Assembly (NCBI RefSeq): GCF_001194135.2
Contig: NC_068985.1
Coordinates: forward strand, 15,556,803 to 15,591,386
Reading direction: 5' to 3'
DNA: 34,584 nt
Source of the DNA: Octopus bimaculoides
Taxonomy: Eukaryota
The translations under genes were made by a program, and so were the position numbers. Below the pieces are notes generated by a model. The model saw only the letters and a program-made list of their open reading frames with translations. It was not told the origin of the DNA and made no database searches. Shown here piece by piece: positions 1-34,584 of this stretch (position 1 is its first letter; the number at the start of each line of letters is the position of its first letter).

Positions 1-365
1 AAGTCTTTAGCAACACCAATTACAAAGAATTTGGGAGTGGTACTAAAAGATGGAAAGAAGTATTGACAGGCAGAAACTGGGTGGGAGCTGTCTTCAATAA
101 TTCAAGTAATGCTATATATTCAAAACTAACCATACATGCTGGTTTTGTTGTTGCTATTGTTGCTGCTACTGTTGTTATTGTCACTTACTTTTTTGTGTTT
201 TGACGCTACTTGCCTTCAGAACTCCCTAGGGAATGTTATGCTAGCTTCATCACTTTTATTTATTTATATATTTATTTTTTTCTTTGTTTTGAAACGAGAT
301 CGAACTTCAGCATTTTATACCGATAGATTTTAGACACCTTTTTTCTGCAACTGGTAAGATTATGT

Positions 366-440
366 AGGGGGTGCAAATTTTGATCTTGCACCCCCTGAAA
401 ATTCTAGGGGGTGCAGGTGCACCCCCTGTTCCCGGGCCCT
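366..440. repeat. Double GC-rich palindrome, probable end of a non-autonomous DNA transposon
   Basis: AGGGGGTGCAA(366-376)/TTGCACCCCCT(386-396) and AGGGGGTGCA-GG-TGCACCCCCT(406-427), followed by CCCGGGCCCT. Confidence 0.6.
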
Positions 441-778
441 TGAGTATCATTCCATGGATGAAGATGTAGAATTTCTTCTGCTCTCTAGAGGGAATTTTAC
501 ATGATGATGATGATGTTGATAACTTCACATTCACCTCTGGAACTTTTTGTAAACCCAAAGATACAATGTAATTTATGCTTGTTTTTAAAACTAAATTTTT
601 TCTTCAGAATGCCTAGGCCAGTGTTAGTTTATTTTTTAAATATTTAACTTAGGTTTCCTATGCTTGCATGGGTTGGATAGTTTTACAAATTCAGATATTG
701 AGTGGCATAAAAGAAAAAGGAAAGACCTTGCAAATCCAATTTATTAGACAAAAACTGTGCAGAAGTTTGTTATATATG

Positions 779-991
779 TATGAGGGGATGCTGAACAATT
801 CTTGACTTTGGGTAAAATACAGGAAAATCAGTTAATTACGATTTTATTCAACATATTCTCCTTTTGGATTCACACCTATTGCAGTGGTCCATTAGTTTTT
901 CTTTACCCTGTAAAAGAACTGTAAAAGTTGGGCCTCCAACCAGGCTTTTGTGATACCCTTAAACCTAGGAATTTTTCTGCACCCCTTTGTA
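779..991 (-). mobile_element. Mariner-derived MITE with a transposase C-terminal relic
   Basis: Imperfect 31-bp TIRs starting at TA (779-809 vs 961-991, 21/31 by eye). Minus-strand relic FFYRVKK...KGEYVE* resembles the mariner transposase C-terminus. Confidence 0.6.
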
Positions 992-1340
992 TATTTCATC
1001 ATATAATAGGGGTTGCCAAACTGCAAATATGTTGAAGAAAGGGAAGTCAACCTAGAGAATGAGAGGCATTCATTCATGCTTGTTGGGGAGGAAGTTCCTA
1101 GTAATGCTTTCCTCTGTGCTTGTGAGTGTAGAACAAACTATTGTGTAAGGTGAATACACAAACTGAAAGGAGGGTCATAGTGAAATGTTACAAACCAAGT
1201 AGCAGGCCTGGGAAGTATTTGGTATTTATTGTAAATGTTTAATAGTTGTTCACAGAAGTGATCAGCAAGATGATGGCCAGCTTCAATAAATCTATGGCCA
1301 ACGTTGAAAAAGCACACAGAAATAACAAAAGAATAATACA

Positions 1341-1346
1341 TTTATT
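1341..1346 (-). terminator. Candidate AGA polyadenylation signal AATAAA
   Basis: TTTATT on the + strand, about 160 nt downstream of the AGA stop; position only. Confidence 0.4.
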
Positions 1347-1505
1347 TCACTTGTTTTATAAGATATTAACACCATCCTTCTGCTTCTTTCCTCATGATTA
1401 AAATGTGTGGTTAGTTGATGTTCTCATCTTCACCAATGTCATTGCTGAATTTTCTTTTGGAACATCTCTTGTAGGTAAATGCGTATTGGTAAATGTTGAG
1501 TTGAG

Positions 1506-1615
1506 TCAAAATTTGAAATGTTTAGAACATATTATTTTGAAAACAGTTGAGTTTTCCAATGAAGGATTTGTAACTGTGTAGTCAACCGATCCACCAAAAT
1601 TATGACAGGCTGCAC
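1506..1615 (-). CDS. AGA: AGA exon 8, terminal ([36 protein letters not shown])
   Basis: Long polypyrimidine tract + CAG acceptor, GAAC motif, TGA at 1508-1506. Confidence 0.9.
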
Positions 1616-4306
1616 CTGGAGGGAGAAACAAGAAAAGCAAACAATTTTTTGAGGACTTTCTGGCAATGATTTAATACTTGTAAATGTTTGCTGACATAGA
1701 GACTGCCCTGCAGACTCATTTGTGAATGCTTATATATAGCCGTGTCTTGTGTGAGTGTATGCACATGTGAGTATGGCTGAATATGCACTTGTATGCATCT
1801 GTGAGTGTGTGTTTGCACGTGTGTATATGTATGTTTGTGTGTGAGTGAATACGAGTGTGTGTGTGCATGCACGGGTGTATGTATATGTTAGTGTGTGTAT
1901 CTTATCATATTCTGTTCATTTCTTTTTCCAAAACACTTGTATATGTGTGTATAAGTATTTGTATGTACATGTATATGTACACTTGTGGCTGTATGTGCAT
2001 CTGTTTATGTATGTGAGTGTGTATGTTTACACGTGTGCATGTGCATGTGCAAATGGCTGTGCCTCTGAGTGTCTCATTCTTCTAATCATACCCACCATAT
2101 TCACCAGTGATGGTAGCAGCTACAAGAGCTCCACGAAAATTTGGGTATTTCTTGATTATGGGAATCAAAGCCTTTCTCGTTGCTTCTCTTGGACTTAAAC
2201 CCTCTTGCATCAAGAGAACAGTATGGAAACTGAAAGAACAAAATGGAAAAAGAAACATTGGGTGCATTATGAACAATAGTTATGTTGAAATACATTGAGC
2301 TGTCAGATAAACTTGTTTCTTTTCCCCCTGGTAACTGGCACAGGTGTGGCTGTGTGGTAAGAGGCTTGCTTCCCAGCCAGATGATTCTGAGTTCAGTACC
2401 ACTGTGTGACACCTTGGGCAAGTGTCTTTTACTACAGCTTCAGGCCAACCAAAGCCTTGTGGGTGGATTTGGTAGATGGAAGCTGAAAGAAGCCCATTGT
2501 ATATATATATATATACTAGCAGAGATACCTGGCTTTGCTTGTGTCACATGGAATTGAAGAATTAGACTTTTCTTTTATATTTTCTCTAATGAACTGGAAT
2601 ATTTTTGATTCGAATTTCATCAAAATTGCAGATGAAGAATTTTAATGAGGGTTCTTTCCCTCTTTACACACCCTAGCAAAAATTCTAATCATGACGTATT
2701 TATCCTATACTACTCATCTTTATGCCCAGATTCCAAAATCCAAATCTTATGAAACCTGTTGAAAGGTTTTCGCTCCTGAAAAATGGAGCAGATGGAGCTC
2801 TAAAATGTGGGAGTTAAGGCCCCTATTGTGTGTGTGTATGGGTGGGGTTTAGTTTCTTGAAGCCAACCAGAGAAGTTGAATTGTTGGGAATCTTTTTTAA
2901 CTTGGGTCTTATATCTATTGTTCAAATTTCTTTGAAATCTGAAATATATGAATGTTCACTGGATTTGTAAAAGAGAGCAATGCTACAAGAAATCAAGAGG
3001 CGAATGATCACAATAAGCAGTCAGCTACCCTACCATAGTTGTTACCACTCCCCAATGTAGGATTCCTCACCATACAGGTGATGGGCACAGCTGTAAGATG
3101 CATTACAATTGGAAGGACATGACCCAAGTGAAATAAATATTAACAACTGTGTGACGTGAAGGCTAAGAGGAAATGAAAGTGTCATGTCTGGAGTTTGCCA
3201 ATGATCACTATGCTGATAAGTAACTGGACAGAATAAATTTGCAATCTATAAATCTCTTTGAATGACCAGTCATTTATCTGGGAAGGCCTTGAAATCAATG
3301 TTACCATCTGGGGACTATCTCTGACCCAGTGATAATAAAAAGACTCAAAGGAGGTCTGCAACCAAATAACTTTACTCAAAATAACACTTTGCAACTGAAT
3401 CGGTGGAGGCAAAGATGCCTCTCCTTTGCTTGACAATTTATGCACCACATTGCAGAAATCATAATCTAAGTATATCTCAAAGAAAACTCTTACAGTGTGG
3501 TACCATTGAATTACAAATAACGCTCATCTTGTATGCTCAGGTGACTCTATAGCTGCCAAGAGTACGATTGTATTCATCTTGGCTTTGGAAAAATGACTAA
3601 ATTGTAGGGGTCAAGCCTCCATTAAGGGGTCTTACTAACTCCTAAGAAGTTGAAATTTTAGGAATATTACTTCATTTGTGTCTAATATCTATGGTTAAAA
3701 TTTCATGAACAGCAAAAATATATGAATTTTCATGGCGGTTATGGCCTCATTTATGCCCCCTCACTTTCAAACATATACTGCATTACATCTGTTCTTATGC
3801 ATAGAATATAATTTCCAAATTTCATAAAGATCCATTCAATACATTTAATCTAGTTTTGGATCATAAAAAATGACTAAAATTTAGGAGTTAAGGCTGCCGT
3901 TAGGGGTCTTAGAATCCTCATGAGAAGTGGAAACTTTGGGAATACTTCTTGATGTATGTCAATTATCTATGGTTGAAATTTCATCATCATCAGAGATTTA
4001 TGGATTTTCATGGGGTTCAGCTCTCTTTAAGCCACCTCATATTCAAACCAAGCATACTGCATTATACCCACCCTTATGCTTTGAATCTAAGCTCGAAATA
4101 TCATAAGGATCCATTCAGTAATTTTGGTCCACGAAATTGTATGAAGCACACAGCATTACCCTTCTCCCTAGGCTTGGATTTTGTGTTCCAAATTTCATTA
4201 GGATCGGTGCAGTAGTTTTTGAATATATAAGTAACACACAAACACACTTATATAATAGATATAAATATGCACATATACATACATGTCTATATGTGTGTGT
4301 GTGTAT

Positions 4307-4338
<32 letters not shown>

Positions 4339-5269
4339 CACACACAGAAAGACAGATTGATAGATACAATTGAGTGTGCAAACAAAAATATGAGACACTG
4401 CCTTGAAGAAATTTTTGTCAAATGAATCGACCCCCAGTGCTTTAAAAAAAAAATTTTGATGAGTCCGGTACTTATTCTAGCAGTTTCTTTTTGTCAAACC
4501 AGTAAGTTATGTGGATGTAAATAAACCAACAGCAGTTGTCAAGCAGTGACGAGGGAGAAACACAGACACAAAGATACATACAGACATCTATAAGGGAATT
4601 AGGTAGCTAAACCTGGAGCTGAACAGTTTCAAGGTGAACTTAACGAAGATGAGAGTTTTGATTAGTAGGTGTACAGTAGTAGTATATGCGTTATTATTTT
4701 ACTGACCTTGGTGAAAATCTCATCAAAACATCTCCATTACCTGTAGCTACAGCACCACCGACTGCGTTGTCCACGTAAGCACCAGCACCAACAATGGGTG
4801 AATCACCAACTCTCCTGAAAATGAAGATCTGCTTTGAATTATTCTGTTATGATAAAGAACAGTGAAATCTGTTTGAGATTTTTGATTAAAAAAATATTCC
4901 TATTTCGTTTTTGTATCTCTCCTGACACAACATAATATTCTTATGATAAACAAAAATAGTTGTGACTTTGAATGACAAAACCTTGAGACAGTTTGAAGGT
5001 TATTTTTCTTGGATTAGATATCATAGTAGTCACTGTGGTGAGTTTCTTGGTGTTAGGTGATGAATGTGAATTGCTGTCACTGTCCATCCATTGTTTTTGT
5101 ATTGTGACACCCCCCAGCACCCACTACACTCTCTGAGTGGTTGGTGTTAGGAAGGGCATCCAGCTGTAGAAACTCTGCCAAATCAGATTGGAGTCTGGTG
5201 TAGCCATCCGGTTGCACCAGTCCTCAGTCAAATCGTTCAACCCATGCTAGCATGGAAAGCGGACGTTAA

Positions 5270-5318
<49 letters not shown>

Positions 5319-8300
5319 CAGTGCTCTAGCCAGGCCAGCTGCTGCTTTTGCAACTGTCTGTTGACTGCCATCTTCTATGTTCAGTCTGATGCCTGCTAAC
5401 TGTTGTCTGTTGGTAGTGGCTAAAATGCACGGAATATATATAGTGGTGTTTTGGCTCAGAAAAAGCATGCCAAAGGTGAAATTGTTGTTAGATCTAGTTC
5501 CATGTGAAGTCTTGAATTGTCAGATGTTTTTGATGGTGTAGGTAAAATTCTAGGGAATCACAATTGTATTCTTGGGTTGTTTTTTTGAATCGGATATAGT
5601 GATTTGAATTCAATTGCTAAATATTCTTGTTACAATTCTAATTCAACTATGTGGAATGTAGACTACTTATACAGGCCACTTTCAAAGTTTATTAACAGTA
5701 ACACCTTTGTTCCCAGGAGGTTATGAGTTCTTTGTCATCCATTTTGGCACTTGAGCAACTTATTGGTTCCTTTGGTATTGATAATTTTGTATATCTGTTT
5801 CTGGAGTAAATGGAAGTAAAAGGAGGTCAGAGTCATAGAGGTGTCCTGATCTAACTCAAGAGACTCTTGTTGCCCATGTGTGGGTGGATTGCCCTTACCG
5901 GTTTCATCTTTTGTTTATCTTCTTTATTAAATCTATGTATTTATATATTTCATTTACCTATGAGTGAAGTTTAGAAAAATTCTTAATATGTCTCAATGTA
6001 TTGTATCATGCCTTTATCTCATTCCTTGTTTTATATAACAACAAACACACAGCCACACCCCTGATATGATGAAACAAATTCAGTGGGGCACAATTCTTTA
6101 GTTATATCAGATAAAAGACACTGAATAATATAGTCTGGAGTATACTATTCTTGCAAAAGTAAAACAGGATGGTCATAACTCAAACACTGATTAAAGCTAA
6201 CTTGAGTCTAAACATTAGAAGCTACAACTCAAAAACACCCTGACTTCTGCTAAGTAAAAAATTTAAATACATCTTTTACCTTTGAACTGGAAGATAAATT
6301 ACTTATCAAGACTTTGTAATAATAACATTGCTGTCAAAAGAATTCTAATATTCTATGCTAAAACTGTGTACAATCTACAATATTTACATAGTGATTCTTT
6401 TATCACTATTTTGCCAAGTTCTGTGTAGTTTATGCTTTGTTGATGATGCTGTCACAAAAATAGTAAAACTTGTTGAACTAAAATAATATTGGTTATTGAT
6501 TAATAACTATTTTCTTCTCATTATATAGTCATTTCTAGTTATTTTTTTTTAATGCTCCTAGGTATTATTAACAACAACAACAGCAACAATCTTTTCCATG
6601 CTTGTATGAGTTAAACAAATGTTGGAGTAGATTTTTTTAAAGTCAGATTCTCTTTCTGCTGCCAACTCACAAATGATTCCAAGTAAGGTAATATTTCCCT
6701 TTGTCTTTTGGGTAGGCTGGACATACTTTGGTGGATGGATTTTAAATAAATGACATTTTCGATGTGGATGGAATATGTGAGTTATTTATTCTCTAAACCA
6801 TTTCATTTCTCTCTACCAAGCACTGTACCTGCTTGTACATTTGCCTAGAAAAGTATAGTAAAGGTTACATTTATCTTGGCAAGCATAGTGAAGGTTATAC
6901 TTTGTTGATAAAGTACCACGCATCAAAAATAATTGAAATATTATTAATCATTGGTAAGTATTGCATTCATCTTTCTCCTCTCTTCAGCAAGACATCTACC
7001 ATACTTTAGCATCTCATTACTTAGCATAAAGCCACCTCCCTCAAAACTACTCTGCCCTCAGTTGAAGGGGTCTTGTCTGGCAAGTTACTTAGTGACCTCA
7101 CTAATGTTGGTACCATGCTAAAACCACTCAGAACACTCTGTAAAGGGGTTGGTGTAAGGAAGGGCATGTGGCCATAGAAACAATATCAAAATAGATATTG
7201 AAGTTTGATGCAGCCTAGTGATTTGCCAGTTCCTATTGAATTGTCCAACCCATGCCAGTGTTGAAAGTGGATGTTAAATAATGATGACGATGATGATGAG
7301 TTCAAGTTTTAATACTCACTGGATTAAAAATGATAATACTAAGTCAACTGATGTCTAAAAACAACCAAGAAATCAGAGATAAAGAGCAGCAGTAAAGGAT
7401 CAAGCATGAATATATTCAAAGAAAAAGAAAGATTACAAACCCATGCATTTTGTTAGCTAATCCATTCGTTGAAGTTCCTGCTGCAACATTACCTTTGGCA
7501 TCAACAACAATCATACCAATGGTATCATGGTTAGTTTCGGAGATATCAGGTGAATTTTGTGGGTCATGGAATTTGTAAAGCGGGTCATCATGATTGGCAG
7601 GTTTGTAAGGTCCACAGTGTTTTCTAGGATCTGGTTTAACATTCTGTTGAAGAAATATAACAATAATTTATAACTAAAGCCATGGATAAATGTTTTCCAA
7701 TCTGGGGTGCTAGTACCCAAGTGGGACATCTAAATTTATTTCATGGGGTGCTTGGAATTCAATTTTAACTTTACCTGCATTTAAATGCCTTTATGGAATA
7801 TTTAAGGGGTAGGGTTGGCCAGTGTGACAGGACATCTAAGTGGGTGCTGGACTAAGAAAGGTTAGGAAACAATGTGATAGATTTGGTTTGGTAATAGGAA
7901 TTAATATTTTTTTTTTAATCTCTGGTGGAGTGGGATATTACCTGGTGATATAGTTAATCAGGTTGACCATGAGGGTGTCATACCCAATCATTGGTGTAGC
8001 AGCATTATAATCAATCGCTATAAAGGCAAAGGTGATGCCCTGGACAGAAATAATTACAGAACGTGGCGAGCTGGCAGAAACGTTAGCACGCCAGGCGAAA
8101 TGCTTAGTGGTATTTCGTCTGCCGTTACGTTCTGAGTTCAAATTCTGACAAGGTCAACTTTGCCTTTCATCCTGCCATGTACCACGGCTGGTGCTGTGTA
8201 AGAGCATCCAGCACATTCTGTAAAGTGGTTGGTGTTAGGAAGGGTATTCAACCATTGAAACCATGCCAAAACAGACATGGGTCCTGTACAGCCCTTTAGA

Positions 8301-11300
8301 TGGCCAGCTCCTGTCAAACCATCGAACCCATGCCAGCATGGAAAACTGACGTGAAATGATGATGATGATGATGATTCCCAGTGTAGAGGTAGAGTTAAGT
8401 CTACATGGTTAAGAAATTTGTATCCTAGCCGAGTGGTTCAAGGTTTGATTGCATTGTGCAGCATAGAGGAGCATCAGGTTGACCAATAGCTTCTGAGTAG
8501 AAGTTGTTTGAAGGAATTTGCACAGAAGTCTTTTACTCATGCAAACATGTACCATCATCATCCTCATCATCCTGTTTTCCATGCTGGCATGGGTTGGACA
8601 GTTTGATAGGCGCCGGCAAGCTGGAGGGCTGCACCAGGTTTCAGTCTTTGCTTTGGTAAAGTTTCTATACCTGTTCAGGTTCAGCTCCACACAATGTAGT
8701 TGGAAAGCAAACTACTTAACTACTTGACAAGCAGCCATGTATATTTCTTCAGGAATAAAGCTGTTTGATATGTAATACATGATCTAAGACACTTACTTTC
8801 CAGAAGTTCGGTTGGCAGTTACCGGAACGCCAATCGTTCCACATTGCTATTGAGTCATTTGAATGCAAGTCTGTTTCTTGAAAGCCCATTTGAAGAGCAA
8901 ATTCTGTGGCTGCAACAAAACCAAAACAAAAGCAAATTAAACAACAATAATTATTGTTTTAATTAATTGTAATGGACAAAGTATACATATAAAATATAGT
9001 TAGATATAATATTTTGAAAAAAGGTTTTTTTCCCTCTTCTAATCACTTTTGTCACCAAGTATTCTATATTTGTGAAAATTATTGATTGAATATTTAGTGT
9101 GAATAAGTCTATAAACATGCAAATGCTTTACTAGGCATATATTTTCAAAATATGCTGTTAATCTTCAAGATATGTAAACAAAGAAATTAATAGTGCTTGG
9201 AAAAATCTTTAATCGTAAGTCTCCTAAATCAATGCAAACATACCACTGAATAATGGAAACAAAAAAACCAGGTCAACCATTGTAATATTATTAATATGAA
9301 ATATCTGATAAACAAAGAACATCACTGATTCTATTATTTAGTAACTTTACCTCCTTCTCCAACGAGCAGTGTATGGTCAGTATATTCCATCACTGCACGG
9401 GCCACAGATATTGCTGGCTTCACCCTTCTCAGGCCACCGACTGCTCCGGCAGTATGAGTGATTCTACAAAATTGATAAAAATATATAAATTGTGTATTTA
9501 TTAAAAGGGCATGGTTTTATGATCAAGAATTTCATTTTGCTCCAGGTCTATTGCATGGCACAGTATCTTGGCCAAAGTTGTGGTTTTGAAACATTTCTTT
9601 TGTCATGTATGGCTTCCGTGCTGGTGGCACGTAAATAGCACCATTTGAGCGTGATCGTTACTAACGTCGCTTTCCTGGCACTTGTGCCAGTGGCACGTGA
9701 AAAGACATTCGAGCGAGATTGTTGCCAGTACTGCTGCACTGGCTCCTGTACAGGTGGCACGTAAAATACACCATTTCGAGCGTGGCCGTTGCCAGTACCG
9801 CCTGACTGGCCTTCGTGCCGATGGCACGTAAAAAAGCACCCACTACACTCTCAGAGTGGTTGGCGTTAGGAAGGGCATCCAGCTGTAAAAACTCTGCCAG
9901 ATCAGATTGGAGTCTGGTGTAGCATCTGGTTCGGCAGTCCTCAGTCAAATCGTCCAACCCATGCTAGCATGGAAAGTGGATGATGATGATGAACCCTTTG
10001 ATCACTATTTTACTCTGGTGGATCCCCATAGCCAATCGAATATGATGGGGTCAACCAGACTTTTATGGATGCTTCTTTCAAAATTTCTATTTTGTCTATC
10101 ACACATTTCTTTGTGTAGGCTGAACTATGTAAAATGTTAGAGAAAGAAATGTAGCTGTTACTTGCAATAAATACATCGAAAGAAAAATTTGTTTATGGAG
10201 CCATAAAATACTATTGCAGACCCACTTTACTATTTTCCTTGAGTGAACCTTCCAAAATTTTATATGGTCTACAAGGGTTCATATGAACCCTGGTCGAGAA
10301 CCACTGAGCTAGCCTTTCAACAATGATTCAAGTTTATTAATACACTGTGAGGGAAATTTAGAAAACAGGAAATGTGTGGAATCCCATTATACACATGCAT
10401 GAATGTGTGTGTGTGTGTGTGTGTGTTTATCAGTAACAAATTCGCTGATATATCAGTGGCAAGCGCAAAATTACCTTACGGGACTGTGTGAGTTACGTCT
10501 CTTTATGTAGTGACATTGCAATTCATAACCACTGAGCCATGTTTCTCTACAGTGCTAAGAAAAAGACAGAATATTCTTAGATTGAATGCCTTTGATCATT
10601 GATTTGCTCAATCAGGGCTGACTGGGCTCAATCAACAATAGAAACAGTAGTAGCAACAACAACAACAATCTACTACTAGCATGTAGGTCACATGACATAT
10701 CAACAAACCAACAAATACATTCTTCTGTTATTGGGTATTATAGTATTATATATATATATATATGCTGGTTTCAAATTTTTGGCACAAGGCCAGTAAGTTT
10801 GGAGAAGGCTGTATGTCAGTTATATTGGCCCCAGTGTTCAAATGGTACTTATATTGACCCTGAGTAGAATTTGAAATTAGAAGGTAAAGACAGACGAAGT
10901 GCCATTAAGCATTTTGTTGCCTATCTTATATCTATATATATATATGGAAAAAAAAGTCAAAGTAGAAAATGGTAAAATAATTTTATAAAAAACATTTCAG
11001 TACCAGTTTTGGTCATTGAGACTTTTTCAACTTTAAGTATGGAAAACAGTTAAATTTTGGAAAAATTATATGAAATGTTTTTTAAAAGAATATTTGCATA
11101 GAATTCAAATACAAGGGGAATTTTCCTTGTTTCTGTCTATCTCTGTCTCTCTTATATATATATATATATTAATAGCCTAGCATCAAAGAGGAGGAAAGGC
11201 AGCCCTTAATCTTTTTCACCTCCACAGAGACTGAGATGAGTTATCCTCAGGCTGAGACACATTGTGATGAATTGCATGGGGTGGCATGTGACAATCTGTA

Positions 11301-14300
11301 ATTATCATGCACATGACAATCATAATGAAATCTTATGCATGGGACTAATATTTAAGTTCCAGTTTGTTTATGCATGTAACAAATGATATTATCAACACTG
11401 ATACATAGAAAGGAATATTAGTTGAAATATAAAGGCAAGTTACCCATCCATTATCATTGCATCAAGAGTTGTTTCTCCAGCTTCATCTGGTCTTCCACCA
11501 TATCCAATACTTTTGCTGCACTGTCGATATCTTTCACACATGGAGCATCCTTGTTCAACAGCATCTAAAGCAGATCTTCCTTTACTGTTGATCACACTCC
11601 AAGCTTTAAAACAGATTAAAAAAACCCAAAAACAAAATCTGAGAGAAAGGGTCATCACAGTTATCTTCTAGCACCACTCCCAACAGACATTACAGTTACC
11701 CCCTGTCATCACTTCTCACAGAACAGACATCAGAGATACTTACCACTCTCACTACCTATACATCCCAATTAGTTACCTCCTCCAACCTTTCATCAACCTG
11801 CTCAACACATCTTTTAATGTACCACATAGATGGAATTTTTGACGCTGAATCCGAATTTGTTATTCATTTATTCTAGAAAAATTTTGCAAAAATGTTACAG
11901 GTGTTCAAAGTTTGATAATTTTCAGAAAACAGAATTTTCAGCCAATCAGAAAACAGCGCGTTCGCTGCCTCTTCCATCATTGGGGTTGGGGGGCATCAAA
12001 ATGTCAAAACATTGCTAGAAAGAACAATAAAAGCATTAAAATATACACGAATGAAGTTAACATTTAAAACATTTGCGAGCAAATTAAATATTTAAAAGCT
12101 ACGAACAAACAAACCAACAGGAGTTGCTAGAAATAACAATCAAAGCATTGTTTAAAACAGACATTTATTAGTTAAGAAAATTCAAGAACGAAAGTTTGCA
12201 ATACACTCTAGGATTTTATAAAATAAACCAGCTGGCCCCGTTCCGTCAAAAATGACGGCTAATTGTAGTATTTTAGAGTTGAAACGCTGATTTCTCTTTT
12301 CAGCGTTGAATGTTNNNNNNNNNNNNNNNNNNNNNNNNNNNNNNNNNNNNNNNNNNNNNNNNNNNNNNNNNNNNNNNNNNNNNNNNNNTACTCACACAAA
12401 GTTGAAACGCTCCCGCTACCAGTTTGCCAACACCCTTCCTTCGTTATTCATCTATCACCCCTTCCTTTCTCATTCATATGTTGTGACGGAGAAAAAAACA
12501 AACGCTTTATTATAGTAGAAGATTATCTTTCTCGTATCTCCTTCTTCTTCTTGTGCGCATGTGCAGCATCTTTGGTTACAATGGAAACAGAGTTTTTTTG
12601 CCACGGTGATGCGTAAAATACTCGCTTCTGATTGGCTAAAATACCCAAATGTTGCAAATTTTAAAGGCTAATAACTCTTAATAATGGATCTGTATGAAAA
12701 ATGAATTTCGTTTTCATAATTAGTATACAAAACCTAATCCATATACCAAATTTGAAAACAATCGGAACAAAATTGTAAACAGTGACGAAAACCACAAAGA
12801 TCCGAAGTTGTTTAATATTAAATGTCTTCAATTATATTATACAAAGCCTCCTCATTCAGCTATCACGTGATCTGGTGATTAGGGGAGTTGGTTGGTCAAG
12901 TACAACTATGCAACCGTGTCCCTACAACAAGTCATTTTCCCCATGGGAAAATCAAGCACCAGGTCACAGAAGATAAAAATAACAAATTTTTCGGCTGTCC
13001 GGCCTCTTTTGCCTCAGGCCCTCTTGTAAACTCCTTTTTTGATTGGTTAACGCTTCCCCCCTTGTTTGAAGGGGGAAGTGTGGTAATGGGGGCGAGATGT
13101 GGAAGTGTTAGCTCCTCAAACTTGTCACCGTCCGAGGAGGAGCTTGTCAAAAGTCTGAAGAGGATAGATGAAGTGATGGAGGTGAAGAACTTTGCAGAGG
13201 CGGTAAAAGATAAAAGTGAGGGCGTGTTTCTGGAGGAGTTGAATAGATTCAAAGGAATCCTTAAAAAGGAGGGGAGCGACGTAAAGATATCTCCTCCCAG
13301 TGAGACAACGGATAAAGTTAAAAGAACCACACTGTACAGAACTTACAGTTTGAAGTTACTACGAATACAGGTTGCAACCAAATCACAGGTTGAAAGGGCA
13401 TTGAGGCCAATATGGAAAGAGGTAAATTACTTTACCTGAGGAGGGAAATATGCAACAGTGGAGGTGCAGTTTGCGTCGGAGACTTTGGCCAAGTAGCATG
13501 CCGTGACTCCCCTCAAAACGTTCGAGGTGGTCCTACCCATCTACCTGGGAAGGCGTGCTTTTAGGGTAAGGGTAGAAGAGACCCCTCCTGAGGTGGATGT
13601 TGCCTGGCTGGTAGCCGCCATCCTATTGGGAATGGCGGATATGATTGTGAACATCCAGGCCAAAAGAATGCCACCAAGGAATTGGCAAGAGCAGGGCCTG
13701 GAAATGATAATCCAGGCCACCCCAGAAGATTTGGAGAGGATGGTGAAAACCATCACAGTCAGAGAGGATGTAAAACTGTTATGGTGGAGGGCATGACGTC
13801 ACGATACTTCAAATGTGGCCAAAACGGTCACACAAAAGCAGAATGTTCTCCACCTGCCGCAAAGAAATCAACGAAAGAAGCCGCACCTCGACCTCTTGCG
13901 ACGTCGTGTGTGAGCGTAAAGGAGCTAGAGAAGGTGGGAGAGAACCAGGAGGCTGAAGAGAAAGAAGGGTGGAATACATCATCGAAAAAAGGGAAAAGAG
14001 GGAAGAAAAGAAACCAAGGCGAAAATGTGAACTCATACGCTACTCCCAGCCATCTTCCAACCTGTCCCACGCCGTCCCGTCTTACCCCTGTAGTCACCAA
14101 CCCTCACCCAGCCCCTCCTGACACAGACACAATGACAAACACACAGGAGCCCGAAATTCCTCCATCCCCACCCCCAAAAGAGAGAAAAAATGTATGCTAT
14201 TTTGTATAGCAATAGAATAAGAGGGAAAATCAACTCTCAAGTGTTTCAAATAAGGGCTGGCCCGAGCACGTCGAATGCGCAATAGTAAGCAACGAAGAGA

Positions 14301-17300
14301 GGATTACACTAAAAAAACAATATTCGGGGTGGAGATCGTGGACTTAGAAAAAGAGATAGACTTAAGTAAGCTATCACCAAAGATGGCCTTTCATCACCTT
14401 GAACTCAATAGCTATTTGTAACGAATTAATGTTGTAAAAAAAGTGTGTCAAAAGAGTTAAACGAGGCCACTCGGATGTGAGGTCGAGTGGTCTTCATTCC
14501 ATTTTTTTTATCATTCATATCCATCTTTTCCACTCGTTTTTTCTTTTTTCCCCCACTTATATGTTTGTCTGTCCTTGTATCGTCCCTCTTTGTAGGCCCA
14601 TGTGGGCATTAAAGAACAATCTTTTGCCTCAGGCCAGAGACCATATGCAATTACCGTCGTTCTAATGACGTTTGCCTGGAAGTCTTCTAGACTACCGTCG
14701 TTCTAATGACGCTTGCCTAGCAGATTTCAGACCACTATCATTTTCACGACGTAGATTCAACAGCTATCATTATATCCTGCGTTATCATGGCGATTTGTTC
14801 AGCAGCTAATTCTATCACCACAGGCTATTCGACATTGGCTTGTCATGTTACCAATTTTGTTGACACCTGCTATGAACTTGTAACAGTAAGTCTAAGCTAT
14901 GAACTGAATATGTTTCCCGTTTAAACCCCACACACGGTACGCACACACGTTTCTGATACCCTTTCAATTTTGTCTCATGACTAGCTAGCGTTTACTTGTT
15001 ATTCAAAAAGGATCCATACGTTAATATTTGATTTCTTACATTGTATGAAAAGCTGTTTGTATCATCTATCCCAAATAAATTCTATTTAATATTGAATGGA
15101 GTCTAATCTTCCTTTTATGACAGAATACTATTATACAACTTAAATTTAGTGGAATGCTAGATGGCCATCCCTACACTACTGAGTTTGGTGTAATGTCATG
15201 GTAGTACCCCGCTAAAGCACTATATTGTGGTGCATGTGTATAAGTGGGTGTAGACATGCAGGTTTGTGTATGAACGTTGAGGGAAAAAAAAAATTCTGTT
15301 TTGTTTTACAAACAAAATACTGTGCAGTGCATAATTAGGTCAGCCTGCGAAGTAAGAAAGAAGATGCAGACATTCAAAAAGAAAACATGTAGCGAGAAAA
15401 AAAACAACAAAACAATGTAGTTGAAAGAATTGTACATGTGTGCAAAAATGTGCAATGCCAGTGGCCAAAGAGGAAAAAAAAGTATACAATTAGACTTTCA
15501 AAAACAAATGAAGGTGTGCAGTGCTAACAAAAGAGAACGAAATAAGCAAGCATTTGAAATACAAAAATATGTGTATGCGCACAAAGTCTAAGTACAGCAG
15601 GACTGGTTTGAAAAATCTGTGACTGTGGAGAACGTTGCATGTACGGGCTTTTCATTTTGGCAGTTTTTGGTCGGATGGCTGCAGAAATGTTACGTTTATT
15701 GATCGGAGATGTTTTCTTTGTGGATCTGTGCAACATAGTGGAGTGCATTCTCTGGCAGGTTGAAAGTGCATGGCGGGTTCTTTTCCTTTTTGCTGTGTGA
15801 CAGTCGAATGGAAACTGTGTGTAGTGAAAGTTGTTATTCTTGTCTTTAATGTGATGCTCATGATGTGAAGGCTGTAATTCTTGAGCTCGGGTTTCCAGAA
15901 TGTAGCGACGAAAGGGAAAATTTAACAGTAGAACAAAAAATTGTTTTTATCTTCCAAATGCAATGAAGTTGGTGAAGTAGAAGCAAATGTGTATTAGAAC
16001 GTCGGGAAGCATATTAGGCAACGGCTGTTGGAGCGAAGGCTGTAGATCTTTAAGCTCGGGGTCACCACTTGTAGTGGGCGTTTGGTGAAGGCCGCATTTG
16101 TTTTCACGGAATCGTGCGATGCAGCGAACTGATGTGCGATGTGACGGATATAGAACATGTAGAATCACATCGGGGTCACCAATTATAGCGGCTGAAGTGA
16201 GATGCCTTGTCATATCACATCAATATGATGTGGCTTAGTGCTTCTCAAGCTATCTGATATGGCGTACCGGCAGTTTTTTTTCCAATGTACCAGAGACAGG
16301 TAATATTTCTTAGCAATATTAATTTATACCGGAAACAATATATATCTACTACATATGTGGAAAATCGGTGTGTATTTGTTTGTGGCGTTGTTAGCTAACT
16401 CCTACATTGTTTTATTGATTTTGATGAAACTTGACACGTGAGTAGAACTCATGTCTGGAAACCTCGTGACATACTTAGATTGTTGAAAAAAATCGATAAC
16501 ACGGCCCCAGGAAGGGACCTTTATATCTACCTCATATAACTAATTTTTTAAATACCCAAGGGAAATAACGCATAGCACCTGCACAATATTTTAAAACACA
16601 GATCCACGAAGAAAACAGATTTTGGCACAAGGCCAGAAATTTTGGGGGAGGGAAAGTCGATTACGTCGACTCAACGCACAACTAGTACATATTTTATTGT
16701 TCCCTGCAAGGATGAAAGCAAAGTCGATCTCGGTGGAATTTGAATCGTCTGCTAGTTGGAGTTCAGCATACATTCATGCATGTGCATACAAAATGGACAA
16801 GTTAATCAGCTTTGGGAAGATTGGTGTCGGGTAAGTGTGGAATGGGGATGTTAAAAATTTGAAACTGCGAAAAAGTTCTTTCAGAATCGCAATCTCTGTA
16901 TTTTAAAAAGTGTAATTTGCTCTAAAAAAAAAAAAGAGAGAAGAAAAAAATGGTAAAAGTTTTAAAACCCTGGAGCAGCAGGTGGGCAAATCTTTTGGGA
17001 ATTAGAAAGCAGCAATATTTCGGTATTAGTATATGACGTAAGTCATGAATGAATGTGTGTGTGAGTGTATTTGTTATTGACTGTTCAGCTCTGTCAAGCA
17101 GATGAAACAAAATGTCACACACTCACTCATGACGCCATAGATTTTTACTGAAAGATTGTCTGGAAAGCTTTTTGTTGTAGAATCATAATCTCTGATATTG
17201 AAAACGAGGGGATCCGGAGTAATTTGTGAGAGAAGAATTAAAAAGTATATAAAAAGAAGATGAATCAGGAGTGGGGCGACTCTATGATATTTCTGCGTGC

Positions 17301-18071
17301 GTCTATCCATCTATTACACCCATGGACGTTTCTCGTGAGCGAATATGACTGAGTAGCATGCTTTCGCTAATTGTTTTAGTGAGCCTATATAATCACGAGC
17401 AGATATTGACAGCATCTCGACCCTCCCATCTTTTGATCCAAAGGAACGAGAAGGATGAGACAACCGGAAAGAGACAGGGTGCAGGGTCGCACCAGTTGTC
17501 GTCTGGTCTGACACTCATTTTCAGTTGAGAGGACTGGGGCAATGTGAAAAAAGGCGTCTCGATGAAAGACACAACGCACCGCCTGGTCCAAGCAGCGCTG
17601 GATTAATCATTAAGCAAAATAAGCAGAAAAGTGCTTAGGGTATCACGGGAAATGGGGGGCGGACACCACAGAAACGGTAAATGGTTTACAGCATAAAAGA
17701 TGTCATTTTAAACTTGCAAAAATAATATTCGAAATGGTTTATATGATCAGAAATATAATTTCGAAGTATTCATGGATTTAGGATGTATTCTGTTGGAATT
17801 GTAGTTTATCTTTTCTTTGTTTTCTTGCTATTCTTTCCATGCACACACAGTTTATGTATGGCAATAAAAATATTAATTTAGCACATAAACGATGGTTATT
17901 TAAGTTATTACATACTTTTACATTGCAATAAGAAGAGTAAAAGTATTTATAAAAGTTACCTTTCGCATTTGGTGTAATAAAAGGCCATGTATTTATGACT
18001 ATAGGTAAATTTGAACTCGCAGATCTAGCGACGAAAATTAGAAGGAATAATAAACACACCCTCTGTGACAT
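1506..18071 (-). CDS. AGA: Aspartylglucosaminidase (N4-(beta-N-acetylglucosaminyl)-L-asparaginase), whole gene, 8 coding exons, 1053 nt = 350 aa
   Basis: complement(join(17960-18071, 11444-11603, 9351-9463, 8797-8909, 7441-7643, 4707-4814, 2096-2229, 1506-1615)). All introns are GT-AG with consistent phases. Signal peptide, then [38 protein letters not shown]|TIG autocleavage site (Thr207), RVGDSP, ATGNGD. Confidence 0.96.
1740..2050. repeat. Degenerate (GT)/(GTAT) low-complexity microsatellite in AGA intron 7
   Basis: Direct reading; source of spurious H/T- and V/Y/C-rich ORFs. Confidence 0.85.
2096..2229 (-). CDS. AGA: AGA exon 7 ([44 protein letters not shown])
   Basis: TTTCAG| acceptor, G|GTGGGT donor, 134 nt, within ORF 2082-2276. 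Confidence 0.92.
2340..2514 (+). mobile_element. tRNA-derived SINE family A, 5' half
   Basis: GGCTGTGTGGTAAG...GTTCAGTACCACTG...TTGGGCAAGTG...GAAAGAAGCCC then (TA)n, matching the head of the copies at 21869 and 30141. Confidence 0.8.
2515..4260 (+). mobile_element. Non-autonomous Helitron/Helentron-like element with an internal ~278-bp tandem duplication
   Basis: 5' ACTAGC...ACCTGGCTTTGC. 3' CCAAATTTCAT..ATCGGTGCAGTAGTTTT...ACACACAAACACAC-TTATATAATAGAT. These termini are typical of Lep1/DINE-like elements (family assignment is inference). Confidence 0.55.
4420..4560 (-). mobile_element. SINE family A 3' part, diverged
   Basis: Reverse complement resembles CTTGACAAC..TTACGTCC..AACTTA..ATAAGTAC..GGGGTCGAT of the full copies. 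Confidence 0.5.
4707..4814 (-). CDS. AGA: AGA exon 6 ([35 protein letters not shown])
   Basis: TTTTCAG| acceptor, AG|GTCAGT donor, 108 nt, substrate-binding RVGDSP and ATG motifs. Confidence 0.96.
5116..5318 (+). mobile_element. (GAT)n-tailed retroposon family C, 3' end
   Basis: GCACCCACTACACTCTC..GTTAGGAAGGGCATCCAGC..CCCATGCTAGCATGGAAAGCGGACGTTAAA followed by (TGA)16. Near-identical to 9835-9991. Confidence 0.8.
7040..7300 (+). mobile_element. Family C retroposon copy, diverged
   Basis: GGAAGGGCAT..CCAACCCATGCCAG..GATGTTAAATAATGATGACGATGATG. Confidence 0.6.
7441..7643 (-). CDS. AGA: AGA exon 5 ([13 protein letters not shown]...[31 protein letters not shown]), contains the catalytic Thr
   Basis: TTCAACAG| acceptor, GG|GTTTGT donor, 203 nt, Thr codon at 7521-7523. 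Confidence 0.95.
7690..7874. mobile_element. Possible hAT/Charlie-like MITE
   Basis: Degenerate TIRs ATGTTTTCCAATCTGGGG ... AAAGGTTAGGAAACAATG. Confidence 0.35.
8035..8375 (+). mobile_element. Composite: SINE family D head (8035-8172) joined to a family C tail ending in (GAT)n
   Basis: GGCGAGCTGGCAGAA..GTTCTGAGTTCAAATTC..GACTTTGCCTTTCATCC-like head, then GTTAGGAAGGG..CCCATGCCAGCATGGAAA..(GAT)n. Confidence 0.65.
8797..8909 (-). CDS. AGA: AGA exon 4 ([10 protein letters not shown]...[12 protein letters not shown])
   Basis: TTGCAG| acceptor, AAA|GTAAGT donor, 113 nt, NCQPNFW motif. Confidence 0.95.
9351..9463 (-). CDS. AGA: AGA exon 3 ([37 protein letters not shown])
   Basis: TTTTGTAG| acceptor, G|GTAAAG donor, 113 nt, hand-translated. 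Confidence 0.95.
9610..9991 (+). mobile_element. Family C retroposon with four internal ~65-bp GGCACGT-AAAA repeat units
   Basis: Units start at 9618, 9684, 9748, 9815, followed by the family C tail and (GAT)n. Confidence 0.75.
10230..10305. mobile_element. Right end of a hAT-like MITE with an 18-bp perfect palindrome
   Basis: AGGGTTCATATGAACCCT (10274-10291) followed by GGTCGAGAACCACTG, the reverse complement of a CAGTGGTTCTC-type TIR. Confidence 0.5.
10770..10920 (-). mobile_element. SINE family D copy
   Basis: TTTTGGCACAAGGCCAG...CCCCAGTG..TGGTACTTAT...GAATTTGAA, same as 16620-16750. Confidence 0.6.
11444..11603 (-). CDS. AGA: AGA exon 2 ([20 protein letters not shown]...[10 protein letters not shown])
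   Basis: TTTAAAG| acceptor, GG|GTAAC donor, 160 nt, conserved Ntn-hydrolase alpha-chain motifs. Confidence 0.95.
11829..12829. mobile_element. Probable non-autonomous DNA-transposon remnant spanning an assembly gap
   Basis: Inverted GCCAATCAGAA(11941)/TTCTGATTGGC(12626) motifs, AATAACTCT and ACCAAATTTGAAAACAATCGG blocks. Its 5' GATGGAATTTTTGACGCTGAATC recurs, inverted, near 34490-34510. Confidence 0.35.
12315..12388. other. Assembly gap (74 N)
   Basis: Run of n. Confidence 0.99.
13021..14619 (+). mobile_element. ORF1-only non-LTR retrotransposon derivative (L1/Tx1-like, HAL1-like), 1.6 kb, with a 16-bp TSD
   Basis: Flanked by perfect TCTTTTGCCTCAGGCC at 13005-13020 and 14620-14635. 5' hairpin, disrupted ORF1, 3' hairpin, ATTAAA and a short A-rich end. 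Confidence 0.75.
13086..14209 (+). pseudogene. Disrupted LINE ORF1p/gag-like ORF with a degenerate zinc knuckle
   Basis: Three track ORFs join across in-frame TGA (13437) and TAG (13494) and one frameshift near 13780. [14 protein letters not shown] (13805-13846) is CX2CX4HX4C with the first C changed to Y. Basic/Pro-rich C-terminus. Confidence 0.65.
14652..14733 (+). repeat. Tandem ~41-bp duplication, each unit with a CGTCGTT-CT-AATGACG hairpin
   Basis: TACCGTCGTTCTAATGACG at 14652 and 14693. Confidence 0.85.
16341..16520. mobile_element. DINE/Helentron-like terminal block
   Basis: ATATCTACTACATA..GTGTGTATTTGTTTG..AACTCC..GATTTTGATGAAACTTGAC, the reverse of the 4190-4260-type terminus. Confidence 0.4.
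16620..16750 (-). mobile_element. SINE family D copy
   Basis: TTTTGGCACAAGGCCAG..GTCGAT..GGATGAAAGCAAAGTCGATCTCGGTGGAATTTGAA. Confidence 0.6.
17495..17592 (-). mobile_element. Old SINE family B core fragment
   Basis: Reverse complement GCGTTGTGTCTTT..TTTTCACATTGCCCCAGTCCTCTCAACTGAAAATGAGT matches the core of 23593-23925. Confidence 0.5.
17960..18071 (-). CDS. AGA: AGA exon 1 ([37 protein letters not shown])
   Basis: ATG at 18071, hydrophobic signal peptide, [10 protein letters not shown] motif, donor G|GTAAC at 17959 (phase 1). Confidence 0.93.
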
Positions 18072-18509
18072 GATTCAAGAAGAAATGAAATTTAAGTATA
18101 GGCTTAGAGTTATCTCCCCTTAGACAGAAGGTCAGCCATGTAGCGAGCTTCTAGGAAGGGTAATTCGAAACCACTTATTTCAACTTTAAACTCGTAATTC
18201 ATTTTGTTCCATTGTTTATTCAGTGTTATTTTAATATGTAATTGATTTGTTTTGTAAATGGGTTTCTTGTCTTCTCCAGAAACTCTTAGTTGTTGTTGAA
18301 ACAATACTCTAAAGATATTGAAAAACATATTTTTCACTCAAAATGCTTTGAGCGAATAGAGTAAGTTTGTTCGATCATGTAATGCCGTTGCTACAGTAAG
18401 AGACTTGAAAGCGAAACATAATTGATTTGATGGATTTATGAGGTTAAAATACATGAAGTGTGGAAGCAAATAGAACGTTTTCAATTAGCAAACTCATGAA
18501 ACTTCAACT

Positions 18510-18550
<41 letters not shown>

Positions 18551-20407
18551 CTGTGGTAACCTTCATATATTGACCGCAACATTTGTGAATAGCGAGTAGG
18601 TTTCGGTAATTATTTACAGTGACGGCTTTTGATTGAAATTAAAACACTGTATAAAATATGTGTGTTTATATAAAGTGTGTAAATTGTGTGAAACTCGATG
18701 TACTTTGAGTCGATAGCGCTGAGCGTTTATGTCTTATGTAATACAATTTAAATGGTTGTAAATTTATTTATTATATATGCATTACATTGAATTTCAAATT
18801 TGTTTAGTAGGGAATATATATGATTCCATACTGAATTTTAAGTTTAGTATGGTATTTTATTACGTGCATACGTTTGTTTATTCCTCATTATGACGAATGT
18901 GCGGAATCTGAAATCCGAATTAAGGCTTCCTAGCAAAGGTACTTCCCATCTTTGTTCTTGTCACGATGCTCGAATATAAAATTGTCAACCGGCGCTGTAT
19001 TTCCCATTATTAGTTACGCGCTAAGCTTCCTACTTTTGTACAGGAGGGAGCCTCAATGACATATAGTTTATTTATCATCATCATCGTTTTTATATCCTTC
19101 TTTTCTCTGCTTGCATGTTTTGGGTGAATCTTGAAGAACATCGTTCTTTTTGCCACATGGACTGGACACATTTTATCGCAGCTCTGACACTAGAGAGATT
19201 GTCTGGGATATGAGACATTTTGGCGTTGCTTATTCGACGCTGACTTATTTGAAACCAAACGTTTTAATATTTCTCACGTTTTAATGGTTCTGTCTCTTTC
19301 CTCTTCTCTCTGTTTATGTGTGTGAGGGTATTTCTCGATGTGTAAGAGGAGAAGGAAATTGTTTATGTTGATTGTGTTCGTTTAATAAATTGTAATGTCT
19401 CTCACCCTCACTCTATCTATATGTGTTTATTTCTGTTCGTGCAAACATGTGTGTATTCGTGGATTTACTTCCAACACCAGTGCTGTCACCAAAACAGGCT
19501 GAATATCCAGTCAGCCATACCAAATTGTCAGCATCATTCCATAGATGTAGATTTCCCTCTACCCTTTTTGGGGAATTCTATATTTTATCTGGAGTTAGTG
19601 CCTTCATAGGTGAGATTTTTTTTGTGATACTACGTGTAGAGTCCCTACATCCATCAGTCTTCATCATCATTTAATGTCCATCTTCCATGCATGCATGGGT
19701 AGGACAGTTGACAGGAGCTGGTGAGGTTGAAAAACTACCCTAGGCTACTGTGTCTGTTTTGGCAGGGTTTTTACGGCTGGATGCCCTTCCTAACACCTCC
19801 CACTCGGCAAAGTGGACTCAGTGCTCTTTATGTGGCACTAGCATAGGTGAGATTAGTTTTGGCATGATTTTAACAGCTGGAGACCCTTCCAAATGCCAAC
19901 CACTTTACAGTGTGGACTGGATGCTTTTTACATGGCACCAGCACTGGCAGGGTCACTAAGTAACTCACAAGAATGGAATTATGAGAGGAGCAGGGGTATT
20001 TGAAGAGAGGGACTTTTGTCAGAGAATGAAAGGTTAGAGTGTGATAAAAAGGCAGAAACAGAAACAAGTGTCTTGCTATAATGGAGGGGACATTGGAAGA
20101 CGTGATCCGATATCAAATGATGAAAGGTAATGTGTATCATATGTGATGTATGGATGCTGAGGAAATATGATATGTGTATCATATATGATACATAGTAAAG
20201 GCAGAGGGTTAAGAAGGACATCAAATGTATTACTCTCACCAATCCTAGAAGACTAAGAAATCCTTGGTGACAAGCCTCTTCCTCCAGACATAGATAATAT
20301 AAATCCTCTAAATACATTGATGGAAAATTAAGATTAAAGGTTAGAAAGAGCATTGCTAGTTGATAATTGTTTAATAAAATAATTTAGAAAGTTTTCTTTC
20401 TTTTCAG
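18072..20407. promoter_or_regulatory. Divergent (bidirectional) promoter region between AGA and the uORF-MKKS transcript
   Basis: Head-to-head orientation. Both transcription starts must lie in this interval. Candidate + strand donors: AGA|GTAAGT (18361), CTG|GTAAAT (18511), AAG|GTACTT (18939). TSS not identifiable. Confidence 0.55.
19660..19960 (-). mobile_element. Family C retroposon copy
   Basis: CATCATCATTTAATGTCCATCTTCCATGC...GGATGCCCTTCCTAACACC, the reverse complement of the family C tail. Confidence 0.65.
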
Positions 20408-20413
20408 CTAACA

Positions 20414-20593
20414 ATGTTGAAGCAATTGAAAGCCTTTGCCAAGAATTACACAGTGCTGCTTGTTATGATCCCTTCAGTAGTTGCCTTACATGTTGGTTGG
20501 TATTATATGCAATTCAATCCTGATTTAGTTGAGCCTGAAAAACAAGAGATTCGGATTTTGGGGAAAATATTTAAGAAAACCCCAAAAGAATAA
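20414..20593 (+). CDS. MKKS upstream ORF 1 microprotein, uMKKS1-like, 59 aa: MLKQLKAFAKNYTVLLVMIPSVVALHVGWYYMQFNPDLVEPEKQEIRILGKIFKKTPKE
   Basis: Lies in exon 20408-20617 (TTTTCTTTTCAG| acceptor, AAA|GTAAGT donor). A at -3. Basic N-terminus plus one hydrophobic segment. YTVLLVMIPSVVALHVGWY resembles human uMKKS1 YKVLVVMVPLVGLIHLGWY (recalled). Confidence 0.85.
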   Translation: MLKQLKAFAKNYTVLLVMIPSVVALHVGWYYMQFNPDLVEPEKQEIRILGKIFKKTPKE

Positions 20594-20749
20594 ATTAGAA
20601 ACTCCAAATTACTCAAAGTAAGTTAATGTTTTTAATAAATATTGGAAAAAAGAAAAACCCATTCCTTAAAATTTTTTTTTGTTTATTTTGTTTTCTGGCT
20701 GATATCAAGTGAGGGCTAAATTATTATACTAGGTGTAACTCTTGTAAGC

Positions 20750-20915
20750 AAAGGCACGTGGCCTAGTGGTTAGGGTGCTGTACTCATGATTATGAGATTT
20801 TGGTTTCAATTTCTGGACTGGGTGGTGTGGTGTGTGGTGTTCTTGAGTAAGACACATTATTTTATATAGCTCTGCAGTCACTTCAACATCTGATGTTTGG
20901 CACACTGTGCCAGGC
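20750..20915 (+). mobile_element. SINE family B copy, diverged
   Basis: GGCACGTGGCCTAGTGGTTAGG..GTTTCAATTTC..GTGTTCTTGAGTAAGACAC. Confidence 0.6.
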
Positions 20916-21149
20916 AATCTTGATTTGATGGAACGACTGAGCTAATATGCAACATGAACATTGAAGCACTACAAGCAAATCATCTCTGTGATGGTTGTTC
21001 AGCAAGCTGTTGCGGAACCCTCATCTATCTTTTATGACTGGATAATCCACAAACTATTGTAATCAAACTAACATCATTTTAAGGGTATTTTAAGGATTTA
21101 TAAATTATTTCTACTATTTCAACTTTACTACTTTCTAACCACAAAATAA

Positions 21150-21610
21150 TTAATCGGTCACTTTGGAACAGCAATGAAATGAGCCATTCTAGTAATGTCT
21201 TACATTAAAGTCTTAGCTGTTAATTTGTAATTTTATTCATGGAATTATTTCTCAGTGTAAACATTGAAGTAAGGTAGGATGCCTCGCTACACTGGACATT
21301 AGTGGAACAGCCTAAGCTGCTTGTAGATTTCCTCAGACACCCATTTTAGAAAGTGTTGATCATATTTCCTTATACTACAAGCATCCTGTGCCATACTTTA
21401 TGACATATTTGACATTGCAGTTATAGACCCCAATATTGCCCCTAAAACTGTATTGCCTAAATTTCAAGATCAACTGATATGAATTCATAGCGAACTTTGG
21501 CAAGCTTGGCATGGACGTCTGTTTCCACCCCATTGACGTAGTTGATAAGGATTCCTAGGTATCGAAGGTTCTCCATATCATCTTGTGCAGTCATGGACAA
21601 ACTGCAGGCC
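21150..21610 (-). mobile_element. Degraded RTE-clade LINE reverse-transcriptase C-terminal fragment
   Basis: With frameshifts, the minus strand reads ENLRYLGILI..DVHAKLAKVR..RQYSFRGNIGVYNCNVKYVIKYG..F*NGCLRK, matching the RTE post-RT pattern (YLG..ARIAKAR..YNSNVKSVLLYG..FHNxCLR). Confidence 0.6.
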
Positions 21611-21868
21611 ATGGATCTTTCAATAAAAAAAAATTACCTCGAATTTTATAGTAGTCTCCCCTGATGATAAATCCTGTCTCATGTAGCCCGCTTGTTGCAA
21701 AAGGTTGCCCATGACTGGTCTAGTGGGCTATTTATGTGCATGATTGGTGTTTTTGATGAAGAACCTGTTTGCTTTACATACTTGTTCAGCTTACGAATTC
21801 TCTTAAGTCAATGATTTCTTTTTGAAGAGAGGGTTGCCAAATCAGGAAGAGAATGGGAAAGAATATAC

Positions 21869-22034
21869 AGAAGTGGCTGTGTGGTAAGTAGCTTGCTTAC
21901 GAACCACATGGTTCCGGGTTCATTCCCACTGCGTGGCATCTTGGGCAAGTGTCTTCTACTATAGCCTCGGGCCAACCAAAGCCTTGTGAGTGGATTTGGT
22001 AGACGGAAACTGAAAGAAGCCCACCGTATATATG

Positions 22035-22067
<33 letters not shown>

Positions 22068-22278
22068 ATGTTTTTGTCCCCCAACATCGCTTGATAACCG
22101 ATGCTGGTGTGTTTACGTCCCTGTAACTTAGTGGTTCGGCAAAGCAGACCGATAGAATAAGTACTAGGCTTCCAAAGAATAAGTCCTGGGGTCGATTTTC
22201 TCGACTAATGGCAGTGCTCCAGCATGGCCGTAGTCAAATGACTGAAACAAGTAAAAGAGTAAAAAGAGTAAAAGAGTA
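21869..22278 (+). mobile_element. Full-length SINE family A (tRNA-like head, central (TA)n(TG)n, GTAAAAGA tail x3)
   Basis: Near-identical to 30141-30650. Confidence 0.85.
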
Positions 22279-22409
22279 TCTCACACTGGATTTCACTGAA
22301 AACTATTCAGAGAGTTTCTTCTCATTGATCAAATTGTATTAAGAAATCTTAAACACCACTGATATTAAATTTCTATTTTTTTTAAATACAATTCTAGGAT
22401 TTGCCAAAC

Positions 22410-22574
22410 ATGTCTCTAAGAACAATTTTCCAATCAGCTGCTAATTGGGCCCATAGCAACAAGTTTGTTTCCTTGATAGTCATCACATCTGCTGTGTACT
22501 TAGCAACATATCCACTGAAAACACCAACAGTCGCTACTTCTGAAGAGAGAATTGCTAAATCATCCCCAAAATAA
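22410..22574 (+). CDS. MKKS upstream ORF 2 microprotein, uMKKS2-like, 54 aa: MSLRTIFQSAANWAHSNKFVSLIVITSAVYLATYPLKTPTVATSEERIAKSSPK
   Basis: Lies in exon 22398-22577 (TTCTAG| acceptor, CAG|GTTAGT donor). A at -3. One hydrophobic segment. W-x3-N...V-x-L-x-TY pattern resembles human uMKKS2 WIRKN...VHLGTY (recalled). Confidence 0.75.
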   Translation: MSLRTIFQSAANWAHSNKFVSLIVITSAVYLATYPLKTPTVATSEERIAKSSPK

Positions 22575-23439
22575 CAGGTTAGTTACAAATTTCAAAAATA
22601 TTTTAATTGCTTTAATCTTGTATTCAGGGACTGATCTTCAAAAACTATTCTTTATAGATTAGCAAAAGAAAATTGTTTATTTTATTTTTTGTTCCTCTTG
22701 GCTTTTAAAATATGTATGTGGAAATGAACATGTAATTCTCCTTTGTAGTATGAAATATGGATTCAGAGAATTGTGTGGCTATCATAGAAAGCTCTTCTAA
22801 CAAACTCGGCTAACAGATCACATAGTAATGCAGAATAAATATCCATGTAGCTGGATGCCCTCCTCAATGCCAACCACTTTACAGAGAGTACTGAGTGCTT
22901 TTATGTGGCACTGGCACTAAGTATGATTACTAAGTACCTTGCAAGACATGACCCCTCGACTGAGAGGGGACTAGTTTTGAGGATGTAATTTTATTCCAGA
23001 GGATGCGAGGTTGAAGTATGATGGAGGAGGTAGGTGTGTGTCAGGGAGGTAATAAGTGGCAGCAGAGACAACTCCTAATATACAAATTAGGAGAAGCCAA
23101 CATAGGAACCTTTATGCAGTCACTCAGACTAGAAAACAACAGGGAATCTCCTTCAAATCACAATCTACTGTATTAAATAAAACATTTTAGGTAATGTAGT
23201 GATCACATCCATGAATATCTCTACTCATGGCTCTACTCAATCAGGATTGACCGGTAGCAATACAAGAACAGTAGCAGATATAGCTAAAATTATTGCAAAG
23301 TATATTTTGCTCGTGAGATTGTCTGTCTCACAATATTTATAGAGAGATTTTCTTAAATTAAAATTATCAATTATATGAAGAAAAAATCTGTTCTTTAAAG
23401 ATTTTTCTATATAGTTAATCATTTTTAATTGAAGAAAAT

Positions 23440-23590
<151 letters not shown>

Positions 23591-23592
23591 AA

Positions 23593-23925
23593 GGCGCATG
23601 GCTCAGTGGTTAGAGTGTTGAGCTTACGATTGTGAGGTTGTGAGTTCGAATCCCGGACCGGGCTGCGTGTTGTGTTCTTGAGCAAGACACTTTATTTCAC
23701 GTTGCTCCAGTTCACTCAGCTGTAGAAATGAGTTGCGATGTCACTGGTGCCAAGCTGTATCGGCCCCTTTGCCTTTCCCTTGGATAACGCTGGTGGCGTG
23801 GAGAGGGGAGGCTGGTATGCATGGGCGACTGTTGGTCTGCCATAAAAAACCTTGCCCGGACTTGTGCTTGGGATGGTAACTTTCTAGGTGCAATCCCATG
23901 GTCAGTTATGACCGTATGGTGTCTC
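23593..23925 (+). mobile_element. tRNA-derived SINE family B, well preserved
   Basis: Pol III A box TGGCTCAGTGG (23599-23609) and B box GTTCGAATCC (23644-23653), then core TTGTGTTCTTGAGCAAGACAC..CAGCTGTAGAAATGAGT. Confidence 0.8.
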
Positions 23926-24159
23926 AGCATATATATGTACATACACACACACATACACATACATACATACATACTTACCCCTCTGTCTCTATGTATATAT
24001 CTGTTTGTGTGTGTGTGTGTATATACATACAAGCACGCATGTGTATATATACGCAAGCATGTGTATATATACACAAGCACACATATTTACCTGTCTGTCT
24101 GTCTGTCTATATATATATATATATATATCTGTATATATTTCAGAGTTTATAATTGAATA

Positions 24160-25150
24160 ATGCAGGAAGTTACTGAAACTAAAATCCTACGTGGCAAACT
24201 CACAGACAAGGAGACAGTGCACCAACTCAATTCCCTTAGGCATTTATTTTCCACCACAGTTGGCCCTTATGGAGGTATTAAGCTACTGCGTAATAACTGC
24301 GGTGGTCATATCACACTGACAAGTTCATCATCCAGGCTGCTGGCTGCTCTGCGACCTACAAATCCTTTAGCTCGACTCATAATTGAAGCCTGTTCAAAGC
24401 ATTCACATACCTATGGAGATGGAGCTCTCTTTATGGCTCACTTTATCCTAATTCTGATAGACAAAGCTTTGAAACTTGATTTAGATCATAGGTTGATTAC
24501 CAAAGTAAATTCATTTCTTCTTGAATTATTTCTTAGTTATTTAAAATCAGATGATTTCTCCTGTAAAATGGCTGTAGAAATATCTGATGTTAATTCTTTG
24601 TGTCAGGTGGCCAGTACGATGTTGTCATCGAAACCATTGTACCAGCTAGACGAACAGCTACTGAAGTTGATGAGTTCTGTACTCTTAGAGACTTTCATTA
24701 GAAGCCTTCCTTCTGAAAGACTGGACAGTTCCTTAAGACCCGTCTTAGACAATATACACATCATTGGTATTCCTGGTGAAGAAACACATAATTCTTTCTG
24801 TTGTGAAGGATTATTGCTTGAGGCTACAAACATCAAAGAAGTGCTGTCATGGCAAACACAGAGAGAATCTCTGGAGAATATTTGTACAGTTGTAATAAAT
24901 GTATCTATGGCAGGAGATTCTATTGAGCTACCTCAGTTGACTTATGCCCGTACCAGTCTTAAAGAACTTGAGCAAAGTTTTCTTACTCATATGGAGTCAT
25001 TCTGTTCTGAACTCATACCAAAAGGCATTAGAATTTTATTCTGCCAGAAAGTGGTTCACCCTTGTCTAAAAGACCAACTGAGAAGAAACGGTGTATTGGT
25101 TCTTGATCGTCTTGGTGCTTTGCTGTGCTCCAAAGTTATCAATTTAACAG
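24160..25150 (+). CDS. MKKS: MKKS coding exon 1 (exon starts 24144 with 16 nt of leader)
   Basis: ORF 24160-25158. TTTCAG| acceptor at 24143, in-frame TGA two codons upstream of the ATG, donor ACAG|GTAATT. Confidence 0.93.
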
Positions 25151-28100
25151 GTAATTAGTTAATTATTTTAAACTGACATTATGTTGTATTAAATTATCTG
25201 TTTAACCCTTTAGTGTTTAAACCAGCCACATCTGGCCCAAATATTCTACATGTTTTATATTTGAACTAGCCATATCTAATCTCTCACACCTAACCTACAT
25301 TGACATTCTAAAAATAAATATTCACATCATTGAGTTTTCAAAGCTATGAGATAATGTATGATTAATTCAAAACAATTTGAGTGAAAAGGCATTACATTTA
25401 ACAGAGTAATTTGAACATTAAAGGGTTAATATGTCCTTATAGAAAATGAACAAGTGCCAATGTTAGCTTTGGCCAAGTTTCTACAGTTGGATGCCCTTTC
25501 TGATGCCAATCACTAGATGCTTTTTTCATGTCACCATCCCTAGTGAGGTCTCTAAAAGAACAGGAAAATAATAAAAACTCCTTTGATTATGTGTGTGTGT
25601 GTGTGTGTTTGGCAGGGAGTATTTGAGAGAGTGGGGAGGTGGTTTTATGCTGGATGTTGAGAGGTTGAAGTGTGATAGTCTTGCTATAGAAGAGATAAAT
25701 GGCTATGCCACATATAATGGTGGATGGGAGTAACTGGAAAGAAGGTAGAGATGCTGGTGACTAGATACCAGATCATCTCAAAATACAAGGTGAGTGTAAG
25801 AGAGGATAGAGGCAGTGAATTGGGGTGGGAAGGTAATAGTTAGAAATAGGGGTAGAAATGAATGTAATGAATGAATGAGAATGGATATGCAATTGATGGG
25901 AGATAGCAGGATAGAGAGAGCATAGGGTTAGAGAGATAGAAGTGGTTCAAGAAGGAGAATGTATCAGAAAGTAGGGTGGTAGGGATGTGATGTGCATGAG
26001 GTTGTAGCGGTGGGGAGGGAGATGGTAGAAATAAATAAGAGGGATGGGCAATGATAGGTGATGCATGATGGGCGATATGGTAATGTGTTGAGAATGATAG
26101 TAGATATGAGAGATGTTAAGACAGAGTATGGCAGAGAGAGTGCAATGACTGAAGGTACAGAAAATTGAGCAGTGAAAATAGTGTGGGGAAAGGATGATAA
26201 TGTGAATGAGAGATGGAAGGGGTTCCAAGAGGGAAGGGAGGTAATTGGAAGTACAAAGAAAAAGTTAGATGTAAAATGTGTTGGTTTTGCTCTCAAGTGA
26301 TTGCTGCAGCAGAGTAGTGCCATAGACAGAGGAGTGATGTTTGCTAGAGAATGAAATGTGGGGAATGCTTGACAGAGTGGAAAGGGTGGAAAGGCAGCGC
26401 TCTAATCAAGTTTGACCTGGGGCTAAACATCTACAGCTGGATGCCCTTGCTGATGCCAATCACTAGATGCTTTTTTTCATGTCACCATCCCTAGTGAGAT
26501 CTCTAAGTAACTTGAAAGATAAGAAAAGAACAAAAAAATAATAAAAACTCCCTAGATTATGCATGTGTGTGCGGGTGAGTATTTGTGAGAGTGGGGAGGT
26601 GGGGGGCTAAACAACAACACTGCTAGTAGTGATTTAATCTTGATAGTCTCTACTGTTTAAAATATATTTTCAGGTTCCGTTCCAATTAGTTCATTTTCAT
26701 CAGCTTGCTCTCCAGATCAGTTAGGGAGAATCAGTAAATTCTCTGTCATGGATGTTTTCGGAAAGCAGTGGCTTCATCTGAATCAGATTTCCAGCAGTTT
26801 AGTTACCCTTGTAGTTTGTAGTCAAATGGAAGAACAGCTTGAAGAATTAAAGGTTGGTTTGTCTCCTTTCTACAAGTGTTAGAATTGCAAGGAATTCTTT
26901 CCTTTATTTATTTATATTTTAATTTCATCATTCGCTTGAATATATAGTGTTTGCGAGTGGAGAAAGCTTTCATCAACAGCTAGTTATTGTCTCATACTGA
27001 GGATGGGTAACCATTTCAGAAACCATGATCTGTGAGTATTATGTAAGGTTGGAGATGGGAGCGATGACCTCCCTTGCAAACACTATACGGACACAGACTG
27101 TGTGTTCATAACCAGCAGGAAAAGATGTTTTCCTGGGGGCTTAAACAGCAGTAATATCATCCTTTATAGGACTGCCACATTCTGTTGGTGAATAAACTTT
27201 ACTATATATATGTATATATATATATAGTTGGTATTATGCAAAAATATCGTAAGAATGTTGCTTTTTCAGAAAACGAAAACATAGTCTCACCATTCCATAG
27301 CAAAACCATTGTACTACACTTTGACAATTTTTGATATCTTGGCATCTGAAGTAGCTGGAGATGTGATAGTTCGACCCAAAGAACCAGCTATTCCAAGTAA
27401 AAATAAATATTGATAAAAATGCATTTGGCCAAATTTTGACATATGACAAATTCTCTCCTATTCATTCTGCCATGTAGCAACATTAAATGATGATGGTATA
27501 AAGCTTTTAGAATGCCAAATGTAAAAAGAATGGTAGTAGAATGTGAATATTTGGGTAAAAAAAAAATATTTAGAGAAGTGTTGTTTATAATTCATTAATT
27601 TTTTAAAATAAAATTTATTAGAATTCTATTTTCTTTTATGAAATATTATTAAAAAAAAAAGATTAGAAGGAAAAATAGTGCATGGTAGCAAAATACTTCA
27701 GTTTTTATAGAGCCACATCTTTAAGATACAAGTATATTTATGAGATCAAAATATTTTATAGGTGTGGGTCTAGCTGTGTGGTTAAGAAAGGTGTTTCCCA
27801 ATCATATGGTTGGGTTCAGTCCCACTGCATGGCATCTTGGGCATGTCTTCTTATACAGCCCTGGGCTGACCAAAACCTCATCTGTCAATTTGGTAGATGG
27901 AAACTGAAAGAAGCCCATTGTACATGTGTTGTGTGTGTGTGTTTACCCATGTCATGACATGTCATGATTGTAAATCAACCTTCTAAGAAACACATGTCAG
28001 GTCTTGGGGAAACAGGTGAAGGTTGGCTGTAGGAAACCTGCCTCAACAAATTCTCTCCTATTCATTCTGCCATGTAAAAGTAGACATTAAAACAATGAGG

Positions 28101-28689
28101 ATGAATGTATTCATTTCTCTAAATTCCATCAGTTATGCAACAGAAGTGACACTCAGTGATAATCCTTCTAAAGTAGTAGGATAAGTTGGTATTTGTAAGC
28201 CTGTGGAATGTCTTTGAGTGGATTTTAAGTTGAGAGAGGGATTTATGTAGTTCATGTTTAATTCCAGTGTTTTTTTTTTTTTATATATATTTTGTTCAAT
28301 TTTACAGGTGAATTGCAACAATGTGATGTTAGCATTCCAGCACCTTCTCAGGACACCGGCTGTACTGTATGGTGGAGGCTGCTGGCAGTTCACTTTGGCT
28401 AACGAGCTTAGAGTTGAGGTAAGACTATTTTTTCTTTATTGGTTACTTGGAATATTTTCTTATTTGTTCTATCCTTTACTCATCTCTTCAGTATTTAGTC
28501 TTTCTCCTTGCTTCTCCAACTCATCTTCTCTTGAAATATTTATTATACGTTTCCTTGCTTCCCAACTACATGGATTCAGGGTCAGCCCCACTGCATGGCA
28601 TGTTGGGCAAATGTCTCCTGTTATAGCATCTAGCTGACCAAAAGCTTTATGAGTGAATGGATTTGGTTGGTGGAAATTGAAAGAAGCCT

Positions 28690-28734
<45 letters not shown>

Positions 28735-29537
28735 TCATGATCACCATCATTTAACATCTGTTGTCCATGCTGGTATGGCTTGGACTGTTTTACCAGTCAT
28801 TCTTCTTCAGATTCTGAGTTCAAATTCTGCCAAGGTCAACTTTGCCTTTCATCCTTTCAGGGTTGATAAAATAAGTACCAGTGGAAAGCTGATATAATTG
28901 ACTTTCCCTCCCCTAAAATTAATGGACTTGTGCCTAAATTTGAAACCATTATTATTATTATTAACCCATGCTAGCATGGAAAGCGGACGTTAAACGACGA
29001 TGATTATTATAATTATTATTATTATTATTATTATTATTATTTATTTTTTTTTTTTGTCTATTTCAGGTTTCTGAAAATTTAGAAAGCTTCTCCAGTAAAC
29101 TGGATTGTTCCGAATCCCAGTTATTGCAGCTGTGTGATCATCTATGCACAAGTTTGGAACAAGCTGTTTCCCCATCTTCTCAGCAGAGTAAAAAATGTTT
29201 CACCCATCCTTCAGCTGGTCATCTTTGGATACAGGACGACCATGAAGTTAATGTAGAAAAAACTTGTTCATGTGGTTTGCTTTGTTGTAGTTTGTCAGAT
29301 TTGAAACTTCAACCTTTAGAACATTCTCCTTCATTTGACAGATTTTCTAAGAAAGAGCTTCATGGCTCTTACAACCCTCTTGATACAATATCCAGTTCTG
29401 AACCTCCAAAGAAACCTCTTCTAATGGACTGCTTTATTCCATGGAAAACAGCTGTAGAAATATCAGTACTTCTAGCCAATATGGCTCTTAGTACCAATCA
29501 GTTTATCTTTGACACCAACTGTAAACCATCAACATAA
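24160..29537 (+). CDS. MKKS: McKusick-Kaufman/Bardet-Biedl syndrome 6 chaperonin-like protein, 4 coding exons, 1752 nt = 583 aa
   Basis: join(24160-25150, 26674-26852, 28308-28418, 29067-29537), GT-AG, phases 1/0/0. Motifs VGPYGGIK, CQKVVHPCLK, LDRLG, GGGCW, GHLW, LLMDC. Large first coding exon followed by three smaller ones, as in vertebrate MKKS. Confidence 0.93.
25206..25425. mobile_element. piggyBac-type MITE (220 bp) with TTAA target duplication
   Basis: TTAA(25202-25205)|CCCTTTAGTGTTTAAA ... TTTGAACATTAAAGGG|TTAA(25426-25429); TIRs 14/16. Confidence 0.8.
25480..26602 (+). repeat. Local ~165-170-bp direct duplication (25480-25642 / 26430-26602)
   Basis: Shared TGATGCCAATCACTAGATGCTTTTTT..CATGTCACCATCCCTAGTGAG..AATAATAAAAACTCC..GAGAGTGGGGAGGTGG. 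Confidence 0.85.
26674..26852 (+). CDS. MKKS: MKKS coding exon 2 (GSVPISSF...QMEEQLEELK)
   Basis: TTTTCAG| acceptor, AAG|GTTGGT donor, 179 nt, open in the required phase. Confidence 0.9.
27760..27940 (+). mobile_element. SINE family A, 5' half
   Basis: GCTGTGTGGTTAAG..GGTTCAGTCCCACTGC..GAAAGAAGCCCATTG. Confidence 0.7.
28308..28418 (+). CDS. MKKS: MKKS coding exon 3 (VNCNNVMLAFQHLLRTPAVLYGGGCWQFTLANELRVE)
   Basis: TTTACAG| acceptor, GAG|GTAAGA donor, 111 nt, chaperonin GGG motif. Confidence 0.92.
28550..28732 (+). mobile_element. SINE family A, 5' half, ending in (TG)n
   Basis: CTTGCTTCCCAACTACATGG..CCCACTGC..GAAAGAAGCC then (GT)n. Confidence 0.7.
28805..28950 (+). mobile_element. SINE family D fragment
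   Basis: TTCTGAGTTCAAATTCTGCCAAGGTCAACTTTGCCTTTCATCCTTTC..AAGTACCAG..CTTGTGCC. Confidence 0.6.
29067..29537 (+). CDS. MKKS: MKKS terminal coding exon (VSENLESF...FIFDTNCKPST*)
   Basis: Poly-T + TTTCAG| acceptor, continuous with ORF 29124-29537, TAA at 29535-29537. Confidence 0.92.
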   Translation, partial: VSENLESFSSKLDCSESQLLQLCDHLCTSLEQAVSPSSQQSKKCFTHPSAGHLWIQDDHEVNVEKTCSCGLLCCSLSDLKLQPLEHSPSFDRFSKKELHGSYNPLDTISSSEPPKKPLLMDCFIPWKTAVEISVLLANMALSTNQFIFDTNCKPST

Positions 29538-29978
29538 TATCTCATTTCAGTGGTGTACTTGCCAGGCAGGTGATTTAATCTGAAGCCATGTGTCGAAACT
29601 AAAACAATTACAGCATGGAAGGCACATATTTAGCTATCCAAAACCATACAAAAACTGTTAGTGTCATTTAAACATTCATCATTTAAGGTCAAAATTTTCA
29701 TCACATCAGTTGTGATGAAGTCACTGCTACAGTTTCATTGCATCTCTGTGCAGTGGAACAGTATCAATGACCAGGTTACAGTTGTTGCAACAAAAATTTT
29801 GGCACCAAATGGTAAATGTTTAAGTGAAGTTAAGTCTTTGTGTGTTTTTAAATGGCTAATAATATTTTATGATTATTTTTAATAATGTATTCTAGTTTGG
29901 GAGTGACAAGTGTCGTTGGTAAAATGGAATTAAAAGATATTCTTAATATTTATTTGTTAGTTGTTTTTTATGCATATT

Positions 29979-30428
29979 TGCACTGGTGCGATTGTGGTAA
30001 GAAGCTTGCTTCCCAACCACATGGTTTCAGGTTCAGTCTTACTGCATGACATTTTGGGCCTGTATCTTCAACTCTAGTCCAAGGTGAGCCAAGGCCTTGT
30101 GCGTAGATTTGGTAGTTGGAAACTGAAAGAAGTCCATTTTGCAGGAGTGGCTGTGTGGTAAGTAGCTTGCTTACCAACCACATGGTTCCGGGTTCAGTCC
30201 CACTGTGTAGCACCTTGGGCAAGTACCTTCTACTATAGCCTCGGGCTGACCAAAACCTTGTGAGTTGGTTTGGTAGACGGAAACTGAAAGAAGCCTGTCG
30301 TATATATGTATANNNNNNNNNNNNNNNNNNNNNNNNNNNNNNNNNNNNNNNNNNNNNNNNNNNNNNNNNNNNNNNNNNNNNNNNNNNNNNNNNNNNNNNN
30401 NNNNNNNNNNNNNNNNNNNNNNNNNNNN

Positions 30429-30462
<34 letters not shown>

Positions 30463-30650
30463 TTGTCCCCCCAACATCGCTTGACAACCGATGCTGGTGT
30501 GCTTACGTCCCCGTAACTTAGCGGTTCAGCAAAAGATCCGATAGAATAAGTACTAGACTTACAAAGAATAAGTCCTGGGGTCGATTTGCTCGACTAAAGG
30601 CGGTGCTCCAGCATGGCCGCAGTCAAATGACTGAAACAAGTAAAAGAGTA
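29979..30650 (+). mobile_element. Two head-to-tail SINE family A copies: truncated 29979-30138, full 30141-30650 with a gap inside its microsatellite
   Basis: Repeated head sequence; tail GACTGAAACAAGTAAAAGAGTA. Confidence 0.85.
30313..30428. other. Assembly gap (116 N) in (TA)n
   Basis: Run of n. Confidence 0.99.
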
Positions 30651-31039
30651 TATATATGTGTGTGTGTGTATTGTCTCTTTGTCTTGACAACATTGCATAG
30701 TAGTTGTATCACCATCATACAAGCAGTGTCCTTTACAATCGTCTGGTCATGGGGAAGTATGGCCTTATTTGGAAATAGGTGAGGATTGGCAACAAGAAGA
30801 GCATCCAACTAAAAAATTTACTTCAACAAATTCTGTCCAACCCATGCAAGTATGGAAAAGTAGGCATTAAAATGGTAATGATGATGGGGAAAGATGCTAA
30901 ATATTTCATTCTTTTTACCTGCATTCTTTAATATTTAGTCCTCTGATTGATCAACAAAATGCAATTTATTAGTACAATTATCAATTTCACAAAACTAATA
31001 CCTCAATGCTCTATTCTACAATGTTTCAAGAAATTTCCT

Positions 31040-31220
31040 CTTTGTGCTGGTGCCATGTAAAAGCACCCAGTATACTGTGAAGTAATTGGTGTTAGGAAGG
31101 GTATCCAGCCATAGAAACCATGCCAAAATGGACAATTGGAAGCTGGACAGCTTCCAAGCTGGTTGGCTCCTGTCAAACTGTCCAGCCCATGCAAGCATGG
31201 GAAATGGACGTTAAATGATA
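31040..31220 (+). mobile_element. Family C retroposon copy
   Basis: GCCATGTAAAAGCACCC..GTTAGGAAGGG..CCCATGCAAGCATGG..GGACGTTAAATGAT. Confidence 0.65.
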
Positions 31221-31560
31221 ACTTCATATTTACCCCTGGAATTTTTGATAAACCCAAAGATACTGTGTCATCTAAACTATATTTATAGATGTTTTTAAAA
31301 ATAATTTTTATCTTCAGATAAAATTCGTCGCCGGAATTTTAACAAAAAGAATCAAAGGTGATTTATTAATACAAAACTCAATATCCACGAAATAATCATA
31401 CTTTTTCACATTTTTTTCGCTAAAAACCTTCCTGGTTACTTCCTTCATAATCTCGAAAAACATTGTGACCATTGGTCCAGCCGTTTGATCGTGAAGAGGG
31501 AACAGACAGACAGGCGGAAAGACGGACGGACTTAACGCCCATTGTAGTAAGACTGTTAAC
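31217..31560 (+). mobile_element. Helentron/DINE-like element fragment; its first ~100 bp also occurs at 517-610
   Basis: TGATAACTTCA..CTGGAA.TTTTG..AAACCCAAAGATAC in both places; 3' ATTGGTCCAGCCGTTT..GAACAGACAGACAG..GACGGACGGAC. Confidence 0.5.
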
Positions 31561-32056
31561 TCTATGGATATAAAAGGCAAGATTGCCTTCCAGCAGAATT
31601 GTAGATCATCGTCTGCACCATCATTTTAACGTCTGCTTTTCCATGCTCGTATGGGTGTAACAGAAATTGTTGAGGCGGATTTTTTTTTACAGATGGACAT
31701 CCTTCCTGTCGCCAGTCCTCACCTATTTATAGATGTTTTTAATATTGCCTCATGACCAGATATGTCTCAGAAGATTGGAAATAAAGGACACCGCTTCCAT
31801 GATGATGATGGCACCTACTTAGAAATATCACGCGAAATAGTGATATTTTGAAATCGTTCAATAGATGCGTTTCAGGTTTGCGTAGTATATAACAGGAAAT
31901 GCATCCATTATGTTTGTGGTTAGAAGAGTTTCTTCTTTCCTTATAATCTTCATAGACTCAGCGCTCTCTCATTCTCCTTTTCTACACGCACGCACACATA
32001 CATAGATGTGTGTGTGTGCGTGTGTATATATATATTTACACAAACACATGTATATA

Positions 32057-32113
<57 letters not shown>

Positions 32114-33110
32114 NNNNNNNNNNNNNNNNNNNNNNNNNNNNNNNNNNNNNNNNNNNNNNNNNNNNNNNNNNNNNNNNNNNNNNNNNNNNNNNNNNNNNNN
32201 NNNNNNNNNNNNNNNNNNNNNNNNNNNNNNNNNNNNNNNNNNNNNNNNNNNNNNNNNNNNNNNNNNNNNNNNNNNNNNNNNNNNNNNNNNNNNNNNNNNN
32301 NNNNNNNNNNNNNNNNNNNNNNNNNNNNNNNNNNNNNNNNNNNNNNNNNNNNNNNNNNNNNNNNNNNNNNNNNNNNNNNNNNNNNNNNNNNNNNNNNNNN
32401 NNNNNNNNNNNNNNNNNNNNNNNNNNNNNNNNNNNNNNNNNNNNNNNNNNNNNNNNNNNNNNNNNNNNNNNNNNNNNNNNNNNNNNNNNNNNNNNNNNNN
32501 NNNNNNNNNNNNNNNNNNNNNNNNNNNNNNNNNNNNNNNNNNNNNNNNNNNNNNNNNNNNNNNNNNNNNNNNNNNNNNNNNNNNNNNNNNNNNNNNNNNN
32601 NNNNNNNNNNNNNNNNNNNNNNNNNNNNNNNNNNNNNNNNNNNNNNNNNNNNNNNNNNNNNNNNNNNNNNNNNNNNNNNNNNNNNNNNNNNNNNNNNNNN
32701 NNNNNNNNNNNNNNNNNNNNNNNNNNNNNNNNNNNNNNNNNNNNNNNNNNNNNNNNNNNNNNNNNNNNNNNNNNNNNNNNNNNNNNNNNNNNNNNNNNNN
32801 NNNNNNNNNNNNNNNNNNNNNNNNNNNNNNNNNNNNNNNNNNNNNNNNNNNNNNNNNNNNNNNNNNNNNNNNNNNNNNNNNNNNNNNNNNNNNNNNNNNN
32901 NNNNNNNNNNNNNNNNNNNNNNNNNNNNNNNNNNNNNNNNNNNNNNNNNNNNNNNNNNNNNNNNNNNNNNNNNNNNNNNNNNNNNNNNNNNNNNNNNNNN
33001 NNNNNNNNNNNNNNNNNNNNNNNNNNNNNNNNNNNNNNNNNNNNNNNNNNNNNNNNNNNNNNNNNNNNNNNNNNNNNNNNNNNNNNNNNNNNNNNNNNNN
33101 NNNNNNNNNN
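32114..33110. other. Assembly gap (997 N) preceded by (TA)n
   Basis: Run of n. Confidence 0.99.
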
Positions 33111-33592
33111 GCGAGAGTTGTGTCTCTACATCGGTGGGTAACACCTGAGAGCCCTGGTTTGGCAGTGGGAAGCACCAGGACATCTTTAGAACTGCTTCAG
33201 TGCCTGATAAGACATCGATTCCTGCATTCAAAAACGGACTGCTGCAGCACCTACAGCGCACAAGTGTTTAGCCTAAAAACAGAAGCTGCTCTGTCATTTA
33301 TCACTATTTCCAGTATTCCTAAGGTGCTGAAATAATAATAACTTTTCGCAATTATTCTTTTGTCTGCTAACATAACAACTTACTTCTTATTCTCTATCAT
33401 AGGATTGCTTCATATGTTGAAATTACAGACACTCCTAGTAACTCAATAATACTAAAATGTAAGTTTTGTGTTGATGAGTTACAATTTCGATACGACTCCC
33501 AATGGTCAGTCAGTTACAATCCACGTAATATTAACATATCCTCTCTTCACAATGGTCTACAGGGAATTGAGAGGAAAAAATGATGATGCGTG

Positions 33593-33622
33593 AAATATCA
33601 TTAAATATCATTAAATATCATT
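33593..33622. repeat. (AAATATCATT)3 minisatellite
   Basis: Direct reading. Confidence 0.9.
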
Positions 33623-34584
33623 ATTGTTGTAACGTCACTTAAATAGATTAAATTAATATCGGATTGTAAAAATAGTAGAATATCTCAGTCCATTCTTTGT
33701 TGTTTTGATATAATGAAGACAAGACCAAAGTAGAGATTAGGGAATAATTAAAAGTTAAGCGAATCTTTCAAGTGCACACCCGCACACATTGCTAAAAAGT
33801 GAAGTTTATTTGTAGAACACTTATTCGTGTATCCTACAGTTGTTGGCACTCCGTGTGTATGTATGTATGTATGCATGCATGTATGTGTGTAGGTATAATA
33901 TAATATATGCCTATAACATGCATATATACGTACATACACAGATACACTCACACATATACGGAAAGGATCGATGGGCCACGCTTTCGCGGTCCGTATTCGT
34001 ACTGAAAATCGAGATCGAGCGAGCTTTTACCCAACGTTCATGATCATAGATGATGATAGACACGAAAACCGAATTGAGCACATTACAGTATCGTCACCTG
34101 CAACCTTAGACCCCAGTTCAGTCTCCTACTTGTCATCGTTCACGAATACAGCCTCAAGACACTAAAACTCCTCCACTTGTTACAGCAATGTTCTACTAAC
34201 ACGATATTGATATCAGTTTTGTTTTAGTTGTGGTGTATTTAGCAATTTTATCAAAAGCGTAATCTGCTGGGCTGTTAAAACTGTTATTGGCTGTACCCTT
34301 TCGGTAGTTAATATTTTTTAGATGAATTTCCATATTTCTTCTCAATGAATGTAGCTTATTGGTTTATTACTGCTATAGTTTATCACTAAAGTGTGAGTAA
34401 GCGGGATATTTTACATCTCAGTAACCCTTCATCTCTTTTATGTCGCCGATCGAGGGATCATAGCGTTTTTATAGAAATGGTACGTCTTGATTCAGTTCAA
34501 AATTCCATCGGGATTGCGACCACAGACCATGTATTGAATTGTCAGATAAATTAGTTTGCCTTCTCTCTCTCTCTCTCTCTCTCT

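What the first reader, a model, noticed from the sequence alone, without database searches (positions are those of the whole stretch)
20414..20593. uORF1: 59-aa uMKKS1-like microprotein with a conserved Y-x-VL-x-VM-x-P...H-x-GWY segment
Seen: MLKQLKAFAKNY is basic with no acidic residue (targeting-like), then an ~19-aa hydrophobic stretch VLLVMIPSVVALHVGWYYM, then a charged tail. The match to human uMKKS1 (YKVLVVMVPLVGLIHLGWY, recalled) covers the Pro and the intramembrane His-x-Gly-Trp-Tyr. Inference: conserved polar and aromatic residues in a transmembrane helix point to a specific partner, such as a respiratory-chain complex or assembly factor, rather than a purely cis-regulatory uORF.
Basis: partly seen in the sequence, partly recalled or inferred. 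Interest (0 to 1): 0.8.

Follow-up and report, generated by a model that had tools for sequence, protein, structure and literature searches.

The report
Octopus orthologue of microprotein uMKKS1
A small exon in the 5' leader of the octopus MKKS gene encodes a 59-residue membrane microprotein that is a true orthologue of human uMKKS1; the family spans bilaterian animals and survives as a stand-alone gene in three insects, from a class reported to lack MKKS, so the peptide probably has a job of its own.

Summary
Window 20414-20593 (+) is an intact 59-codon ORF in a splice-bounded 210-nt exon, 3.6 kb upstream of the first coding exon of an MKKS-type chaperonin. It is homologous to published human uMKKS1: BLASTP E 2e-10, and hhalign against 27 mammals gives 96.8% probability. 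No composition-preserving shuffle out of 20,000 reached its score. An exhaustive profile search found 68 cluster representatives. Named members come from lamprey to human, amphioxus, cuttlefish, octopus and three insects. The small ORF lies upstream of a chaperonin gene in mammals, amphioxus, cephalopods and two unnamed lineages, and cuttlefish mRNAs carry uORF1, uORF2 and MKKS together. In flea, sand fly and beetle it is a stand-alone gene, and a published survey found no MKKS in insect proteomes. The peptide is as conserved as MKKS itself. This supports an autonomous membrane protein, not only a cis-acting uORF. Mitochondrial localisation and a predicted complex IV link come from human literature and were not tested here. 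Verdict: a new, unannotated member of a known family; the invertebrate range may be new.

The parts
18098..18159 (+). Candidate non-coding 5' exon A of the MKKS transcription unit (approximate 5' end; donor AGG|GTAAT after 18159)
   Evidence: The N-terminal part of the O. vulgaris model P0001 maps here at 75% identity, but with an in-frame TAG in this species, so it is UTR rather than coding.
20408..20617 (+). Exon B, 210 nt, carrying the whole of uORF1
   Evidence: Acceptor cttttcag| before 20408 and donor |GTAAGT at 20618. The B-to-C junction is the one used in the O. vulgaris annotation.
20414..20593 (+). uORF1: 59-aa uMKKS1 orthologue (the finding); start context acaATGt, with A at -3
   Evidence: Intact and the same length in O. 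vulgaris, with no indels and 5 synonymous / 5 non-synonymous codon changes.
20450..20512 (+). Codons 13-33: predicted membrane helix holding the conserved core V14, V17, M18, P20, H26 (20489-20491), G28, W29 (20498-20500)
   Evidence: AlphaFold2 places helices at 2-11 and 13-33, with pLDDT 92-96 over residues 1-30. Per-column conservation; H26 and W29 invariant in 50 sequences.
22398..22577 (+). Exon C, 180 nt, carrying the whole of uORF2
   Evidence: Acceptor ttctag| before 22398 and donor CAG|GTTAGT after 22577. The C-terminal part of P0001 maps at 22400-22441.
22410..22574 (+). uORF2: 54-aa second microprotein with one hydrophobic helix, in the position of vertebrate uMKKS2
   Evidence: Homologous to the cuttlefish uORF2 (E 1.6e-16) and to an ORF in L006. 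Intact in O. vulgaris. Sequence homology to vertebrate uMKKS2 is not demonstrated.
24144..25155 (+). Exon D: 16 nt of leader plus the first coding exon of the MKKS-type chaperonin (ATG at 24160; 3' end approximate)
   Evidence: Pfam Cpn60_TCP1 E 2.1e-34. Scores 116.6 bits against the mammalian MKKS CDS, versus 45 bits for the best solved group II chaperonin and about 30 for CCT subunits.
26664..29537 (+). Remaining MKKS coding exons, approximately 26664-26873, 28302-28541 and 29082-29537 (stop)
   Evidence: tblastn of full-length cuttlefish-type and P0072-type chaperonins onto the window. Exon ends were not refined.

Best explanation
The ORF is the octopus orthologue of uMKKS1 (human LOC128706665, 'alternative protein MKKS'). 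It is the first cistron of a conserved polycistronic 5' leader: uORF1, uORF2, then MKKS.

Shown here:
- It is homologous to vertebrate uMKKS1.
- It lies on its own exon upstream of an MKKS-type chaperonin gene.
- The same order is present on mature cuttlefish mRNAs and in mammals. Amphioxus has the small ORF upstream of a chaperonin gene.
- The family has an invariant His and Trp near the end of a predicted helix.
- Three insects keep it as a separate gene.

Inferred:
- It is translated from a good-context AUG into a single-pass membrane protein: a short basic N-terminal helix, a roughly 20-residue membrane helix with a Pro and the H-x-G-W motif at its C-terminal end, and a charged tail.
- It acts in trans by binding a membrane partner through that motif.

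By transfer from human data only: it sits in a mitochondrial membrane, possibly with complex IV or one of its assembly factors.

As a side effect, the two roughly 55-codon uORFs, with 36-nt and 19-nt spacers in the spliced-leader model, should hold down MKKS translation, as shown for human.
For: Homology. Whole-library profile search: 68 hits at E<=1e-3, 15 at <=1e-10.

Synteny with a Cpn60_TCP1 gene:
- window
- O. vulgaris
- Sepia esculenta transcripts (species from PMC10571815)
- mammalian transcripts
- amphioxus
- two unnamed lineages

Constraint on the protein:
- Peptide identity is at least that of MKKS in the same pairs: 49 vs 44%, 40 vs 34%, 36 vs 33%.
- No indels between the two Octopus species, although the introns have many.
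- H26 and W29 are invariant.

Autonomy: stand-alone annotated genes in Ctenocephalides felis, Lutzomyia longipalpis and Hypothenemus hampei, with no MKKS-like sequence in the flea and sand fly loci by tblastn and none called near the beetle gene. Insect proteomes lack BBS6/10/12 (PMC12491567).

Structure: AF2 mean pLDDT 87, helices at 2-11 and 13-33.

Human literature: protein detected by mass spectrometry (PMC8448870); mitochondrial by immunofluorescence (PMC7066179); mitochondrial membrane fraction and repression of MKKS translation (PMC11837024; PMC7530721); predicted complex IV link (bioRxiv 10.1101/2024.10.01.615885).
Against: - There is no octopus transcript, ribosome-profiling or proteomic evidence. 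The exact peptide has never been called as a gene in the public collection.
- The O. vulgaris annotation puts the small-ORF exons and MKKS in two separate gene models, so co-transcription in octopus is inferred from cuttlefish.
- The Octopus-Octopus codon comparison (5 synonymous, 5 non-synonymous) is too small to prove purifying selection on its own.
- Conserved positions are not significantly confined to one helical face.
- Mitochondrial location and the complex IV link are transferred from human; the latter is a computational prediction in a preprint.
- Absence of MKKS from the three specific insects was checked only within +-10 kb and by a literature statement about other insect proteomes.
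Confidence: 0.8

Rival explanations
1. Purely cis-regulatory conserved-peptide uORF. The peptide sequence is conserved because the nascent chain stalls ribosomes and so represses MKKS translation, and the released peptide has no function.
For: In human reporter assays the repressive effect of the MKKS CPuORF depends at least partly on its encoded sequence (PMC7530721). uORFs repress MKKS translation (PMC11837024). In the octopus leader model the spacers are very short, 36 and 19 nt.
Against: - Conservation is concentrated in a hydrophobic helix with invariant His and Trp, not in the C-terminus.
- The peptide persists as a stand-alone gene in three insects with no chaperonin downstream, in a class reported to lack MKKS.
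- The human protein is stable enough to be seen by mass spectrometry and localises to mitochondria.
Confidence: 0.08
2. Independent small gene in octopus. Exons A, B and C form their own short transcript or transcripts, as annotated in O. vulgaris, and MKKS is transcribed separately. On this view the ORF is not a uORF in this species, although it is still the uMKKS1 orthologue.
For: The O. vulgaris annotation has two gene models, P0001 (exons A-B-C) and a 583-aa Cpn60_TCP1 gene starting at the coding exon. The review PMC11837024 describes polyadenylation signals within the human MKKS 5' UTR.
Against: - Cuttlefish mRNA contigs carry uORF1, uORF2 and the full MKKS CDS on one molecule.
- Exon C ends in a consensus donor and exon D begins with a consensus acceptor 16 nt before the MKKS ATG.
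- P0001 is itself a faulty model that splices out codons 28-54 of an ORF intact in that genome.
- The only AATAAA close to exon B is not conserved in O. vulgaris.
Confidence: 0.15
3. Chance ORF whose resemblance to uMKKS1 reflects generic membrane-helix composition.
For: Short hydrophobic peptides often give spurious matches. No Pfam family covers it.
Against: 0 of 20,000 block-preserving shuffles reach the score, and it is the best of 204 window ORFs by a wide margin. Whole-library E-values go down to 1e-33 with a profile that includes it. Position upstream of MKKS is conserved in several phyla.
Confidence: 0.01

Closest known systems
Human uMKKS1 (NCBI LOC128706665; UniProt 'alternative protein MKKS', Q9HB66 per PMC11837024), 63 aa
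   Same: Same position as the first long uORF of the MKKS leader. Similar size (59 vs 63 aa). Same architecture and core: Y-x-V-L-x-V-M-x-P-x-V-x-x-x-H-x-G-W-Y, 11 of 19 identical. A second small ORF with a membrane helix follows, then MKKS.
   Different: About 26-39% identity overall. The N-terminus is more basic. The tail is unrelated in sequence beyond a shared Pro. Translation, localisation and repression of MKKS are shown for human only.
Vertebrate 'uncharacterized LOC128706665 homolog' RefSeq entries (lamprey to mammals)
   Same: Same family by profile search. Already annotated as proteins by NCBI.
   Different: The octopus peptide is not annotated anywhere. The one O. vulgaris entry is a mis-spliced 79-aa model that lacks the G-W-Y part.
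Stand-alone insect genes XP_026480461.1 (cat flea), XP_055679613.1 (sand fly) and KAL1500760.1 (coffee berry borer)
   Same: Same helix and H-x-G-W motif. 36-40% identical to the octopus peptide. Whole-library E 1e-6 to 4e-5 with a mammal+octopus profile.
   Different: Monocistronic, with no chaperonin nearby. Flea and sand fly, and several unnamed members, have a distinct tail motif, (D/E)-x-x-(R/K)-(E/D)-L-P-(I/V).
Other small mitochondrial proteins encoded by small ORFs (MIEF1 microprotein, BRAWNIN/UQCC6, mitoregulin)
   Same: The same kind of object: a protein of about 50-70 aa encoded by a uORF or small ORF. BRAWNIN and mitoregulin are respiratory-chain-associated mitochondrial membrane peptides (PMC7066179, PMC11837024).
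   Different: No sequence relationship was detected. No Pfam family recurs across 50 members scanned at E<=10. This is a functional analogy only.

Membership tests
uMKKS1 / LOC128706665 microprotein family | Significant sequence similarity to experimentally detected human uMKKS1 | tested here: met
   BLASTP E 2e-10. hhalign against 27 mammals, probability 96.8%. 0 of 20,000 block-preserving shuffles reach the score.
uMKKS1 / LOC128706665 microprotein family | Encoded upstream of the MKKS coding sequence, on the same strand, in the 5' leader | tested here: met
   The genomic order uORF1 exon, uORF2 exon, MKKS-type coding exon is seen in the window and in O. vulgaris. The mature-mRNA arrangement is shown for cuttlefish but not directly for octopus.
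uMKKS1 / LOC128706665 microprotein family | Peptide of about 60 aa with one hydrophobic helix carrying V..VM.P....H.GW | tested here: met
   59 aa. AF2 helix at 13-33. H26 and W29 invariant; V14, V17, G28, P20 and M18 at 72-92%.
uMKKS1 / LOC128706665 microprotein family | Followed by a second microprotein uORF (uMKKS2) | tested here: inconclusive
   A 54-aa ORF with one hydrophobic helix occupies the equivalent position and is conserved in cephalopods and L006. Similarity to vertebrate uMKKS2 is not significant: hhalign probability 1.6%, shuffle p 0.08-0.12.
uMKKS1 / LOC128706665 microprotein family | Translated in vivo and localised to a mitochondrial membrane | not testable with these tools
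   Known for human only (PMC8448870; PMC7066179; PMC11837024).
uMKKS1 / LOC128706665 microprotein family | [quoted passage not shown] | not testable with these tools
   Human reporter data only. In octopus, only the leader anatomy is available: A at -3, and 36-nt and 19-nt spacers.
MKKS/BBS6 chaperonin-like protein (the downstream gene) | Group II chaperonin (Cpn60_TCP1) fold, divergent from the CCT subunits, and closest to vertebrate MKKS | tested here: met
   Pfam PF00118 E 2.1e-34. 116.6 bits against the 570-aa CDS downstream of mammalian uMKKS1, versus at most 45 bits against any solved chaperonin.
MKKS/BBS6 chaperonin-like protein (the downstream gene) | Distinguishable from the paralogues BBS10 and BBS12 | not tested
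Orthology rests on similarity to MKKS, similar length (583 aa in O. vulgaris; 570 aa in mammals) and the shared uORF.

The most novel reading that the evidence does not exclude
uMKKS1 is an ancient bilaterian membrane microprotein, probably an accessory or assembly factor of mitochondrial complex IV. Its gene has been co-transcribed with MKKS on a polycistronic mRNA since before the protostome-deuterostome split, and it was kept as an independent gene when insects lost MKKS. If so, the MKKS locus would be one of the oldest conserved polycistronic mRNAs in animals. The invariant His and Trp would mark the partner-binding or cofactor-binding site.
Probability: 0.35. Interest if true: 0.7.

Novelty: new member of a known kind. 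Interest (0 to 1): 0.5.

Why it matters
uMKKS1 is a well-documented human uORF-encoded protein, yet its function is unknown. The texts I read call it conserved in mammals (PMC11837024) or simply evolutionarily conserved (PMC8448870).

- Finding it in a cephalopod, with the same three-cistron layout, pushes the origin of both the peptide and the arrangement back to early bilaterians. That rests on these searches; I could not exclude an earlier report of the range.
- Stand-alone copies in three insects, from a class whose surveyed proteomes lack MKKS, amount to a natural experiment arguing that the peptide works on its own.
- This gives a clean genetic test: knock out the insect gene, where there is no MKKS to confound the result.
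- It narrows mutagenesis to two invariant residues, His26 and Trp29.
- It flags an unannotated gene in one Octopus genome and a mis-annotated one in O. vulgaris.

Tried and rejected
1. Word-indexed search with the octopus peptide found only the mis-modelled O. vulgaris entry. The family appeared only with the exhaustive profile search.
2. Pfam: no hit for the peptide and no recurring weak family across 50 members at E<=10. From memory I considered a relationship to BRAWNIN (DUF4516) and PET117; neither appeared in that scan, so nothing is claimed.
3. One-face hypothesis: the helical moment of conservation at 100 degrees is not significant (p=0.11). Rejected as evidence.
4. Conserved alternative poly(A) site after exon B, as in human. 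There is one AATAAA at 20634, which is about the chance expectation, and it is not conserved in O. vulgaris. Rejected.
5. uORF2 homology to vertebrate uMKKS2: not significant. Left as positional equivalence.
6. dN/dS between the two Octopus species: 5 synonymous and 5 non-synonymous codons in each uORF, too few to decide.
7. PDB sequence search with the chaperonin exon shows only distant group II chaperonins; no MKKS structure is available to compare.
8. Exact look-up of the octopus peptide in public assemblies: not on record, so no octopus transcript evidence.
9. The specific complex IV partner is not named in the text of the interactome preprint; it appears only in a figure.
10. The taxonomic range that the ESUCA paper records for the MKKS CPuORF is in a figure and a supplementary table that are not held. 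I cannot exclude that lophotrochozoan hits were already tabulated there.
11. tRNA and Rfam scans of the window found nothing.
12. No fold search was run on the AF2 model, because a single helix gives meaningless matches.

Full report
**1. What is in the sequence**

Window 20414-20593 (+) is an intact ATG-to-TAA ORF of 59 codons, MLKQLKAFAKNYTVLLVMIPSVVALHVGWYYMQFNPDLVEPEKQEIRILGKIFKKTPKE. The window is AT-rich eukaryotic DNA with assembly gaps (1187 N).

The only database relative of the peptide in the word-indexed search is a hypothetical protein of Octopus vulgaris. Non-coding DNA is about 87% identical to the O. vulgaris locus. The window therefore comes from another Octopus species.

The ORF lies in a 210-nt exon (20408-20617) with a polypyrimidine/AG acceptor and a GTAAGT donor.

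**2. Is the resemblance to uMKKS1 real?**

The recalled fragment was accurate.

- BLASTP aligns residues 5-46 of the octopus peptide to 3-44 of human without gaps: 15/42 identical, 27/42 similar, single-comparison E 2e-10.
- A profile of 27 mammalian orthologues matches it with hhalign probability 96.8%, E 2.9e-10.
- Membrane helices give spurious matches, so I shuffled the peptide within its three compositional blocks. None of 20,000 shuffles reached the observed Smith-Waterman score (83; mean 26, sd 6.2, max 69).
- Among all 204 ATG-ORFs of at least 30 aa in the window, this one is the best match to human uMKKS1 by far; the next scores 39.

**3. Genomic context**

- A 332-aa ORF starting at 24160 is a Cpn60_TCP1 domain (E 2.1e-34). 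It is only distantly related to solved CCT and thermosome chains (at most 45 bits).
- Mammalian transcript contigs that carry uMKKS1 have a 570-aa Cpn60_TCP1 CDS downstream, which by the literature is MKKS.
- The octopus exon scores 116.6 bits against that CDS. The downstream gene is therefore MKKS-type. BBS10 and BBS12 were not available for comparison.
- Its further coding exons map at about 26664-26873, 28302-28541 and 29082-29537.
- Between uORF1 and MKKS lies a second splice-bounded 180-nt exon (22398-22577) containing a complete 54-codon ORF (22410-22574) with one hydrophobic helix.
- A candidate non-coding first exon lies at about 18098-18159.
- Joining exons B, C and D gives uORF1, 36 nt, uORF2, 19 nt, then the MKKS ATG. 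All three AUGs have A at -3, and there are no other long ORFs.

**4. The family**

An exhaustive HMMER search of 1.84 billion cluster representatives, using a profile of the octopus peptide plus mammals, returned 68 proteins at whole-library E<=1e-3 and 15 at <=1e-10. Nearly all are 50-130 aa (sequences).

Named members:
- mammals, birds, reptiles, amphibians, a teleost and a lamprey, which NCBI names 'LOC128706665 homolog'
- amphioxus Branchiostoma lanceolatum, two copies
- cat flea, the sand fly Lutzomyia longipalpis and the beetle Hypothenemus hampei
- P0054, which comes from runs that belong to Sepia esculenta larval transcriptomes

In an alignment of 50 diverse representatives:
- His26 and Trp29 are invariant.
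- V14 is 92%, V17 88%, G28 82%, L15 and P20 74%, M18 72%.
- A juxtamembrane L-Q-x-N-P-x-F segment is 50-70% conserved.

No Pfam family covers any member.

AlphaFold2 with this alignment predicts helices at 2-11 and 13-33 and a lower-confidence hairpin at 45-54 (mean pLDDT 87; 92-96 for residues 1-30).

**5. Linkage to MKKS**

The small ORF is followed on the same strand by a Cpn60_TCP1 gene or CDS in:
- mammals
- amphioxus
- O. vulgaris
- cuttlefish
- a marine metatranscriptome organism

In the transcript contigs the leader always holds two small ORFs before the chaperonin CDS. Those mRNAs are therefore tricistronic, like the human one.

Its similarity to vertebrate uMKKS2 is not significant, so only position and architecture are shared.

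**6. Evidence that the peptide matters as a protein**

(a) In the same species pairs the peptide is at least as conserved as the first 330 residues of MKKS: Octopus-Sepia 49 vs 44%, L006 40 vs 34%, P0072 species 36 vs 33%, mammal 26-39 vs 27.5%.

(b) Between the two Octopus species both small ORFs keep exact length with no indels, while the flanking introns carry many. Substitutions are 5 synonymous and 5 mostly conservative non-synonymous codons each, which fits constraint but is too few to prove it.

(c) In flea, sand fly and beetle the homologue is a stand-alone annotated gene flanked by unrelated genes.
- tblastn finds no MKKS-like sequence within +-10 kb of the flea and sand fly genes.
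- For the beetle only the called genes were inspected; none is a chaperonin.
- Another member is followed only by a convergent COG6 gene.
- A published survey found no BBS6, BBS10 or BBS12 in insect proteomes and inferred early loss (PMC12491567). BBS6 is otherwise widespread in Metazoa (PMC10074162).

Keeping the peptide after the downstream cistron was lost argues against a purely cis-regulatory role. This step is an inference. MKKS absence was not verified genome-wide in these three species.

**7. Mechanism**

Shown: homology, exon anatomy, conserved cistron order, the invariant residues, a confident helical model, and uncoupling from MKKS in insects.

Inferred: the peptide is translated, inserts as a single-pass membrane protein, and uses the His-x-Gly-Trp end of the helix to bind a partner.

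Transferred from human work:
- detection by mass spectrometry (PMC8448870)
- mitochondrial localisation (PMC7066179)
- mitochondrial membrane fraction and repression of MKKS translation (PMC11837024)
- partly sequence-dependent repression (PMC7530721)
- a coevolution and deep-learning prediction linking LOC128706665 to complex IV components or assembly factors (bioRxiv 10.1101/2024.10.01.615885)

The partner is not named in the text of that preprint. I put the orthology at about 0.95, an autonomous membrane-protein function at about 0.75, and a complex IV role at about 0.3.

**8. Known or new?**

uMKKS1 itself is known, and vertebrate orthologues are annotated. The octopus peptide is not annotated.
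- The exact sequence is absent from the public gene-call collection.
- The O. vulgaris entry P0001 is a faulty model. It splices codons 28-54 out of an ORF that is intact in that genome and reads through non-coding exons.

The papers I could search do not describe invertebrate orthologues, the tricistronic layout in cephalopods, or the insect stand-alone genes. However, the ESUCA table that records the taxonomic range of the MKKS CPuORF is not held, so prior tabulation cannot be excluded.

I therefore file the finding as a new member of a known kind, with a possibly new evolutionary point attached.

**9. Verdict**

Interest is moderate: the object is not a new kind of thing. The bilaterian range, the two invariant residues and the insect natural experiment do make the open question of uMKKS1 function more directly testable.

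Noticed in passing
window 22398-22577 (ORF 22410-22574, +): A second complete small ORF on its own exon, 54 aa: MSLRTIFQSAANWAHSNKFVSLIVITSAVYLATYPLKTPTVATSEERIAKSSPK. It has one hydrophobic helix, is conserved in O. vulgaris, cuttlefish and L006, and sits where vertebrate uMKKS2 sits. Sequence homology to uMKKS2 is not significant.
   Followed up: yes
window 17778-18071 (-) and 11440-11658 (-): A head-to-head neighbour gene of the Asparaginase_2 family (aspartylglucosaminidase-like by my recollection of that family). Its first-exon ATG is at 18071, only about 30-90 bp from MKKS exon A, which implies a shared bidirectional promoter. O. vulgaris has the same arrangement (L001).
   Followed up: partly
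L001 10001-15441 (O. vulgaris, protein P0001): The annotated 79-aa 'hypothetical predicted protein' is a mis-model. It starts in non-coding exon A, removes an 80-nt pseudo-intron from inside uORF1 (losing the G-W-Y part and most of the tail), and runs into exon C out of frame with uORF2. The intact 59-aa and 54-aa ORFs are both present in that genome.
   Followed up: yes
P0033 (Liparis tanakae TNN27614.1, 125 aa): A snailfish model in which uMKKS1 and a uMKKS2-like sequence are fused in one reading frame. It may be a natural fusion or a model artefact. If real, it hints that the two peptides work together.
   Followed up: partly
P0048, P0055, P0096 (130-217 aa; the tails resemble named teleost members): Longer forms share a conserved extension after the uMKKS1 part (EELVxGGxRSFxxxP...AEGDEE). 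This suggests an alternative longer isoform in one vertebrate group.
   Followed up: no
P0086 (145 aa, unnamed source): A uMKKS1-like N-terminus and helix followed by the start of a DnaJ domain (Pfam E 5.3e-06, 26.9 bits, just under the 27.8-bit cut-off). It may be a fusion or read-through model.
   Followed up: partly
P0056, P0058, P0061, P0068, P0079, P0085, P0088, P0093: A subfamily, which includes the flea and sand fly proteins, has a distinct tail motif, (D/E)-x-x-(R/K)-(E/D)-L-P-(I/V/L). Cephalopods and vertebrates lack it.
   Followed up: partly
window 12888-14209 (+), GC 0.42-0.48: A GC-rich island with overlapping ORFs of 97-183 aa. One has a weak zinc-knuckle hit (zf-CCHC, E 0.01, below cut-off). 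It may be a degenerate retroelement gag inside an intron of the neighbouring gene.
   Followed up: partly
window 21950-22035 and 27844-27929; similar ORF text at about 2282-2557 and 30260-30484; several copies in L001: An interspersed repeat, 78% identical between two copies in MKKS introns, usually followed by TA/TG microsatellite. It is probably a SINE-like element. ARAGORN and Rfam found nothing.
   Followed up: partly
window 23437-24140: About 700 bp of (TA)n/(TG)n microsatellite and related low-complexity sequence runs right up to the acceptor site of the first MKKS coding exon.
   Followed up: no
window about 30.3 kb and about 32.1-33.1 kb: Assembly gaps (1187 N in total). The second spans about 1 kb and is flanked by TA repeats.
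   Followed up: no
L015 (amphioxus) and P0161: Branchiostoma lanceolatum has two nearly identical copies of the peptide gene on the same chromosome (Hypp2666 and Hypp2675). The one examined lies 1.1 kb upstream of a Cpn60_TCP1 gene.
   Followed up: partly

Follow-up and report, generated by a model that had tools for sequence, protein, structure and literature searches.

A conserved small reading frame in its own exon upstream of octopus MKKS occupies the position of uMKKS2

The window analysed here is a stretch of 34,584 nucleotides of Octopus bimaculoides DNA; its identity to chromosome OX597818.1 of Octopus vulgaris is 85-93%. It carries two small open reading frames, uORF1 and uORF2, followed on the same strand by a long main ORF, with a divergent gene on the opposite strand. 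The features, numbered from the first letter of the window, are as follows.

17778-18071, minus strand: probable first coding exon of a divergent Asparaginase_2 (aspartylglucosaminidase-like, AGA) gene, placed by its O. vulgaris orthologue
18098-18159, plus strand: putative non-coding exon 1 of the MKKS transcript, with its 5' end undefined; donor AGG/GTAATT, GT at 18160
20408-20617, plus strand: exon 2, which carries uORF1; acceptor AG at 20406-20407, donor GT at 20618
20414-20593, plus strand: uORF1, 59 aa
22398-22577, plus strand: exon 3, the uORF2 exon, 180 nt; AG/gatttgccaaacATG … TAAcag/GTtagt
22410-22574, plus strand: uORF2 cistron, 54 aa; ATG at 22410, TAA at 22572-22574
24144-25155, plus strand: exon 4 with the MKKS start codon at 24160, its 3' end approximate; acceptor AG at 24142-24143, 16 nt before the ATG
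26664-29537, plus strand: further MKKS coding exons at ~26664-26855, ~28317-28427 and ~29097-29537, placed by tblastn of the MKKS protein from contig L005 and by ORF ends

The main ORF matched Pfam Cpn60_TCP1 (E=2.1e-34) and, by tblastn, is colinear with sheep MKKS in the first coding exon of the latter (residues 3-332, E=8.6e-30). Its exon 4 is 97% identical to a 583-aa Cpn60_TCP1 gene of O. vulgaris. Being group II chaperonin-like and colinear with vertebrate MKKS, the main ORF is identified from these matches as MKKS/BBS6. Exon 1 aligns with the first exon of P0001, an O. vulgaris gene model, and its donor is conserved; the lack of an ATG and the presence of stop codons agree with a 5' UTR. 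The exon lies head-to-head with the first exon of AGA. The O. vulgaris orthologue of this divergent neighbour is called Asparaginase_2, and the same head-to-head neighbour is found in contig L008; a Pfam search with the short 17778-18071 exon alone gave no match.

For the comparisons with human proteins, PMC7066179 Supplementary Data 1 supplied the uMKKS sequences. The assignment of uORF1 as the orthologue of uMKKS1 was borne out by BLASTP against human uMKKS1 (E=2e-10, 36% identity over 42 aa) and by hhalign of the invertebrate against the vertebrate uORF1 profiles (P=3.6e-13, probability 97.9%). A word-indexed protein search with uORF1 returned one mis-framed O. vulgaris model as its sole match.

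uORF2 lies between uORF1 and the MKKS ATG, and its 54-aa product reads MSLRTIFQSAANWAHSNKFVSLIVITSAVYLATYPLKTPTVATSEERIAKSSPK. The acceptor of its exon is ...aattctAG/gatttgccaaac, with AG at 22396-22397, and the donor is cag/GTtagt, with GT at 22578-22579. The original prediction that the ORF nearly fills a 180-nt exon was confirmed at both ends, with 12 nt preceding the ATG and 3 nt following the stop. After predicted splicing, spacers of 36 nt and 19 nt separate uORF1 from uORF2 and uORF2 from MKKS, respectively. The ATGs of uORF1, uORF2 and MKKS each lie 6-16 nt past the acceptor of their own exon, and all three have an A at -3.

An ORF of this length by itself proves nothing, because ORFs of similar size are common in the AT-rich window: 73 ORFs of at least 40 aa overlap the 10.2 kb between 14000 and 24200, and a composition estimate puts the probability of 54 stop-free codons at ~0.02 per frame. 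uORF2 might therefore be a chance ORF in intronic DNA, flanked by fortuitous splice-like signals in an exon that is not used. The comparison within the genus has some bearing on this explanation. The original prediction named loss of an intact frame in other octopods as the observation that would count against it; in O. vulgaris the frame is intact and the two splice sites are retained. uORF2 differs at 10 positions between the two Octopus species, five synonymous and five nonsynonymous, and its dN/dS is 0.30, about the same as that of frame +1 (0.28), with only 10 changes to count. The exon is 93-95% identical, and the first 120 nt of the next intron are 97-98% identical. With so few changes, an equal value in frame +1 and an intron conserved no less than the exon, the comparison within the genus counts as weak evidence, and the conservation of the intron is also what a chance ORF would show.

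The O. vulgaris annotation contains the predicted splice junction. P0001, a 79-aa "hypothetical protein", joins the uORF1-exon donor exactly to the uORF2-exon acceptor, and its C-terminal part (…RFAKHVSKNSFPVGC) is the uORF2 exon read in a different frame from the same acceptor. Two further candidate features were examined in this comparison and rejected. An intronic polyadenylation signal after uORF2, as in mammals, was suggested by AATAAA at 22834, which reads AATGAA in O. vulgaris. Depletion of AUG within uORF2 was suggested by the window copy, in which no internal ATG was seen by eye; O. vulgaris and the L005 species have internal ATGs.

Homologues of uORF2 were sought by an exhaustive phmmer (HMMER) search of 1.84 billion representative proteins at a cut-off of E<=1e-3. 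Nine matches were found, with E values from 1.6e-8 to 7.5e-4; the eight that were retrieved all contain the motif W-x3-N-K-F-x-S-[LF]-x8-Y-x-A-T-x-P-x3-P-x-V-x-T-S-x-E-R, and seven of these are 50-86 aa long. A profile search extended the family, characterized by this motif in an ORF of 50-66 aa, with further members that include one from the gastropod Nucella lapillus. Across 15 aligned sequences W13, N17, K18, S21, P35, P39 and E46 are invariant, and distant members are 43-57% identical. Most members come from Logan or metagenome contigs, and the taxonomic breadth of the family is only partly established. Searches of Pfam, NCBIfam and PDB sequences with uORF2 and with uMKKS2 gave no match, and uORF2 was not found by a word-indexed protein search in a collection of 5.8 billion proteins.

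The genomic context of the family members was then compared with that of octopus. Wherever the flanking sequence suffices, the uORF2 homologue lies directly downstream of a uORF1 homologue, and in four of five such species an MKKS-like ORF comes next. All three ORFs were mapped by tblastn in L001 (O. vulgaris), L005-L007, L010 and L013. Among these, L005-L007 and L013 are spliced cDNA-like contigs in which uORF1, uORF2 and an MKKS-like ORF of 576-591 aa stand in series, with spacers of 56/25 nt and 64/36 nt, and all assembled cDNA contigs of the L005 species contain both uORFs. L007 keeps an intron that ends 7 nt before the uORF1 ATG, and a break in the sequences of L008 and L009 lies 3 nt ahead of the MKKS ATG; these positions coincide with exon junctions in octopus. 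L010 and L018 are gastropod-like genomic contigs, and both have uORF1 and uORF2 in separate exons. In L010 the MKKS start is also in its own exon and the uORF2 donor lies 4 nt past the stop, and L018 ends before any MKKS exon.

These results argue against a chance ORF, for which homologues with E values down to 1.6e-8, found in other species at this position on spliced cDNA contigs and sharing the exon layout in L010 and L018, would not be expected; we regard that explanation as extremely improbable. As judged from the sequences, the conservation of the protein across species together with its conserved position is beyond chance. uORF2 belongs, on the evidence of its homologues, to a distinct family of invertebrate microproteins that is always paired with a uMKKS1-type uORF1.

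A second possibility is that uORF2 is purely regulatory, the act of translation throttling MKKS and the peptide having no function. It agrees with the short spacers over which the next AUG would be reached and with the repression of the main ORF by the human MKKS uORFs (PMC11837024, PMC7530721). The amino acid sequence, on the other hand, is not free to vary, as the seven invariant residues across distant taxa indicate, and divergence is biased to third codon positions. Pairwise over 47 ungapped codons of eight divergent species, identity at the first, second and third positions is 0.58, 0.66 and 0.34, a pattern typical of coding sequence, which shows that the uORF2 peptide is under selection. 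The uORF1-uORF2 pair is also present in a compact genome (L002), where 15 nt separate the two ORFs, AATAAA and a convergent gene come next, and no MKKS was found in the 10 kb downstream. The pair can thus persist without an adjacent main ORF, and a role confined to regulation is very improbable.

The structure of the uORF2 peptide was predicted by AlphaFold2 with the family alignment, giving a mean pLDDT of 76. The model contains an N-terminal helix (residues 3-16), a hydrophobic helix (18-33, pLDDT ~80-88), a Pro-rich linker and a further helix (44-50). The best 17-residue hydrophobic stretch, 20-36, has a mean KD of 1.73 (1.71 in human uMKKS2) and a net charge of +2 on either flank. uORF2 is accordingly modelled as a 54-aa single-pass membrane microprotein. 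With this model, the ORF itself, O. vulgaris and the family maps in agreement, the original description of a conserved single-pass microprotein ORF in its own exon was upheld. An AlphaFold2 model of the annotated uORF1+uORF2 fusion of Nucella, run without an alignment, had a mean pLDDT of 40 and is for that reason silent on helix pairing. The uORF2 product includes the peptides TIFQSAANWAHSNK and TPTVATSEER.

We next considered how uORF2 relates to vertebrate uMKKS2, to which it had been likened. The human sequence quoted in that comparison was correct, PMC7066179 Supplementary Data 1 giving MKNTSWIRKNWLLVAGISFIGVHLGTYFLQRSAKQSVKFQSQSKQKSIEE. Within the MKKS 5' leader, uORF2 takes the slot of mammalian uMKKS2, between the uMKKS1-type ORF and the MKKS start. 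The sheep locus has uMKKS1 in a separate exon, with uMKKS2 starting 42 nt past the following acceptor and 224 nt short of the MKKS ATG, which indicates that the intron between the two uORFs is common to molluscs and mammals. Octopus uORF2 is the positional counterpart of uMKKS2. The likeness thus stood for the slot, for size and for the single helix; for sequence, the homology as put forward was not supported, the similarity being marginal and uMKKS2 nearer to uORF1.

BLASTP of octopus uORF2 against human uMKKS2 gave E=0.012 over 10 residues only. The profile-profile comparison called for by the original prediction was run with hhalign on 15 invertebrate uORF2 and 26 amniote uMKKS2 sequences; it recovered the register proposed earlier, at only P=0.0064 and a probability of 5.9%. 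Among 65 gapless offsets that register scored best (18.7 versus 12.0 for the next), aligning W13, N17, T33 and Y34 of uORF2 with W6, N10, T26 and Y27 of uMKKS2. When alignment columns were permuted, none of 997 permutations matched the uORF2-uMKKS2 score under a global null, and 15 of 992 (~1.5%) matched it when the hydrophobic block was kept. Permutation scores near 130 were end-gap artefacts of hhalign (9 columns, 0% identity) and were left out. Blind searches in both directions missed the partner ORF: an amniote uMKKS2 HMM run against 1105 ORF segments of the window ranked uORF1 at the top, with uORF2 outside the best six shown, and the invertebrate uORF2 HMM did not find uMKKS2 in the sheep locus.

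The similarity of uMKKS2 to uORF1 was considerably stronger. Against the SWIRKNWLLVAG…GVHLGTY family of uMKKS2, where uORF2 reached only the values given above, invertebrate uORF1 profiles gave P=2.1e-5 with a probability of 77%, and none of 1000 block permutations matched that score. BLASTP with human uMKKS2 gave E=8e-6 for a gastropod-like uORF1 and E=1e-4 for the uORF1 of the window, and hhalign of vertebrate uMKKS1 against uMKKS2 gave P=1.4e-3. No similarity was detected between invertebrate uORF2 and uORF1 by hhalign (P=0.12-0.17), and the register expected by transitivity (-4) was absent from the top gapless offsets of uORF2 against uMKKS2. Because uMKKS2 is closer to the uORF1 family than to uORF2, human uMKKS2 looks like a paralogue of uMKKS1. 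Since uMKKS2 is by sequence a relative of uORF1, orthology between uORF2 and uMKKS2 is unproven, and we hold it to be possible at somewhat below an even probability.

These comparisons bear on two explanations. According to the first, uORF2 is the strict orthologue of uMKKS2: the bilaterian ancestor would have had uORF1-uORF2-MKKS, uORF2 being an ancient duplicate of uORF1 whose invertebrate copy diverged beyond recognition and whose vertebrate copy did not. The shared slot and intron, the similar size and topology, the single best gapless register and the position of the hhalign score among the block permutations are all consistent with it. In addition, both types of uORF2 carry T-Y in place of the W-Y of uORF1, with a spacing from N to the aromatic residue of 13 residues in both. 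It is harder to reconcile with amniote uMKKS2 being far nearer to uORF1 in every comparison (hhalign, permutation and BLASTP), with the lack of uORF1 likeness and of the transitive register in invertebrate uORF2, with the failure of the reciprocal HMM searches and with the absence from amniotes of the C-terminal P-x3-P-x-V-x-T-S-x-ER. We judge strict orthology a possibility that falls short of an even chance.

According to the second explanation, the two ORFs are non-orthologous occupants of one slot. uMKKS2 would be a vertebrate tandem duplicate of uMKKS1, the NKF/TSxER family would either have arisen separately or be an ancestral partner that vertebrates have lost, and the weak resemblance would reflect features of short membrane helices. 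The strong similarity of uMKKS2 to uORF1, the lack of any between uORF1 and invertebrate uORF2, and the selection of uORF1 by the blind uMKKS2 HMM are as this explanation predicts. It also agrees with the slow evolution of the invertebrate uORF2 family, evident from the identity between its distant members, because a sudden and total loss of uORF1 likeness is not expected of such a family. Against it, two independent gains of a membrane ORF of ~50 aa at one place, or a replacement, would be needed, and the uORF2-uMKKS2 score ranks among the highest 1.5% under a composition-preserving null, with one clean gapless register. We consider the probability of non-orthology to be evenly balanced.

The positions on cDNA contigs, the homologues and the codon bias together led us to judge uORF2 a real and conserved coding unit. 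uORF2 (22410-22574) is very probably a genuine coding cistron, the second of three (uORF1, uORF2 and MKKS) on the octopus MKKS mRNA. The ORF, its exon signals, family, position and coding constraint and the profile comparisons are read from the sequences themselves; we infer its transcription and translation in octopus, mitochondrial targeting of its peptide, a partnership with uORF1 and repression of MKKS. In human, the uMKKS peptides are translated and present in mitochondrial membrane fractions (PMC7066179, PMC11837024), and both localize to mitochondria (PMC7066179). Translation of MKKS is repressed by its uORFs, as stated in PMC7530721 and in the summary of Akimoto 2013 within PMC11837024. 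A 2026 study (PMC13577902) reports that the human locus yields mainly the 63-aa peptide, and not MKKS, and that normal respiration needs the peptide.

By this mechanism, ribosomes in octopus would translate uORF1 and uORF2 first and would reach the MKKS AUG through reinitiation or leaky scanning only, so that translation of the upstream uORFs would repress MKKS. The output of the locus would be mostly two membrane microproteins and little MKKS, as in human. The uORF2 peptide most likely resides in the mitochondrial membrane, by analogy with human uMKKS1 and uMKKS2, comparators of doubtful orthology, and because of its moderate hydrophobicity with basic flanks. As uORF1 and uORF2 are always co-encoded, the uORF2 peptide may work with the uORF1 peptide, possibly as its partner. 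Both uORF exons are untranslated-region cassettes, which would make exon skipping possible.

A broader interpretation can be put forward tentatively. The uORF1-uORF2 pair may be an ancient dicistronic microprotein gene and the primary conserved product of the locus, forming a small, probably mitochondrial, membrane module that predates the link to MKKS or is separable from it; vertebrates would have swapped the NKF/TSxER partner for a duplicate of uORF1. Separability is suggested by L002, with no MKKS within 10 kb, and by human leader-only transcripts. If this interpretation is true, invertebrate uORF2 is an undescribed and widely conserved animal microprotein without a vertebrate orthologue.

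Conservation of the MKKS uORF peptides has been described for mammals, or as far as lobe-finned fish (PMC11837024; bioRxiv 10.1101/2024.11.14.623419). The literature searched treats MKKS uORF peptides in vertebrates only, and nothing was found there on invertebrate homologues, on the NKF/TSxER family or on paralogy of uMKKS1 and uMKKS2. A three-cistron MKKS mRNA in molluscs with conserved intron positions suggests an architecture as old as early bilaterians, in which the second cistron of invertebrates represents a distinct, well-conserved family. The apparent relationship of human uMKKS2 to uMKKS1 suggests that the human pair is to be read as paralogues. Invertebrate models, and the L002 genome with its pair without MKKS, offer a route to microprotein roles that are independent of MKKS.

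The closest known system is human uMKKS2, a protein of 50 aa (UniProt V9GZ13) that is named 'LOC128706666 homolog' (NCBI) in other amniotes. Like octopus uORF2, it comes second among the small ORFs of the MKKS 5' leader, between the uMKKS1-type ORF and the MKKS AUG; it has a length of ~50 aa and a single helix, moderately hydrophobic and flanked by basic residues, and an intron separates it from the first uORF. In the gapless register the two have W, N, V, L, T, Y and L in common. They differ in motif, uMKKS2 bearing the uORF1-type S-x-I-G-x-H-x-G-x-Y-x-x-Q, which is not the motif of the octopus uORF2 family, and lacking the N-K-F-x-S and P-x3-P-x-V-x-T-S-x-ER of invertebrate uORF2. They also differ in layout: downstream of sheep uMKKS2 come AATAAA signals, and the MKKS ATG is 224 nt away with no obligatory intron, whereas octopus uORF2 has its own exon and the next exon is 1.57 kb away.

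Human uMKKS1, or micro-MKKS63 (63 aa, Q9HB66), is the orthologue of octopus uORF1 and not a homologue of uORF2. Its leader, like that of octopus uORF1, co-encodes a second membrane microprotein, and sheep uMKKS1 likewise has its own exon with the ATG shortly past the acceptor. More distant parallels are MIEF1-MP and SLC35A4-MP (PMC7530721, PMC11837024), conserved mitochondrial peptides encoded upstream of an unrelated main ORF, with a dual role as protein and as translational brake. These are single uORFs without sequence kinship to uORF2, whereas the octopus locus has two cistrons before its main ORF, and the pair can, as in L002, exist without the main ORF.

The intron downstream of uORF2, the second microprotein ORF ahead of MKKS, is more conserved at its start than the uORF2 exon itself: the first ~130 nt (window 22578-22705) share 97-98% identity with O. 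vulgaris, compared with 93-95% for the exon. This conserved intron start may serve in splicing or in some other form of regulation. We also found that, in three species, a GT donor-like site overlaps the final sense codon of uORF2 together with its stop:

L018:10067-10072 (gastropod-like genomic contig), AA/GTAAGA
L015:~537-542, AC/GTGACT
L016:~10153-10158 (sheep contig), AA/GTAAAA

The sheep contig has an acceptor (cag/TAACATG) 4 nt upstream of the MKKS ATG. Putative splicing at the uORF2-end donor-like site would create a stop codon 1 nt away from the MKKS AUG.

The uORF2 exon is unique sequence, and one SINE-like copy ends ~130 nt upstream of it. Repeats and gaps in the window were as follows:

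21868-22270, 2341-2511, 27844-27929, 29981-30312 and 30538-30650, dispersed repeats of SINE-like type, tailed by microsatellites (families D2, D3 and D5)
12888-14209, GC-rich stretch (0.48) with overlapping + strand ORFs of 97-183 aa
~30000-30300 and ~32100-33100, N runs (assembly gaps) flanked by TA/CA microsatellites

Since one ORF of the GC-rich stretch contains a CCHC-like string, a retroelement Gag remnant is possible there; a Pfam search of the ORFs in this stretch gave no match at E<=0.01.

The MKKS-leader locus is mishandled by two public gene models:

P0014, Nucella lapillus (gastropod), 125 aa, a possibly spurious merger of uORF1 and uORF2 into a single annotated protein
P0001, O. 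vulgaris, 79 aa, L001:10001-15441, exon 1 joined in wrong frames to a portion of uORF1 and on to the uORF2 exon

MKKS forms a head-to-head pair with an Asparaginase_2 (aspartylglucosaminidase-like, AGA) gene (window 17778-18159); the AGA ATG and MKKS exon 1 are less than 100 nt apart. The Asparaginase_2 neighbour was also found on the contigs of the L005/L008 species, and this shared arrangement points to a conserved promoter that is bidirectional.

A compact, intron-poor animal genome carries the two ORFs in tandem:

L002:9800-10198 (also L003 and L004), uORF1 and uORF2 separated by 15 nt

The L002 pair is followed by AATAAA and then a convergent OATP gene, and no MKKS-like ORF was found beside it within the 10 kb fetched on each side. 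This pair is a predicted stand-alone dicistronic microprotein gene.

We compared uORF1 with amniote uMKKS2, the second microprotein of the vertebrate leader, using sheep (L016:6398-6589 and 10001-10162) and human (PMC7066179) sequences. Amniote uMKKS2 contains the uORF1-type motif …R-[KR]-N-x-[LV]-L-V … S-x-I-G-x-H-x-G-x-Y-x-x-Q, and invertebrate uORF1 matches uMKKS2 by hhalign (P=2.1e-5, amniote uMKKS2) and BLASTP (8e-6). Because of this motif and these matches, the two human MKKS microproteins, uMKKS1 and uMKKS2, look like paralogues.
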